Positions 1 to 58,510 of a stretch of 58,510 bases of DNA are shown in pieces; within the stretch, counting starts at the first letter, position 1, and each line of letters opens with the position of its first letter. The stretch spans positions 1-58,510 of the forward strand of contig JANPLU010000036.1 in the NCBI GenBank assembly GCA_031422435.1, read 5' to 3'. Below the pieces are notes generated by a model. The model did no database searches, was not told the DNA's origin, and saw only the letters and a list, made by a program, of their open reading frames with translations. The stretch comes from Acaryochloridaceae cyanobacterium VAR_48_metabat_390 (GTDB taxonomy: Bacteria > Cyanobacteriota > Cyanobacteriia > Thermosynechococcales > Thermosynechococcaceae). The position numbers and the translations under genes are program-made.

Positions 1-531
1 GTAGCTAGCATAGGCTGCTGGCACTTCGTAAGGGAATTTTTCCACCATGGAAGCTTCTAGGATGCCGATGGTATCAAGCAGCGCGTTCTTCTGAGCCACA
101 AGCTGTTCACCATCTTTGGCTTCGGCAGTGGCCTTTAGATCTGCTAACCCTGCCGCAATTTTTTCAGCTATTTCTGTAGCCTGCTGTCGCCGTGACTCTG
201 GTACGCTGGCAACAATTTCATCTTTATGACGGCCTAGAATTGTCGCCGCCTTTGTCACATCACCATTAATGGCAGACCATCGCCTTGCTCGTACCTGAGG
301 GGCAATGTCCTCAAGGCTGCTCTGGACTTGGCGAATAGAATCGTTGTCAAAGGGTAAGGCAAGGCGCAGCAGCGATCGCGGGTCAGTCACAGCATTACCA
401 GGCGGTAATGTTGCAACCAAACTAATCGCATGGGCTGGCAAACACGGCACAAAGCAAAGTCCAATAACCAGACAGGCATAAGTGCTAAACCGCGCGGCTT
501 GGCGACTGAATTCGTTCAAAAGACTAATCAT
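1..531 (-). CDS. Thylakoid-lumen cyclophilin-type peptidyl-prolyl isomerase (Cyp38/TLP40-like), 5' part; runs off the window
   Basis: Not in ORF track. Manual translation from ATG at 531: signal peptide, then LPPGNAVTDPRSLLRLALPFD...MVEKFPYEVPAAY, typical of cyanobacterial Cyp38 homologues. Confidence 0.8.
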   Translation of the reverse strand, partial: MISLLNEFSRQAARFSTYACLVIGLCFVPCLPAHAISLVATLPPGNAVTDPRSLLRLALPFDNDSIRQVQSSLEDIAPQVRARRWSAINGDVTKAATILGRHKDEIVASVPESRRQQATEIAEKIAAGLADLKATAEAKDGEQLVAQKNALLDTIGILEASMVEKFPYEVPAAYASY

Positions 532-645
532 GGTGTAAGGCAATTCTCTTGTTAGCGTTTGCAGTGTGCATTGAGCGCCCCAGCAGGACTTGTCACCACT
601 CAATTCCACTCTAAACCATCGAGTTACCCAGACCACCACTAATCC

Positions 646-1578
646 TTAGCGCTGCAACATAGCCGTGCTTAGATCTTGTGCTACCACAGCCTTAATCGGA
701 ATTCCTGATAAAGAAATCGCTCTAACCTCAGGAATAAATCCAAGGCAGCTTCGAGAAGATCTGGCAAACTGCTCAGGGCTACCGCTGACAAAAAATTGAG
801 TGTAAGGGTTAAGCTGGCTGCTTTTAAGATTGAGCAGCTCTAGCTCTTGAGCCGCCGCTGACGCCATGTGTAGGGCGGGGTCTACCAATGTGATATGGGT
901 GGGCAATAGCGTCTGAATAACGGGAGCTAGGTGCGGGTAGTGCGTACAGCCATAAACCAGGGTATCAATACCTGCTTCAACCAGAGGCTGGAGACGATTC
1001 CAGACAGTGTTTCGCGTCTGAGGATGGGCGATATGATTGGCCTCGATGAGAGGCACAAACTCAGGACAGGCCACCTGAAAGACCTCAACCTCTGGGTTAA
1101 TCTCTAAAATGGCCTTGTGATAGCAGTTACTGGTGACGGTCGCTGGTGTGGCAATAATGCCAATGCGCCTGCCTTGCTTTACGGCTGCTTTTGCGCCAGG
1201 TAAAATAACGCCCAAAATAGGGATATTAAATTCGTGGCGCACGACATCTAAAGCCAGCGCTGAACTGGTGTTACAGGCCATGATTGCCATTTTGACAGGC
1301 TGCTGAACCATCCAGCCTAAAATCTGACGGCCCAAGCTCTGGATTTCGTGGGGAGGGCGATCGCCGTAGGGCACATGAGCCGTATCGCCAAAGTATAGAA
1401 ATGACTCGTGGGGTAGCTTTTCTTGAAGTGCTTTTAAGACAGTTAAGCCGCCCACGCCGCTATCAAAAACGCCAATGGGCAAGTTTTGAGACGAAGAAAC
1501 TGACTGAAGATTTAAGGGATAAACGGGTCTAACGCTAGGCTCACGGCGGCTTGGCACAGCTAATAGGTTCCTACACAC
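646..1578 (-). CDS. murI: Glutamate racemase (true start probably further downstream)
   Basis: IGVFDSGVGGLTV, ACNTS and GCTHYP catalytic motifs. Confidence 0.95.
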   Translation of the reverse strand: MCRNLLAVPSRREPSVRPVYPLNLQSVSSSQNLPIGVFDSGVGGLTVLKALQEKLPHESFLYFGDTAHVPYGDRPPHEIQSLGRQILGWMVQQPVKMAIMACNTSSALALDVVRHEFNIPILGVILPGAKAAVKQGRRIGIIATPATVTSNCYHKAILEINPEVEVFQVACPEFVPLIEANHIAHPQTRNTVWNRLQPLVEAGIDTLVYGCTHYPHLAPVIQTLLPTHITLVDPALHMASAAAQELELLNLKSSQLNPYTQFFVSGSPEQFARSSRSCLGFIPEVRAISLSGIPIKAVVAQDLSTAMLQR

Positions 1579-1843
1579 TCACACTGAGTACGTATTATTG
1601 CTGATCTCTTTCCAAAAGTCTTCTTTCCTCTGGTGAAATTTTAGATTTTTGTGCGTCTTCACATGATCAACACATCGTCCACTTGGAAACCTTAGCTTTT
1701 GGGGAAGACTGAAATTCAATAACTCTTGCCACTAAGAAAGATTCACTATTACAAATAGTGCTAAGAACTTAGGACAATGTAGTTGCCCCGAAACGCTAAA
1801 TCGGCAGTCCCTAAAGTAATTCGGCAGACAAGATAGTCAGAGC

Positions 1844-1984
1844 CTAATCTTCATGGTCTTCATAGGGATCGTCTAGCTGGGCTGCAGGTGGTCCAAAGGC
1901 AGTGTAGACCGCCACACCCGTCACCGCCACAAAGACGAGACCGAGGCTAATGCTAAGAACTGTTGCGGGGTCAGATAGAGACAT
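1844..1984 (-). CDS. psbN: Photosystem II assembly protein PsbN (46 aa)
   Basis: Not in ORF track. Manual translation MSLSDPATVLSISLGLVFVAVTGVAVYTAFGPPAAQLDDPYEDHED; divergent from psbH as usual. Confidence 0.95.
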   Translation of the reverse strand: MSLSDPATVLSISLGLVFVAVTGVAVYTAFGPPAAQLDDPYEDHED

Positions 1985-2066
1985 ATTTTTGAATTGACGC
2001 TTCCCTATATAATATTACGGAAAGTTAAAAAACTTCTGTTGTTGCTCCAGTATTAACAGGTGACGT

Positions 2067-2270
2067 ATGGCAAAGCAGACCTGGCTTGGTAATGTCCTCA
2101 GGCCCTTGAATTCGGAATATGGCAAAGTAGTACCAGGGTGGGGAACTACTCCGGTTATGGCTGTCTTTATGGCGCTATTCTTAGTTTTTCTCCTGATTAT
2201 TCTGCAAATCTTCAATTCTGAGCTGATTCTGGATGGTGTTGACGTTGATTGGGCACGTCTCACCAACTAA
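2067..2270 (+). CDS. psbH: Photosystem II reaction centre protein H
   Basis: [21 protein letters not shown] signature. Confidence 0.97.
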
Positions 2271-2332
2271 AGCATCCCCCTGACCTAGGGCCATATCGTA
2301 AGATTGCGGATTTCAAAAAACTACACTGAACC

Positions 2333-2359
2333 AAAGCCCGGTCCTTTCCGGGCTTTTTT
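2333..2359 (+). terminator. Rho-independent terminator after psbH
   Basis: AAAGCCCGG-tccttt-CCGGGCTTT stem followed by a T-tract. Confidence 0.85.
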
Positions 2360-2541
2360 GTACGCGTGGACTGCTTAAGCTCAATAGATGAGGCATCTTA
2401 CGGCAAGATGAGAGAACCTAGATCAAAGCACCCCAAGAAAGCTTACAGAGACAGGGGCGATAGGAGTAATGCTAAAAACTCCGCTAAAAGCCTTACTGCT
2501 GCATTTCGACTGCTGCTGCCATTACACCTCAGAGGAAAACG

Positions 2542-2838
2542 ATGAATATTTTTGGGATTGGCTTACCTGAAATGGCCGTCATTTTGGTCATTGCGCTTTT
2601 AGTTTTTGGCCCTAAGAAGCTGCCAGAGATTGGTCGCAGTTTGGGCAAAGCACTCAAAAGCTTTCAAGATGCGTCTAAAGAATTTGAATCTGAGCTAAAG
2701 CGCGGCGCGGCTGAGCTAGAGAAGATCGACGAAACCCCTATGGAAGCACGTCTTGAGCCGTCTGAGCCAGCTCAACTGGTGCAAATAGAAGAGGTGACAC
2801 CTCAAAAGGATGAAATCCTGCATTTTCCTGAGAATTAG
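2542..2838 (+). CDS. tatA: Twin-arginine translocase TatA/E subunit
   Basis: MNIFGIGLPEMAVILVIALLVFGPKKLPEIGRSLGK. Confidence 0.93.
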   Translation: MNIFGIGLPEMAVILVIALLVFGPKKLPEIGRSLGKALKSFQDASKEFESELKRGAAELEKIDETPMEARLEPSEPAQLVQIEEVTPQKDEILHFPEN

Positions 2839-2947
2839 GCTATGAGGCTAGCCTAATTCCGATTAAACTATGTAAAGTCAATTGCTACTTCAAAAAGATT
2901 GACCCACGAAATTGCATTTTGTTACTAGAGCTTGAGCTGCTTAAATT

Positions 2948-3388
2948 ATGGACATCGCACGGTACTTAGCTAATTATAAAAAACTGAGCGTTGGAAGCCC
3001 AGAGTACAACGATTTCATGAGCAAGCTAGAGTCATTAGGAATAGTCGGAATCCCGCTGCCCACACAAAAAATGCCTAGGTTTACCCCCAAAAACTATACC
3101 GCTCAATTTGTTGAAGAACGACATGAGGAGCTAGGAGAAGACGTTCTGAAGGCGTACTTGGCGATCGCCATTCAGAACCTAATCCTCAATCGTAAAGTTG
3201 AACAGCCCCAGTTTGAAGTGGTCGAGGGTTCCATCGTTGAGGAATACCTCAAAACCCTCGAAAGTGAGTTTGACCCTATTGACGATAAAACCTTAAGAAA
3301 GCTCTATATTGAACTAACCAGAAAACCTAGAAAATCCAATGACAACGAAGAAGACGATATTTCTACCTCAGCATCTTTGAGCAAGTAG
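2948..3388 (+). CDS. Hypothetical protein (146 aa)
   Basis: Open frame filling the intergenic space; no recognised motif. Confidence 0.6.
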   Translation: MDIARYLANYKKLSVGSPEYNDFMSKLESLGIVGIPLPTQKMPRFTPKNYTAQFVEERHEELGEDVLKAYLAIAIQNLILNRKVEQPQFEVVEGSIVEEYLKTLESEFDPIDDKTLRKLYIELTRKPRKSNDNEEDDISTSASLSK

Positions 3389-3441
3389 AAATACCGTCTT
3401 GTAGAATTCACCCTAAAGTTGTAGGTGATTGGTCGCTAATT

Positions 3442-4791
3442 TCAGCGACCAATTCCCACATACAAAAATCCAGCCTGCTCTAGCTGGGCTTTATCAAGGA
3501 AATTACGCGCATCTATCATCACCGGATGCTCCATGCGCTGGGCTAACATTACGTAGTCAAGGGACAGAAACTGCGACCATTCTGTCACCAAAACAAGCGC
3601 ATCACAGCCATCCGCCAGATGGCCTGCATCCATCTCTACAATGAGATTCGATAAGCCTTGTCCCACGCCATTTTGAGCGACCAGCGGGTCGTAGGCTTTC
3701 ACCCTTGCCCCTAGTCTGGTGAGCTGCTCCACCAAGGTAAGCGCTGGCGCATCTCGCATGTCGTCTGTGTCGGGCTTGAAGGTTAAACCCAGTAACCCAA
3801 TGGTTTTGCCCTTCAGCACCTTCAGCGTTTTCTGAAGTTTTTCAATCACTACCATCCGCTGATGCTCATTGACGCTAACCGCTGCCTTCAGCAACTCAGC
3901 CGTATACCCATAATCCGAAGCGGTATGAATTAATGCCGAAACGTCTTTCGGGAAGCAAGACCCTCCCCAGCCAATGCCCGCATTTAAAAACTTAGTGCCG
4001 ATGCGAGAATCTAAGCCGATGCCTTTGGCAACTTCGACGACATTTGCCCCCACGCGATCGCAGATATTGGCAACCTCATTAATAAAGCTAATCTTGGTTG
4101 CCAAAAATGCATTAGAGGCATACTTCACCATTTCTGCTGAGCTGAGGTCTGTTACCACAACGGGGACAGGCGGAAGCGCCTGATCCTCAGCATACTTGCG
4201 CTCTACAATAGGTGCATAAAGCATCTGCATCATTTCAACGGCTCTAGATGCGTTGCTGCCGAGCACAATTCGGTCTGGGTTAAACGTATCGTAAACCGCC
4301 GAACCCTCCCGCAAAAATTCAGGGTTGCTCACTACGTCAAAATGAGCATCAGTTGCTGCCATAGACTGCTCTATAACGCCGTCTAAAACCAACATTCGCA
4401 CCCAGTCGCCAGAGCCGATTGGCACCGTTGACTTATTTACAATCACCTTATAGTCAGAAGTAAGATGATTACCGATGCCACGAGCAACCGCCTCTACATA
4501 GCGGGTGTCGCTTTCTCCATTAGGCAGTGCAGGAGTGCCGACTGCAATAAATAAGATCTCACCGTGGGCAACCCCTGTCGCCAAATCCGTCGTAAATTGA
4601 ATCGTCTGATTTTGAATAGCGGCCTGTAAAACCTCAGGTAGTCCTGGCTCATAAATGGGAGACTGCCCCTGCTGCATCAGCTTAACTTTCTCTTCGTTAT
4701 TGTCTACACAAATAACAGAATGACCAATATGAGCCAAAGACGCACCCGTCACTAAGCCGACATATCCCGTTCCAATTACACATACTTTCAT
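3442..4791 (-). CDS. ugd: UDP-glucose 6-dehydrogenase
   Basis: GTGYVG Rossmann motif, NPEFLREG, GGSCFPKD. Confidence 0.95.
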   Translation of the reverse strand: MKVCVIGTGYVGLVTGASLAHIGHSVICVDNNEEKVKLMQQGQSPIYEPGLPEVLQAAIQNQTIQFTTDLATGVAHGEILFIAVGTPALPNGESDTRYVEAVARGIGNHLTSDYKVIVNKSTVPIGSGDWVRMLVLDGVIEQSMAATDAHFDVVSNPEFLREGSAVYDTFNPDRIVLGSNASRAVEMMQMLYAPIVERKYAEDQALPPVPVVVTDLSSAEMVKYASNAFLATKISFINEVANICDRVGANVVEVAKGIGLDSRIGTKFLNAGIGWGGSCFPKDVSALIHTASDYGYTAELLKAAVSVNEHQRMVVIEKLQKTLKVLKGKTIGLLGLTFKPDTDDMRDAPALTLVEQLTRLGARVKAYDPLVAQNGVGQGLSNLIVEMDAGHLADGCDALVLVTEWSQFLSLDYVMLAQRMEHPVMIDARNFLDKAQLEQAGFLYVGIGR

Positions 4792-4910
4792 ATCAATAAA
4801 CCTTAGGTTAAAAAGGAGTCAAATTTAGCTTTAGCAAAATGACCAAGAATAATAGTCCAAAAGACCAATTTTTATACTTCGGCGATTGGTATAGCTAACG
4901 GAAGGCGTTG

Positions 4911-5843
4911 TTAGGCTTCCTTCATGCGAGTCCGAAAATCACTAATGGTACGCTCTAACCCTTCCGTGAGTGGGATGGTAGGCTGCCAGCCAAGGTGCTC
5001 TTTTGCAAAGGAGATATCCGGCTGTCGGCGGCGAGGATCGTCTTGGGGCAAGGGCTTGAACTGAATGTCTGAGCCAGATTGAACCATCGACTGAATTTTT
5101 TGAGCCAACTGCAAGACCGTATATTCTTCAGGATTCCCCAAATTGATGGGGCCAATTGCGTCACCATTCATCAAGCGAATCAAGCCTTCTACGAGGTCAG
5201 ACACATAGCAAAAACTGCGGGTCTGAGATCCATCCCCATAAATGGTTACAGGTTCTCCCTTCAGTGCCTGCACCACAAAATTGCTGACTACGCGACCGTC
5301 GTTTTCTAGCATTCGAGGACCGTAGGTGTTAAAAATCCGAGCCACGCGAATGTCTACGTTATTTTGACGGTGATAGTCAAAGGCAAGGGTTTCAGCGACA
5401 CGTTTGCCTTCGTCATAGCAGCTTCGTGGCCCAATTGGGTTGACGTTGCCACGATAGCTTTCGGACTGGGGATGAACCTCAGGATCTCCGTACACTTCAG
5501 AGGTGGAGGTGAGGAGAAACCGAGCCTTGATGCGCTTAGCTAACCCAAGCATGTTCATAGTGCCCATCACATTAGTCTTGATGGTTTTAACGGGATTGTA
5601 CTGGTAATGTACGGGAGAAGCAGGACAGGCCAAGTGGTAAATCTGATCGACTTCTAGACGAATCGGCTCTGTCACATCATGGCGGATTAGCTCGAATTTT
5701 GGCGAATCAAACCAGCTCAGTAAATTATCCTTCTGCCCCGTAAAGAAATTATCGAGACAAATTACCTCATTACCCGATTTCATGAGCCGATCAATTAGAT
5801 GGGATCCAATAAATCCAGCGCCACCGGTAACTAGAATTCTCAT
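4911..5843 (-). CDS. UDP-glucuronic acid decarboxylase (UDP-xylose synthase family)
   Basis: [33 protein letters not shown]; adjacent to ugd. Confidence 0.92.
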
Positions 5844-6010
5844 TGTTAATAGATATGGGTAGGGTGAATGAGCTTTGATTTAAGTCGCAATGCTGTTAAG
5901 AGCCTTGACTTTGTGAAAACTTTTTAGATAGGCCATGGCGCAACCATAAATCAAAAAAACTTTTTTTTACAGTATGCATTGCTTCATTGTTCACGGGTAG
6001 GTCAGAAAAA

Positions 6011-6646
6011 TTATTTGACCAGCTCTGCATTCACTTCATTCAGGGGGCGGCGCTTTAGCTCAACCGATTCTGCGCGAGGCAGTAGGTTGAAAATGTCTCG
6101 AAGGACATCATCAAATTCATTAAACGTTCCTTTTCCGAGAATCTCTAGCTTTTTTTTGCCAGCGGCATCAAATAAAAGCGTCTGGGGAACCCTACCTTTG
6201 TAGTAGAACCCAGGTTCTTGTGGGGTGTAGCTCACCTGAGCAGGAATAGAATCGACGTTGACTGGGATAAAATCAATAACTTTGCCGTAGTAAGCCTGAA
6301 GTTGAGAAACAACGTTAGAAAATTGTTTACAGTCTTTGCTGTCTTCAATGTAAAACGTTAGTAGCGTGGGGCGTTCTCCACTAAAGGATTGCGTGAGAGT
6401 GACGCGGGGTGGGACCAAAGACCCATTACCTGCGTACAGGGCAAAAATGTTGCCATCAAAGTGATCGTCCTCTATGCTTGCGTGGGCAATACTGGGCGAT
6501 GTAAAGCTCAAGGATATCCAAACAATTAAGGTGGCGGTAGCGGTCAAAGCGAAAAAATGAGAAAATATTCTTCTAGGTTGGAAATGCTGAATGTTGATAA
6601 GTTTATGCGCTATCGCTGAGAAATACTGAAAGAAACAAGTCAGCAT
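6011..6646 (-). CDS. Thioredoxin-like thylakoid protein (PSI accumulation factor family)
   Basis: Signal peptide, DDHFDGNIFALYAGNGSLVPP and DSKDCKQ motifs conserved in cyanobacteria. Confidence 0.75.
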   Translation of the reverse strand: MLTCFFQYFSAIAHKLINIQHFQPRRIFSHFFALTATATLIVWISLSFTSPSIAHASIEDDHFDGNIFALYAGNGSLVPPRVTLTQSFSGERPTLLTFYIEDSKDCKQFSNVVSQLQAYYGKVIDFIPVNVDSIPAQVSYTPQEPGFYYKGRVPQTLLFDAAGKKKLEILGKGTFNEFDDVLRDIFNLLPRAESVELKRRPLNEVNAELVK

Positions 6647-6916
6647 AGGTTTAATTTAATGGCATAAAAATACTTCAAAATGGATTCTTTAGGATAAAAC
6701 TTAGCCTCTAAATTTTCAATCCATTAATGAATACTTGGATTTCCTTAATGTGTTGAAATTAAAATGATAGAAGCTAAATAATATTTAAAGACGTAGCTGT
6801 AAGGCTTTGAAGCTTTATCATCTTATCAAAGATAAGCAGTTAAAGATAAGTTAAGGAGAGGATGTTCTACATCTATGAACGAGACTTCTATATCAGTAGT
6901 CGCAGAAAAGGAATGA

Positions 6917-7627
6917 TTATCGTTGGGACGCAGCTTCAAATGCTTCTGTTGCCTGAAGGGTTTCAGGTACGTCAAAAAGCTGTTCGGCGATCGCCACTGA
7001 AACCGTAAACGTATTGAGTCCTTGGGCTGCCAGCATAGATATATCTTCAGTGCGGCGAATGCTTGCCACCAGAAGACGGAGGCTGCTGTTAACGCCAGTC
7101 AGCGATCGCTGCATCATGGCTAAGTCCTCACAGCCATTACGTCCAGAATCGTGGATTCTCCCTAAATAGGGTGCGGCATACTCGGCACCAACCGCCGCCG
7201 CAATAATGACCTGCGGCACGGCATAAAGGCCCGTCATAGTAACACGCACCCCTGCTCGAATCAGCTGCACCGCCGCCGCTGTTCCAATTTTAGTTACCGG
7301 AACCTTTACAACCACACGCGGATCAATCTCTGCTAAGCGATGACCGATCAACACGTATCGCTCCACCGATCCACCCCAAGTCTGAAGCTGAATTTCCTGC
7401 GCGCCATAATCCAGCGCCCGCTTTGCCAGCGTTTTTAACGACTCTATCTGGCAGGGTACTTTCGCGCTTTCTAACAGCAGCGGATTGGTCGTGATGCCAT
7501 AGAACATGCCAAAAGGCAGCCACTCCTTCCACTGGCGATCATCCGCACAATCTAACATCAGCCGTAGATTGGGAGTGGCGCTGCGTTGGATATGGGCTGG
7601 GAACGCCTGAATGACAGTATCCATCAA
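6917..7627 (-). CDS. Transaldolase / fructose-6-phosphate aldolase family protein
   Basis: GITTNP, VVVKVPVT and YAAPYLGRI motifs. Confidence 0.88.
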   Translation of the reverse strand: MMDTVIQAFPAHIQRSATPNLRLMLDCADDRQWKEWLPFGMFYGITTNPLLLESAKVPCQIESLKTLAKRALDYGAQEIQLQTWGGSVERYVLIGHRLAEIDPRVVVKVPVTKIGTAAAVQLIRAGVRVTMTGLYAVPQVIIAAAVGAEYAAPYLGRIHDSGRNGCEDLAMMQRSLTGVNSSLRLLVASIRRTEDISMLAAQGLNTFTVSVAIAEQLFDVPETLQATEAFEAASQR

Positions 7628-8156
7628 AATTAATTGTCGTTGAGATGTATAACCGCGCCAGAAGCTGGGAACACTAATAAAACTGCCCGCGTCTCTATCA
7701 ATCTTAAGGGTTTTATGGCATCGCTACGTTCAGCCATCCGTAGTTTTACGGAGTCGCCCCAACACACTAACTAAAAGGGCAAGAGAGATTTTGCAAAAAG
7801 TCAACCGTTTTTACACTCAAAAATCATAAATTTTTGTGAACTTATTTTCTGTTGGGGTAACTGCGCTCCAAAAAGCTTTCTGGTCAAAGACCTTAGATAT
7901 GAAGACCAACTTAAACTGATCGATTATTGGGTTGAAACATCACTATTTGCATCAAAAAATTATCGATATTGAAGTGCTACTCCGCATTAAAGGATCAACA
8001 ATACTCTTTTTCATACCCTGGATTTCCGTGATTTTCCGGATGCCTTGTTCGCTACATGCTTCGTACGCTTATAAAAGATTAATTCTGTAAAAATAAGCCT
8101 CTTTAACGGGAGAGCTAAGCAGGTTATCAGTGCTAAGCCAGACTTGTTGACCTCTT

Positions 8157-8999
8157 TTGTGGATACAGCCCTTTAAAAAAATGTTAGCAACCTCTCCCTC
8201 TGAGCTAAAAAGCGAAAGTCTTGAGCTGCTGCAAGCTTACCAACAGCACCCCACCACTGAGAGACGCAATCAGTTGGTTCAAATGAATTTGGGGCTGGTG
8301 CGCAAAGAAGCCCACCGCTGGGTAAATCAGTGTACTGAAAGCTTTGATGATTTGCTCCAGGTTGGCTGCATTGGACTCATTCGTGCCATTGAACGCTTTG
8401 AGCCAGGAAAGGGACACGCCTTTAGTTCTTTTGCGGTGCCTTACATCCGAGGCGAAATTCAGCATTATCTGCGAGACAAGTGCCCTCAGGTGAGAATTCC
8501 GAGACGGTGGCAAGAGCTACAGCGACAGGCCGTTATGCTCAATAAAGAAATGCGGACTCAGCTCAACCGCACCCCAGATGATGCTGAAATGGCAGAGGCG
8601 CTGGGCGTGTCTGAAGCAGAATGGCAGGAAGTCAAGCTGTCTGTCTGTAACCGCTCCATTCTTAGTCTTGATGCACCGCTGCACAATCACGATGAGAATG
8701 ATTCAGGTTCTCTCGTAGACCTTTTGCCAGATCGGCAATATCGTAGCTTTCAACTGGCTCAAGAAGATCAAATTCGGCTCCAATATGCCCTCACGAAGCT
8801 TGAAAAGCGCACCAGCGAAGTATTGGAATTTGTCTTTTTCCACGACCTGACTCAAAAAGAAACCGCCGAGCTAATGGGCATTAGTGCAGTGACAGTATCG
8901 CGACAAGTTAAAAAGGGGCTGACGGCACTTCAGTCTATGCTGGTCAGCCCCAAGCATGAAGATGAGATTTCTGAACCTGTAGCCGCTATTCATCGTTAG
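8157..8999 (+). CDS. sigF: Group 3 RNA polymerase sigma factor SigF (ATG at 8181 is an alternative start)
   Basis: DLLQVGCIGLIRAIERF, FSSFAVPYIRGEIQHYLRDK, YRSFQLAQEDQIRL. Confidence 0.9.
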   Translation: MWIQPFKKMLATSPSELKSESLELLQAYQQHPTTERRNQLVQMNLGLVRKEAHRWVNQCTESFDDLLQVGCIGLIRAIERFEPGKGHAFSSFAVPYIRGEIQHYLRDKCPQVRIPRRWQELQRQAVMLNKEMRTQLNRTPDDAEMAEALGVSEAEWQEVKLSVCNRSILSLDAPLHNHDENDSGSLVDLLPDRQYRSFQLAQEDQIRLQYALTKLEKRTSEVLEFVFFHDLTQKETAELMGISAVTVSRQVKKGLTALQSMLVSPKHEDEISEPVAAIHR

Positions 9000-9065
9000 A
9001 TAAGCCACTATTTTCACCCAGGATGAAATCCGCACATTTACTAGGGTTGGTGTGGCACGCTTAAA

Positions 9066-10274
9066 ATGACTAAAAGCGGTAGAGCCATAGCAGGACTGAA
9101 AACACGGGTGGATATTTATCAACTTGCCTTACGCTCCTTGATGTTCTCTGGTCTTAAGGCCGATCCAGAAGCCGTACATCGTCAGTTTATGGGCGTTTGC
9201 GATCGCCTCGATCAAAACTGCGATCGCCTTTGGGGACGTTGGGCGCTTCAGCAAATTTATAGTCGTCTCGGCTGGTCTGATGATCGCTTGGCTCAGACGC
9301 TGTGGGGCTTAGAATTCCCAAACCCGATTGGTCTAGCCGCGGGGTTTGATAAAGATGGCATAGGCAGTAACGTATGGCCTGCCTTTGGTTTCGGCTTTGC
9401 AGAACTAGGCACCGTGACTGCCCACGCGCAGCCTGGGAACCCTCAGCCGCGATTGTTTCGTTTACCTGCCGATCAGGCCGCCATTAACCGGATGGGTTTT
9501 AATAACGGTGGCGCGGCTCAGATGGCTCGTGTCCTTGCTGCTTCGCAGGGGCGCAGTGCAGCCCTTCAAGCAACAGGTCTCCCAAAAATTCCGATTGGGG
9601 TCAATTTAGGCAAATCAAAAATTACGCCGCTAGACGCTGCAGTTGAGGACTACTGCGAGAGTTTTCAGCAACTCTCTACCTTGGGTGATTATGGGGTGGT
9701 TAACGTCAGTTCGCCCAACACGCCAGGGCTGCGATCGCTCCAGTCCGTTGAGCAGCTCGCGCCCATTTTGAGCGCTCTTCAGCGAGCCAACGTGCAAAAT
9801 AAGCCCATCTTGGTCAAAATCGCCCCTGATTTAGCATGGGAAGATATTACTGACATCGTTGAGCTAGTCCAGCGCTACAAACTCGCTGGGGTGATTGCCA
9901 CAAACACCACCATTTGCCGTGACGGGCTAAAGACAGCGCAAATTTTAGCCACGGGGCACCCCCCCGAGCAAGAAGCAGGGGGACTCAGCGGCGCACCTCT
10001 GCGCAGTCGCTCTACCGAAGTGATTCGATTTATTTGGGAATCGACCCAGGGTACCGTGCCCATTATTGGCGTGGGCGGCGTGTTTACAGCCCAAGATGCT
10101 TGGGAAAAACTGGCGGCAGGTTCTAGCCTGGTGCAGGTCTATACCGGATGGACCTATGAAGGCCCTTGGATGGTGCGCCGTATTTTGGAAGGGTTAGGCG
10201 TGGCACTGACGCACCACGGGCTACGTCAAATTAAAGAGGTTATCGGTACGGGTTTACCCTATCGCGCATCTTAA
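9066..10274 (+). CDS. pyrD: Quinone-dependent dihydroorotate dehydrogenase
   Basis: NPIGLAAGFDK, NRMGFNN, VNVSSPNTPGLR, GGLSG. Confidence 0.96.
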   Translation: MTKSGRAIAGLKTRVDIYQLALRSLMFSGLKADPEAVHRQFMGVCDRLDQNCDRLWGRWALQQIYSRLGWSDDRLAQTLWGLEFPNPIGLAAGFDKDGIGSNVWPAFGFGFAELGTVTAHAQPGNPQPRLFRLPADQAAINRMGFNNGGAAQMARVLAASQGRSAALQATGLPKIPIGVNLGKSKITPLDAAVEDYCESFQQLSTLGDYGVVNVSSPNTPGLRSLQSVEQLAPILSALQRANVQNKPILVKIAPDLAWEDITDIVELVQRYKLAGVIATNTTICRDGLKTAQILATGHPPEQEAGGLSGAPLRSRSTEVIRFIWESTQGTVPIIGVGGVFTAQDAWEKLAAGSSLVQVYTGWTYEGPWMVRRILEGLGVALTHHGLRQIKEVIGTGLPYRAS

Positions 10275-10335
10275 ATAAATCTCTTACCATAAGTTAAGAA
10301 CTGTAACGTCTTTATCAGACCAAGGCATCTGTGAA

Positions 10336-11772
10336 ATGGGCAAAGTAAGCTGGCAAAAGCCTTGGGTTATTGCGCTTGTTGGCGTAGGTGTCATCGGTCT
10401 TGGGGCGGGTACTTTTGCATTGGTGAAAGGAAATAGCGCCTCCATTGACCTGGATAAATATACGGTTGCGGTCAAGGCAGAACCGTTTACCCTACGGATT
10501 GCCGCCACTGGAAGCATTACCCCTGTCCAGAGTGTAAACTTGAGTCCTAAAACTGCTGGAGTGCTAAAACAACTGCTGGTAGAACAGGGCGATCGCGTGG
10601 CGCAGGGGCAGATCATTGCCTACATGGATCAGGCCGATCTCAAAGGACAGCTCCTGCAGGCGCAGGCAAGTGTCGCGCAGGCGCAAGCGAACTTAGACAA
10701 ACTGCGCAACGGCAGCAGACCAGAAGAAATTGCTCAGTCTCAAGCGCGTCTAAACCAGTCCCAGCAGCAGCTTTTAGCACTTCAAAATGGCAGTCGCACC
10801 CAAGATATTGACCAAGCCGTCGCCCAAGTTGTGGCAGCACAAGCCCGTGTTAACTTAGCCCAGTCTAAATTAAGGCAGTATTCTCAACTTAAGAATGCTG
10901 GAGCCGTAAGCCTAGAGCGTTTTAATGAGGTGAGTGCCGATGCTCAAACGACCGTGGCTGACTTAGCCGTTGCGCAGCAAAAGCTGAATTTGCTGAGGAC
11001 TGGTTCTCGAAGTGAAGAGATCGGACGTGCCCAGGCGAATGTCTCTGAAACCCGTGCAGGGTATACTTTAGCCCTAAAAGGTAGCCGCGCTGAAGATATT
11101 CGTCAGGCAGAAGCGCAGGTAGACTCGGCGGTGGGTCAGCTTCAGGTGGTTCAGTCGCGGCTGGCAGATACCGTCATTCGTGCGCCGTTTGCAGGCATTG
11201 TGACGCAGAAATATGCGACGGTGGGTGCATTTGTTACGCCGACTACCTCAGCTTCTAGCACCTCTTCTGCCACCTCTACTTCCATTGTGGCCGTAGCGCA
11301 AAATCTTGAAATTTTAGCGAAGATTGCAGAAGTCGATATTGGTCAAATTCGCATCGGTCAACCCGTCGAAATTAATGTAGATGCCTACCCAGATCAGGTG
11401 TTTCAAGGTCGGGTTCGATTGGTTTCGCCTGAGGCAGTAGTGGATCAAAATGTGACGACGTTTCAGGTGCGAGTCTCTATTTTGACGGGGCAAAAGCAGT
11501 TGCTTTCTGGCATGAATTCTGATTTAACCTTTTTAGGAAAGAAAGTGGCAAATGCCCTCGTAATTCCGACAGTGGCGATCGCCACTCAAAAGGGCGAGAC
11601 AGGGGTTTACCTCCCCGACACGGAAAATAAGCCTAAGTTTCAGCCTATTACGATTGGGGCATCAGTCAAAACGCAAACCCAAGTGTTGGAGGGTCTAACG
11701 TCTGGACAACGGGTCTTTATTGACTATCCTAAAGGGCTAGAGCCAAAGCAGCCTGAGGAAGACAAAAACTAA
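10336..11772 (+). CDS. Efflux RND/ABC transporter periplasmic adaptor (membrane fusion protein)
   Basis: N-terminal TM, lipoyl half-motifs, long coiled coil with GSR(P/S)EEI repeats, IRAPFAG. Confidence 0.9.
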   Translation: MGKVSWQKPWVIALVGVGVIGLGAGTFALVKGNSASIDLDKYTVAVKAEPFTLRIAATGSITPVQSVNLSPKTAGVLKQLLVEQGDRVAQGQIIAYMDQADLKGQLLQAQASVAQAQANLDKLRNGSRPEEIAQSQARLNQSQQQLLALQNGSRTQDIDQAVAQVVAAQARVNLAQSKLRQYSQLKNAGAVSLERFNEVSADAQTTVADLAVAQQKLNLLRTGSRSEEIGRAQANVSETRAGYTLALKGSRAEDIRQAEAQVDSAVGQLQVVQSRLADTVIRAPFAGIVTQKYATVGAFVTPTTSASSTSSATSTSIVAVAQNLEILAKIAEVDIGQIRIGQPVEINVDAYPDQVFQGRVRLVSPEAVVDQNVTTFQVRVSILTGQKQLLSGMNSDLTFLGKKVANALVIPTVAIATQKGETGVYLPDTENKPKFQPITIGASVKTQTQVLEGLTSGQRVFIDYPKGLEPKQPEEDKN

Positions 11773-11832
11773 TGAAGTCATGCATAAGCTTGGTATTGAG
11801 ACCCGACTAGAACTGCTCACAAGGCTAACGCT

Positions 11833-12564
11833 TCATTCTCCCTGGGGAAACTCATCCCAAAGGCTCGTCGTTTGACGAAGGCTGCTGAAATCGCCATTCC
11901 CCAAAATAAGATGATCCAAGAGCGGAATATTAAGCAGTTGTGCGCCAGAGAGTAGTTGACGCGTAAGGGCAATATCTTCAGGGCTAGGGTCTGTCTGACC
12001 GGAGGGATGGTTATGCGCCACAATCACCCGCGTTGCGCCTTGACGAATCACTTCTCTAAAAATATCGCGGGGGTGAGCAATGGTTTCGGTAGCGGTGCCG
12101 ATGCTGATAACTTGAGTGCCAAGGAGCCGATGTTTAATATCTAGCAGCAGGACGGCAAAGCGCTCTTGGGTTTGCCACATCAGCTGGTTAGCAAGTAGAG
12201 CAGCGGCAGCTTCTGGGTTTTCAATGAGGGTGGGGGCATCGGGAAGAGTGCTAAAGGCACGTTTCCCCAGCTCAATCGCTGCAACAATGGCGGTCGCCTT
12301 CGCAGGGCCAATACCAGGAATTTCCATGAGTTCCGAGACGTGGATATTGCGTAGAACGTTGAGGGGGTTGCGCTGATGTTGACCAAGCTGCTGCAATAAG
12401 TATTGGCCTAGCCCCACGGCAGACAGTTTGCCAGGGCCTTGCCCAGTGCCCAGCAAAATGGCAATCAGTTCGGCCTCAGTGAGAGTATGAGACCCTTGGT
12501 TCATGAGGCGTTCACGGGGGCGATCGCCCAGAGGTAGGTCAGCAACGCGCAGAGTATAGGACAT
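11833..12564 (-). CDS. radC: RadC/JAB-domain protein
   Basis: DRPRERL, HhH GIGPAKA, AHNHPSG...PSPED, LLDHLI. Confidence 0.95.
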
Positions 12565-12677
12565 GGATGTATGGGCAAGGGTTCTACATTCAGATTTCCC
12601 AGAAATAGCCTAAGCGCGATCTATGGACACGAAAACCATAGTGATGAGCAACCGACCTTAGCAAACCCCAGATCCCG

Positions 12678-15524
12678 CTACAAAACTTCTACAATGCCTC
12701 GATAGCCATCCACACGTACTTTTTGCCCATTTTTGAGACGTTGGGTTGCCTGGGAAATATCCATCACGGCCGGAATGCCGTATTCGCGGGCAATAATGGC
12801 TCCGTGGGAGAGTCTACCGCCCACTTCTGCCACAATGCCACCCACCTGAGCTAACACAGGCGACCAGCCAGCATCGGTGTAGGGTACCACCAAGATAGTT
12901 TGGCGAGAGAGCGAGGTTGGGATCTGACGGAGCGATCGCAGCACCTGCACCGTCCCTTCTACAATGCCAGGGCTAGCGCCAATCCCGTACAGAGATCCGG
13001 CGGCAGGGGTAGGATTTTGCAGAACGCTGAGGGGCGGGGGCATTCCATATACGACCGTAGGCACTCCCGTAAGTTCCTGAGCAAGTTCAAACTCGCGGCT
13101 TCGCGCCACAACCTGTTGAGATAGCCTTGTCTTGAGCGTAGGAGAGGGCTGTGTGACCCACTCACGAAGTTCACTAAGGGTGAGAAAAAAAATATCGCCT
13201 GTCTGCTGAAGCAGCCCTTGAGAGAGCGCATCTTGTTCTAAGGCCAGCAACGCATAGCGCAACTCTGCCAACAAACGGCTGTAGACTTCGGCAACCTGAC
13301 CTTTCAGGGTTAACCGCTTTTGTACAATTCGAGTGACTAAACCTTGGCGCTTTGCTAGCGCTGGTGCTGGCGTAGACCCAAGATTTTGCAAGAGTAGCCA
13401 GACGGGCTGCGGATCTTCTTTCCAGGTTGGGATAGAAATGTCAGTGGCAACATCGCTCAAGTAACCATACTGCGCTAAGAACGCTTCCATCTCAGGTTGA
13501 AGAGATTCAGCATTGAGGGTGGATGAGTGATGCGAGGCAAGATTATGGAGTGATCGCAGTGCTGCCATCTCCGGCAACACAGACGTATCGAGGGCAGCAT
13601 CTTCAACCCGCCAGAGCTTTTGCCGCACCGCAGCGCTGATGGGTGCCAAAATGCTAAAAAATGTGGCGCTATGCAAGGCCGAAAGCAGTGCGTCAATCCG
13701 CTCTAGGATGGCTGTGGGGCTTGACAAAGAAGGCTGTGTAGCAATCTCCAATAGCGGGGAAAAGGCCGTGCGGTTTTGTTGGCGAAAGGCACTGGGCAAT
13801 GTCCATTCTTGAAGCAGCAGCTTTGTTAGCCCTGGTAAGGTTTTAAGCATTGCCACAGGCGAAGGGCGACCCATTGGGGCACCCCGCGTCAAAAATTCTA
13901 GACTTTCAGCCGGTAGACCCATCCGACGAAAGAGCTGACCGAGCAGCGTTACATTAAAGTAGGCGTGACCGTAGTGCAGTGTTGCAAGCTCCTGCACCTT
14001 AAACGGATCAGAGCGTCCACCTAAAATAGATTTAAATAAATCTGCCCAAACGCTGCAGGTCAGCGGCTGGTTGATAGACCAGGTGAGAGGCCGAATTACC
14101 CCAGGAATTACCTCCGCCGCAATGCGACGAGTCCAGATGGGCAGTAGCGTGGTAATAGTTCGCGTTTGAAGCACCCAGAGCGTTGTGCCGTCGTAGGTCC
14201 ACTCCATGTCTTGAGGAACGCCGTGGTACCGTGCTTCTAGATCTCGAACCAGGACTGCAACCCGCTCAATAATCTCTGCCGGAATCTGGCCTGCTTCTCC
14301 CGTAATCACCCCTTTAAACACCCCATTGGCAGCCGTGCCTAGCGCTGGGATTGTGACTAAATACCGCTCTGGCGTAACGTGACCTGACACAACATTGGTG
14401 GCAAGCCCTAGCAACCCTTCGATCGCTACCGCCTCCCCATCCCCAGAAGATGGGTCACGGCTAAAGGCCACGCCCGAATATTGCCCCTGGATTTGGCGCT
14501 GCACAATCACTGCCATTCCCCCTTCCGCAACGCCTCGACTTTGACGATACTGAGCGGCGACGGGGTCATCGTAGCAGTCTTGGCACTGGGCGATCGCCCG
14601 TCTTAACCCTTCCCTTGAGGTCACGTCTAACACCGTTTGGTACTGCCCCGCCGCTGAAGCCTGATTGGAGTCTTCTCCCATAGCAGAAGACCGCACCACC
14701 CAAGGCTGCTCCACGCTCGGATGGATGGCCTTAATTAACGGCTCTGCGTCATCGCCTGGGGGCAATACCCACCCCTCTGGTACTGAGAAGCCCCAGCGGA
14801 TAAGCTGTGCTAAGGTTGCGGCCTTTTGACCCACTTTCTCTGCAAGTAAAGGCTGATTTAAAGACACCAAACCGCTAGTTCCTCCCAAAAGCTCAAATGC
14901 ACCCTGACTTTCTGTATTGGCCTGTCCCGCCGGAAGCGCTAGGTCTTCGGGGCGTTGAGTGTAGACCCAAGCCAACAGAGCAGAGAGGGCGATCGCCATC
15001 AGAGTCTCAGCTAAGTCCTGCCGCAGCAGCGCAATCACAATGGGCAATAACATCAACGCCAGCCAGCGAATTTTCCGTCGCTCTGGCACCACCGCTGTCA
15101 TGCCCCCACTCACCAAAAACATGCTCAGCGCCACTCGCCAGTCGTAGACCGTCACGCCCCACACGACATTGGTGGTACCGACCCCACGCCCAAGCCAAAA
15201 GCGACCCGCCACTAGCGCCACCAGTGCCGCCAGTTCTAATGTCGGATTGGGTGGCAGCAGCGCCCGCACCCCCAATACGCATCCAATTCCTTTCGCCGCC
15301 TCTGCCAACACCGAACATACGCCTACACCAGTCCCACCGTGGTAGAACGCCGCAGATACGCCAATGTTGCCTGTGCCCAAATCCTTGAGATTTTGGCCTG
15401 TCAGACCGCGCACAATCCAAGCCGTAATTGGCATTCCCCCAATGAGTGGACAGCCTACCACCAGAAACAGAATGCCCCACCCATCGTTAATAGATATCAA
15501 GGCTAAGACTCTCCCCGTTGCCAT
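12678..15524 (-). CDS. Fusion of a PlsY-like membrane domain, a PEP/pyruvate-binding ATP-grasp domain and a phospho-His swivel domain
   Basis: GTGNIG PlsY-like motif with TM helices; VVRSSAMGED..ASAAGQY; DMEW; GGRLSHGAIIAREYGIPAV. Confidence 0.85.
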   Translation of the reverse strand: MATGRVLALISINDGWGILFLVVGCPLIGGMPITAWIVRGLTGQNLKDLGTGNIGVSAAFYHGGTGVGVCSVLAEAAKGIGCVLGVRALLPPNPTLELAALVALVAGRFWLGRGVGTTNVVWGVTVYDWRVALSMFLVSGGMTAVVPERRKIRWLALMLLPIVIALLRQDLAETLMAIALSALLAWVYTQRPEDLALPAGQANTESQGAFELLGGTSGLVSLNQPLLAEKVGQKAATLAQLIRWGFSVPEGWVLPPGDDAEPLIKAIHPSVEQPWVVRSSAMGEDSNQASAAGQYQTVLDVTSREGLRRAIAQCQDCYDDPVAAQYRQSRGVAEGGMAVIVQRQIQGQYSGVAFSRDPSSGDGEAVAIEGLLGLATNVVSGHVTPERYLVTIPALGTAANGVFKGVITGEAGQIPAEIIERVAVLVRDLEARYHGVPQDMEWTYDGTTLWVLQTRTITTLLPIWTRRIAAEVIPGVIRPLTWSINQPLTCSVWADLFKSILGGRSDPFKVQELATLHYGHAYFNVTLLGQLFRRMGLPAESLEFLTRGAPMGRPSPVAMLKTLPGLTKLLLQEWTLPSAFRQQNRTAFSPLLEIATQPSLSSPTAILERIDALLSALHSATFFSILAPISAAVRQKLWRVEDAALDTSVLPEMAALRSLHNLASHHSSTLNAESLQPEMEAFLAQYGYLSDVATDISIPTWKEDPQPVWLLLQNLGSTPAPALAKRQGLVTRIVQKRLTLKGQVAEVYSRLLAELRYALLALEQDALSQGLLQQTGDIFFLTLSELREWVTQPSPTLKTRLSQQVVARSREFELAQELTGVPTVVYGMPPPLSVLQNPTPAAGSLYGIGASPGIVEGTVQVLRSLRQIPTSLSRQTILVVPYTDAGWSPVLAQVGGIVAEVGGRLSHGAIIAREYGIPAVMDISQATQRLKNGQKVRVDGYRGIVEVL

Positions 15525-16957
15525 GCAGTAATAGGCGAAATGCGTGGGGGCCAGAGAAGCTTTAGGTCAGACGCATTAAACGGATCTTGAACCACAGCAG
15601 CCGACCCTTCCCCCTGCCAAGACTTTGCCCAGATGCTGCCCTGGACAAGGGCAGAAGATTTAACGATGGAGGTGGGCGCAACTAGGGCAAGGTAAAGCGG
15701 GGCACTGCTTTCTCCCTTAAGGCTAACTGCATGGGCAGGTTCGGCGGGAGCCTGTGGGGGGTAAACGTAAAGCTGAGTTCGCATAGAGGATGGCGTACCT
15801 TCTTGCTCAATTGCAGGAGTGGCTTCCTTCCCTGGTTCTTTATTCCCTGCTAAAGTTACTGGCCCGTGGGCATAGATGATGAGCGTTGAGCCAGAAGCCA
15901 GTCGAATTCTGCCGCCCCCTGTGAGGGTCAGGCCACCGTCTAGATTCAGCACTACTGTTTCTGACCCAGTTCCTACCGTCAAAACGGATGAGGAATTTGT
16001 GAGGTTAATGGACTGCCCATTCTTGGCCTGTATGCGATAGGTCAAAATGCTGTTGCTTGAATTAGTTGAGCCTGGTTGACTGGGATTGGGTAAGGTTTTA
16101 GTTTGATCTCCCAGAGCTGAAATGATTGAGATCTTAGGCAGTAGCATGGATGATGAATCATTGCCCTCAGGAGATAGCTCAGGAAAATTGATCGCCGAAA
16201 TTGTTTGATAGGCGTAGGGATTTTGGATCCGGCTTTGAAGCTGCTGGACGGGCTGAGTGGAGGCAGCATCGCCTGAACAAGTAGAGTCGCGCACATAGGT
16301 CAGAATCTGTGCTGTATCGGATGCACTTGCCGTTTGGTTCTGCTTAATCCAAAGTCCAGGCAAATCGCCTAATCCTGGATTGCGAGTGACGTTGAAGTTG
16401 ACCTTGAGCTGAGCCGTCGCGGTGCGGATCGCATCATCTGGATTGATTCGCCCTTGCACGATCAGGGTTCCGGTGCCGAGCGTCGGGTTAGCGACATCGG
16501 GCTGATACTGATAGCTCACTAACCGAAACTGTCCATCTGCTGGGTCGGCAGTAGCGTTACTCCACTGCTGGGTAGCGTAGGACTGAATGAGAGCGATGGG
16601 TTGATTGGGGTCGGTACTGCAAGGGTTTAGCGCGACGTTGGGCAAGTTAGACCAGGAAGCAGCACTGCCACAGGAGAAGCTGAGCGCGCTATCAGAACAG
16701 GCCGTTGCTAAAGGTTTGTAGCGATTAAAGAGTGCTTGAAACTGGGTAACGCCGTGTTCCGCAACCGCCACACTGCGCGCATTGGCTTTCTGGGCGATCG
16801 CCGAAATCCGATTTTGGCTGGAGCGCTCAATCATCATGATGCCCAGCAAAATAGTGATGACCCCCACGCCCAAAACAACGGGTAAAACAAACCCTTTCTC
16901 TGAAGAAGTTGCAGTCATTAAAGCGCGTGTTGAGTTGCGAAAATGCATCGCTGCCAT
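15503..16957 (-). CDS. PilX-like minor pilin / pilus-associated protein
   Basis: Prepilin-like EKG|FVLPVV followed by a hydrophobic helix; beta-rich C-terminus ending GSIWAKSW. Confidence 0.6.
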   Translation of the reverse strand: MAAMHFRNSTRALMTATSSEKGFVLPVVLGVGVITILLGIMMIERSSQNRISAIAQKANARSVAVAEHGVTQFQALFNRYKPLATACSDSALSFSCGSAASWSNLPNVALNPCSTDPNQPIALIQSYATQQWSNATADPADGQFRLVSYQYQPDVANPTLGTGTLIVQGRINPDDAIRTATAQLKVNFNVTRNPGLGDLPGLWIKQNQTASASDTAQILTYVRDSTCSGDAASTQPVQQLQSRIQNPYAYQTISAINFPELSPEGNDSSSMLLPKISIISALGDQTKTLPNPSQPGSTNSSNSILTYRIQAKNGQSINLTNSSSVLTVGTGSETVVLNLDGGLTLTGGGRIRLASGSTLIIYAHGPVTLAGNKEPGKEATPAIEQEGTPSSMRTQLYVYPPQAPAEPAHAVSLKGESSAPLYLALVAPTSIVKSSALVQGSIWAKSWQGEGSAAVVQDPFNASDLKLLWPPRISPITAWQRGES

Positions 16958-17036
16958 AACCTCTTGGGAATGCCGCTGAGCCTTACCATATCAAGTTGGC
17001 TTTAGCCCTGTCTATGGCAGTCGCTCCCGCTACGTC

Positions 17037-17693
17037 CTAGCTATAGTAGGGCAAAACCTCATCCCAGTTCGGCCTTTCGCCTTTGTGCCAAGCGTGCCAT
17101 CCTAACGTCAGTAAAGCGTTGGCAAGCAGTTGTGGGTCAATGGCATTCTCCATCTGAATCACCTGATCAATCCCTGAAGTAGATGACACTAGATGATTCC
17201 ACGCTTGCTCAGGTAAAAGCTGATCGGCAGCAACCACATTCACCAAAACTTCGGCCGCCTGGATCTGATAAATTGCGCCATAGACATTACCCTGCTGACC
17301 CGCCTGACTGACGGCAACCGTCCAGGTTTTGGCGTTAAGCGGCTCGGCAGCAACCCATGCGGCGATCGCCAGATTTGAAAAGCCAAACAAAGGTAGGCGA
17401 AGCTGCTGCGCCAAGGTACGCGCGGTTACAACCCCAATGCGGATTCCGGTAAAGCTGCCAGGGCCTTTAAGTACGGCAATCCAGGCGAGATCTGTCCACC
17501 GCTGGGGCACCATAAAATCTTGGAGCAGCGGATGCAGTTGGGTCGAGATCGCTCGCTCTAGAAACCAAGACTGGTAGCGATTAGACCCTGACGGCTGACC
17601 CAGCGCCAGGGTTAAAGCGGCAGTGGTGGTATCTAGCCCAAGGCCATAGAAATGCTCAACGGAATCAAGATTTAACGTCATTACACTGCACAA
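17037..17693 (-). CDS. tsaB: tRNA t6A biosynthesis protein TsaB
   Basis: LGLDTT and GPGSFTGIRIG motifs. Confidence 0.92.
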   Translation of the reverse strand: MCSVMTLNLDSVEHFYGLGLDTTTAALTLALGQPSGSNRYQSWFLERAISTQLHPLLQDFMVPQRWTDLAWIAVLKGPGSFTGIRIGVVTARTLAQQLRLPLFGFSNLAIAAWVAAEPLNAKTWTVAVSQAGQQGNVYGAIYQIQAAEVLVNVVAADQLLPEQAWNHLVSSTSGIDQVIQMENAIDPQLLANALLTLGWHAWHKGERPNWDEVLPYYS

Positions 17694-18041
17694 ATATGCT
17701 TAAAGCGCCGTCTTTTAGACAACAAAGATCAATCCATTTTTACCGAGAATAGGAATATTGCCCTAAAAATGTTCAATAACCGCTCAAAAAAAGCCTGTTT
17801 GGCACATTCGAGTCACATTTTCCAAAATAGCGCATCGTCCACTAAGATTTATGTAGAGTCTGAGAATATGTAACTTTACACTTATACCTGTTCTATGGAT
17901 TTCAGGTAAATCTATGAGCTGCAGTGTGTTCAAAGCGTTTTGAGCCATGTTAGTTAAGTTCTGCTTCTCCATTTCTAAAAGATCGTTATTTTCTAACCCA
18001 AGCCTTCATGGTCGAGCTTAATTAAGGACCAATAGATCTGT

Positions 18042-19199
18042 ATGGATCCTTCTCCTGAGTACTCATCAGAGCTAGTATTCGAGACTGATAGCAGTCTACA
18101 GCTTCTATTGTTTATTGATAAACGCTCTAGCTCCAAAGAGCAGTTCCGCCAAGTTCAAGATTATCTAGAAACGCTGCGCGCCACCTGTGCCTTTGAGCTT
18201 CAGATTATTGACATTGAAGATCAGCCGTATTTAGCCGAGTATTTTAAGCTGGTTATTACGCCAGCGCTGATTAAAGTTTTGCCCGAGCCACGCCACATTC
18301 TGGCAGGCAACAATCTAGTGGCGCAACTAAAAGAATGCTGGCCCAACTGGCAAAGCTCCATAGTAGCGGCGGCGTCAGAAGTACGGCTACTCCCTACTTC
18401 ACAGAATGCGTTAGCCCAGTCTGTGAAGGCCATGAAGCTATCCGATGAAATTTTTCAGCTTCGCCAAGAGAATGAAGCGCTCCAAGAGCAAGGGATGTTC
18501 AAAGATCGCATCATTGCAATGTTGGCGCACGATCTGCGGAATCCACTCACGGCAGCGGCGATCGCCTTAGAAACCCTCGAAGGGCAATGGTCTACTTCCC
18601 CCCACAAGGTTGTGTTGCCCCCAGAAACTATGACGCGGCTGGCACACCATGCGCGATCGCAGATGCAGGTTATTGAGCGCATGATCACCAATTTGTTAGA
18701 TGCCTCACGGGGCAAAAGTTCCAAACTCAAGATTCATCCCCGCAAACTCGATCTAGGTGCCCTGTGTCCTCTCATTGTGGAAGATATTCAGTCTAAAGCA
18801 GAAGCTAAAGCGCAGCATCTAAAAATGGATGTACCCCCAGATTTACCTTACGTCCATGCTGACAGCGATTATATTCGTCAAGTCTTTATTAACCTGCTCG
18901 ATAACGCGATTAAATACACCCCAGAAGGGGGGATGATTAAGCTCTGCATTCTGCACCGAACCACTCAGAAAGTGCAGGTCAGCATTGTAGATGATGGTCC
19001 AGGAATACCCCTGGGTAAGCAAAAGGCTATCTTTCATGAAACCTTTCGGCTAGAGCGTGATGAGTTAAAAGAGGGATACGGGATTGGGTTAGCGCTGTGT
19101 CAACGCATCATCCGCGCCCACTATGGTCAAATTTGGGTAGACTCCACCCCCGACGAGGGCAGCAGCTTTAATTTTACCCTCCCGGTCTATCGTGCCTGA
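18042..19199 (+). CDS. sasA: Clock-output histidine kinase SasA
   Basis: KaiB-like N-terminal domain (QPYLAEYFKLVITPALIK), H-box LAHDLRNPL, HRTTQKVQVS. Confidence 0.93.
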   Translation: MDPSPEYSSELVFETDSSLQLLLFIDKRSSSKEQFRQVQDYLETLRATCAFELQIIDIEDQPYLAEYFKLVITPALIKVLPEPRHILAGNNLVAQLKECWPNWQSSIVAAASEVRLLPTSQNALAQSVKAMKLSDEIFQLRQENEALQEQGMFKDRIIAMLAHDLRNPLTAAAIALETLEGQWSTSPHKVVLPPETMTRLAHHARSQMQVIERMITNLLDASRGKSSKLKIHPRKLDLGALCPLIVEDIQSKAEAKAQHLKMDVPPDLPYVHADSDYIRQVFINLLDNAIKYTPEGGMIKLCILHRTTQKVQVSIVDDGPGIPLGKQKAIFHETFRLERDELKEGYGIGLALCQRIIRAHYGQIWVDSTPDEGSSFNFTLPVYRA

Positions 19200-19363
19200 T
19201 CGCGCGATTGCAGTCCTGTTCCAGCCTTCTGGATTGTTCTTTGGGACTGAGTTCTAGCAATTTAGTCATAAAAGTTTATAGGTTGAGGATCTCGATGGGT
19301 TCACAACCGTAGTAGTCTGAGAGCAATTGCCCCGTTTGCAAAATCATTCTAGGGATAAAGTTT

Positions 19364-19591
19364 ATGGTTCAGCGTGGTTCTAAAGTTAAAATCCTTCGCT
19401 CAGATTCTTACTGGTACAACGAGGTCGGTACGGTTGCATCTGTAGATCAGAGCGGCATCAAGTATCCGGTCATCGTTCGCTTTGAAAAAGTGAACTACAG
19501 CGGCTTCAGCGGCAGCGCTAGCGGCGTAAACACCAACAACTTTGGTCTCCATGAGGTCAAGGAAGTCGAAGCGCCCAAGGCTAAAGCTTAG
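19364..19591 (+). CDS. psaE: Photosystem I subunit IV
   Basis: [15 protein letters not shown]...[12 protein letters not shown]. Confidence 0.97.
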
Positions 19592-19615
19592 CATCAGATG
19601 TTTGTTTGATTTAGA

Positions 19616-19656
19616 AGACGGCTCAAGGATATTTATGATCCTTGAGCTGTTTTTTA
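19616..19656 (+). terminator. Rho-independent terminator after psaE
   Basis: GCTCAAGGAT (19621-30) / ATCCTTGAGC (19638-47) perfect 10-bp stem plus T-tract. Confidence 0.85.
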
Positions 19657-19795
19657 TTAGGCTTGATTCAAAAGAAATCAGTAAAAACGGTGAGGAGTGC
19701 GGCAATGCCAGCTACTTTAGCGATCGCCTGTGCGGGTTCCTGCCGATTAATAAACAGAACAGCCTTCAGACCCTTGCACTTCAGCTTAAACATAA

Positions 19796-21001
19796 ATGAA
19801 TGAATCTCATGAACTGCACAGCAGTACGCAGCACCCGTCACCTCGCTATTCTCTGGGACAGCTCATTCTGTATTTTTTGAAGTTGGGCAGTTGGGGTTTT
19901 GGCGGTCCAGTTGCCCTAATTGGCTATATGCACCGTGACCTCGTTGAAGAACACCATTGGATTACGGAAGCCGAATATCAAGAAGGGCTAGCGTTAGCGC
20001 AACTGGCACCAGGGCCATTAGCCGCTCAGTTAGCGATCTACCTGGGCTATGTTCATTACCGAACTGTGGGCGCTACATTGGTTGGGCTGGCTTTTGTGTT
20101 GCCGTCTTTTGTCATGGTGGTCGCTTTGGGCTGGGCTTATGTCCGTTATGGCGGCTTAACCTGGATGCAGTCTGTGTTTTATGCCGTGGGAGCCAGCGTG
20201 ATTGGGATTATTGCCCTCAGCTCCTACAAGCTTACGCAAAAAACCTTGGGCAAAGACTGGCTGCTCTGGCTGATTTATTTGGTTGTTGTGGCTGTTACCG
20301 TCATTACGGAGGCTGAACAAATTGTACTGGTGTTGGCGGCGGGTGTTTTAGTGTGGCTGGTGAAATCACCCCCCAAACAGTGGTTTCAACACAACAGGCT
20401 ATCGAGTTTTGTGGGGGTTCCGCTTCTGCCGCTGGTGGGGTTAGCGCAAGCGGCAAACCCTAACGTTTTATGGAATATCTTTACCTTCTTTGGGACCGCT
20501 GGAGCTTTTGTGTTTGGCAGTGGCCTAGCGATTGTGCCGTTCCTTTACGGTGGGGTTGTCAAAGGGTACCAATGGCTTAATCCGCAGCAGTTTTTAGATG
20601 CGGTTGCAGTTGCAATGATTACGCCAGGGCCTGTGGTCATCACGACTGGGTTTATTGGCTATCTGGTGGCAGGGTTGCCTGGGGCGGTGGTGGCGGCGAT
20701 CGCCACGTTTCTCCCTTGCTATCTCATTACGGTCTTGTGTGCCCCGTACTTCCATAAATATGGCAAACTTCCTGGCATTGCGGCTTTTGTAAATGGGGTT
20801 ACGGTGGCGGCTGTGGGTGCCATTACAGGGTCTGTCATTGTTTTGGGGCGACGGTCATTGGTGGATATACCGACCGTGGCGATCGCCTTAATCACGCTAG
20901 CCCTACTGTGGAAATTTGGCAAAAAGTTACCAGAGCCTTTGGTAGTTTTAGTGGCTGCGATCGTGGGGTTGATTGTGTACCCTCTCACCCATCAATCCTA
21001 G
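19796..21001 (+). CDS. chrA: Chromate transporter, long-chain CHR family
   Basis: GFGGP, AQLAPGP, FGSG and AMITPGP duplicated CHR motifs. Confidence 0.93.
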   Translation: MNESHELHSSTQHPSPRYSLGQLILYFLKLGSWGFGGPVALIGYMHRDLVEEHHWITEAEYQEGLALAQLAPGPLAAQLAIYLGYVHYRTVGATLVGLAFVLPSFVMVVALGWAYVRYGGLTWMQSVFYAVGASVIGIIALSSYKLTQKTLGKDWLLWLIYLVVVAVTVITEAEQIVLVLAAGVLVWLVKSPPKQWFQHNRLSSFVGVPLLPLVGLAQAANPNVLWNIFTFFGTAGAFVFGSGLAIVPFLYGGVVKGYQWLNPQQFLDAVAVAMITPGPVVITTGFIGYLVAGLPGAVVAAIATFLPCYLITVLCAPYFHKYGKLPGIAAFVNGVTVAAVGAITGSVIVLGRRSLVDIPTVAIALITLALLWKFGKKLPEPLVVLVAAIVGLIVYPLTHQS

Positions 21002-21112
21002 AATAGATAGAACTCCATACGAAATAAAAAAGAGATATTGCCGTGCCCGAACTGCCCGAAGTTGAGACGGTTCGCCTTGGACTCAATGAGGCGACCTGCG
21101 GGATGGTGATCG
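20999..21112 (+). repeat. Left copy of a 114-bp direct repeat (mutM leader plus first ~23 codons)
   Basis: Ungapped alignment to 24326-24439 (offset 3327); 9 mismatches counted by hand. Confidence 0.95.
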
Positions 21113-21117
21113 GCTAA
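21043..21117 (+). pseudogene. mutM: Truncated mutM 5' fragment (MPELPEVETVRLGLNEATCGMVIG*)
   Basis: GTG start, N-terminal peptide matches the intact mutM for 21 residues, stop at 21115-21117. Confidence 0.9.
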
Positions 21118-21124
21118 ACAGAAT

Positions 21125-21547
21125 TCAGTCAAATGGATTGACGATTCTGAGGGTGGTGTTGATGCGTTGACCGTGATGCATGTCTTCTGAGTAAACGATG
21201 GAACAGTTATGCAGTAGGGCTGTTGCTAGAACGAGGCTGTCCCAATAGGAATAGCCGTATTTCTGCTTCACTTCCATTGCCTGCACAACATTGGCAGATT
21301 CAATGGGCAGAATTGGAAAGCTATTGATGAGCGAAGAGATAATGGCAACGGCATCTGTTTCAGATGTGAATTTTTTTCGCGTGAGGACGTGGAATAGCTC
21401 ACCCAGAACTTGAGTGCTGATTTGAATCGATTGAGGATGGGTTCTCAGAATTTCCTCGACGCGCTGATATTTTTCTAAGGGATCTTTGCTGTAGAGATAG
21501 ACCCAAAGGTTTGTATCCAACAAGACCTTATCGGTCATAGAGTTCAT
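21125..21547 (-). CDS. PIN-domain toxin (VapC-like)
   Basis: LLDTNLWVY, STQVLGE, YSYWDSLV and YSEDM acidic PIN motifs. Confidence 0.92.
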   Translation of the reverse strand: MNSMTDKVLLDTNLWVYLYSKDPLEKYQRVEEILRTHPQSIQISTQVLGELFHVLTRKKFTSETDAVAIISSLINSFPILPIESANVVQAMEVKQKYGYSYWDSLVLATALLHNCSIVYSEDMHHGQRINTTLRIVNPFD

Positions 21548-21770
21548 CTCGATTAAACGTGTAGTCTGTTGGGATTTTAAATGAATACTGCTGAACGGTC
21601 TCTAAAAACGCTTCAACTTTAGTTAGGGCGGCGGACGCTTCATCTATGCTTGGGCGATCTTCAGGCTCAAGGATAATAATTTGAAGGGTTTTTCCTTCTA
21701 AGTCAGAACTGAGTTGTCTATTTGGAATTAAGGTACCGTTAGAACAGGTGGCTTGTAGGGTGATAGACAT
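21528..21770 (-). CDS. Cognate antitoxin (VapB-like / DUF104-like)
   Basis: 80 aa, upstream of and overlapping the PIN gene; C-terminal FNRDELYDR. Confidence 0.8.
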   Translation of the reverse strand: MSITLQATCSNGTLIPNRQLSSDLEGKTLQIIILEPEDRPSIDEASAALTKVEAFLETVQQYSFKIPTDYTFNRDELYDR

Positions 21771-21935
21771 AGTTTGTTTGCCTCAACACTAGGCTTAAGA
21801 TCTTAGTGGCATAAGACTTAGGTGTGAGTCTAGTCTAATCCTTAAGCGTTTTTCTAGGCCAGTGGTTGGCTTTTTATCTCAAGGCTATTATTTCACTTGA
21901 ATACGCTTGAGTCGAGTTAGGATGCGATCCCACAG

Positions 21936-22142
21936 ATGATTATTGAGGTAAAACAGGTTGAACCGACGCTGCCGCTGGTCATTGTTACTTTGCCGCCAAC
22001 TCAAGATATGCCAGATTACAGGGAACTTTTAGTAAGCTACAGCAGAATGACGAAAACTTATCGAGATCTTGGGGCTATGGTTATTGATGAAAAGCAGGTT
22101 GAACCTCTATTTTATCAACAATTAGATGCGCTCAAAATCTAG
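21936..22142 (+). CDS. Small hypothetical protein or gene remnant (68 aa)
   Basis: ORF with an internal 10-aa repeat; no known motif. Confidence 0.4.
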   Translation: MIIEVKQVEPTLPLVIVTLPPTQDMPDYRELLVSYSRMTKTYRDLGAMVIDEKQVEPLFYQQLDALKI

Positions 22143-22249
22143 AGGAAAGCTTTGATTATAAGTACTACCCACTTCTCTTGAGTGTTACCTACTTCTCTCA
22201 AGGAAATTAGTATGTAAATTAATATTTTAGGAAATAACTTCAAGAGTAA

Positions 22250-23830
22250 TTATTTTATTGGATTCTTCTTTGCCCAAGATGCTATGGCACGCTCTAACTC
22301 ATCAAAATGACCATCTACTCCACGAATCCAGTGCTTATATTCATCACTTGGTAGGCAGGAAGCTGCGTAAATAAATGCACGACGAATCCATGTAGTCATT
22401 TCATGAAGATTTTGTTTCCGTTGACGAAACCAAAAGTCTTGCTTACTTCGCCCCATGGCTAGCATAATTTCTCGCCTTGAGAAGTCATCAAGTGCATCGT
22501 TATAAAGTTTGATGTACTGACTTTCTGAATTCCACTCTGCACTTAGTGTAAACGGTCTTAAAATATACATTCTAGAGTACTCTAAGTGTGAAGCAGTCGA
22601 GTCACTATCTTTATAAACATTGATCAGCAATTCACCAATCTCAGCCCTCTGCTCAGGAGGCAAAGAATTAAGCCTAAGAAGATAATTTATTGTTTCACGT
22701 ACTACTGGAACAAATTTATTAAAATTATCGAATATAAGATCAATAACTTCTTCAGCACCAATTTGTCCGAGCCTTACTAACAAGAATTTGAGTAAAGAAA
22801 GGTCTGGTTCTTCCTCCTCAATTTGTTCACGTAGTATGCCTTCAAGATTTAGTCCATCGATTGCTTGACGATTTTCCGGAGACAGAGTCTCATATTCAAT
22901 TGCCTCATATGTATCTTCAACTCCCATTTCACTAAGTAGATCGTAAAAGCGTTCTGATAAAGTCTCAAGCTCCCTTCTTTCATTTTCCTTAAGATAAATT
23001 GATCGAAAGACATTAATGGAGACAATTTTTGTCTTATTTTGCTGAAGAGTCAGCCCATGGTTTTCAATCAAGGAACGTGCTATGAGAGTCAGGTATTTAT
23101 AGGCTTCAGCTTCAGACTTACAAAAAATTCGGAAGTCATCAGAGTAGCGAACATATTTTGCATCCTCTGAAAGTAGAATCTGATCAATATCAGAAATTGT
23201 TACTTCTGCGATTAAACGTGAAGCTGCTGAGCCAACAGGAATGCCATAAGAATAAGAACCTGCCCAATGAGCAATTAAGTCTTTCAAAGCTTTTGCATGC
23301 ATATGGCCAATGCCCAATGCACTATCCAAAGCATTATCAATACGGTGCGTATATAGGCGTGGGAAAAAATCTGCAATATCAGCAATTACGACATGTGATA
23401 CCTGATTTGATTCACAAAAATTGTGTAAAGCCTGCTGAAAACTTCGATAAGTATATTTATCTGAAAACATTCGTCCTTCAGCATCTGGAGCAAATCGGTA
23501 CGAATGAACAATTTCTTCAGATACGGGAATCCTTGCTGCTTCTAGTTTTTCGCCGACTTCTCGTATAAGTGCTGTAAATACTAAAAAATCGAGTGGATCA
23601 AGCTGCGTAGAAATTCTAAACCCAAAACGATGCTTTGGAACTAGACAGCGCCTAAATGACCGGATTTTCCAATCTAAGATATCAGTGCTTTGAATCGAAG
23701 CTTTGACTTTGTCCCAGTCATCTGCAATCGCACGAAATTCGAAAATCTCAGGAAAGATATCTGTATCTCCCCATGACATAACGTGCTGCAAAGCCCAATC
23801 TAGAGATACATTTGTAAGTGTTAATGGCAT
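22250..23830 (-). CDS. Stand-alone reverse transcriptase, UG/Abi (defence-associated RT) type, with a predicted helical C-terminal domain
   Basis: RT motifs VPK..FGFR, IADIADFFPRLYTH, GIPVGSAASRLIAE, YVRYSDDFRIF (YSDD = aa 229-232) and GLTLQQNKT; no maturase/endonuclease, Cas1 or retron VTG motif seen. Confidence 0.9.
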   Translation of the reverse strand: MPLTLTNVSLDWALQHVMSWGDTDIFPEIFEFRAIADDWDKVKASIQSTDILDWKIRSFRRCLVPKHRFGFRISTQLDPLDFLVFTALIREVGEKLEAARIPVSEEIVHSYRFAPDAEGRMFSDKYTYRSFQQALHNFCESNQVSHVVIADIADFFPRLYTHRIDNALDSALGIGHMHAKALKDLIAHWAGSYSYGIPVGSAASRLIAEVTISDIDQILLSEDAKYVRYSDDFRIFCKSEAEAYKYLTLIARSLIENHGLTLQQNKTKIVSINVFRSIYLKENERRELETLSERFYDLLSEMGVEDTYEAIEYETLSPENRQAIDGLNLEGILREQIEEEEPDLSLLKFLLVRLGQIGAEEVIDLIFDNFNKFVPVVRETINYLLRLNSLPPEQRAEIGELLINVYKDSDSTASHLEYSRMYILRPFTLSAEWNSESQYIKLYNDALDDFSRREIMLAMGRSKQDFWFRQRKQNLHEMTTWIRRAFIYAASCLPSDEYKHWIRGVDGHFDELERAIASWAKKNPIK

Positions 23831-24119
23831 TATTTTGAATAACTTAATTTTTTAAATAAATTTTCAATCTAAAATCAGAAATAAATTAGTGCCCAAACGC
23901 GTAAAGTTTTGCTAGGTTAAATTATTAAGCTTATCTGACTGATTTGCAATAGTCCCAAATGAAAAAATAAATCAACACTTGTTATTCTTCTTGATTATTT
24001 TATTCTCCGTTCAGATAATATTTTGGTTATTACGATTTTGCCCCCAGCTCTCTGTAAAATAAATTGCTCAGATGTTCACGAGGGCTAATTCTACTCAAGG
24101 TTCTGGACAATGTGTAATC

Positions 24120-24331
24120 GTCGCCCTATCCCTAGCTCACCCCAAAAAACGTAGACCGCTGAAGTTATTGAGAGAGAGGCTGAAGAGAGTGATCGCCTGG
24201 GTAGGGGTAAGGCGATCCTTGGGGTGGGCTTTAAGACTGCGGTGATCTAGCTGAGATCATAGAGTTAATTGTGTATCCACTTACCTATGCATCGTGACTG
24301 AAGTAGATGGAGGTAGGATTCTAATTAGAAT
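24120..24331. ncRNA. Candidate structured RNA/DNA element upstream of the RT
   Basis: Nested inverted repeats 24134-45/24219-30, 24191-98/24210-17, 24243-59 and about 24275-24319. Confidence 0.3.
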
Positions 24332-24439
24332 GGATAAAACTGCATACGAAATGAAAAAGAGATATTGCCGTGCCCGAACTGCCTGAAGTTGAGACGGTTC
24401 GCCTTGGACTCAACGAGGCAACCTGTGGGATGGCGATCG
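24326..24439 (+). repeat. Right copy of the 114-bp direct repeat; forms the functional mutM start
   Basis: Matches 20999-21112; ends within HIP1 GCGATCGC at 24433-24440. Confidence 0.95.
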
Positions 24440-25230
24440 CAGATATTGAAGTATTGCTAACACGCACGATAGCCTATCCCTCAGTCGAACGGTTTCAGCA
24501 GGGGCTGCCAGGCGCACAGATTTCGACTTGGACTAGGCGCGGTAAGTATTTGCTGGCGCATCTAGTGCGACCTGGCTCAAATGCCGCTCAGCCAGCAGGG
24601 TGGTTGGGGGTACATCTACGAATGACGGGTCAGCTTTTGTGGTTAGTAGACGCTGTACCGCTGTCTAAACACACGCGTGTGCAGCTAAGGTTTGAGCAGC
24701 AGCAAGCGCTCAGGTTTGTAGACCAGCGCACCTTTGGGCAAATGTGGTGGATTCCCCCGCCAGAAGATCCCAATGTGATTATGGCTGGGATGGGGGCTTT
24801 AGGTGCAGAGCCATTGTCTGAGGCATTTACGTCTGCTTATTTAGCGACGGTGGTGAAAGGACGCGATCGCCCTATCAAAAATGCCCTTCTCGACCAAACC
24901 CTGATTGCAGGGCTAGGCAATATTTACGTGGATGAGTCTCTGTTTTTAGGCGGTATCCATCCGACCCGACCCTGCCGCAGCCTGACTGCTGAAGAAATTG
25001 AGCGGCTGCATGGGGCGATTGTCTCGGTGATTCAAAAGGCATTGAGTGAAGGCGGCACAACCTTTAGCGATTTCCGGCAGGTAACGGGCACTAACGGCAA
25101 CTACGGCAGCGTTGCCTGGGTGTACCGCCGTGCTGGGGAACCGTGTCGTGTGTGCGCCACACCCATTGAAAAAATTCGCATGGCGGGAAGATCCTGTCAT
25201 TTTTGTCCTAACTGTCAGCCGCAGTGTTAG
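24370..25230 (+). CDS. mutM: Formamidopyrimidine-DNA glycosylase
   Basis: MPELPEVE, RRGKYL, HLRMTG, GLGNIYVDE, C4 zinc finger. Confidence 0.97.
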   Translation: MPELPEVETVRLGLNEATCGMAIADIEVLLTRTIAYPSVERFQQGLPGAQISTWTRRGKYLLAHLVRPGSNAAQPAGWLGVHLRMTGQLLWLVDAVPLSKHTRVQLRFEQQQALRFVDQRTFGQMWWIPPPEDPNVIMAGMGALGAEPLSEAFTSAYLATVVKGRDRPIKNALLDQTLIAGLGNIYVDESLFLGGIHPTRPCRSLTAEEIERLHGAIVSVIQKALSEGGTTFSDFRQVTGTNGNYGSVAWVYRRAGEPCRVCATPIEKIRMAGRSCHFCPNCQPQC

Positions 25231-25307
25231 TGTCGGCTGGTGACGCTTTGCAGAACAGAGTGAAGTCGTTACGCTTGTAGATACAGCTCCTCAGCAGCTT
25301 TGCCAAG

Positions 25308-26399
25308 ATGACTATCACCGCAGCCAAGCCCATTTCTGTTATTCCCTCATCCGCTTTAGCGCTAACCATCGGCGACCCAGCCGGAATTGGCCCAGAAGTT
25401 GTGCTGAAAGCGCTGGCGAATGAGTCTGATGGTATTACGGTTTTTGGCGATCGCCACACCCTTCTCCAAACCTATCGTCAAATCGAGCAATCTCAGGGCA
25501 CAGCCTACGTTCAAAAACATCTTGCCCATCCCGATATGCTGAGCGTAATTCAGCCGGAGAAAAGCTTTGGAGATTGGCACTCAGGTTCTCCCTCAGCTCA
25601 CACAGGTGCCGCTAGCTTTGCCTATTTAGAAATGGCGATCGCCCAAACCCTAGCCGGAACCTACGCTGGCATCGCGACCGGCCCTATCGCAAAATCGGCG
25701 TGGAAAGCAGCGGGGCATCTCTACCCAGGTCAAACCGAGCTATTAGCCGAAAAAGCTGGGGTTAGTCGGTTTGGCATGATGTTTGTGGCAACGTCGCCTT
25801 TTACTCAATGGCAGTTGCGCGCCCTGCTTGCCACCACCCACATTCCCCTCGTTCAGGTGTCTTCTGCACTCACGCCTGAATTAATGACGCTCAAGCTAGA
25901 TTTGCTCATTGAAACGCTTCGGGATTTATTTGGAATTGATACACCAACCATTGCGATCGCCGGACTCAACCCCCACAGCGGGGAACAAGGGCAGCTTGGC
26001 ACTGAAGAAGTGGACTGGATGGTGCCTTGGCTAGAGCAAATGCGCCAGCATTACCCACAGGCCACCCTAGAGGGGCTGATTCCACCCGACACCCTGTGGG
26101 TTAGACCCGGACAGGCATGGTTTGGGCAAACGCCCTTGCAAGACCGCCCACCCCACGATGCCTATCTGGCGCTGTATCACGACCAAGGACTCATTCCCGT
26201 TAAGCTTATGGCCTTTGACCGCGCGGTGAATACTACTATTGGCCTACCGTTTATCCGCACTTCCCCAGACCACGGCACCGCCTTTGATATTGCAGGGAAA
26301 GGGATTGCCGACGCGACGAGCATGAAAGCGGCGATCGCTTTAGCCCAATCTCTAACCACCACGGCATCCTGCCCAACCAGCCCCGCCACAACCCCTTAA
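25308..26399 (+). CDS. pdxA: 4-hydroxythreonine-4-phosphate dehydrogenase
   Basis: [40 protein letters not shown]. Confidence 0.96.
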
Positions 26400-26535
26400 A
26401 GTTGCCGCCCTTAAAACCGTGAGCATTAAAACGCATTTTGACCTAATCACCGCCGCGATTAAGGAAACTGCTTAAATGAATAAATCCTCTACCCAACTTG
26501 TTCGCAAGCCCATCCACCATTAGGAAAACAATATT

Positions 26536-27363
26536 ATGACGCGATCAATTCCCACCCTAAGCTTGCCTCCCATAGGCGGTAAAATTTTGGTCAGCGGCGG
26601 CATTTTGCTGCTGACAGCCCTATTTTTTCGGCCTTTTGCCATCGTTAATGCAGGAGAACGCGGGGTTGTGATGCGCTTAGGTCGGGTGCAGAATGAGGTA
26701 CTTGATGAAGGGTTTCATTTTGTTGTGCCCTTTGTAACCTCAGTCAAAAATATGAGTGTCAGGGTACAGCGCAGCGATATCAAGGCGCAAGCAGCCTCTA
26801 AAGATCTTCAGGATGTCACGACGGAACTGGCGCTGAACTGGCATGTTGACCCCACTAAGGTCAATACGGTCTTTCAGCGTATTGGCGATGAAACTGAAAT
26901 TTTGCAGCGCATTATTAACCCAGCCGTTTCTGAAGTGCTAAAGGCCGCAACGGCTAAAAAGAATGTCGAAGAAATTTTGACCAAGCGCACAGAACTTAAG
27001 AATGAAATCGATCAGGCGCTCAAAACTCGGCTCACCCCCTATGGACTGGCAGTGGATGATGTATCGCTGGTAGATTTTTTGTTTTCGCCAGAGTTTAATA
27101 AGGCGATCGAGGCCAAGCAGGTGGCTGAGCAGCAGGCCAAGCAGGCTGAGTTTGTAGCGCTTAAAGCAACAAAAGATGCCGAGGCTGAGGTAAACCGTGC
27201 CAAAGGGCAAGCAGAAGCTCAGCGGCTGCAGCGCTCTACCTTGACCCCTGATCTGCTGCAAAAGCAGGCCATCGAAAAATGGGATGGGAAGTTTCCGACT
27301 TACATGGGGGGCAATGGCCCACTGCCCTTTATTAATGTGACCCCAGGGGGTAGTGCGAAGTAG
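26536..27363 (+). CDS. Prohibitin / SPFH (band 7) family protein
   Basis: N-terminal TM, GERGVV, SKDLQ, AIEAKQVAEQ coiled coil, KWDG. Confidence 0.92.
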   Translation: MTRSIPTLSLPPIGGKILVSGGILLLTALFFRPFAIVNAGERGVVMRLGRVQNEVLDEGFHFVVPFVTSVKNMSVRVQRSDIKAQAASKDLQDVTTELALNWHVDPTKVNTVFQRIGDETEILQRIINPAVSEVLKAATAKKNVEEILTKRTELKNEIDQALKTRLTPYGLAVDDVSLVDFLFSPEFNKAIEAKQVAEQQAKQAEFVALKATKDAEAEVNRAKGQAEAQRLQRSTLTPDLLQKQAIEKWDGKFPTYMGGNGPLPFINVTPGGSAK

Positions 27364-27379
27364 GTTCTGTCGCTATGTG

Positions 27380-27412
27380 CTGTAGGGACTTAAGGTATTT
27401 TTGCCCCTACAG
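27380..27412. terminator. Inverted repeat between convergent genes (terminator or GTAG-type REP-like element)
   Basis: CTGTAGGG...CCCTACAG 8-bp perfect stem. Confidence 0.5.
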
Positions 27413-27420
27413 AATAATGG

Positions 27421-28119
27421 CTAGGCCACTCGCTTAAATTCCAGCAGTCGGGAAAAGTAAAACTGTGTAGCGGTGAATTCAGAACGCTCTATGGCCCATC
27501 CGAGGGCATTAAACGTTTTTACAATTTCTCTTTCGCTGTGCAGATAGGCACGAGTGGCTTTACTCGGCCCAGGGAAAAAGTCCCCAATCTTTTTAAGCAG
27601 CGTATAGATCACCGTTTTAGGGGCAAAGCTTAAAATCAACCGATCCGTTGCCAAAGAACTCAGGTGCTCAATCATCTGAGCCGCTTTTTCTTGAGGGTAG
27701 TGAATTAGCACATCTAGACAAATGACCGTATGATACTGACCCGATAGACCTTCAAGATCCTGCACAGTAAAGGTCGGGTTGTCTGAATTGCCAAACTGAG
27801 CTACTGCAAGCGCCTGGGCTTCTTCTACCATTTTGTCTGAGATGTCGCTGGCATCGACCTGTGCGCCCATTGCGGCGAGGGGGATACTGAGGCTACCCAC
27901 ACCACAGCCTGCATCACAAATGCTTAGCCCTTGAGCATTACCGTCTTTTTTGAGCCAATACAAAACCGCATCCACCGTTTGCTGATGGCCATTACGGATA
28001 TCAAGCTGAACTTTATTGACTTCGCCATCGCCATAAATGCGCCGCCAACGGTCAAAGCCTACAGAATTGAAGTAGGAGCGAACAATGGTCTTATCGTCTG
28101 TAGTTGTCATAGGAAACAA
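27421..28119 (-). CDS. chlM: Mg-protoporphyrin IX methyltransferase
   Basis: YFNSVGFDRWRRIYG, DAGCGVG, CLDVLIHY, FPGPSKATRAY. Confidence 0.96.
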   Translation of the reverse strand: MFPMTTTDDKTIVRSYFNSVGFDRWRRIYGDGEVNKVQLDIRNGHQQTVDAVLYWLKKDGNAQGLSICDAGCGVGSLSIPLAAMGAQVDASDISDKMVEEAQALAVAQFGNSDNPTFTVQDLEGLSGQYHTVICLDVLIHYPQEKAAQMIEHLSSLATDRLILSFAPKTVIYTLLKKIGDFFPGPSKATRAYLHSEREIVKTFNALGWAIERSEFTATQFYFSRLLEFKRVA

Positions 28120-28309
28120 AGGTGCTGTCGGCAGTGCTTAAAAGAATGGAGAAAATTGAGGCTAACCCTTGCTGATTGTAGTCATGGATGCGATCGCAAT
28201 CCAAGCCTGATCGCTTAACTTGAGCGCGACGTACCCCCAGACTCGCTATACTGAATCAGGCTTGTGATTAGTTTAGAGCGACATTGCGAGTGCAAGCTAG
28301 GAGCGCTTC

Positions 28310-28693
28310 ATGAATCAAATCCCGTCTCAACCTTTCCCTGTGCGTTGGCAGACCCTCAAGCCATGGCTCACCACTATTGCCGTGATTTGGCTACTGGGAT
28401 TTGTAGGGCTGGGCTGGTTGGTTAAGTCATTTTTGTTTCTAATCGGCTTTTTTACCATTGCCCCAATTGTGGCGTTTTTTGGGCTGCAGTGGTGGCTCAC
28501 TCGTAATTTAGTGCAGGGCAACTGCCCCGTATGCCAAGAAGGGTTAACGGCTCTAAAACAGTCTCAGATCAATTGCCCCAACTGTGGTGAAAATGTTCGG
28601 GCGGGCGATCACGCATTTGAAAGAACCTCCACCCCAGGCACCATTGACGTACAGGCCGTTGAGGTCATGTCTCAATCCGTTGATGACGACTAG
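28310..28693 (+). CDS. Conserved membrane protein with a Zn-ribbon
   Basis: Two TM segments, CPVC...CPNC, GTIDV motif. Confidence 0.75.
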   Translation: MNQIPSQPFPVRWQTLKPWLTTIAVIWLLGFVGLGWLVKSFLFLIGFFTIAPIVAFFGLQWWLTRNLVQGNCPVCQEGLTALKQSQINCPNCGENVRAGDHAFERTSTPGTIDVQAVEVMSQSVDDD

Positions 28694-28735
28694 TAGTCTA
28701 GACTCAATCGCTTCGACTTCGCTCCGCCATGCAGT

Positions 28736-29824
28736 TTAAAGCAACTCACACTGGGCATGATGCTGCAACAGATGGTCGCAGAGCACCAAGGCTACCATCG
28801 CTTCCACCATGGGCACTGCCCGAGGCAGCACACAGGGGTCATGACGACCCTTCGCGGCTAGTACCGTTTCTGCTCCGGCTTGATTAACCGTATTTTGAGC
28901 TTTACCAATGGTGGCGGTGGGCTTAAAAGCCACCCTCAAAATGATATTTTCACCGTTAGAAATGCCGCCCTGGATTCCGCCAGAACGATTTGTGACCGTA
29001 CGGATGCGCCCTGCTTCATCAGTATAAAACTCGTCATTGTGTTCTTTGCCTGTTAAAAGCGTCCCCCCAAAGCCTGAGCCAATTTCAAACCCTTTGCTGG
29101 CAGGTAAAGACATCACCCCTTTGGCAAGGTCGGCTTCGAGCTTATCAAACACGGGCGAACCCCAACCCATTGGCACATTCCGCGCCACGCACTCCACCAC
29201 GCCACCAATAGAATCTGCGTCCTGGCGGGTAGCATCAATCAACGCAATCATTTTCTCGGCATACGCCGGATCGGGACAGCGCACCATGTTACTTTCAACT
29301 TGGGCTAGGGTGACGGTATCGGGGGCTATGGGCGCTTCTAAGTCTTTAATGCGGCGCACATAGCCAATCACTTCAACGCCAGCCACTTGGTGAAGAATTT
29401 TTTTGGCGATCGCCCCTGCTGCTACCCGCCCAATGGTTTCGCGTGCGGAAGATCGTCCGCCCCCCTGCCAGTTGCGAATGCCGTACTTGGCATCATAGGT
29501 GGCATCCGCGTGGGACGGGCGATACACCGTCGCCATCTCGTCATAATCTTGAGGCCGCGTATTTTTATTGCGCACTAAAATAGCGATGGGCGTACCGAGG
29601 GTTTTGCCTTGAAATACCCCAGACAAAATTTCGCAGGTGTCAGACTCATCCCGTGGCGTGGTCACTCGACTTTGGCCTGGGCGGCGGCGGTCTAACTCAA
29701 ACTGAATATCTGCTTCGGAGATCTCAAGCTGGGGTGGGCATCCATCAATCACAACCCCAACGCCACCCCCGTGGGATTCCCCAAAGGTTGTAATCCGAAA
29801 CAAATGCCCAAATGTATTGCCCAT
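28736..29824 (-). CDS. aroC: Chorismate synthase
   Basis: GESHG, RPSHAD, RSSARET, GRHDPC. Confidence 0.97.
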
Positions 29825-29950
29825 AAAGCCTTGAAAAACCTGTCGATTGCACCCACAGAGAACGCGCTCTGCTGTTCCACTATCGCATACCCTATAGCCC
29901 TTCAGGCAGTAGAGACTTTTCTCCGTGAATCGTCTTAAAACCGCTGGCGT

Positions 29951-30130
29951 CTACCCTACCTGCTTTTTTAGAGGCGGCTTCAATAATTTCTGTTCTCTTT
30001 GCGCTATGACCCGTTCAACCTGCTGGGGAGAGAGGTGCGTTAACTCAAAAAGCCAATTTTTTAGGCTTTCTTGATCTGGCTCTGTCGCTGAGGCACGCCA
30101 GTCCGTATTGGGGTCTATGGGGTCAGTCAT
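29951..30130 (-). CDS. Small hypothetical protein (~59 aa, ATG at 30130)
   Basis: Co-oriented with the flanking genes; plausible composition. Confidence 0.45.
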   Translation of the reverse strand: MTDPIDPNTDWRASATEPDQESLKNWLFELTHLSPQQVERVIAQREQKLLKPPLKKQVG

Positions 30131-30204
30131 GCAAAATTTTGTCCCACGCGACAATAAAAGGTGATACTTTCTCTATCTTGCCCAGGATTTGCCGATTGCC
30201 ACCC

Positions 30205-30294
30205 ATGCCTAACTACATTGATTTGTGGGTGCCGCTAGCGATGCTTGGACTGATTATTGCAGCGGCACTCTACTTCAGCTCTATCCGTCATTAA
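30205..30294 (+). CDS. Putative 29-aa single-TM peptide
   Basis: Manual translation MPNYIDLWVPLAMLGLIIAAALYFSSIRH*; below the ORF track cutoff. Confidence 0.45.
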   Translation: MPNYIDLWVPLAMLGLIIAAALYFSSIRH

Positions 30295-30352
30295 TTTATG
30301 TTTACTCAATGTATCTATTCGCAAAAGCGCTGCTGCTTGCAAGAGAGAAAAA

Positions 30353-32164
30353 TTATCTCTCGGTTAAAGCAGCATCTTTTTTGGCAAGATAGATCCGTTC
30401 AATTTCAGCTGCCGCCAATGGTTTTGAGAATAAGTACCCCTGACCAAATTCACACCCCAGCTGTTTGAGAGTCTCAAGTTGCTGCACTGTTTCTACGCCT
30501 TCGGCAATGACAAATAGGCCAAGCTGTTTACTAAGCGCAATGATAGTATCTACAACATGATAATCCCGACTTTCAAGTTGAATCTGATTCACGAAAGAGC
30601 GATCAACCTTAAGATTATTGACCGGAAAACGGTGTAGATAACCGAGAGATGAATAGCCTGTACCAAAGTCGTCAATACTGATCTGAATATGCCGAGCTCG
30701 CAATGCCTGGGTTAGGGTAAGCGTCATCTCAGCATTTTCCATAATGGCGCTTTCAGTAATCTCTAGCTTTAGGTAAGCCGGATCAATTGCCGTTTCTGCC
30801 AACACGCGATCAATATCTGCGAGTAGCGTTGGCGAAGAAAATTGCCGCACCGAAAGGTTGACACTCATGCTGAGTTTTGTCCAACCCTGCTGCCGCCAGA
30901 GTTGTAGCTGCTGACAGGCTTGTTTTAAGATCAGCATTCCTACAGGCACAATCAACCCCGTTGTCTCCATAGAAGGGATAAATTCTGCTGGCGAAACCAT
31001 GCCCCGTACAGGGTGTTGCCAACGAACCAAGGCTTCAAATCCAGAAAGTTCTTGCGTTTGAAGATCTATGATGGGCTGGTAGTGAAGAATAAACTCCTGT
31101 TGCGCGAGCGCTCGCTGTAAATCGTTCTCTAGCGTCAATCTGCTCAACATCGAGAGATGCATTTGGTGATCAAAGATTTGATAGCTGCCCTTGCCTCGCA
31201 GCTTTGCCTGATACATGGCGGTATCTGCATCCTGCAGCAGTTCTTCAGGCTTGCGCTTTTCATCCTTGACCAAAGCGACTCCAATACTGGCACTCATAAA
31301 AATCTCACAGTTCTCAACTAGAAAAGCGTTGTCAAAGCTCCGTAAAATAGTTTGGATATATCCTTCGAGGGTAGCGATGTCCTTAATCTGATGCAGCAGA
31401 AAACAAAACTCATCTCCACTGATGCGGGCTAAAACATCCCCAGGCAAAAGCAGCTGCTGTAGCCGTTGGGCAATGGCAATCAGCAGTTGATTCCCCACTG
31501 CATGTCCAAAGGCTCCATTCACGAGCTTAAACTGGTCACAATCTAAGTAAACCAGGGCAAAAGAGGATTGATTAACCTGAAAGGCCTCTGACAGTTTCTG
31601 AAGCAAAAATGTATGACTGGGTAGCTGAGTCATCGCATCTTGTAAAATCATGGTCTGTAACTGAGCCGTTCGCTGCTGCACCAGTGCTTCGAGTTGAGTG
31701 CTGAAGGTCGCTATTTGCTGATATTGATGACGGATACGCAGCATTGAACGCACTCTTGCGTTTAGCTCTAATCGATTGATAGGCTTACTCATAAAGTCAT
31801 CTGCCCCAGCGCTTAAGCATAGAGCCAGATCTTTTTTGGCTGTTAGGGCGGTCAAAACAATAATTGGCACTGCTTCCCATTGAGGGATGGCTTTAATGCG
31901 CTGACACACTTCCATCCCGTCCATCCCTGGCATCATGACATCTAGCAAAATGAGATCGGGCGCAAATGTATCGAGCGCATTGATCGCCTCCTGCCCATCA
32001 GCCGCATAGTGTAACTGATAGCCTTGATCGCTCAAAAAAGCCTCAATAACGTCAAAATTATCGGGTTCATCGTCAATAATTAAAACGGAGGGGGTTTCCA
32101 TAAAAAAGAGATAAGTGGGTCGGTCAAGCAGAAATCGAAATCCGTTTAGGGGTTGAGGACACAT
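30353..32164 (-). CDS. REC-GGDEF-EAL response regulator (probable start ATG 32101)
   Basis: LIIDD...LLDVMMP receiver; SGDEF; EAL, EITE and DDFGTGYSS. Confidence 0.93.
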   Translation of the reverse strand: MCPQPLNGFRFLLDRPTYLFFMETPSVLIIDDEPDNFDVIEAFLSDQGYQLHYAADGQEAINALDTFAPDLILLDVMMPGMDGMEVCQRIKAIPQWEAVPIIVLTALTAKKDLALCLSAGADDFMSKPINRLELNARVRSMLRIRHQYQQIATFSTQLEALVQQRTAQLQTMILQDAMTQLPSHTFLLQKLSEAFQVNQSSFALVYLDCDQFKLVNGAFGHAVGNQLLIAIAQRLQQLLLPGDVLARISGDEFCFLLHQIKDIATLEGYIQTILRSFDNAFLVENCEIFMSASIGVALVKDEKRKPEELLQDADTAMYQAKLRGKGSYQIFDHQMHLSMLSRLTLENDLQRALAQQEFILHYQPIIDLQTQELSGFEALVRWQHPVRGMVSPAEFIPSMETTGLIVPVGMLILKQACQQLQLWRQQGWTKLSMSVNLSVRQFSSPTLLADIDRVLAETAIDPAYLKLEITESAIMENAEMTLTLTQALRARHIQISIDDFGTGYSSLGYLHRFPVNNLKVDRSFVNQIQLESRDYHVVDTIIALSKQLGLFVIAEGVETVQQLETLKQLGCEFGQGYLFSKPLAAAEIERIYLAKKDAALTER

Positions 32165-32243
32165 TCAAGCGGCATCACAGACGGTAGATATGTCCTTGCT
32201 TTTCATCTCTATATTTTCTTCAGGATTCCCCATTAATCTCGCT

Positions 32244-35200
32244 TTAGCGCTGACTCAAGTTCAAAAACTCCTGAATTTTTGTTACTAGGTCTTTGAGCTT
32301 AATCGGTTTACTGAGGTAATCGTTGGCTCCCGCTGCCAGACATCGCTCTCGATCGCCCGTCATGGCTAAGGCGGTGAGGGCAATGATAGGAACGTCCACT
32401 AGGTCAGGATTGCAGCGGATCTGAAGCGTTGCCTCTAGGCCGTCCATCTCCGGCATCTGGACGTCCATCAAGATTAAATCAGGGGGGTCAGCTTGGGCCA
32501 ATGCGATCGCCTGTTTTCCATTTTTTGCCACCACTATGTGATATCCCTTTGCCTCTAGATAGCTTGTCATTGTTGCAATATTGGCTTCATTGTCTTCAGC
32601 TAGCAAAATTACTGGAGCATTAGCTACCGATGGCGGACTCAATCTGTGGCTAGATTTAAGCTGATTTATAGATTTAGGATTGAAAGCCACAGCACAAAGC
32701 GTCTCGGCGCAGGGCACATCAATTGTGAAACAGCTACCGCTTCCCAATTGACTGGTTAAATGGACTTGTCCCCCATGCAGTTCGACAATGCGTTTGACGA
32801 GGACAAGTCCTAGCCCTGTACCCTGATATTGACGGTTAAGGGCGCTATCAATTTGAATAAAGGGCTGAAATAGTTTATTAATATGCTCTGGCGCAATGCC
32901 AATGCCCGTGTCGGTTATGGCAATACGAAGGAAGCTGGACTGAACGTGATTGACCTCTAACGTAATGTGTCCATTGTCAGGCGTAAACTTGACCGCGTTG
33001 CTCAGTAGGTTGATTAAGACCTGACGCATCCGTCGCTCATCTACGCATAAGTCAGGCAGATGTAGCGGTAAGTGAGTGGTGATCTGAATCTTTTTTTGTA
33101 AAGCCTGCTGCTTGATAAATGCCAAGCTCGATTTGCACAGCTTCACGGCAGAAACGGGCGTAAAGTCTAGATCAATGTGACCCGATTCGATTTTGGCAAC
33201 GTCGAGAATGTCGTTAATTAATGCCAATAGGTGCGTGCCGCTGTGGTTGATCGTGGTTAAGGCTTTGATTTGCCGATCATTGACGCTGCCAAAGATTTGT
33301 TCTGTCAGCCCCTCTGTCATGCCCAAAATCGCATTGAGCGGTGTGCGAAGCTCATGGCTCATGTTGGCTAGAAATTCGTCCTTAAGACGGGTGGCGCGGG
33401 CAAGTTCTTCATTAGACACCGCTAGCTGCTGGTTTCGTTCTGTGAGCTGTCGCTGCGCCTGCTGACGTTCTATCAGCTCTTGCTGTAACTTTTCAAATAG
33501 ATTGGCTTGCTGAACCGCGATCGCCAACTGATTGGCAAGCTGCTGGGTGAGATCAATTTCATTCTGCTGCCAATGACGGGGACCACTGCACTGATGGATA
33601 CACAGTAAACCCCAAAGGTCATCTCCACAGAGCAACGGCACCACCAAATTAGCGCGCACATTAATCTTCGCTAAGACATCCGTATGACATTGATCTAATT
33701 GAAAAATGTCCGGCATCGCTGCATATCGCCCCTGAAGATAAAGAGGAGCATATTTTTTGCCAAAGCAATGGTCATAAACCTGAATCCCCATTACAGAAGA
33801 GATCCCTTCAATGAATGACTCAGCGACAAATTCACCATCGTCATAGTTAGACTCAGCATAAAACTGGAAGACACCCACTCGGTCAGCTTTCATCAACTGG
33901 CGAATTTCCTGGCAGGCGGTGTCAAAAATCGTTTGAAGATCTAAAGATTGACGAATCCGCTGCGTAATTTCCCGCAGGAGCTTTTCTTGTTCCGCCCTTT
34001 GGCGAATAATAAATTCGGCCTGTTTTTGATCGCTAATGTCTTGATAGGTTCCGAGAATACCGACCAGTCCCCCCTTAAAATCAAGTAGGGGAAGTTTATT
34101 GGTTTCTAACCAAATTTGCTTCCCGTCTACCTGAATCTGCATTTCTAAAGTCTTCAGTTTTGCTTCGTTGGACGTCATGACTTGCTGGTCGTCTGCGCGA
34201 TAAGCATCAGCTTCTGTATTGCCCCAAGGCATCTCATAGTCTGTTTTTCCAATCAGCTCTTCGACAGACGCAAAACCTGTATCTTTTAAAAAATGACGAT
34301 TGCAGCCTAAATAGACCGAATTACGATCTTTCCAAAATACAGAGATGGGAGAGGTGTCGAGTACCGTTTGGATAAACTGCTGGGACTCTAGCACTTTATA
34401 TTCCATCTGTTTGCGCCCCGTAATGTCTGTAAAGGTGCCGATGTAGCCCAACGCATTGCCATCTGCATCTATTTCTGGCGTTACTTGAGCATAAAACCAT
34501 CGGATACTGCCGTCTTGAAGCTGATGCCGACCCTCAAAATAAGCTGTTTCTGGCTGTCCTAGGTGTAGTTGAGCCTCTTGTTGAGTGATATATATCATCA
34601 GACTTTCACGATCTTCAGGATGCAGGGCATTCAGCCATCCGTATTCCAAAGCGTCTTCTATCGGTCTTCCGGTTAGTTCGCTCCAGCGATCGCTCACGTA
34701 AATACAGTTCAATGCGCGTTCAAACCGAAAAATAGCGACTGGTGCGGCAGCGGCTAGGGTGGCATAACGATTTTCACTGGCCTGTAGCGCAGCGGTACGT
34801 TCTGTCACTTTGCCTTCAAGCGCTTGGTTGAGCTGTTCTAGTGTCGCTGTTACATTTTTGCGCTCCAGTTCAGACGCAGCACGAGCCGCAAAAACGTTAA
34901 GGAGATTTTCGACTCGCTCAATATCGTGGATGGGATGCTGGTCAAGAATACAGAGGTTGCCAATGGGTTTGCCATGAGTATCTCGTAAGGCAACGCCAAG
35001 ATAGCTCTGCGCCTCCATTTTTACTAAATCTAAATGAGTAGGAAACTGCTGCTGCACAAAACGTTCGCAGTAAAATAGCCCGTCCTGCCATGCCCGTTCG
35101 CAGGGAGTATTTGCAGCGTTAAAAGAAAAGGTGGGCTGTAAGGCACCATTGGCACAGAAAGCAAGAACATGAAGATCTTCATCTACCAATTCGCTAACCA

Positions 35201-36974
35201 ACGCATAGGAGACATTCAGGGCTTTGGCGATGTATTGCACCAGTTTGGGAAAGAAATTTTCCCCCGTTGTCGCTGCAGTGCCTTCAATTAAATTTTGGAG
35301 GGCGGCTGTGGTCTGTTTGCGTTGGCTGATGTCGTGAATCAACCAGAGCAACCCAGTGACGGTCTGGTCTTTTGTATAAATTGGGGCGACGGTGACTTCA
35401 ACCGGAAAAGGATCTCTCGATCTGGGGTTCAGCGTCATTTCCCATGTTTGGGGCTTTTTGTGGGTTAGCAGTAGCTGTAGCTGACTATAAAACACACCGT
35501 AGTCAGACTGGACAAAGCATGTCACTAAAGGTTTCCCGGTCAAGAAATTTGATCTAATGGAGAGCTGTTTTAAAAACCGTTCATTACTTTCTTTGATTAC
35601 GCCAGCGGTATCTGTGACCAGATAACCATCAGGGGCAAAGTTAAATAAGTCTTGGTACCGCTGCCGCTCAATTTTGATTTGACGATTAACTTCTTCTCGT
35701 TCTTGTTCGCTTACGGCCAGTTCTTCTAAAGCTGACTGAAGTTCTTCATTCGTCTGTTCTAGGTCGATAACCCGTTGTTGAAGCTGAACGTGTAAAGCCT
35801 GAAGCTTTGCTTCTGCCTGCTGTCGTTCTGCGAGTTCGTGCTGGAGCTGTTGGTGGGTGGTTGCCTGCTGGAGGGCGATCGCAAGCTGTACTGCGAGGGA
35901 CTTTAATAACTTAACCTCATCCGGCGTCCAGTCACGAGCATGCTGACTTTCAGCAGCATTGAGAAAACCCCACAGCTTATCTCCACATAGAATGGGAACC
36001 AAAATTTTGGCGCGGGTCTGGATGCGAATCAGCATCTCTCGGTGACAGTCTGCCATATCAACCCGGTAGATATCTGAGACGATGCGAATATGCTCTTGAC
36101 GATACCGCTCAGCTTGCCCCTCTCTAAAGCAGGTATCGTTAACGCATTGGCCTAGCAAAGATAGCGTCGATTCCGTTGATTCTGCGACGACAGTGGTTTG
36201 CCAATCCTCTTCCACCCGCCAAATATTAACGCGATCGCAGCCCAGCACTCGCCTCACTTGTTCTACAGTCGTATCTAAAATCGTTTGCAGACTCAGGGAG
36301 GAACGGATTTGAGTGGACAGTTCTGTGAGTAATATCTCCCATTCCGCTTTTGTTTGTAGGGCAGATATTCGCGTTTCTACCTGCTGTTCTAGCTCAGCCG
36401 TTCGTGTTTTTAGCAGCTCAACCTTTTCAGTTTCGAGAGACTGTACTTTTCTCTCTAGCCCCTGTGCCAACTGATATAGCTTCAGAGGGTTGAGCGCTTG
36501 GAGCAAACTGGTCTGGGTGACAATCCCCAATAGCTGCTCTTGCTCACCTACCACAACCAAGCAGTGGTGCTGATGAAGTAGATTAACCGTCAAACATAAA
36601 TCAGTAAAGATAGATTCTTGAAGGGCGAGAACGGGATCAGTCATCACCTCCCGCATCGTCAAACGATCAAAAGTAGCCAACTGAGCGCTTAGACGCACGA
36701 TATCTCGTTCGGTCACAATGCCCACAACTTGCCCAATTTCTACCACCACTACACAGCTTGAGCGCACTTCTTGAAGCAAACGGGCTAGTTGATAATCTAC
36801 GATTGTCTTTGTAGTATCGCTAGACAAATCGTCTTCAATGACGCTGTGCAAACGCATACTCGTCATTTGGGCGATCGCGTCCATCAGCGTCGCATCGGGT
36901 GAAGCGATTAAAGGATTGCGAACAATAGCAGACTGAAGTTCTTGTGGGGGGAGAGCCGTAGTATAAGAAAACAT
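32244..36974 (-). CDS. Hybrid sensor kinase, CBS-GAF-PAS-GAF-PAS-PAS-GAF-HisKA-HATPase-REC, with two cyanobacteriochrome GAFs
   Basis: GIVTERD (CBS), DTCF..DCH and DHCF..QCH GAFs, SHELRTPL, NLLSNAVKF, GTGLGL, LMDVQMP. Confidence 0.92.
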   Translation of the reverse strand: MFSYTTALPPQELQSAIVRNPLIASPDATLMDAIAQMTSMRLHSVIEDDLSSDTTKTIVDYQLARLLQEVRSSCVVVVEIGQVVGIVTERDIVRLSAQLATFDRLTMREVMTDPVLALQESIFTDLCLTVNLLHQHHCLVVVGEQEQLLGIVTQTSLLQALNPLKLYQLAQGLERKVQSLETEKVELLKTRTAELEQQVETRISALQTKAEWEILLTELSTQIRSSLSLQTILDTTVEQVRRVLGCDRVNIWRVEEDWQTTVVAESTESTLSLLGQCVNDTCFREGQAERYRQEHIRIVSDIYRVDMADCHREMLIRIQTRAKILVPILCGDKLWGFLNAAESQHARDWTPDEVKLLKSLAVQLAIALQQATTHQQLQHELAERQQAEAKLQALHVQLQQRVIDLEQTNEELQSALEELAVSEQEREEVNRQIKIERQRYQDLFNFAPDGYLVTDTAGVIKESNERFLKQLSIRSNFLTGKPLVTCFVQSDYGVFYSQLQLLLTHKKPQTWEMTLNPRSRDPFPVEVTVAPIYTKDQTVTGLLWLIHDISQRKQTTAALQNLIEGTAATTGENFFPKLVQYIAKALNVSYALVSELVDEDLHVLAFCANGALQPTFSFNAANTPCERAWQDGLFYCERFVQQQFPTHLDLVKMEAQSYLGVALRDTHGKPIGNLCILDQHPIHDIERVENLLNVFAARAASELERKNVTATLEQLNQALEGKVTERTAALQASENRYATLAAAAPVAIFRFERALNCIYVSDRWSELTGRPIEDALEYGWLNALHPEDRESLMIYITQQEAQLHLGQPETAYFEGRHQLQDGSIRWFYAQVTPEIDADGNALGYIGTFTDITGRKQMEYKVLESQQFIQTVLDTSPISVFWKDRNSVYLGCNRHFLKDTGFASVEELIGKTDYEMPWGNTEADAYRADDQQVMTSNEAKLKTLEMQIQVDGKQIWLETNKLPLLDFKGGLVGILGTYQDISDQKQAEFIIRQRAEQEKLLREITQRIRQSLDLQTIFDTACQEIRQLMKADRVGVFQFYAESNYDDGEFVAESFIEGISSVMGIQVYDHCFGKKYAPLYLQGRYAAMPDIFQLDQCHTDVLAKINVRANLVVPLLCGDDLWGLLCIHQCSGPRHWQQNEIDLTQQLANQLAIAVQQANLFEKLQQELIERQQAQRQLTERNQQLAVSNEELARATRLKDEFLANMSHELRTPLNAILGMTEGLTEQIFGSVNDRQIKALTTINHSGTHLLALINDILDVAKIESGHIDLDFTPVSAVKLCKSSLAFIKQQALQKKIQITTHLPLHLPDLCVDERRMRQVLINLLSNAVKFTPDNGHITLEVNHVQSSFLRIAITDTGIGIAPEHINKLFQPFIQIDSALNRQYQGTGLGLVLVKRIVELHGGQVHLTSQLGSGSCFTIDVPCAETLCAVAFNPKSINQLKSSHRLSPPSVANAPVILLAEDNEANIATMTSYLEAKGYHIVVAKNGKQAIALAQADPPDLILMDVQMPEMDGLEATLQIRCNPDLVDVPIIALTALAMTGDRERCLAAGANDYLSKPIKLKDLVTKIQEFLNLSQR

Positions 36975-37056
36975 GGGGCGTACGGTTTCAAGTCTCTTTA
37001 TTGTGCCCTTTTACACCGATGCTCCTCTCGCGGCTTAGGTCACTCATTAAGGGAAC

Positions 37057-37389
37057 GTGTCCGATAGCGTAGGAGGAAATACGGTGAAAGTAAAACTGGA
37101 GGATCAGATTATTTTTCTTTGCCAGGAAGACATCCCAGTCTTCAAAAAAGGAGGTTCTGTAGTGCGAAATAGCTATTTTTGGGCACTTAAGGCGATCGCA
37201 GGATATGCCCCCCGTCATGGAGACTGGGAATATGAGGCAGAAGTTTGGGTCGCCCTTCGGCGTGTGCTGATTGCGTTTCAAGACTCAGGCTACCTAGGCT
37301 TAAGCGAAACCCAGCTCGAGTTTCCAGTCGATCAGTTTGAGATTCCTGACGCTGTGCGAGATGTTTCAACGTGGCAGGCTTTAAAATAA
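37057..37389 (+). CDS. Conserved cyanobacterial hypothetical protein
   Basis: RNSYFWALKAIA...SGYLG..ETQLEF pattern; AGGAGG upstream of GTG 37084 suggests that start. Confidence 0.7.
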   Translation: MSDSVGGNTVKVKLEDQIIFLCQEDIPVFKKGGSVVRNSYFWALKAIAGYAPRHGDWEYEAEVWVALRRVLIAFQDSGYLGLSETQLEFPVDQFEIPDAVRDVSTWQALK

Positions 37390-37445
37390 TGGCGTAAAGA
37401 AAAGTTTACTCTTAACTAAGGCTTCTCTGCATTCGCGCTTCATGC

Positions 37446-37480
37446 TCACTGGTTTACAACAGCATAGTGTAAACCAGTGA
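37446..37480. terminator. Bidirectional terminator-like hairpin
   Basis: TCACTGGTTTACA / TGTAAACCAGTGA perfect 13-bp stem between convergent genes. Confidence 0.75.
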
Positions 37481-37587
37481 ATTTAGATCTTGAACATTCT
37501 CAAATCTGAAAGAAAAATGTAAGCACCTGATTGCGCACATTACACGATCAGACATAACTTACAATTAGGCTGTCTTTTACAAGGTAA

Positions 37588-38223
37588 TTACTCACGGACA
37601 GCAGCATGAACTCTTGTGGTTGACCGAGGATTATGAGCACCAGCAGAAGCTCCGATCAGTGAAGCAACTAACCCCAATAAAGAACCTAAAGCAAATGACC
37701 AGCCTACCTTCGCTGCATTACCTGCTACATCGCGGGTTTGCTGAGCTGTAATATTCGGTACATTTTTAGGAAGCGAGGCTCCGCTTTGTTGAGCCTGGTT
37801 AATCGCTTCTCCAGCGTTAGAAGCGATTAACCCAAATGCCCCTGTTACACCGCTTGACAGCAACCAAGCACTCATAGTAAGCGTTGTTGCCCAAAGAATT
37901 GCGCCATTTAATAACGCTGTGTTCCGATTCATTGGTCCACTAGCGCGAGCCGTTACCCATCCACCGACAAATAAAGCAATAAATAGGCTGATAATTGCCC
38001 CAATTCCTACGGCTGCACCCACATTATCTGCATTTGAGCGAGGCGCCCCTGAATCAGAAATATTGGTAAAGCCGATCGCTGCACCTAATGCACTCAGCAC
38101 TAGCTGAACGCTTAAGGCAACAACTAACCCTGCAAAAATTGGTCCCCAGCGTACTCGATCATGATACTCAATAACGGTTGCATCAATGTTAGAGCGCTCT
38201 ATCGGTCTGTCAGTATATGCCAT
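37588..38223 (-). CDS. Four-TM hypothetical membrane protein of stress-gene clusters
   Basis: DRVRWGPIFAG motif; Gly/Ala-rich TM helices. Confidence 0.8.
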   Translation of the reverse strand: MAYTDRPIERSNIDATVIEYHDRVRWGPIFAGLVVALSVQLVLSALGAAIGFTNISDSGAPRSNADNVGAAVGIGAIISLFIALFVGGWVTARASGPMNRNTALLNGAILWATTLTMSAWLLSSGVTGAFGLIASNAGEAINQAQQSGASLPKNVPNITAQQTRDVAGNAAKVGWSFALGSLLGLVASLIGASAGAHNPRSTTRVHAAVRE

Positions 38224-38548
38224 GGTTCATGAGTCCTTCATTATAAATAGTATTGAATTGACGGAGTTTAGAACGTAAAAACTAAAAAACTCACTCTAAT
38301 TCACACCTACAGTATTTTAAAAAATAAATATTGATATCCATCATCAGAAAGAGATTAGATCCACCTATTTGTATAATAAATCGACTAATTATACACAAAA
38401 AACTTATTTACTAAGTATATGGAAAGGTTTTGGTTCTCCATCTAATAGCCTCAGCTAGATCAGCATATTGAAGCATGGCTAAGATAAATGAAACTTGTAA
38501 GTTACAAATGGGTAAGCTTCAAAAACTCCATGATTAGGATTAAGTAAA

Positions 38549-39472
38549 ATGGCTCTTCACAAAATAAAAGACTTTGACCCAGATTACAGTAAGCACTTTG
38601 ACAATGGTGACGTTAAAGGACTAGATCTGTATGCAGCCAATGAGAAAATCGGCTCTGTTGAGGATGTTTTAGTCGATGATGAGGGACAGTTTCGATACCT
38701 CATTATTAATACTGGCCTATGGATTTTAGGCAAAAAAGTGTTGTTCCCAATTGGACGTGCCCGCATTGACTACAACGACAGACGTGTCTATGCCGACAAT
38801 CTCGACAAAGCGCAAGTTGAAGCTTTACCCGAATTTACGGATGACCTGACGGTTGATTATGACCACGAAGAAAAAGTAAGAGGGGTCTATCGCTCTTCTA
38901 CACCAACCGCGCAGCAGAATGCACCTGCCGCCTACGGCGTTGGCTACGCTGGAGCAGATAGTGCACCAGATACGTTAAATACTTCGCCCATACTTAACCT
39001 TGAAGCAGGTTATGCAGGCTATGACCGAGATACCTATACCTATGACAAAGAGCCTGATCTCTACAGTCTAAATGAGCAAAATCATCCCGACCTAAAGCTG
39101 TATGAAGAAAGGCTCATTACAAGTAAGACGCGCCAGAAAACTGGAGAGGCTGTTATTAACAAGCGGGTGGAAACAGAAACCGCACGGGCTTCTGTTCCCA
39201 TTGATAAGGAGCGGGTTGTGATTGAGCGCATTCCGACTACTAATTCTGAAACAGTCGCTGCTCCCAGCGAAGCGACCTTTCAAGAAGGTGAGGTCGCTCG
39301 TATGGAAGTCTACGAAGAGGTGCCTGAATTTCATAAAGAGGCATTTGTTCGAGAGGAAGTGCGAGTCAGTAAGGTTGTGGATCAAGAAACCGTTACGGCT
39401 GAAGAAACATTGCGCCGCGAGGAGCTAGATATAAATACCGATGGTCATCCTGTCGTTAAGAATGATATCTGA
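38549..39472 (+). CDS. PRC-barrel plus DUF2382 (YsnF/AvaK-like) protein
   Basis: IGSVEDVLVD..GQFRYLII PRC barrel; LYEERL, KEAFVREEVRV, LRREELDI. Confidence 0.9.
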   Translation: MALHKIKDFDPDYSKHFDNGDVKGLDLYAANEKIGSVEDVLVDDEGQFRYLIINTGLWILGKKVLFPIGRARIDYNDRRVYADNLDKAQVEALPEFTDDLTVDYDHEEKVRGVYRSSTPTAQQNAPAAYGVGYAGADSAPDTLNTSPILNLEAGYAGYDRDTYTYDKEPDLYSLNEQNHPDLKLYEERLITSKTRQKTGEAVINKRVETETARASVPIDKERVVIERIPTTNSETVAAPSEATFQEGEVARMEVYEEVPEFHKEAFVREEVRVSKVVDQETVTAEETLRREELDINTDGHPVVKNDI

Positions 39473-39539
39473 GTTCTCAACTTTCCCAAGTGTGGCTAGT
39501 CTTCATGTCTAAAGTTAAAAAGATAGCCGCTCAAAAGCG

Positions 39540-39572
39540 TTGCAGACAGAAGAACAATTTCTCTGTCTGCAA
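39540..39572 (+). terminator. Intergenic stem-loop (terminator or mRNA stabiliser)
   Basis: TTGCAGACAGA / TCTGTCTGCAA 11-bp stem. Confidence 0.65.
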
Positions 39573-39625
39573 TCTCTCAATAATTTTTTGATGCCTTAGA
39601 TAACAAAATCACTCTAGGGATAGTT

Positions 39626-40132
39626 ATGACACTTAACGAATCTAAAGATAATCAGCAAAAGCCTGATTTTGTTGATACTCAAAACGTTGCTTCCACGTCA
39701 AAAGTTTTGAAAGAAGAAGTAATTTCTTTGTTAGAAGAACGATTGATGGTTGATTTTACTCGTCGCAAAGTGGGTGAAATTATCGTTCGCAAAGAAATTG
39801 AAACGCATGTTTTACAGGTGCAGGTGCCAGTTCGACGTGAAAAGCTCATTGTGGAACAGATTAGTCCAGAGTATAAGAAGCTTGCCGAAGTTGATTTAGG
39901 ACAAACTGATACTTCTCCAGGAGATATTGAAACCCACCACAGAGATGGGTTTTGTCAAAGCACTTACCCTACTGTCTGTGGTGAACTTAAGTCGCCTAAA
40001 GCTGCTAGCGATCTGTTGAATCAAATTTCTAACACACCTTCTCACGGTTGTAAAATTATTCGGATTGAAATTGTTCTTGAAAATTTAAGTCACCAAAAGA
40101 CCTATGAAGAATTATTTAAAGGCTACAGCTAA
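39626..40132 (+). CDS. DUF2382-domain protein
   Basis: LLEERL..RRKVGEIIVRKEIET..VPVRREKLIVE. Confidence 0.82.
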   Translation: MTLNESKDNQQKPDFVDTQNVASTSKVLKEEVISLLEERLMVDFTRRKVGEIIVRKEIETHVLQVQVPVRREKLIVEQISPEYKKLAEVDLGQTDTSPGDIETHHRDGFCQSTYPTVCGELKSPKAASDLLNQISNTPSHGCKIIRIEIVLENLSHQKTYEELFKGYS

Positions 40133-40260
40133 GTCTAAATATATTCCTAATTGAGCATAAAGAATCTTTCTAATTCTAGATAACGGTAAAAACTCATAGC
40201 ACTATCTTTATTTTATCAAGTGCACGTTTGTTTTTAAATGCTTGATTAAAGGAGTTAAAA

Positions 40261-40707
40261 ATGAATTTATTTCAACACAGTCGCAAGTTAGCTGTGGCTT
40301 TATCGCTTGTTCTGATGTTGGTGGTAACTACTGCTTGTGGGACTAGCACAATGCAACCTCCACAGGCAAGCCTTCCGGCAGTGGTTAGTCAAAACGCTGG
40401 ATATAGACAATTAGAGCGAGGAAACTCAGCGACGGGACAAGACTTTGGTAACTGGGTAGTAGAAGCGAGTAAAGGCTTAGTAAAGGATGCTTATGTCCGA
40501 GATAACAACAAACTAGGTGTAGTTGTCTCTCCTCAAGTTCGTCCTGATGAAGTAAAAGATTTAGCAAAATCTCTTGCCCAGGGCTTTCGGAAAAATTTTC
40601 CAAACCAAGATCTAACGGTTTTGATGTATGCCCCCGACAAAAAGTTGATTCTTACAGCTCTTTATGATTCTCAATCTAAGCAAGTTGAATTTAAACAGGC
40701 TACCTAG
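40261..40707 (+). CDS. Conserved lipoprotein
   Basis: Lipobox TTAC; RBS AAGGAG; DAYVRDNNKLGVV. Confidence 0.8.
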   Translation: MNLFQHSRKLAVALSLVLMLVVTTACGTSTMQPPQASLPAVVSQNAGYRQLERGNSATGQDFGNWVVEASKGLVKDAYVRDNNKLGVVVSPQVRPDEVKDLAKSLAQGFRKNFPNQDLTVLMYAPDKKLILTALYDSQSKQVEFKQAT

Positions 40708-40760
40708 CTTGCAGCACAATTTGCCCTAACTCATGTGGTCTAAATTTTAAGGAGAAAAGA

Positions 40761-41279
40761 ATGTCTAGCAGTGATGAATACAAACGCCAGGTTATGAAAG
40801 ATCTATCAGGCGGCAATACAGAGAGCCTTGACGATGATTCTAATTCATCGGACAGCTACCAGAATTTTGACGATTTTGCGCAACGCTCTTCTAGAGATGA
40901 GCGCCATCAGCTCTTTAGCAATTCTTTTCATCCCGACCGCATCCCTGCCAGTCAAATGGAGCCGGAGCTACAGAAGGCGATCGCCCAAATTCAACCCAAT
41001 GAGCGAGACGACGTTGCCAAGTCGTTTTTTAGCCATCTTAAAAAGAAAGGCTTAAAGGAACGCGATCTAGAGCATCAGCTTGGGCTATCAACCCATGACC
41101 CCAAACACATGAGTGCCGATGATGTGGCGAAGTTAGCGGGCTTTGCCTACCACAATCACTCTGATGTCTTTCAAGACGTCTTAGCAGATCGGCCTGCACT
41201 GGTGAAATTTCTGAGCAATCCTATGATTGGGGCGGCTTTGGGTGCGATCGCCGCAAAGTGGATGGGAGGACGGAAGTAG
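40761..41279 (+). CDS. Hypothetical protein
   Basis: RBS AAGGAG; acidic N-terminus; C-terminal glycine-zipper-like helix. Confidence 0.75.
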   Translation: MSSSDEYKRQVMKDLSGGNTESLDDDSNSSDSYQNFDDFAQRSSRDERHQLFSNSFHPDRIPASQMEPELQKAIAQIQPNERDDVAKSFFSHLKKKGLKERDLEHQLGLSTHDPKHMSADDVAKLAGFAYHNHSDVFQDVLADRPALVKFLSNPMIGAALGAIAAKWMGGRK

Positions 41280-41307
41280 TCAGCTAGCGTTTAGGCTAAG
41301 AAGTATC

Positions 41308-41341
41308 AAAAGTGGTCGGTCATTGAGGACTGACCACTTTT
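41308..41341 (+). terminator. Rho-independent terminator
   Basis: AAAAGTGGTCGGTC / GACTGACCACTTTT stem. Confidence 0.8.
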
Positions 41342-41439
41342 CGGTGAATGCTGAAAACAGTTGGCGCAGTAGTGCTGGTTCCATTCCCATTTTCTGATCT
41401 TTCTGACGAACGATATATGCTTAAGTCTTTGGCTCAATC

Positions 41440-42564
41440 ATGCATGAGTATTTTGCAACGGTGGCGCGGGGTTTAGAAGCGATCGCAGCGCAGGAGTTAG
41501 AGCAGCTTGGCGCTCATGCTGTAACACCAGGGTTTTGCGGGGTTGCCTTTGAGGGCGATCGCGCCCTGCTCTATCGCATTAACCTATGGGCAAGGCTACC
41601 ATTTCGGATTTTGGTCAAGCTCAAAGAATTCCCCTGTCAAGATTCTGAGGATCTGTATCGCGGCATCCAAACCCTAGACTGGTCGAACTATCTCACGCCA
41701 GAGTTTACTATAGCCGTCAACGCCACGGGCAAAAGCGATCGCCTGAACCACACCCACTTCACGGCACTTCAGGTCAAAAACGCCATTGTCGATCAGCAAC
41801 AGGCTACCCACGGCGATCGCTCTAACGTCGATACTCAAGAACCCGACGTGCAAATCAGCGTCCATATCGATCAAGACTGCTGCACCGTTAGCCTCAATAG
41901 CTCCGGCGGTAGCCTCCATAAGCGGGGCTACCGTCCGGCGGTTGGGGCAGCCCCCCTTAAAGAATCTTTGGCGGCGGCTTTAATTCAGATGTCAGGCTGG
42001 CAGGGCGATCAGGCATTTTACGATCCGCTCTGTGGCTCCGGTACGCTACCCCTAGAGGCCAGTCTGAAGGCGCTCAACATCGCGCCAGGGTTATTCCGCG
42101 ATCGCTTTGGGTTTGAAACGTGGCCTGACTTTGATTTACCCCTATGGAATACGCTTTTGCAGGAGGCGGAGGAAAGCCAGCGCGATCACCTAGAGGCTTC
42201 CATTGGCGGGAGCGATCGCAATGGGGAGGTAATTGAACAGGCGATCGTCAATGCCCAAAACTGCGGCGTTGAGAATCACGTCTGGTTTGCGGAGATGGAT
42301 TTGGCTGAAGTATCCGCTCCGGCTGACAACGGCGTATTGTTTTGCAACCCACCCTATGGCGAACGGCTGGGTCAAGATACGGACTTGGGTGCCTTTTATA
42401 AGCTGTTGGGCAATGTGCTGAAGCAGCATTTTAAGGGCTGGACGGCCTTTGTGTTGAGCGGCAATAAAGAACTTTCCCAGTCGATTGGATTAAAATCGTC
42501 TCAACGAACGAATGTTTTGAACGGATCTTTACCCTGCCAGCTCATGAAATACGAGCTGTATTAA
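41440..42564 (+). CDS. THUMP-domain rRNA methyltransferase (RlmL-like)
   Basis: LHKRGYR, APLKESLAA, DPLCGSGT, NPPYGER. Confidence 0.92.
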   Translation: MHEYFATVARGLEAIAAQELEQLGAHAVTPGFCGVAFEGDRALLYRINLWARLPFRILVKLKEFPCQDSEDLYRGIQTLDWSNYLTPEFTIAVNATGKSDRLNHTHFTALQVKNAIVDQQQATHGDRSNVDTQEPDVQISVHIDQDCCTVSLNSSGGSLHKRGYRPAVGAAPLKESLAAALIQMSGWQGDQAFYDPLCGSGTLPLEASLKALNIAPGLFRDRFGFETWPDFDLPLWNTLLQEAEESQRDHLEASIGGSDRNGEVIEQAIVNAQNCGVENHVWFAEMDLAEVSAPADNGVLFCNPPYGERLGQDTDLGAFYKLLGNVLKQHFKGWTAFVLSGNKELSQSIGLKSSQRTNVLNGSLPCQLMKYELY

Positions 42565-42596
42565 GGAAAGTTAGGATGAATGCCTGATTCAGAGCG

Positions 42597-43361
42597 CTAA
42601 CCTACCAGAAATTCACCGACTGCCCGAAACACCTCATTGCGTTCTCGGTCTAGGGTAATGACGTGATCAGATTCTTTGAGCCAGAGAATTTGTTTATCAG
42701 TAGAACTAATCTGCTGATACAAAATTGAGGCACTGGCTGGGTCTACGACCGTATCTTTATGGGACTGCACAATCAGCATTGGGTTTTGCAGTTTAGAGAG
42801 CTTGGGCTGCACCAAACCCATTAGCTCAATAGCGCTACGGACTGCATCTAAATTAAAGGTGCTAAAAAATGCGGCGTTGCGCGCGAGTTTTTCGGTACTG
42901 GGGTCAGAGATAGGCAGCCGCAGCCGAGGTAAGTCACGAACCACATAGCCCAAAGTGTTGATATACACCTCTAAGGGAAATCCGTAGTACCACTCGTGCT
43001 TTAGACCTAGATAGGGAGCCATCATCACCAGTTTAAAAGTCGGCTGCTGCATCGCTAGGTTTAGCCCCAACAGGCATCCTGTCGAAAACCCCACCAGCGA
43101 GACTTTCTCATGGGTTTTGCTGAGCGTCAGGTAGGTTTCTAAAATGTGGGCATACCAGTCTTTCCACTGCGATCGCGGCATTTTTTTGCCTGGGGTATCG
43201 TGCCCTGGGTACAAAACGCTCTGCACCGTTAACCCAAGGCCATTGAGATGTTGACCTAGCCACTGCATTTCGTAAACCCCACCCCCTAGCCCGTGGAGCA
43301 GCAGACAGGCGTGAGTGGAATTGCCTGATAGCAAAAAAGGCTCGTTTTCTAGTATATTCAT
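42597..43361 (-). CDS. Alpha/beta hydrolase (carboxylesterase/monoacylglycerol lipase-like)
   Basis: LLHG, GFSTG nucleophile elbow, DTVV, SDHVITLD. Confidence 0.88.
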   Translation of the reverse strand: MNILENEPFLLSGNSTHACLLLHGLGGGVYEMQWLGQHLNGLGLTVQSVLYPGHDTPGKKMPRSQWKDWYAHILETYLTLSKTHEKVSLVGFSTGCLLGLNLAMQQPTFKLVMMAPYLGLKHEWYYGFPLEVYINTLGYVVRDLPRLRLPISDPSTEKLARNAAFFSTFNLDAVRSAIELMGLVQPKLSKLQNPMLIVQSHKDTVVDPASASILYQQISSTDKQILWLKESDHVITLDRERNEVFRAVGEFLVG

Positions 43362-43445
43362 TCAGATTTTGTTGAGATACTTATCTTTACCGTAACTTTT
43401 GCTTCAGAAGAGCGTCTACTGCAAAATAGCTTTTTTTAGTCATTA

Positions 43446-44816
43446 TTGCCGCAATTTTTCATGGACACTCTGCTAAAGATTTTTGAGCAAATTAAAAATT
43501 CTCAATTTGTCAGAATTTTACTGGTTTCGTTTTTGATTCTAGTGCTGCAAATTCCAACGGTGATGATGCAGGGGTTAGTGAGCGATCGCCAAACCCTTCG
43601 TCAAGAAGCCATTCGCGGCATTACTACTAAATGGGGCGCACAGCAAAAGGTTATTGGCCCTCAACTGGTGGTTCCATATATTAAGCGCTTACAGTCGTCC
43701 GGCAATACCCCACGATCTGAGGTCAAGCTAGGCATCTTTTTACCCCAGATGCTTGATATTGCTGGGGCAATGGATACTGAAACCCGCTATCGCGGCATTT
43801 TTGAAGTTCCAGTTTATAAGACTACCCTTACCCTTCGGGGTCAGTTTCAACGCCCAGACTTATCAACCTGGGGCGTGCGTCCAGAAGATATTTTATGGGA
43901 TCGTGCGGAACTCGCCTTACAAATTTCTGATGCTCACGCCATTCAAGATCAGGTAAAGCTGAGTTGGAATCAGAAGCAAATTGCGTTTTCACCTGGGCAA
44001 GGCAAACTGGGCGGCAATAATCCAGGTATCTATGCCAGTCTGAAGAACCAAATGACTGGGAATGCCTTTAAGTTTGAAGTGCCGTTGAAATTAAATGGCA
44101 GCGAACGCCTCACCTTTGCGCCCTTGGGTGAAGTGACTAAAGTTAGCCTAAAATCTAACTGGCGTGACCCTAGCTTTCAGGGGCTTTGGCTCCCCAGCGA
44201 TCGCTCTGTAACAGATAAAGGGTTTGAGGCTACTTGGAACATTCCGTCTTTAGGCCGTAACTATCCTCAGCAGTGGAATCAAGATAATCCTGTTAGGCAA
44301 GAAACGATTCAGGCTTCTGTTTTTGGCGTTGATCTCATTTCGCCCGTTGACAATTACCGGATGGCTTCACGCAGTATCCAGTACAACTTTTTGTTTCTAG
44401 TGCTAACGTTTGCAACCTTTTGGCTGTTTGAAGTCACCGTGCAGTTGCGGGTGCATCCCCTTCAATATTTGTTGGTGGGCGTAGCCATGAGCCTGTTTTA
44501 CTTACTTCAGCTTGCCTTGTCTGAGCATTTAGGTTTTAACTTGTCTTACCTTATTGCCAGTGTGGCAGTGGTTGTGATGATTAGCACCTATTCTGTTGCG
44601 GTACTGCGGGCAAAGCAACGGGCTGGTATTATTGGCGGCATGCAGGTGGCGCTTTATGGCTATCTTTACGTTGTTCTGGCAAACCAAGACTATTCACTGC
44701 TCATTGGCTCACTGGGTCTGTTTGGATTTTTGGCAGTGGTGATGTACTTAACCCGCCAAATTGACTGGTTTAATGTGAATCGAATTCCCACGCCTCCTAA
44801 TGAACCCCCCTCATAA
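43446..44816 (+). CDS. creD: Inner membrane protein CreD (probable start ATG 43461)
   Basis: RYRGIFEVPVY, PSFQG, VHPLQYLLVG, LALSEH, MYLTRQIDW. Confidence 0.92.
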   Translation: MPQFFMDTLLKIFEQIKNSQFVRILLVSFLILVLQIPTVMMQGLVSDRQTLRQEAIRGITTKWGAQQKVIGPQLVVPYIKRLQSSGNTPRSEVKLGIFLPQMLDIAGAMDTETRYRGIFEVPVYKTTLTLRGQFQRPDLSTWGVRPEDILWDRAELALQISDAHAIQDQVKLSWNQKQIAFSPGQGKLGGNNPGIYASLKNQMTGNAFKFEVPLKLNGSERLTFAPLGEVTKVSLKSNWRDPSFQGLWLPSDRSVTDKGFEATWNIPSLGRNYPQQWNQDNPVRQETIQASVFGVDLISPVDNYRMASRSIQYNFLFLVLTFATFWLFEVTVQLRVHPLQYLLVGVAMSLFYLLQLALSEHLGFNLSYLIASVAVVVMISTYSVAVLRAKQRAGIIGGMQVALYGYLYVVLANQDYSLLIGSLGLFGFLAVVMYLTRQIDWFNVNRIPTPPNEPPS

Positions 44817-44854
44817 ATTTACAGAAGGCTAAACTTTAGAACATTAAATGCAAA

Positions 44855-44887
44855 AAGGCGGGTGTTGAACCGCTCAACACCCGCCTT
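44855..44887. terminator. Terminator hairpin between convergent creD and ftsH
   Basis: AAGGCGGGTGTTGA / TCAACACCCGCCTT perfect 14-bp stem; T-tract on the minus strand. Confidence 0.85.
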
Positions 44888-44911
44888 AAATTTAACAATC
44901 CGTACTAGAAA

Positions 44912-46819
44912 CTATAGCTGGGGGACAAAAACCTCTTTGTCAGGCACAACCGTGTACTCTGCAACGATCTGCCGGAATTCTTCGCCGTCGATGGTTTCCT
45001 TTTCAATCAGCAGATCTACTAGGCGATCAATCACCGTTCGGTTTTCGCGCATAATGCGGATTGCGTCTTCGTAGGCGTGCTGAATGAGTTCGCGCACTTG
45101 GGCATCAATCCGTGAGGCAATCTCTTCAGAATACTCAGAGCGGCTCATCCAGTCACGCCCTAAGAACACTTCACCAGACTGGCTTTCAAGGGACAGAGGG
45201 CCAAGGTCAGACATCCCAAATCGAGTTACCATTTGACGCGCCATGCCCGTTACCTGCTGAAGGTCATTTCCAGCTCCAGTGGTGACTTCCGAGTCACCAA
45301 AGATAACGTACTCGGCAGCGCGACCGCCCAAAGCACCTACCATCCGCGCCTTAATTTGAGAGCGTGAAACGAGTCCTTGGTCTTCGGCAGGCGTAAACCA
45401 GGTCAACCCCTGAGCCTGACCCCGAGGCACTAACGTCACCTTCTGGAGCGGATCGTGGTTTTTAACCAGCGTTGCCACAATAGCGTGACCCACTTCGTGA
45501 TAGGCAATCAGGCGCTTGGCCTTTCCATCCGTTAAAGGTGTACCTTCCATCCCCGCAATCACGCGGTCTACGGCGGCATCCACCTCTAGCATGGTCATGG
45601 CATCTTTCCGACGACGGGCGGTTAGAATTGCCGCTTCGTTGAGTAAGTTGGCGAGATCCGCGCCACTAAAACCAGGGGTACGACGGGCGATCGCCTCTAG
45701 TGAAATATCATCTCCCAGCTTCTTGTCACGGGCATGAACCTCAAGCACTGCCAAGCGGCCTTTGATGTCTGGTGTATCCACCATAATCTGGCGATCAAAC
45801 CGACCGGGACGCAGCAGTGCGCTGTCTAGAACATCTGCGCGGTTGGTCGCTGCCACAATAATGATGCCGGAATTGCCTTCAAAGCCGTCCATTTCAGTGA
45901 GGAGCTGGTTGAGGGTTTGCTCGCGCTCATCGTTGCCGCCGCCAATACCAGCGCCTCGCTGACGACCCACTGCATCAATTTCATCAATAAAGATAATGCA
46001 GGGTGCGTTTTCTTTGGCTTTCTTAAATAGGTCACGCACACGGGATGCGCCCACGCCCACAAACATTTCGACAAACTCTGAGCCAGAGATGCTGAAGAAA
46101 GGCACGCCTGCTTCCCCTGCGATCGCCTTAGCCAGCAGAGTCTTACCCGTCCCAGGAGGCCCCACGAGCAGCACACCCTTCGGAATTTTTGCGCCCACTG
46201 CGGTAAAGCGCTCAGGCTTTTTCAAGAAGGTAACGACTTCCTGCAGCTCTTCTTTCGCTTCCTCAATACCTGCGACGTCATCGAACTTTACGCCCGTCTT
46301 TGCATCCATTTGAAAGCGCGCTTTGGACTTACCAAAGTTCATCGCCTGTCCAGGCCCACCAGGGACGTTGCTAGAGCGACGAAACAGAAAGAACAGACCA
46401 GAAATCAACACAATTGGGAAAATCAGGTTGCCCAGCAGCCCTAAAATTGCACCATTGTTGCGGATAGGATGCACGTCCAAATCAATGCCGAGATCTCGCA
46501 TCTTGGTGATGAACTGAGGCGTGGTGCCTGGTAGGTCAACCCGCGCCCGCTGAATGCGATCGCCTAACCCTGAAATGTCCTTATCAGAGTTGGTTTCGAT
46601 GATGGCAGTACGGCCTCCGTCAAACAAGTCAACCTTGTTGATGCGTCCCGCATCCAAATACTCTAGAAATCGCCCGTAGGTCATGCGAGAGTTTGCCGTA
46701 TTTCTAACGGAAGTCTCGGTACTGGGCACAGCAGCAAAAAAGCCTTGCCAAATAAAGAAACCTACAAGCAGGACGGGCAGTGTCCACAGCAGTGCTGTTT
46801 TCCAGGAAAATTTCTTCAT
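44912..46819 (-). CDS. ftsH: ATP-dependent zinc metalloprotease FtsH (FtsH2-like); start taken at MKKFSWK
   Basis: [24 protein letters not shown] zinc motif. Confidence 0.96.
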
Positions 46820-46967
46820 ATATTCGCTGAACCTCTTTGATGATGAAGCTTCTAGAGCTTGGACACACGGAACGGACAAGAAGCATAAACTAAGTTTATG
46901 CACAGACACCATAACCCGCTATTTAGGTGAGTTGACCCAATCGCCTTAACACTCTAAACAGAAGCAT

Positions 46968-46995
46968 TAAGTAAAGTTTCTTAACTAAATTTAAC
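46968..46995 (-). promoter_or_regulatory. HLR1-like (RpaB) direct-repeat site upstream of ftsH2
   Basis: Minus strand GTTAAATT-ta-GTTAAGAA-ac-TTTACTTA versus consensus (G/T)TTACA(T/A)(T/A)-N2 repeats. Confidence 0.55.
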
Positions 46996-47174
46996 TTAAT
47001 TCTCAGGAATAGATCAACTGCCTTGTTTAATCTTTGTCCAAGGGTTAGACTCATGTCCCACGTTATCCTGCCTTAAGTGCAGAGCAGAAGTTCTGAGCAA
47101 AGATCTTCACAGACGGTCTCTTTTTCCAGCTCACGCAGCCAATTCTAGACAGCACCGTGCTAATCAAGATTGTT

Positions 47175-48362
47175 TTACATCTTGAAAGTAATCTGAGCCT
47201 GTCTCAGCCGACCCAACGCTTCCTCTAGCCGATCTTGGTCTGCAATTAGACTAATGCGCATGTAGCCTTCACCACCGGAGCCAAACGCATTTCCAGGCGT
47301 GACCACAATGCCCGTTTCCTGAAGTAATTTGAGGGCAAAGTCTGTCGATCCAGTGCCGACAGGGCAGGGTACCCAAAGGTACATCGTGGCCTTTGTTTTA
47401 GGAATACTCCAACCCAACTCTTCTAACCCTGCAATCAAAAAATCACGGCGATCACAGTAGCGTTTTTGCACCGTTTTTAAGTGGCTATCGGGCAAATTGA
47501 GGGCTGTCTCCGCAGCAGTTTGAAGTACGGAAAAAATGCCGTAATCTAGGTTTGTTTTGAGAGTGCGTAAACCCTGGATAATATCGCGGTTTCCCACCAC
47601 AAACCCCACGCGCCAACCCGCCATATTGTAGGTTTTAGACATGGTATGAAACTCTACGCCAATGTCTTTGCCGCCTGGAATTTCGAGCAGGCTCACGGGC
47701 TGATAGCCATCAAAGGCCAGCTCCGCGTAGCATAGGTCATGCACCAGCAAAATTTCGTACTTTTTAGCAAACTTCACCATCTCTACATAAAAATCGCGGG
47801 GAGCCACTGCCGCCGTGGGGTTAGAAGGATAGTTAAAGTACAGAATTTTTGCCCGTCGTGCTACATCCTCAGGGATTTTGCCCAGATCAATCAGCCAGTC
47901 GTTTTCAGCCGTCAGCAGCATGGGGTGGAGTTCACCTCCGGCGATCGCAGGCCCGCGAAAGTGCGGCGGGTACGCAGGGTTGGGCACCAGCACCACGTCC
48001 CCAGGGTTGATATAGGCCAAGGCCAAGTGGGTCAGCCCCTCCTTAGAACCCAAAAGGGGCAAGGCTTCACCATCAGGGTCTAGCTCCACTTGATAGCGGC
48101 GGTTGTACCAATCGGTGATGGTTTTGCGAAAGCTGGCGGTGCCTTCAAAAGGCGGGTAGCCGTGGTTGCTAGGGATTTCCATTGCGGCGATCGCCGCTTC
48201 AATCACCTCTCGGGGGGCAGACCCATCGGGGTTGCCCATGCCGAGGTCAATGAGGTCAATGCCTTGGGCGCGGGCACTAGCCTTTAGCTCATCCAGGCGC
48301 GCAAATACATAGGGAGGAAGCGCCTTGAGGCGTTCTGCCGGACTAATCCAATCTAAGGTCAT
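47175..48362 (-). CDS. PLP-dependent aminotransferase class I/II (LL-DAP/aspartate aminotransferase-like)
   Basis: DLGMGNPD, GSKEG, NYPSNPT, SKTYNMAGWRVG. Confidence 0.92.
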   Translation of the reverse strand: MTLDWISPAERLKALPPYVFARLDELKASARAQGIDLIDLGMGNPDGSAPREVIEAAIAAMEIPSNHGYPPFEGTASFRKTITDWYNRRYQVELDPDGEALPLLGSKEGLTHLALAYINPGDVVLVPNPAYPPHFRGPAIAGGELHPMLLTAENDWLIDLGKIPEDVARRAKILYFNYPSNPTAAVAPRDFYVEMVKFAKKYEILLVHDLCYAELAFDGYQPVSLLEIPGGKDIGVEFHTMSKTYNMAGWRVGFVVGNRDIIQGLRTLKTNLDYGIFSVLQTAAETALNLPDSHLKTVQKRYCDRRDFLIAGLEELGWSIPKTKATMYLWVPCPVGTGSTDFALKLLQETGIVVTPGNAFGSGGEGYMRISLIADQDRLEEALGRLRQAQITFKM

Positions 48363-48364
48363 TC

Positions 48365-49549
48365 CTAATTCTCGTGGGCGGCAATAGAGTGAGGGGGAAA
48401 CGTAGCTGCCTGCTCTGGGGCGGACGTGAGATGAGTCGGTGCAGTGGTAGACACCATTGCCGCGAGCAATTCCGCAGGCGTGACCGCAAAGGGCAGATGG
48501 TGTAAATCTGAACCAGGCGAACAGGCAACCTGAGCCGCTTGATCTAAGCGATCAAGCGCAATACCCCCCAAACCTAAATCCGTCAGCGTCAGCGGTAGGC
48601 CAATCGCTTGATAAAACTTAGTAAGCTGCTGACGTGCCGTGACGGCTAACTGGCTATTTTGCAGCATCTCTTCGAGTCGTAGCTGTACCAAAATACCGTA
48701 GGCTACTTTTTCACCGTGAAGACTGGCATGATTGTTGTCTAAGTGCGTTAGCCCATTATGCACCGCATGGGCTGCAACCGTTCGGCACTGGGCACCACCG
48801 ATGCCCCCAATTACGCCCGCCATCAGCACTGTTGCATCTACGACTTCTTGCCATATCGCTGAATTCGGGTTGGCAATCGCCTCCCCTGACTTTTGCAGCA
48901 AAATGTCCCGTAATACCCTCGCCTGCTGCACAGCCGCAATGATCATCGTCTGCTGAGAATGCCCGCTGCTCACAGAGGCTTCATACCACTTTGCCAAGGC
49001 ATCGCCAATGCCAGCAATAAGCGTCTGAACGGGAGCCGTTGCAATAATGTCGTAATCTAGCAGCAGTACGTTGGGGCACTGCGGTAGCCCGACGTCATAC
49101 TGAAAAGCGCCATCTTCTGTATATACATTTGATAAAGCCGTCCAAGCAGCGCAAGTTGCCGCCGACGTGGGAATGGTCACCACGGGCAAGCCGCACTGAT
49201 GAGCTAGCAGCTTGGCAGCATCCAAGACTTTACCGCCACCGACCCCAATTACCACGTCGGCTTTGTGGGCAACTGCCGCCTGTTTGAGCCGGTTCAGGCT
49301 TTCATCTGTGCAGGCATTTTTACACGAGACTTCACGACTGACGAGAGACTGCTGCTCTAGCGCACCTTGGAGGGTGGGGCGCACGGCATCCAGCGATCGC
49401 ACCCCCCCTACAATCAGCGGTCGGGTACCCAGACGGGCAATGATTGACCCCGCCTGTTGCAAAAGCTGAGCGCCCCGAAAAACCTGGGCAGGGGCGATCG
49501 CAAGGACAGTTGGAGAAGCGGATGGATAAGTCAAAGTAGGGTGTGACAT
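48365..49549 (-). CDS. Glycerol dehydrogenase-like (iron/zinc-containing ADH family)
   Basis: GVGGGKVLD, PTSAATCA, GDALAKWYE, AHAVHNGLT, HGEKVAYG. Confidence 0.9.
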   Translation of the reverse strand: MSHPTLTYPSASPTVLAIAPAQVFRGAQLLQQAGSIIARLGTRPLIVGGVRSLDAVRPTLQGALEQQSLVSREVSCKNACTDESLNRLKQAAVAHKADVVIGVGGGKVLDAAKLLAHQCGLPVVTIPTSAATCAAWTALSNVYTEDGAFQYDVGLPQCPNVLLLDYDIIATAPVQTLIAGIGDALAKWYEASVSSGHSQQTMIIAAVQQARVLRDILLQKSGEAIANPNSAIWQEVVDATVLMAGVIGGIGGAQCRTVAAHAVHNGLTHLDNNHASLHGEKVAYGILVQLRLEEMLQNSQLAVTARQQLTKFYQAIGLPLTLTDLGLGGIALDRLDQAAQVACSPGSDLHHLPFAVTPAELLAAMVSTTAPTHLTSAPEQAATFPPHSIAAHEN

Positions 49550-49653
49550 CCCTCCATCGTAAACGCTTCAGTCATCCTCGATCAAGAGAATAGAGACGAA
49601 TTGCGATCGCTGTGGCCTCAGCCGCCCCTACCGTCCGATTCATCTCGCCAGAT

Positions 49654-50667
49654 TTACACAGAAGCGGCTGCAAACGCTTTCGCAGACTTAGGCTTCACAA
49701 AGACGGTCTGCTCGACCTCAACCTCCAGTCCGTCAAACTTCTCGCGGCTGAAATGTGCCGTAACGATTTGCTGATCCGCCAGCAGTAACTCCACCTGAAT
49801 TTCCCAGCCCAAATGGATAATGCGATTCACCTTTGCTGGAACGGTTGCCCCATTCGGGGAGGTTTCAATATCAATATCGTGCGGGCGGATATAAAGCTCA
49901 GCATCAGTAATATGGGTGCCGTTTTCACCAAAAAGTTTGGTATTGCCAGACAACACATTGACGGGGCCAATAAAGCTCATAACAAAAGGGCTGGCAGGGT
50001 TGTCGTACACGTCGGCTGGGGAACCCACTTGCTCAATGCGCCCATGATTCATAATCACGATGTCATCCGCCACTTCCATAGCCTCCTCTTGGTCGTGGGT
50101 GACAAAGACGCTGGTGACGTGGAACTCATCATGTAGGCGCCGCAGCCACGCCCGCAGCTCTTTTCGCACTTTGGCATCTAGGGCGCCAAAGGGTTCGTCC
50201 AGCAGCAGCACATCTGGCTTAACCGCTAAAGACCGCGCCAGGGCAACCCGCTGCCGTTGCCCGCCCGAAAGCTGAGACGGGTAGCGATCGCCCAACCCCT
50301 GAAGCTGCACCAATGCCAATAACTCTTCGACCCGCGCCTTAATTTCAGCGCGGGGTGCTTTGCGAATTTCGAGGCCAAACCCAATATTTTGGCGGATTGT
50401 CAAATGCTTAAACAGCGCATAGTGCTGGAACACAAAGCCAATATTGCGGCGGCGCACATCTAGATTGGTGGCGTGTTGACCGTTGATATAAATCTGGCCT
50501 GTATCTGCCGTCTCTAACCCCGCAATCACCCGCAGCAGAGTAGATTTCCCGGAACCCGAAGGCCCCAGCAGCGCAATCAGTCCCCCATCCTTCACCTCTA
50601 AATTAATGTTGTCTAAAGCATGGAAATCACCGAAGTGTTTTGAGACATTTTCAACCAGAATACTCAT
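49654..50667 (-). CDS. cysA: Sulfate ABC transporter ATP-binding protein
   Basis: [23 protein letters not shown]-terminal TOBE domain. Confidence 0.95.
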
Positions 50668-50712
50668 AATATTTTCCTTTAAGCGTGAATTAGTAATTTA
50701 AATGCAGCGGAT

Positions 50713-51582
50713 CTAGTGCCCGCCTGTATGCTGGGTGCGGCGCTCCAAAATTTCTTTTAAGACCAAAGTAACCACCGCTAGCAAAGCCAAAATTGTGGCA
50801 GCACCAAAAGCGGCTTCAGTCTGGTAGTTTTTGTAGGCTTCCTCTACAAAAATTGGCATCGTCTGGGTTCTCCCCGCGATGTTGCCGGAAACCACCGCCA
50901 CTGCGCCAAATTCACCCATCGCTCTGGCATTGGTTAGCAGTACGCCATAGAGCAGCCCCCACCGGATATTAGGAAGCGTTACGCGCCAGAAAATTTGCCA
51001 GTCTTTTGCGCCTAGAGTTCTTGCCGCTTCTTCTTCCGCTGGCCCTATCTCTTCCAGCACGGGCATCACTTCCCGCGCCACGAAGGGTAGGGTTACAACC
51101 ACCGTGGCTAAAACAATCCCTGGCGTATTGAAGATAAATTTGAGGCCCAAACCCCTCAGGGCTGGCCCTAGCCAACCATTTTCGCCGTAGAGCAGCACCA
51201 GCATCAGCCCCACCACCACCGGAGAAATGGCGAAGGGAAGGTCAAGGATGCTGATGAGCAGCGATCGCCCCCAGAACCGATTCCGTGCCAGCACCCAAGC
51301 GGCACAGAGGCCAAAAACGGTATTCAGCGGAACGGAGATGGCGGTGGCAATAAGCGTTAACCGCACAGCAGCCAGGAAATCAGGGGAGGCGATCGCCGTC
51401 AAAAACTCCCCAAAACCCTTATGAAACGCCTCATAGAAAACGGCAACGGCAGGGATAAACAGCACTAGCGCTAGATACACCACCGCAATCCCAATCAGCA
51501 GTGGTGGCCCAGGTAGAAAACCACGAGGCTGTTTCGCAGCATTAGTTTGAGGCATAGCGTCGTCCCCACTGCTGTAGCGCAT
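50713..51582 (-). CDS. cysW: Sulfate ABC transporter permease W
   Basis: [23 protein letters not shown]. Confidence 0.95.
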
Positions 51583-52423
51583 TAATTACAAACAGCATCA
51601 GCAGCGAAATCAGCAGCAAAACTGTGCCAATCACTGTCGCGCCAGCATAGTCGTAAGCTTCAAGGCGCTGAAACACCAAAACGGGCGCAATGAGATCCTT
51701 AAACGGGATGGCAGAGGACACCAGAATCACTGAGCCATATTCTCCTACCGCCCGTGAAAACCCCAAGGCCACCCCCGTCAAGATGGGCGGAATGAGCGGC
51801 GGCAAAATCACCTTCAAAAACGTTTGCCGATCCGTTGCGCCCAACGCCCAGGCCGCTTCTTCTGCTTCTTTTTCCATTTCCTGCAAAACAGGCTGAAGCG
51901 TCCGCACAATGAAAGGCAGCGAGATAAAAATCATGGCAACCAAAACGCCGAGTCGGGTAAAGGCAATTTTGATGCCAAAGGGCGCAAAGATCTGTCCAAT
52001 CCAACCCTTGTCGCTATAGACCGTTGCCAGCACTAACCCCGCTACTGCGGTCGGTAAGGCAAAGGGCAAGTCTACTGCCGCATCCATGAGCTTGCGCCCT
52101 GGAAACTCGTAGCGCACTAGCACCCAAGCCACTAATGTGCCCATGAGTCCATTAATTAGTCCTGCGGCTAAGGAGGTGACAAAGGTAACGTCATAGGCAG
52201 ACAGCGCAACGGGCGAAGTGGCAATGCGCCAAAACTCAGCAGGTCCCACGCTAATCGACTTGGTGAGCAGTGCCGATATGGGCAGCAGCAGCATAATCAC
52301 CAGGTAGGCGATCGTCACCGCCCACGGAATAGAAACCCGCTTATAAAAAGGGACTGACTTTTGAGCGTTGAAGCCTCTAGAGATTCGCTCTCCAGAGGCA
52401 AACATGTCCGACTTGCTGATCAA
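51542..52423 (-). CDS. cysT: Sulfate ABC transporter permease T
   Basis: [22 protein letters not shown]. Confidence 0.95.
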
Positions 52424-52477
52424 TCGTAAAATCTCCTCTACAAATTATCGGGGTCTAGAACGTGATCTAAAGCAGCA

Positions 52478-52822
52478 TTAGTAAAACGACCAGCTCTTGT
52501 GGGTCGCTGTATCATCGGTCAAAATTTCGACATGAAGCTGAGCGAGATAAGTTAGTGCATCTTGGATCTTTGCGGGGATGCCGTTCAGCTCTAGGTCAAA
52601 CCAGCCAGACTCACGGGAGTTGGTCGCTAAGAGGGCACTCAAGATATTGACATCTAGCCCATACCGCGTCGTCAAGGTGGAAATAATCGGATCTTGAGCA
52701 TACGTTGGCGGAATCTGAATTTGAATGCGCTGCCGCACCCGATGGGTTTCGGCTGAATGAGGCAAATTTGAGTGAGAGGCGATCGCCTCTCTGTGAGCCG
52801 TACTGTGAGAACTAAAAGTCAT
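52478..52822 (-). CDS. NIL-domain protein within the sulfate operon
   Basis: PIISTL...VNIL...GWFDLEL pattern. Confidence 0.8.
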   Translation of the reverse strand: MTFSSHSTAHREAIASHSNLPHSAETHRVRQRIQIQIPPTYAQDPIISTLTTRYGLDVNILSALLATNSRESGWFDLELNGIPAKIQDALTYLAQLHVEILTDDTATHKSWSFY

Positions 52823-52846
52823 TGGAATGCCCTCTAAAATAAGGAT

Positions 52847-53947
52847 TTAAGACTTAGAAACCTTGGCCTGAATTTGGTCAAAAATTGCTCCATCCTCAAA
52901 GAATTTCTCGTTAATCTTGCTCCAGCCGCCAAAGTCCTTCACGGTAATCAGCTTCTTGACCTTGGGAAACTGAGCCTCAACCTCTTTTAGCACCGCCGCA
53001 TCAACGGGCCGAAAGCCAACTTTAGAAAATTCTCGCTGGGCTTCAGGACTATAAAGAAACTGCACAAAGGCTTCGGCGATTTTACGCGTACCGTGCTTAT
53101 CTACGTTTTTATCCACCACCGCTACGGGTGCATCAATAGAAATATTAGTCTCGGTTGGGACATTAAACGGCTGAGTATCGCCCTTGAGCTTTGCCAACAG
53201 CACTTCGTTCTCATAATTAATGAGTACGTCCCCCTGTCCCTGTTTATAAAACACATCGCTCGATTCACGGGCATCTTTGGGCAAGACAGGCGTATTTTTT
53301 AGGACGTTTTCGGCAAAGGTTAGCGCCTTGGCCTCACTGCCTCCGGTTTGGGCAACAGAACCCCACAGCGCCAGAAAGTTCCACTTTGCACCACCAGACG
53401 TCTTGGGATTTGCAGTAATCACTTTGAGCTTCCCTTCGCCGAGTTGAGACCAATTTTCAACCTTTGGCTTACCCGGGCGTGTCACCAGTGCAGCAACGGA
53501 GTGGGTCACAATTGCACCATTCGGAGCCTCTTTTTCCCATCCTGGCTCAATTAAGCCTGCTTTCTCAATTTTTTTGACATCTCCCGCTAAGGCAAGCTGC
53601 ACAATGTCTGCTTCTAAGCCATCAATAACGGCACGGGTTTGTGACCCAGAGCCACCATAGCTTTGCTCAAAAGTGACATCTTGTCCGGTCTTTGTCTTCC
53701 AGTCCGCGACAAACTTCGGAATGATTTTGTCGTAGGCCTGCTTGGTGACGGCATAGGAAACCAGCGTCAATTTAGATGATTCACCCCCAGACCCTGACGC
53801 ACTCCCAGAGCCTGACGCATTGGGGGCAGATCCAGTGGTCTCAGTGCCGCCGCATCCAGACAGCAGTACTCCCATCAAACCGCAAACCACCATCGTGTTC
53901 CGCAGTGGCGCAATCTTAGTTTGGGGTAAAGCATCTGAACGATTCAT
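52847..53947 (-). CDS. sbpA: Sulfate-binding lipoprotein
   Basis: Lipobox LSGC, SYGGSGSQ, NPKTSGGA, NYENE. Confidence 0.95.
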   Translation of the reverse strand: MNRSDALPQTKIAPLRNTMVVCGLMGVLLSGCGGTETTGSAPNASGSGSASGSGGESSKLTLVSYAVTKQAYDKIIPKFVADWKTKTGQDVTFEQSYGGSGSQTRAVIDGLEADIVQLALAGDVKKIEKAGLIEPGWEKEAPNGAIVTHSVAALVTRPGKPKVENWSQLGEGKLKVITANPKTSGGAKWNFLALWGSVAQTGGSEAKALTFAENVLKNTPVLPKDARESSDVFYKQGQGDVLINYENEVLLAKLKGDTQPFNVPTETNISIDAPVAVVDKNVDKHGTRKIAEAFVQFLYSPEAQREFSKVGFRPVDAAVLKEVEAQFPKVKKLITVKDFGGWSKINEKFFEDGAIFDQIQAKVSKS

Positions 53948-54024
53948 AAATACAACTCCTTTAAAGACTTAAACGAAACCGTGGCTTGCATTACACAACA
54001 GGTATCGCACAATCATATACAAGG

Positions 54025-54054
54025 TTCAATTAATTTTCAATTAATTTTCAATTA
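54025..54054. repeat. 11-bp tandem repeat (TTCAATTAATT x ~2.7) in the sbpA/Crp divergent promoter
   Basis: ttcaattaatt ttcaattaatt ttcaatta. Confidence 0.8.
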
Positions 54055-54231
54055 GTCCACAAATCTTTCTCCATTGTTCCTGGAGATTTTTAAGTTTCAT
54101 GCCAAAATTAAGCTATTGGTTAGTCTTTGCAACTTTCTAGGTAGAACGGGTGTTGATGCTTTTACCCCTAAGGTTGCGCCCTAGCACCCAGCGTTTCGTA
54201 GGCTCGTTAAGTTTTTTATTGTCAAATCGCA

Positions 54232-55047
54232 ATGACCATCACTGCTAAAGCCCCCAAAACAGAAACAACTCCAACGCCTGTCGAACAGCCGATGGAAACG
54301 CTGGTCCAGCACAATTATTTGTTCCGGAGCTTCAGTGCAGCTGAGTTGGCTGAGGCTTTAGATATGTCGGCCTTAGTTTCTGAAAAGCTGTACTCGAATC
54401 GTCCTGTGTATACAGCCTATCGACCAGGGGTTTCCCTGGAGTTTCTTTACTTAATTGTGGAAGGTGGGCCTGTGGTGGTTCGCAGTAGCCCCCTCGACCG
54501 CGTTGTTTCAATCCATTACCCTAGCGGCTGCTTTGGATTTGGCAGTTTACCCATCGGGTTTGGAACCATTAGTCTGGGCTTCCCCAGTTTGGTGGAAGCG
54601 TACAAAACAACAGATGTGCTGAAGGTTCCCGTTACGGCAATTCAGCGGCTCTATGAGACCCATGAGGGTTTTCGCGATCGCTATAATCTGCTGTTTGAGC
54701 TGCACGAAAAGTTTCAGTACCACCTGCTCAACTGCGGAGCCTATCCACCCCAAGCGGTTGCAATGCTCTTTCGGGGCCTAATTTACCAAGAGCGAGACTT
54801 AGGCAATCAGCCCGATCAGTCTGGGGTTTATACTTTCGATTTACCGATCGACATTATTGCCCGTGCCAGTCAGCTTAACCACCGCACTGTAGAGCAGGTT
54901 TTGAAAGGCATGGAGCAAAATCAGCTCATTGAAACAGCCCGATCAAGCGATCTTTCGGGAGACACCATTCGGGTGCTCAATGCAGAGGGAATGAAAGAGG
55001 TATATAGCACCACGCGTGGCAAGGTGCAGTGGTGGCCGCTAAAGTAA
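54232..55047 (+). CDS. Crp/Fnr-family transcriptional regulator
   Basis: cNMP-like beta-barrel (LYLIVEGG..GCFG) and C-terminal HTH (IDIIARASQLNHRTVEQVL). Confidence 0.75.
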   Translation: MTITAKAPKTETTPTPVEQPMETLVQHNYLFRSFSAAELAEALDMSALVSEKLYSNRPVYTAYRPGVSLEFLYLIVEGGPVVVRSSPLDRVVSIHYPSGCFGFGSLPIGFGTISLGFPSLVEAYKTTDVLKVPVTAIQRLYETHEGFRDRYNLLFELHEKFQYHLLNCGAYPPQAVAMLFRGLIYQERDLGNQPDQSGVYTFDLPIDIIARASQLNHRTVEQVLKGMEQNQLIETARSSDLSGDTIRVLNAEGMKEVYSTTRGKVQWWPLK

Positions 55048-55100
55048 GGTGAGAATCTTTTTTGACGCGAAGTATTGAGACGACGGTTGGGGAATAGCGG

Positions 55101-55739
55101 ATGATTGTAGCGCTTGGTGTGTGTTTACCGCTATTGATTTTTAGCGTCGTTGCAATTGGGATACAGATAAATGGGGGATTGTTTCCGGGTGATGTCGCAA
55201 TCTTACAGGCTCTTCACAATAACCAAACGGTAAGCCTAGATGCTTTTGCAGAAGGGTTGACACCGTTTGGCATGGAAGCAGGGGTTGTTCCAGCAGCAAC
55301 GGCGATCGCCATCCTCCTCCTCATGCGCCGTCAGTGGAAAATGCTGGGATTCTGGCTGTGTGCAGGGTTGGGTGGCAGTGCATTAGGAGTCAGCATCAAA
55401 CTGCTTTGGCATCGAACCCGCCCACATCTTTGGGATTCCTCTTACCCGTACCCCAAGGACTTTTCGTTTCCCAGCGGTCATGCGATGGCAAGCATGACGC
55501 TCATCTTAATGTTAGTCGTGCTGCTATGGAAAACGCGCTGGCAGTCGCCAGCGCTCGTGTTCGGCGGGTTATTTGTTTTAGCGATTAGCTGGACACGCCT
55601 TTACTTGGGGGTACATTACCCCAGTGACGTAATGGCGGGCTGGATGCTGGCGATCGCCTGGGTTATCAGCCTAAAAGCACTGCCCAGCGCTTTAAACCTT
55701 AGCCGCGCTGATACCAAAAATAGGTTGCCATCGGAATAA
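55101..55739 (+). CDS. PAP2-family phosphatase
   Basis: K..WHRTRP, FPSGH, TRLYLGVHYPSDV. Confidence 0.93.
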   Translation: MIVALGVCLPLLIFSVVAIGIQINGGLFPGDVAILQALHNNQTVSLDAFAEGLTPFGMEAGVVPAATAIAILLLMRRQWKMLGFWLCAGLGGSALGVSIKLLWHRTRPHLWDSSYPYPKDFSFPSGHAMASMTLILMLVVLLWKTRWQSPALVFGGLFVLAISWTRLYLGVHYPSDVMAGWMLAIAWVISLKALPSALNLSRADTKNRLPSE

Positions 55740-56424
55740 TGGTGGCGGCAATTAGCAGCACAACCACAATAATGCTGGCGCTTTTATCATCGGTTTCTTC
55801 AGCCTTGGTAAACGTACTTTCCACCTCAACCACCTTAATTTCTGGGGGGCCTGGATCTGGTTCACCGCTCAGCACCAGAGAAAATCGACTTGCGGCATCC
55901 AGCAGCCCTTGGTTGTAGCTGCCTTCTCGAATGGGTACCAGCATTGTTTCCCCCGCAATGCTTTTGGCAACCTCGTCCGTCATGATGCTCTTTACCTTGT
56001 CACCTGTGCGAACGCCCGTGGTTTTGGTTTGGGTATCTAGCAGCACTAGGGTTTGATTGGCCTGTGCCTCAGGCGTTGGGAACCATCGCTCAAATAAATC
56101 ATTGGCAAAGGTAGGTGCCGTCTGCCCGTAGTCAAATCGACGAATGGTGACAAACCGGACTTCATTTCCGGTTTTTTCGGCAAGCTGGCTGAGGGTTTTG
56201 TTCAATGCACCTTCATTCAAAACGCTCAGCACCTCTCCTTGGTCAATCACCCAAGTGGGGCTACCCGCATTTACAGTGGGCACATCAAAAATACCCGTGG
56301 CGATCGCAGACCCCGTAGTGACAGGCAACATCAGAAACACTGCCGTAATGGCGATAAAGCACTGTCGTAAAATCTTCCGCCACTGCCAGCAAGAGATTGG
56401 TCTGGTCATACACTTTACCCGCAC
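55699..56424 (-). CDS. psb32: Photosystem II repair protein Psb32 (TPM domain)
   Basis: Signal peptide, TPM domain, GEPDPGPP, ATIIPMATYFWY C-terminus. Confidence 0.88.
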   Translation of the reverse strand: MRVKCMTRPISCWQWRKILRQCFIAITAVFLMLPVTTGSAIATGIFDVPTVNAGSPTWVIDQGEVLSVLNEGALNKTLSQLAEKTGNEVRFVTIRRFDYGQTAPTFANDLFERWFPTPEAQANQTLVLLDTQTKTTGVRTGDKVKSIMTDEVAKSIAGETMLVPIREGSYNQGLLDAASRFSLVLSGEPDPGPPEIKVVEVESTFTKAEETDDKSASIIVVVLLIAATIIPMATYFWYQRG

Positions 56425-56560
56425 GGTTTACTTTACTCAAATACTATCTCGATCAAGGCACGGTAGCGAACAGCATTGTGTCTTAAAATCAGAGCAATTG
56501 ATTGATTGGCGCTGACTCTACCGTGGCGATCTCAACACCCCAAGAACCGAAATATCTATT

Positions 56561-57643
56561 ATGTGGAAAGGTTCAGACATCTATCGACAGTATTTAGTCT
56601 GGGGTCTGAGTGGACCAATTTTATTTCTCAACTTTTGGTTCCTGGGTCAAGTCTTCCAGTATTTTGAGCAGGTCATCACTATTCTGATTGTGGCAGCTAT
56701 TTTTGCCATTTTGCTCAGCTATCCGGTACATTGGCTAACGCAGCGGCGAGTGGGGCGATCGCCCGCCATCTTAATCGTATTAACAGTGGTCATCTCTGGG
56801 ATCGGACTCCTGGGGTTTACCGTCATTCCCCTTGTCATCGATCAGGCCAATCAGCTTCTTGCCCTCTTGCCCAACTGGTTAGATGGTGCCGGACAGCAGC
56901 TCTCTTGGCTGCGAAAGTTTGTGCTCAATCACGGTCTAAAGCTTGACTTTAATCAGGCCATTAACCAGCTTGAGCAGCTTACCCAGACCATTGTGTCGTG
57001 GCTTCCAGGCTTGGCGATCGGCACACTGGGTCGATTATTTGACATGATTTTGATTGTGGTGCTGGCGGTCTATATGCTGCTGTACGGTCAGCGAATGTGG
57101 CGTGGGCTAGTTGAGGTACTCCCCTCTAAACTAGGGGCTGCCTTAGATCGCTCCATTCAGTTCAATCTCCGGCAGTTTTTTATCAGTCAGTTTTTGTTAG
57201 CGCTCTTTATGCTGCTGGCACTAACTCCCATTTTTCTGCTCTTACAGATTAAGTTTGCGCTCTTATTTGCGCTGCTGGTGGGGCTGTCTAACCTTGTGCC
57301 GCTGGTGGGAGCCTCCCTCGGCATTTTGCTCGTCATGCTGCTGACCTTACTGCAAGGGTTCTGGCCTGCATTTTGGGTTGGGTTAACCGCCGTTACGCTT
57401 CAGCAAATTAAAGATAATGTTGTCTCGCCTCGCTTGCTAGGTAAATTTACAGGGCTTAACCCCATCTGGATTTTTGTAGCGCTGCTCTTAGGAGCGCGGA
57501 TTGCGGGGGTGCTGGGGGTGATTTTAGCCATCCCAATCGCAGGCACCATTCAGGGTACCATCGAACAGCTCCGGGCTAAACCTTCTACGGTTATCTTAAG
57601 CACAGCAGAGGATGCAACCTCTACACCCATAACAGAGATTTAA
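56561..57643 (+). CDS. AI-2E family transporter
   Basis: Multi-TM; VPLVG, QQIKDNVVSPRLLG, GVILAIP. Confidence 0.9.
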   Translation: MWKGSDIYRQYLVWGLSGPILFLNFWFLGQVFQYFEQVITILIVAAIFAILLSYPVHWLTQRRVGRSPAILIVLTVVISGIGLLGFTVIPLVIDQANQLLALLPNWLDGAGQQLSWLRKFVLNHGLKLDFNQAINQLEQLTQTIVSWLPGLAIGTLGRLFDMILIVVLAVYMLLYGQRMWRGLVEVLPSKLGAALDRSIQFNLRQFFISQFLLALFMLLALTPIFLLLQIKFALLFALLVGLSNLVPLVGASLGILLVMLLTLLQGFWPAFWVGLTAVTLQQIKDNVVSPRLLGKFTGLNPIWIFVALLLGARIAGVLGVILAIPIAGTIQGTIEQLRAKPSTVILSTAEDATSTPITEI

Positions 57644-57793
57644 TTTAGAGATATCCCAATTCATCGTGTTTTGCATCAGGAACTTGGCAATTGCGTTAAA
57701 CGACTGTAGTATCAACACGATTGAAGCATCAGACTAAATCCTAATCCTCAATCTTGCGCTTCGTTGACCTATTCGCGTTTTAAAAACTTCATA

Positions 57794-58510
57794 ATGCAAG
57801 TCTCTAAACCCTGGTTTCCCTTTTTCATAACCTTGAGTGCAGGATTGGTCGCAGCGTCATTCCCCTCAGGGTCTGCTTTGGCTGTAGTGTTTGGTCAAAA
57901 AGAAGTAGACCAGACTAAATTTATTGCAGTTGCTAAGCCCGTCGGACAAGACTCCCACCAACTGCTCGTCTTAGAACAGGTAACTGACAAAAAGCAGTGC
58001 TGGAGCGAAAGCAGCAGTCAGCCCGTGATTATAGATCCACTCCTGCTCAAATTTGACTTCACCGGAATTTGCGGTCGCAGCACCGATGCAAACGGCTACT
58101 CCATCCGAATGGATGGGCAAGACCTGGGGGGTAAATATACCCTGCGCGTCCGCTACCGCAACAACGACATGGTCTTAATTGGCTCCCCCGACGACTCAAA
58201 AGACCCTGAAATTGAAATTGGTCGCGCGAACGGCTTCGTGAAAGACTTTGCCAAAATTCAGCTTGACCCAGGCTGGTATTTCTCTAAACGCACCTTCACT
58301 ACACCAGCAACCGAAAAAACACCAGAAACAGTAAAAGTGCTGGGTCACGTCTACCTCACCCGTGACGGTAGCGACACCTTGCCCTTTGGTGACATTGCAG
58401 GAGATGTCTACCTCCAAGAGATTAAAGCAGCCGTCGCCCTTAAATTTATTGCAGGATTCCAAGACAGCACTTTTAGACCCCAAACGCCACTTACCAGAGA
58501 ACAGCTTGTC
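57794..58510 (+). CDS. DUF3747-domain exported protein followed by an SLH domain; runs off the window
   Basis: Not in ORF track. Manual translation: signal peptide, FGQKEVDQ...DPLLLKFDFTGICGRSTDANGYSIR, later IAGFQDSTFRPQTPLTREQL (SLH). Confidence 0.85.
   Translation, partial: MQVSKPWFPFFITLSAGLVAASFPSGSALAVVFGQKEVDQTKFIAVAKPVGQDSHQLLVLEQVTDKKQCWSESSSQPVIIDPLLLKFDFTGICGRSTDANGYSIRMDGQDLGGKYTLRVRYRNNDMVLIGSPDDSKDPEIEIGRANGFVKDFAKIQLDPGWYFSKRTFTTPATEKTPETVKVLGHVYLTRDGSDTLPFGDIAGDVYLQEIKAAVALKFIAGFQDSTFRPQTPLTREQLV

Follow-up and report, generated by a model that had tools for sequence, protein, structure and literature searches.

What kind of reverse transcriptase (RT) does a cyanobacterium keep as a lone gene in a small acquired islet, and could such an enzyme act in phage defense without a partner? 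The question is raised by an ORF in the window, i.e., the whole 58,510-nucleotide stretch of DNA from Acaryochloridaceae cyanobacterium VAR_48_metabat_390 that was analyzed. The original prediction, made from the sequence alone, viewed this ORF as an anti-phage RT of the UG/Abi type and did not assign its subclass.

An intact reverse transcriptase of the UG7 group

The features of the RT gene and its product are as follows.

22250..23830, minus strand: UG7 (DRT8-family) RT, stand-alone variant, 526 aa (PADLOC Drt8 match, AlphaFold2 model, UG7-labelled relatives, and tree)
Domain layout of this protein: RT domain, ~aa 1-280; linker/two-helix region, ~aa 283-325; alpha-helical repeat domain, to aa 526
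23135..23146, minus strand: YSDD catalytic motif, aa 229-232 (D231 and D232 invariant; the third catalytic Asp is D151)
22907..22909, minus strand: Tyr308, candidate protein-priming residue in the RT-to-helical loop (putative role, from conservation and the linker tyrosines of AbiA)

The 526-codon ORF contains zero internal stops and encodes the motifs IADIADFF at aa 149-156, GIPVG at aa 196-200, and YSDD at aa 229-232, with RVT_1 as the sole Pfam match (aa 132-271; 48.8 bits, with a cut-off of 29.6). Its GC content is 0.383, compared to 0.493 for the genome, and its GC3 is 0.275, compared to 0.54-0.55 for four flanking genes. Motif positions, the RVT_1 match, and GC content thus confirm the AT-rich ORF with intact RT motifs that had been described. 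The catalytic residues D151, D231, and D232 are present in all 108 divergent homologs examined. The sequence GIPVG, singled out earlier as a replacement for the canonical GxPQG, does lie at aa 196-200; it is no peculiarity of the window protein, since the whole family conserves G196, P198, and G200. Pairwise comparison gave dN values of 0.13-0.20 and dS values of 1.5-3.4 in five of seven pairs, with dS saturated in the other two; by these estimates, the gene is under purifying selection. The RT protein is intact and horizontally acquired.

Classification with PADLOC, which the original prediction had called for, gave a clear answer: the Drt8/UG7 model (PDLC03783) matched aa 5-523 with 539.9 bits, and the next family, UG21, reached 149.2 bits. 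All four relatives looked up in file S1 of Mestre et al. carry the UG7 label at 48-75% identity, i.e., WP_066343020 (cluster of P0023, 75%), WP_123599768 (72%), WP_024006787 (63%), and WP_005816130 (48%), and the first three share the subclade of the window protein in a FastTree phylogeny. With the best full-length match to the Drt8 profile, UG7-labelled relatives, a helical C terminus, and an intact YxDD motif, the window protein is a Class 1 UG/Abi RT of the UG7 group. UG7 was named DRT type 8 in 2022 by Mestre et al., who split it into a nuclease-linked variant of 150 members and a variant of 165 members without an associated gene (PMC9226505); a 2026 overview lists DRT8 without an established mechanism (PMC13213688). 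The earlier suggestion of a perhaps uncharacterized subclass therefore holds in part: the group already has a name, whereas the tested DRT8 is a two-gene form and the window protein represents the partner-less variant, of which it is a further member with no distinguishing feature found.

Other RT classes were set aside in the original prediction, and the profile searches agree, as the NCBIfam models for group II intron and retron RTs remained far below their cut-offs. The group II intron model TIGR04416 scored 62.4 bits (cut-off 300), with RVT_1 the only Pfam family and no maturase domain X, and the Retron St85 model scored 38.6 bits (cut-off 235), with no conserved neighbor beside the RT. 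Neither avd, template/variable repeats, nor cas1, as expected of RTs of diversity-generating retroelements (DGR) or CRISPR, were found; the ORFs of the islet are a PIN pair and a gene remnant, and the only long repeat in positions 20800-24700 is a duplication of mutM. The DRT4 (UG15) model NF041749 scored 75.1 bits (cut-off 450), and all NCBIfam models for DRT2-5 were far under cut-off for the window protein.

An AlphaFold2 model was built from a 75-sequence alignment (pLDDT 90.2, pTM 0.89), a single-sequence model with a pLDDT of 38 having been discarded. It places the RT domain up to about aa 280 and nothing other than helices past aa 272, with lower certainty near aa 283-290, in agreement with the claim that some 250 C-terminal residues are alpha-helical. 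Foldseek ranked DRT6 at the top (TM 0.65), followed by DRT4/UG15, AbiK, AbiA, and Abi-P2. By VIA-align, DRT6 (Z 22.1, 445 residues, rmsd 4.0) was the sole entry of the top 18 to cover nearly the whole chain, its Z being equal to those of group II intron and DGR RTs, whose matches extend over the RT part only. In the model, the whole-length fold is closest to those of DRT6, DRT4, and AbiK, and a helical-repeat domain takes the place of the thumb. The proposed architecture of a UG/Abi RT with a helical C-terminal domain is borne out by the Drt8 profile, the model, and these fold matches.

A modular islet between psaE and mutM

The islet and its borders comprise the following features.

20999..21112, plus strand: left direct repeat, with the mutM upstream region and codons 1-23; dead-end copy that stops after 24 codons
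21125..21547, minus strand: PIN-domain (VapC-like) toxin, islet cargo (Pfam PIN, 59.4 bits)
21528..21770, minus strand: probable antitoxin of 80 aa, overlapping the toxin start (from its position; no family above cut-off)
21898..22142, plus strand: 3' remnant of a longer gene, containing a 68-aa ORF (21936-22142); left-hand boundary of the RT module
24121..24258, no strand given: short genus-dispersed sequence found beside toxin-antitoxin (TA) pairs; right-hand boundary of the RT module
24250..24293, plus strand: chromate transporter gene, 3' end, in a degenerate copy (of 20954-20997; 75% over 44 nt, the frame resembling the transporter C terminus)
24326..24439, plus strand: right direct repeat, start of intact mutM (114 nt, 92% identical to the left copy)
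24370..25230, plus strand: mutM (fpg), intact host gene and right border (Pfam Fapy_DNA_glyco, H2TH, and zf-FPG_IleRS)

The islet measures 3.2 kb and lies between the two 92%-identical copies of the mutM 5' end, a direct repeat of 114 bp, and the copy of the chromate transporter 3' end that precedes intact mutM extends the duplication. No HIP1 octamer occurs in its 3,213 bp, where about 3.3 were predicted from the genomic density of 1.04 per kb (Poisson P of ~0.04), and no integrase is encoded inside it. The small defense-like islet of the original prediction is thus real and acquired, with its ends placed by the 114-bp repeat. A second copy of the chromate transporter 3' end was also seen in genome G003, some 2.6 kb away from the complete gene (L156:234-370 and 2922-4119); such copies suggest that insertions frequently come with a duplication of this end of the gene.

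What lies between psaE and mutM varies within the genus. The interval is short and empty in five genomes (G004, G005, G006, G021, and G053, three of which are of the same genus); it holds about 7 kb in G009 (C1:109350-116500, L149), including PIN and Gp49/HTH pairs, an HNH gene, and an ATPase with an HsdR-type domain; and in the window's genome (19364-24439), it holds the chromate transporter and the RT islet. For nine other genomes of the genus, no DNA match to the RT was among the matches listed, and no islet-less joint was among the contigs listed from four public runs (X1-X4), contigs being unable to prove absence. Run X1 may be where the window's DNA comes from, and X4 belongs to the study of X1.

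The islet itself is modular. A contig from run X3 tracks positions 21069-22124 at ~95% and departs before the RT, and a contig from run X4 tracks positions 21934-24144 at ~95% with other flanks, leaving at 21934 and at 24144-24198; because these contigs diverge at the module edges, the RT and the PIN pair are separable. The PIN toxin-antitoxin pair also occurs unaccompanied by the RT, in G011 and G059, and it is unlinked to the RT elsewhere, as no neighbor recurs among 62 homolog loci. The sequences at either edge of the RT module, 21898-22142 and 24121-24258, border other cargo in G009. These patterns fit a swapping of cargo through recombination at shared flanks.

Both edge sequences have counterparts in the genus. 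The left edge, 21898-22142, matches a decayed longer frame in G009 at 75%, and its 68-aa ORF, which has an internal 29-nt repeat, corresponds to the tail of this longer decayed gene, which lies upstream of htpG in G009 (L196:20-640). This ORF was considered as a partner of the RT and rejected, being a gene remnant with no Pfam family and Atlas matches to unnamed clusters only. The right edge, 24121-24258, belongs to a sequence of 70-140 bp (also at L153, L195, L196, and L197) found beside TA pairs in four of the nine other genus genomes, and it occurs twice around one PIN pair in G004; it may be either a flank shared for recombination or what remains of a gene.

The partner-less variant, its neighbors, and alternative roles

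The tested DRT8, the one UG7 system with demonstrated protection, is a nuclease-linked sequence, and its protection of E. coli against T5 needs the active sites of both the RT and the PD-(D/E)XK protein (PMC9226505). We found nuclease-linked UG7 loci on four plasmids (L190-L193), in which the RT gene is followed by an overlapping gene of 241-250 aa; the two partners that were scanned, those of L190 and L191, scored 238-243 bits on the PADLOC RTasPDDEXK model (PDLC03797). This model had no match in the window's genome, which is 99.99% complete, and none in ten other genomes with a lone UG7 RT. An HMM made from the four partner sequences detected nothing in the window's genome at E<=1 and, over 68 loci, matched its own four sources only, with absence carrying less weight on the many short contigs. 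When a conserved neighbor was sought in 278 neighboring ORFs from 62 loci, none was common to more than three loci, and most of the shared neighbors came from near-duplicate contigs. The RT stands alone, as had been claimed, and it is the only one of its kind in its genome.

The FastTree phylogeny (119 sequences, 520 columns, midpoint root, and no outgroup; built without ORFs of <470 aa, the 827-aa protein of L182, L193 as truncated, and alternate representatives) groups the 12 nuclease-family sequences in one clade with a support of 1.0, a partner having been seen for 3 of them and the other 9 placed by similarity, with the window protein deep in the remainder. Because no partner nuclease and no recurring neighbor were found and its position is outside the nuclease clade, the window protein belongs to the known stand-alone UG7 variant. 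It does not represent DRT8 as validated, a two-gene system, as the partner nuclease is absent. A literature search on DRT8/UG7 and Class 1 priming, with most subscription papers outside its reach, returned no mechanism study of DRT8 and no test of the lone variant; in the parts of PMC13174585 that it covered, neither DRT8 nor UG7 is mentioned.

We consider it fairly probable that this stand-alone UG7 RT-like polymerase is a single-gene anti-phage system, like AbiK, AbiA, DRT4, and DRT6. A trans effector was raised for the partner-less variant by Mestre et al. (PMC9226505); the RT would then be a sensor or signal-maker only, dependent on an unrelated host nuclease or, opportunistically, on the neighboring PIN toxin. 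The dependence of the tested DRT8 on its nuclease (PMC9226505) speaks for such an arrangement, as do the PIN toxin-antitoxin pair in the same islet, the TA pairs that flank L001, L009, and L010, and the finding of no effector site in the window protein. We nevertheless regard it as unlikely, given that homologs of the cognate nuclease are absent from the window's genome and ten other carriers, that neighbors do not recur among the 62 loci, that the PIN pair is found without the RT (G011, G059, and the X3 contig) and the RT module with other flanks (the X4 contig), and that the gene travels by itself between Cyanobacteria, Proteobacteria, and Bacillota.

More than 1,100 homologs were returned by our searches. 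In three sets of 401 genomes each, Drt8 matches occurred in 6 for the phylum, 2 for a proteobacterial class sample, and 5 for a sample of Bacillota, the center genome being counted in each case; the distribution is patchy, on acquired DNA. Three scans of viral contigs (P0001, alignment A3, and P0425) gave no confirmed relative, a search of the phage collection at E<=1e-15 was negative, and a fold search of viral proteins gave generic RT and RdRP matches only. Defense genes were scanned for in 101 neighboring ORFs from 26 homolog loci (100 of 129 listed, plus one), within ~3 kb. Three loci had complete systems (CBASS at L003, pAgo with CBASS at L072, and type I RM at L064), and L062 had partial matches; no clear defense system was seen within ~3 kb at the remaining 22 of the 26 loci, a count without a control set. 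UG7 has been reported to be defense-enriched (PMC9226505).

That most homolog loci lie outside recognizable defense islands would fit an active protein-primed polymerase with a non-defense role, e.g., in DNA repair, in stress response, or in excluding other mobile elements, and a DRT7-type protein has been tied to an oxidative-damage response (PMC12439943). This role appears improbable to us: patchy presence, foreign composition, and swapping at a TA-rich variable site fit defense cargo, and defense proteins make up the sister variant and have the most similar folds. The adjacency to mutM reflects the insertion site, because homologs are not located beside mutM. Finally, an RT that uses a noncoding RNA (ncRNA) template like DRT2, DRT9, and DRT10, encoded in the 495 nt of AT-rich noncoding DNA upstream, is very improbable even though other UG groups may have ncRNAs according to Mestre et al. 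(PMC9226505), since the architecture is that of Class 1, the upstream region ends in the genus-dispersed element and the chromate transporter remnant, blastn of the 500-nt upstream and 400-nt downstream flanks gave no match to those of 29 homolog loci (11 with proteins of 66-82% identity), and the two Rfam matches near the RT were both far below gathering scores, comparisons that are blind to RNA conserved in structure only. Counts of promoter-like sites (8, compared to 7.3 expected) and terminator-like sites (4, compared to 1.9 ± 1.5) were uninformative.

Several further observations were made at the homolog loci. Longer UG7 proteins, of 827 aa (L182:2437-4920, G607) and of 744 and 725 aa (P0255 and P0286), imply fused domains, which might be effectors. 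An 82%-identical homolog in Leptolyngbya BL-A-14 (L009:6853-7870) is broken by a transposase pair, and the homologs of L004 and L053 appear frameshifted. On two plasmids, of Aminobacter and Sphingobium, UG7 RTs adjoin a second RT gene (L188:669-6677 and L190:2785-6696), and at L188 and L183, a DUF87/HerA-like gene is located immediately upstream. An N-terminal integrase fragment precedes the homolog of L001 (L001:5191-5715), and flanks at L001, L053, L054, and L181 look attC-like by eye. Carriage as an integron cassette was not supported: a strict attC pattern was found in 0 of 40 loci, and a looser fold test was positive for 5 of 80 flanks, compared to 2.9% after shuffling, with none in the window.

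Candidate priming residue, proposed mode of action, and comparison with known systems

For the preferred reading of a single-gene system, how synthesis would start is the central question. The Class 1 RTs AbiK, AbiA, Abi-P2, DRT4, and DRT6 are reported to synthesize template-free single-stranded DNA (ssDNA) primed from a tyrosine of their own (PMC11077055, PMC12783706, and bioRxiv 2026.02.16.706125), and AbiA primes from Tyr298/303 in its RT-to-helical linker (PMC11077055). In the AlphaFold2 model of the window protein, Tyr308 sits in loop 302-317 of the linker region. The residue is found in 75 of 75 close homologs, in 97 of 108 divergent homologs (26-77% identity), and in all 32 nuclease-family sequences, these being closely related to one another. 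It is the most conserved tyrosine of the family (0.90, compared to 0.81 for the next and 0.67 for the YxDD tyrosine), and one of just two positions in aa 268-452 with at least 80% conservation. On the basis of this conservation and its location in the linker, we propose Tyr308 as the putative priming residue. Priming sites of relatives lie in four places, i.e., in the fingers of AbiK and Abi-P2, the palm of DRT4, the linker of AbiA, and the first helical module of DRT7 (PMC12783706 and bioRxiv 2026.02.16.706125), so position alone is no proof for Tyr308.

By analogy with these relatives, the most likely mode of action would be protein-primed, untemplated synthesis of ssDNA that triggers abortive infection. 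With no nucleic-acid template or primer, the enzyme would join the first nucleotide to its own Tyr308; it would probably oligomerize and make short, covalently bound ssDNA that is restrained by host exonucleases; and a phage ssDNA-binding or annealing protein, or higher dNTP pools, would let the product build up until the infected cell arrests or dies. Phage ssDNA-binding proteins, which protect the product, trigger DRT4 and DRT6 (PMC12783706).

The killing step is the least certain part of this mechanism. It would not proceed via the DRT8 nuclease because this partner is missing. We also considered an RNase of the DRT4 type, in which His160 and Asp192 form the dyad (bioRxiv 2026.10.21.760695 and 2026.10.27.754916). 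In a sequence alignment, DRT4 His160 aligns to H162 of the window protein and Asp192 to K183, where the commonest residues among the 108 stand-alone homologs are E (29), K (19), and M (12); as the dyad aspartate is not conserved in this alignment, such an RNase was rejected. A histidine at the place of H162 is common in RTs. Neither of the known effectors is thus present. In 31 of 32 nuclease-linked UG7 sequences, the K183 column does hold an aspartate, together with the histidine; the lone clade lacks it.

A bolder reading, which we offer tentatively and think rather doubtful as a whole, is that the partner-less UG7 clade is a self-sufficient system distinct from the tested DRT8: it would prime from Tyr308, use an invariant N-terminal D-T-D-x-F-P-x-x-F-E motif to pick nucleotides and thereby make sequence-biased or protein-templated DNA, and kill by a means other than the DRT8 nuclease or the DRT4 RNase; the form linked to a nuclease would be a lineage with an added effector. 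As a guess, E31 may correspond to the base-selecting D29 of DRT4, a position that precedes the start of the sequence alignment.

The window gene is largely ordinary, one more UG7 RT of a partner-less variant catalogued in 2022. Its value is that of a test case, as roughly half of the family lacks the nuclease on which the tested form depends and the window protein is intact, under purifying selection, and partner-free in a 99.99%-complete genome. Besides the catalytic mutant, Y308F would be a sharp mutant for how DNA synthesis starts, and if the RT protects alone, it would be a separate single-gene system, possibly with a new DNA product. Cyanobacteria are not discussed in the defining paper, the word occurring 0 times in its text as covered here (PMC9226505).

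We infer from these analogies that the window protein resembles AbiA, DRT4, and DRT6 in its mode of action and would have anti-phage activity and protein priming. DRT6 (UG12) and DRT4 (UG15) are, like it, single-gene Class 1 RTs and are its best whole-length structural matches, but they share only 13-17% identity with it, and protein-primed untemplated synthesis is the model proposed for them. DRT4 differs further in priming from the palm residue Tyr125 and in its RNase dyad His160/Asp192, whose aspartate is not conserved in the window protein. Lactococcus AbiA has its priming tyrosines 298/303 in the linker region that holds Tyr308 here, a likeness at the level of the region; AbiA, by contrast, has a C-terminal HEPN domain, it forms a dimer, and identity is 14-15%. 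DRT8, the UG7 RT with a PD-(D/E)XK nuclease, is of the same RT group, its representatives at L190 and L191 scoring 492-500 bits on the Drt8 HMM and keeping the tyrosine equivalent to Y308. It forms a separate clade (support 1.0), however, and differs at conserved positions (E31/D, K66/S, D81/W, and D154/S, with W481 not kept), whereas the window protein has no such nuclease beside it or in its genome. The closest known counterpart is the stand-alone UG7 variant of 165 members (PMC9226505), with which the window protein agrees in its HMM match, labelled relatives, place in the tree, lack of an associated gene, and make-up of an RT with helical repeats in ~520-530 aa.
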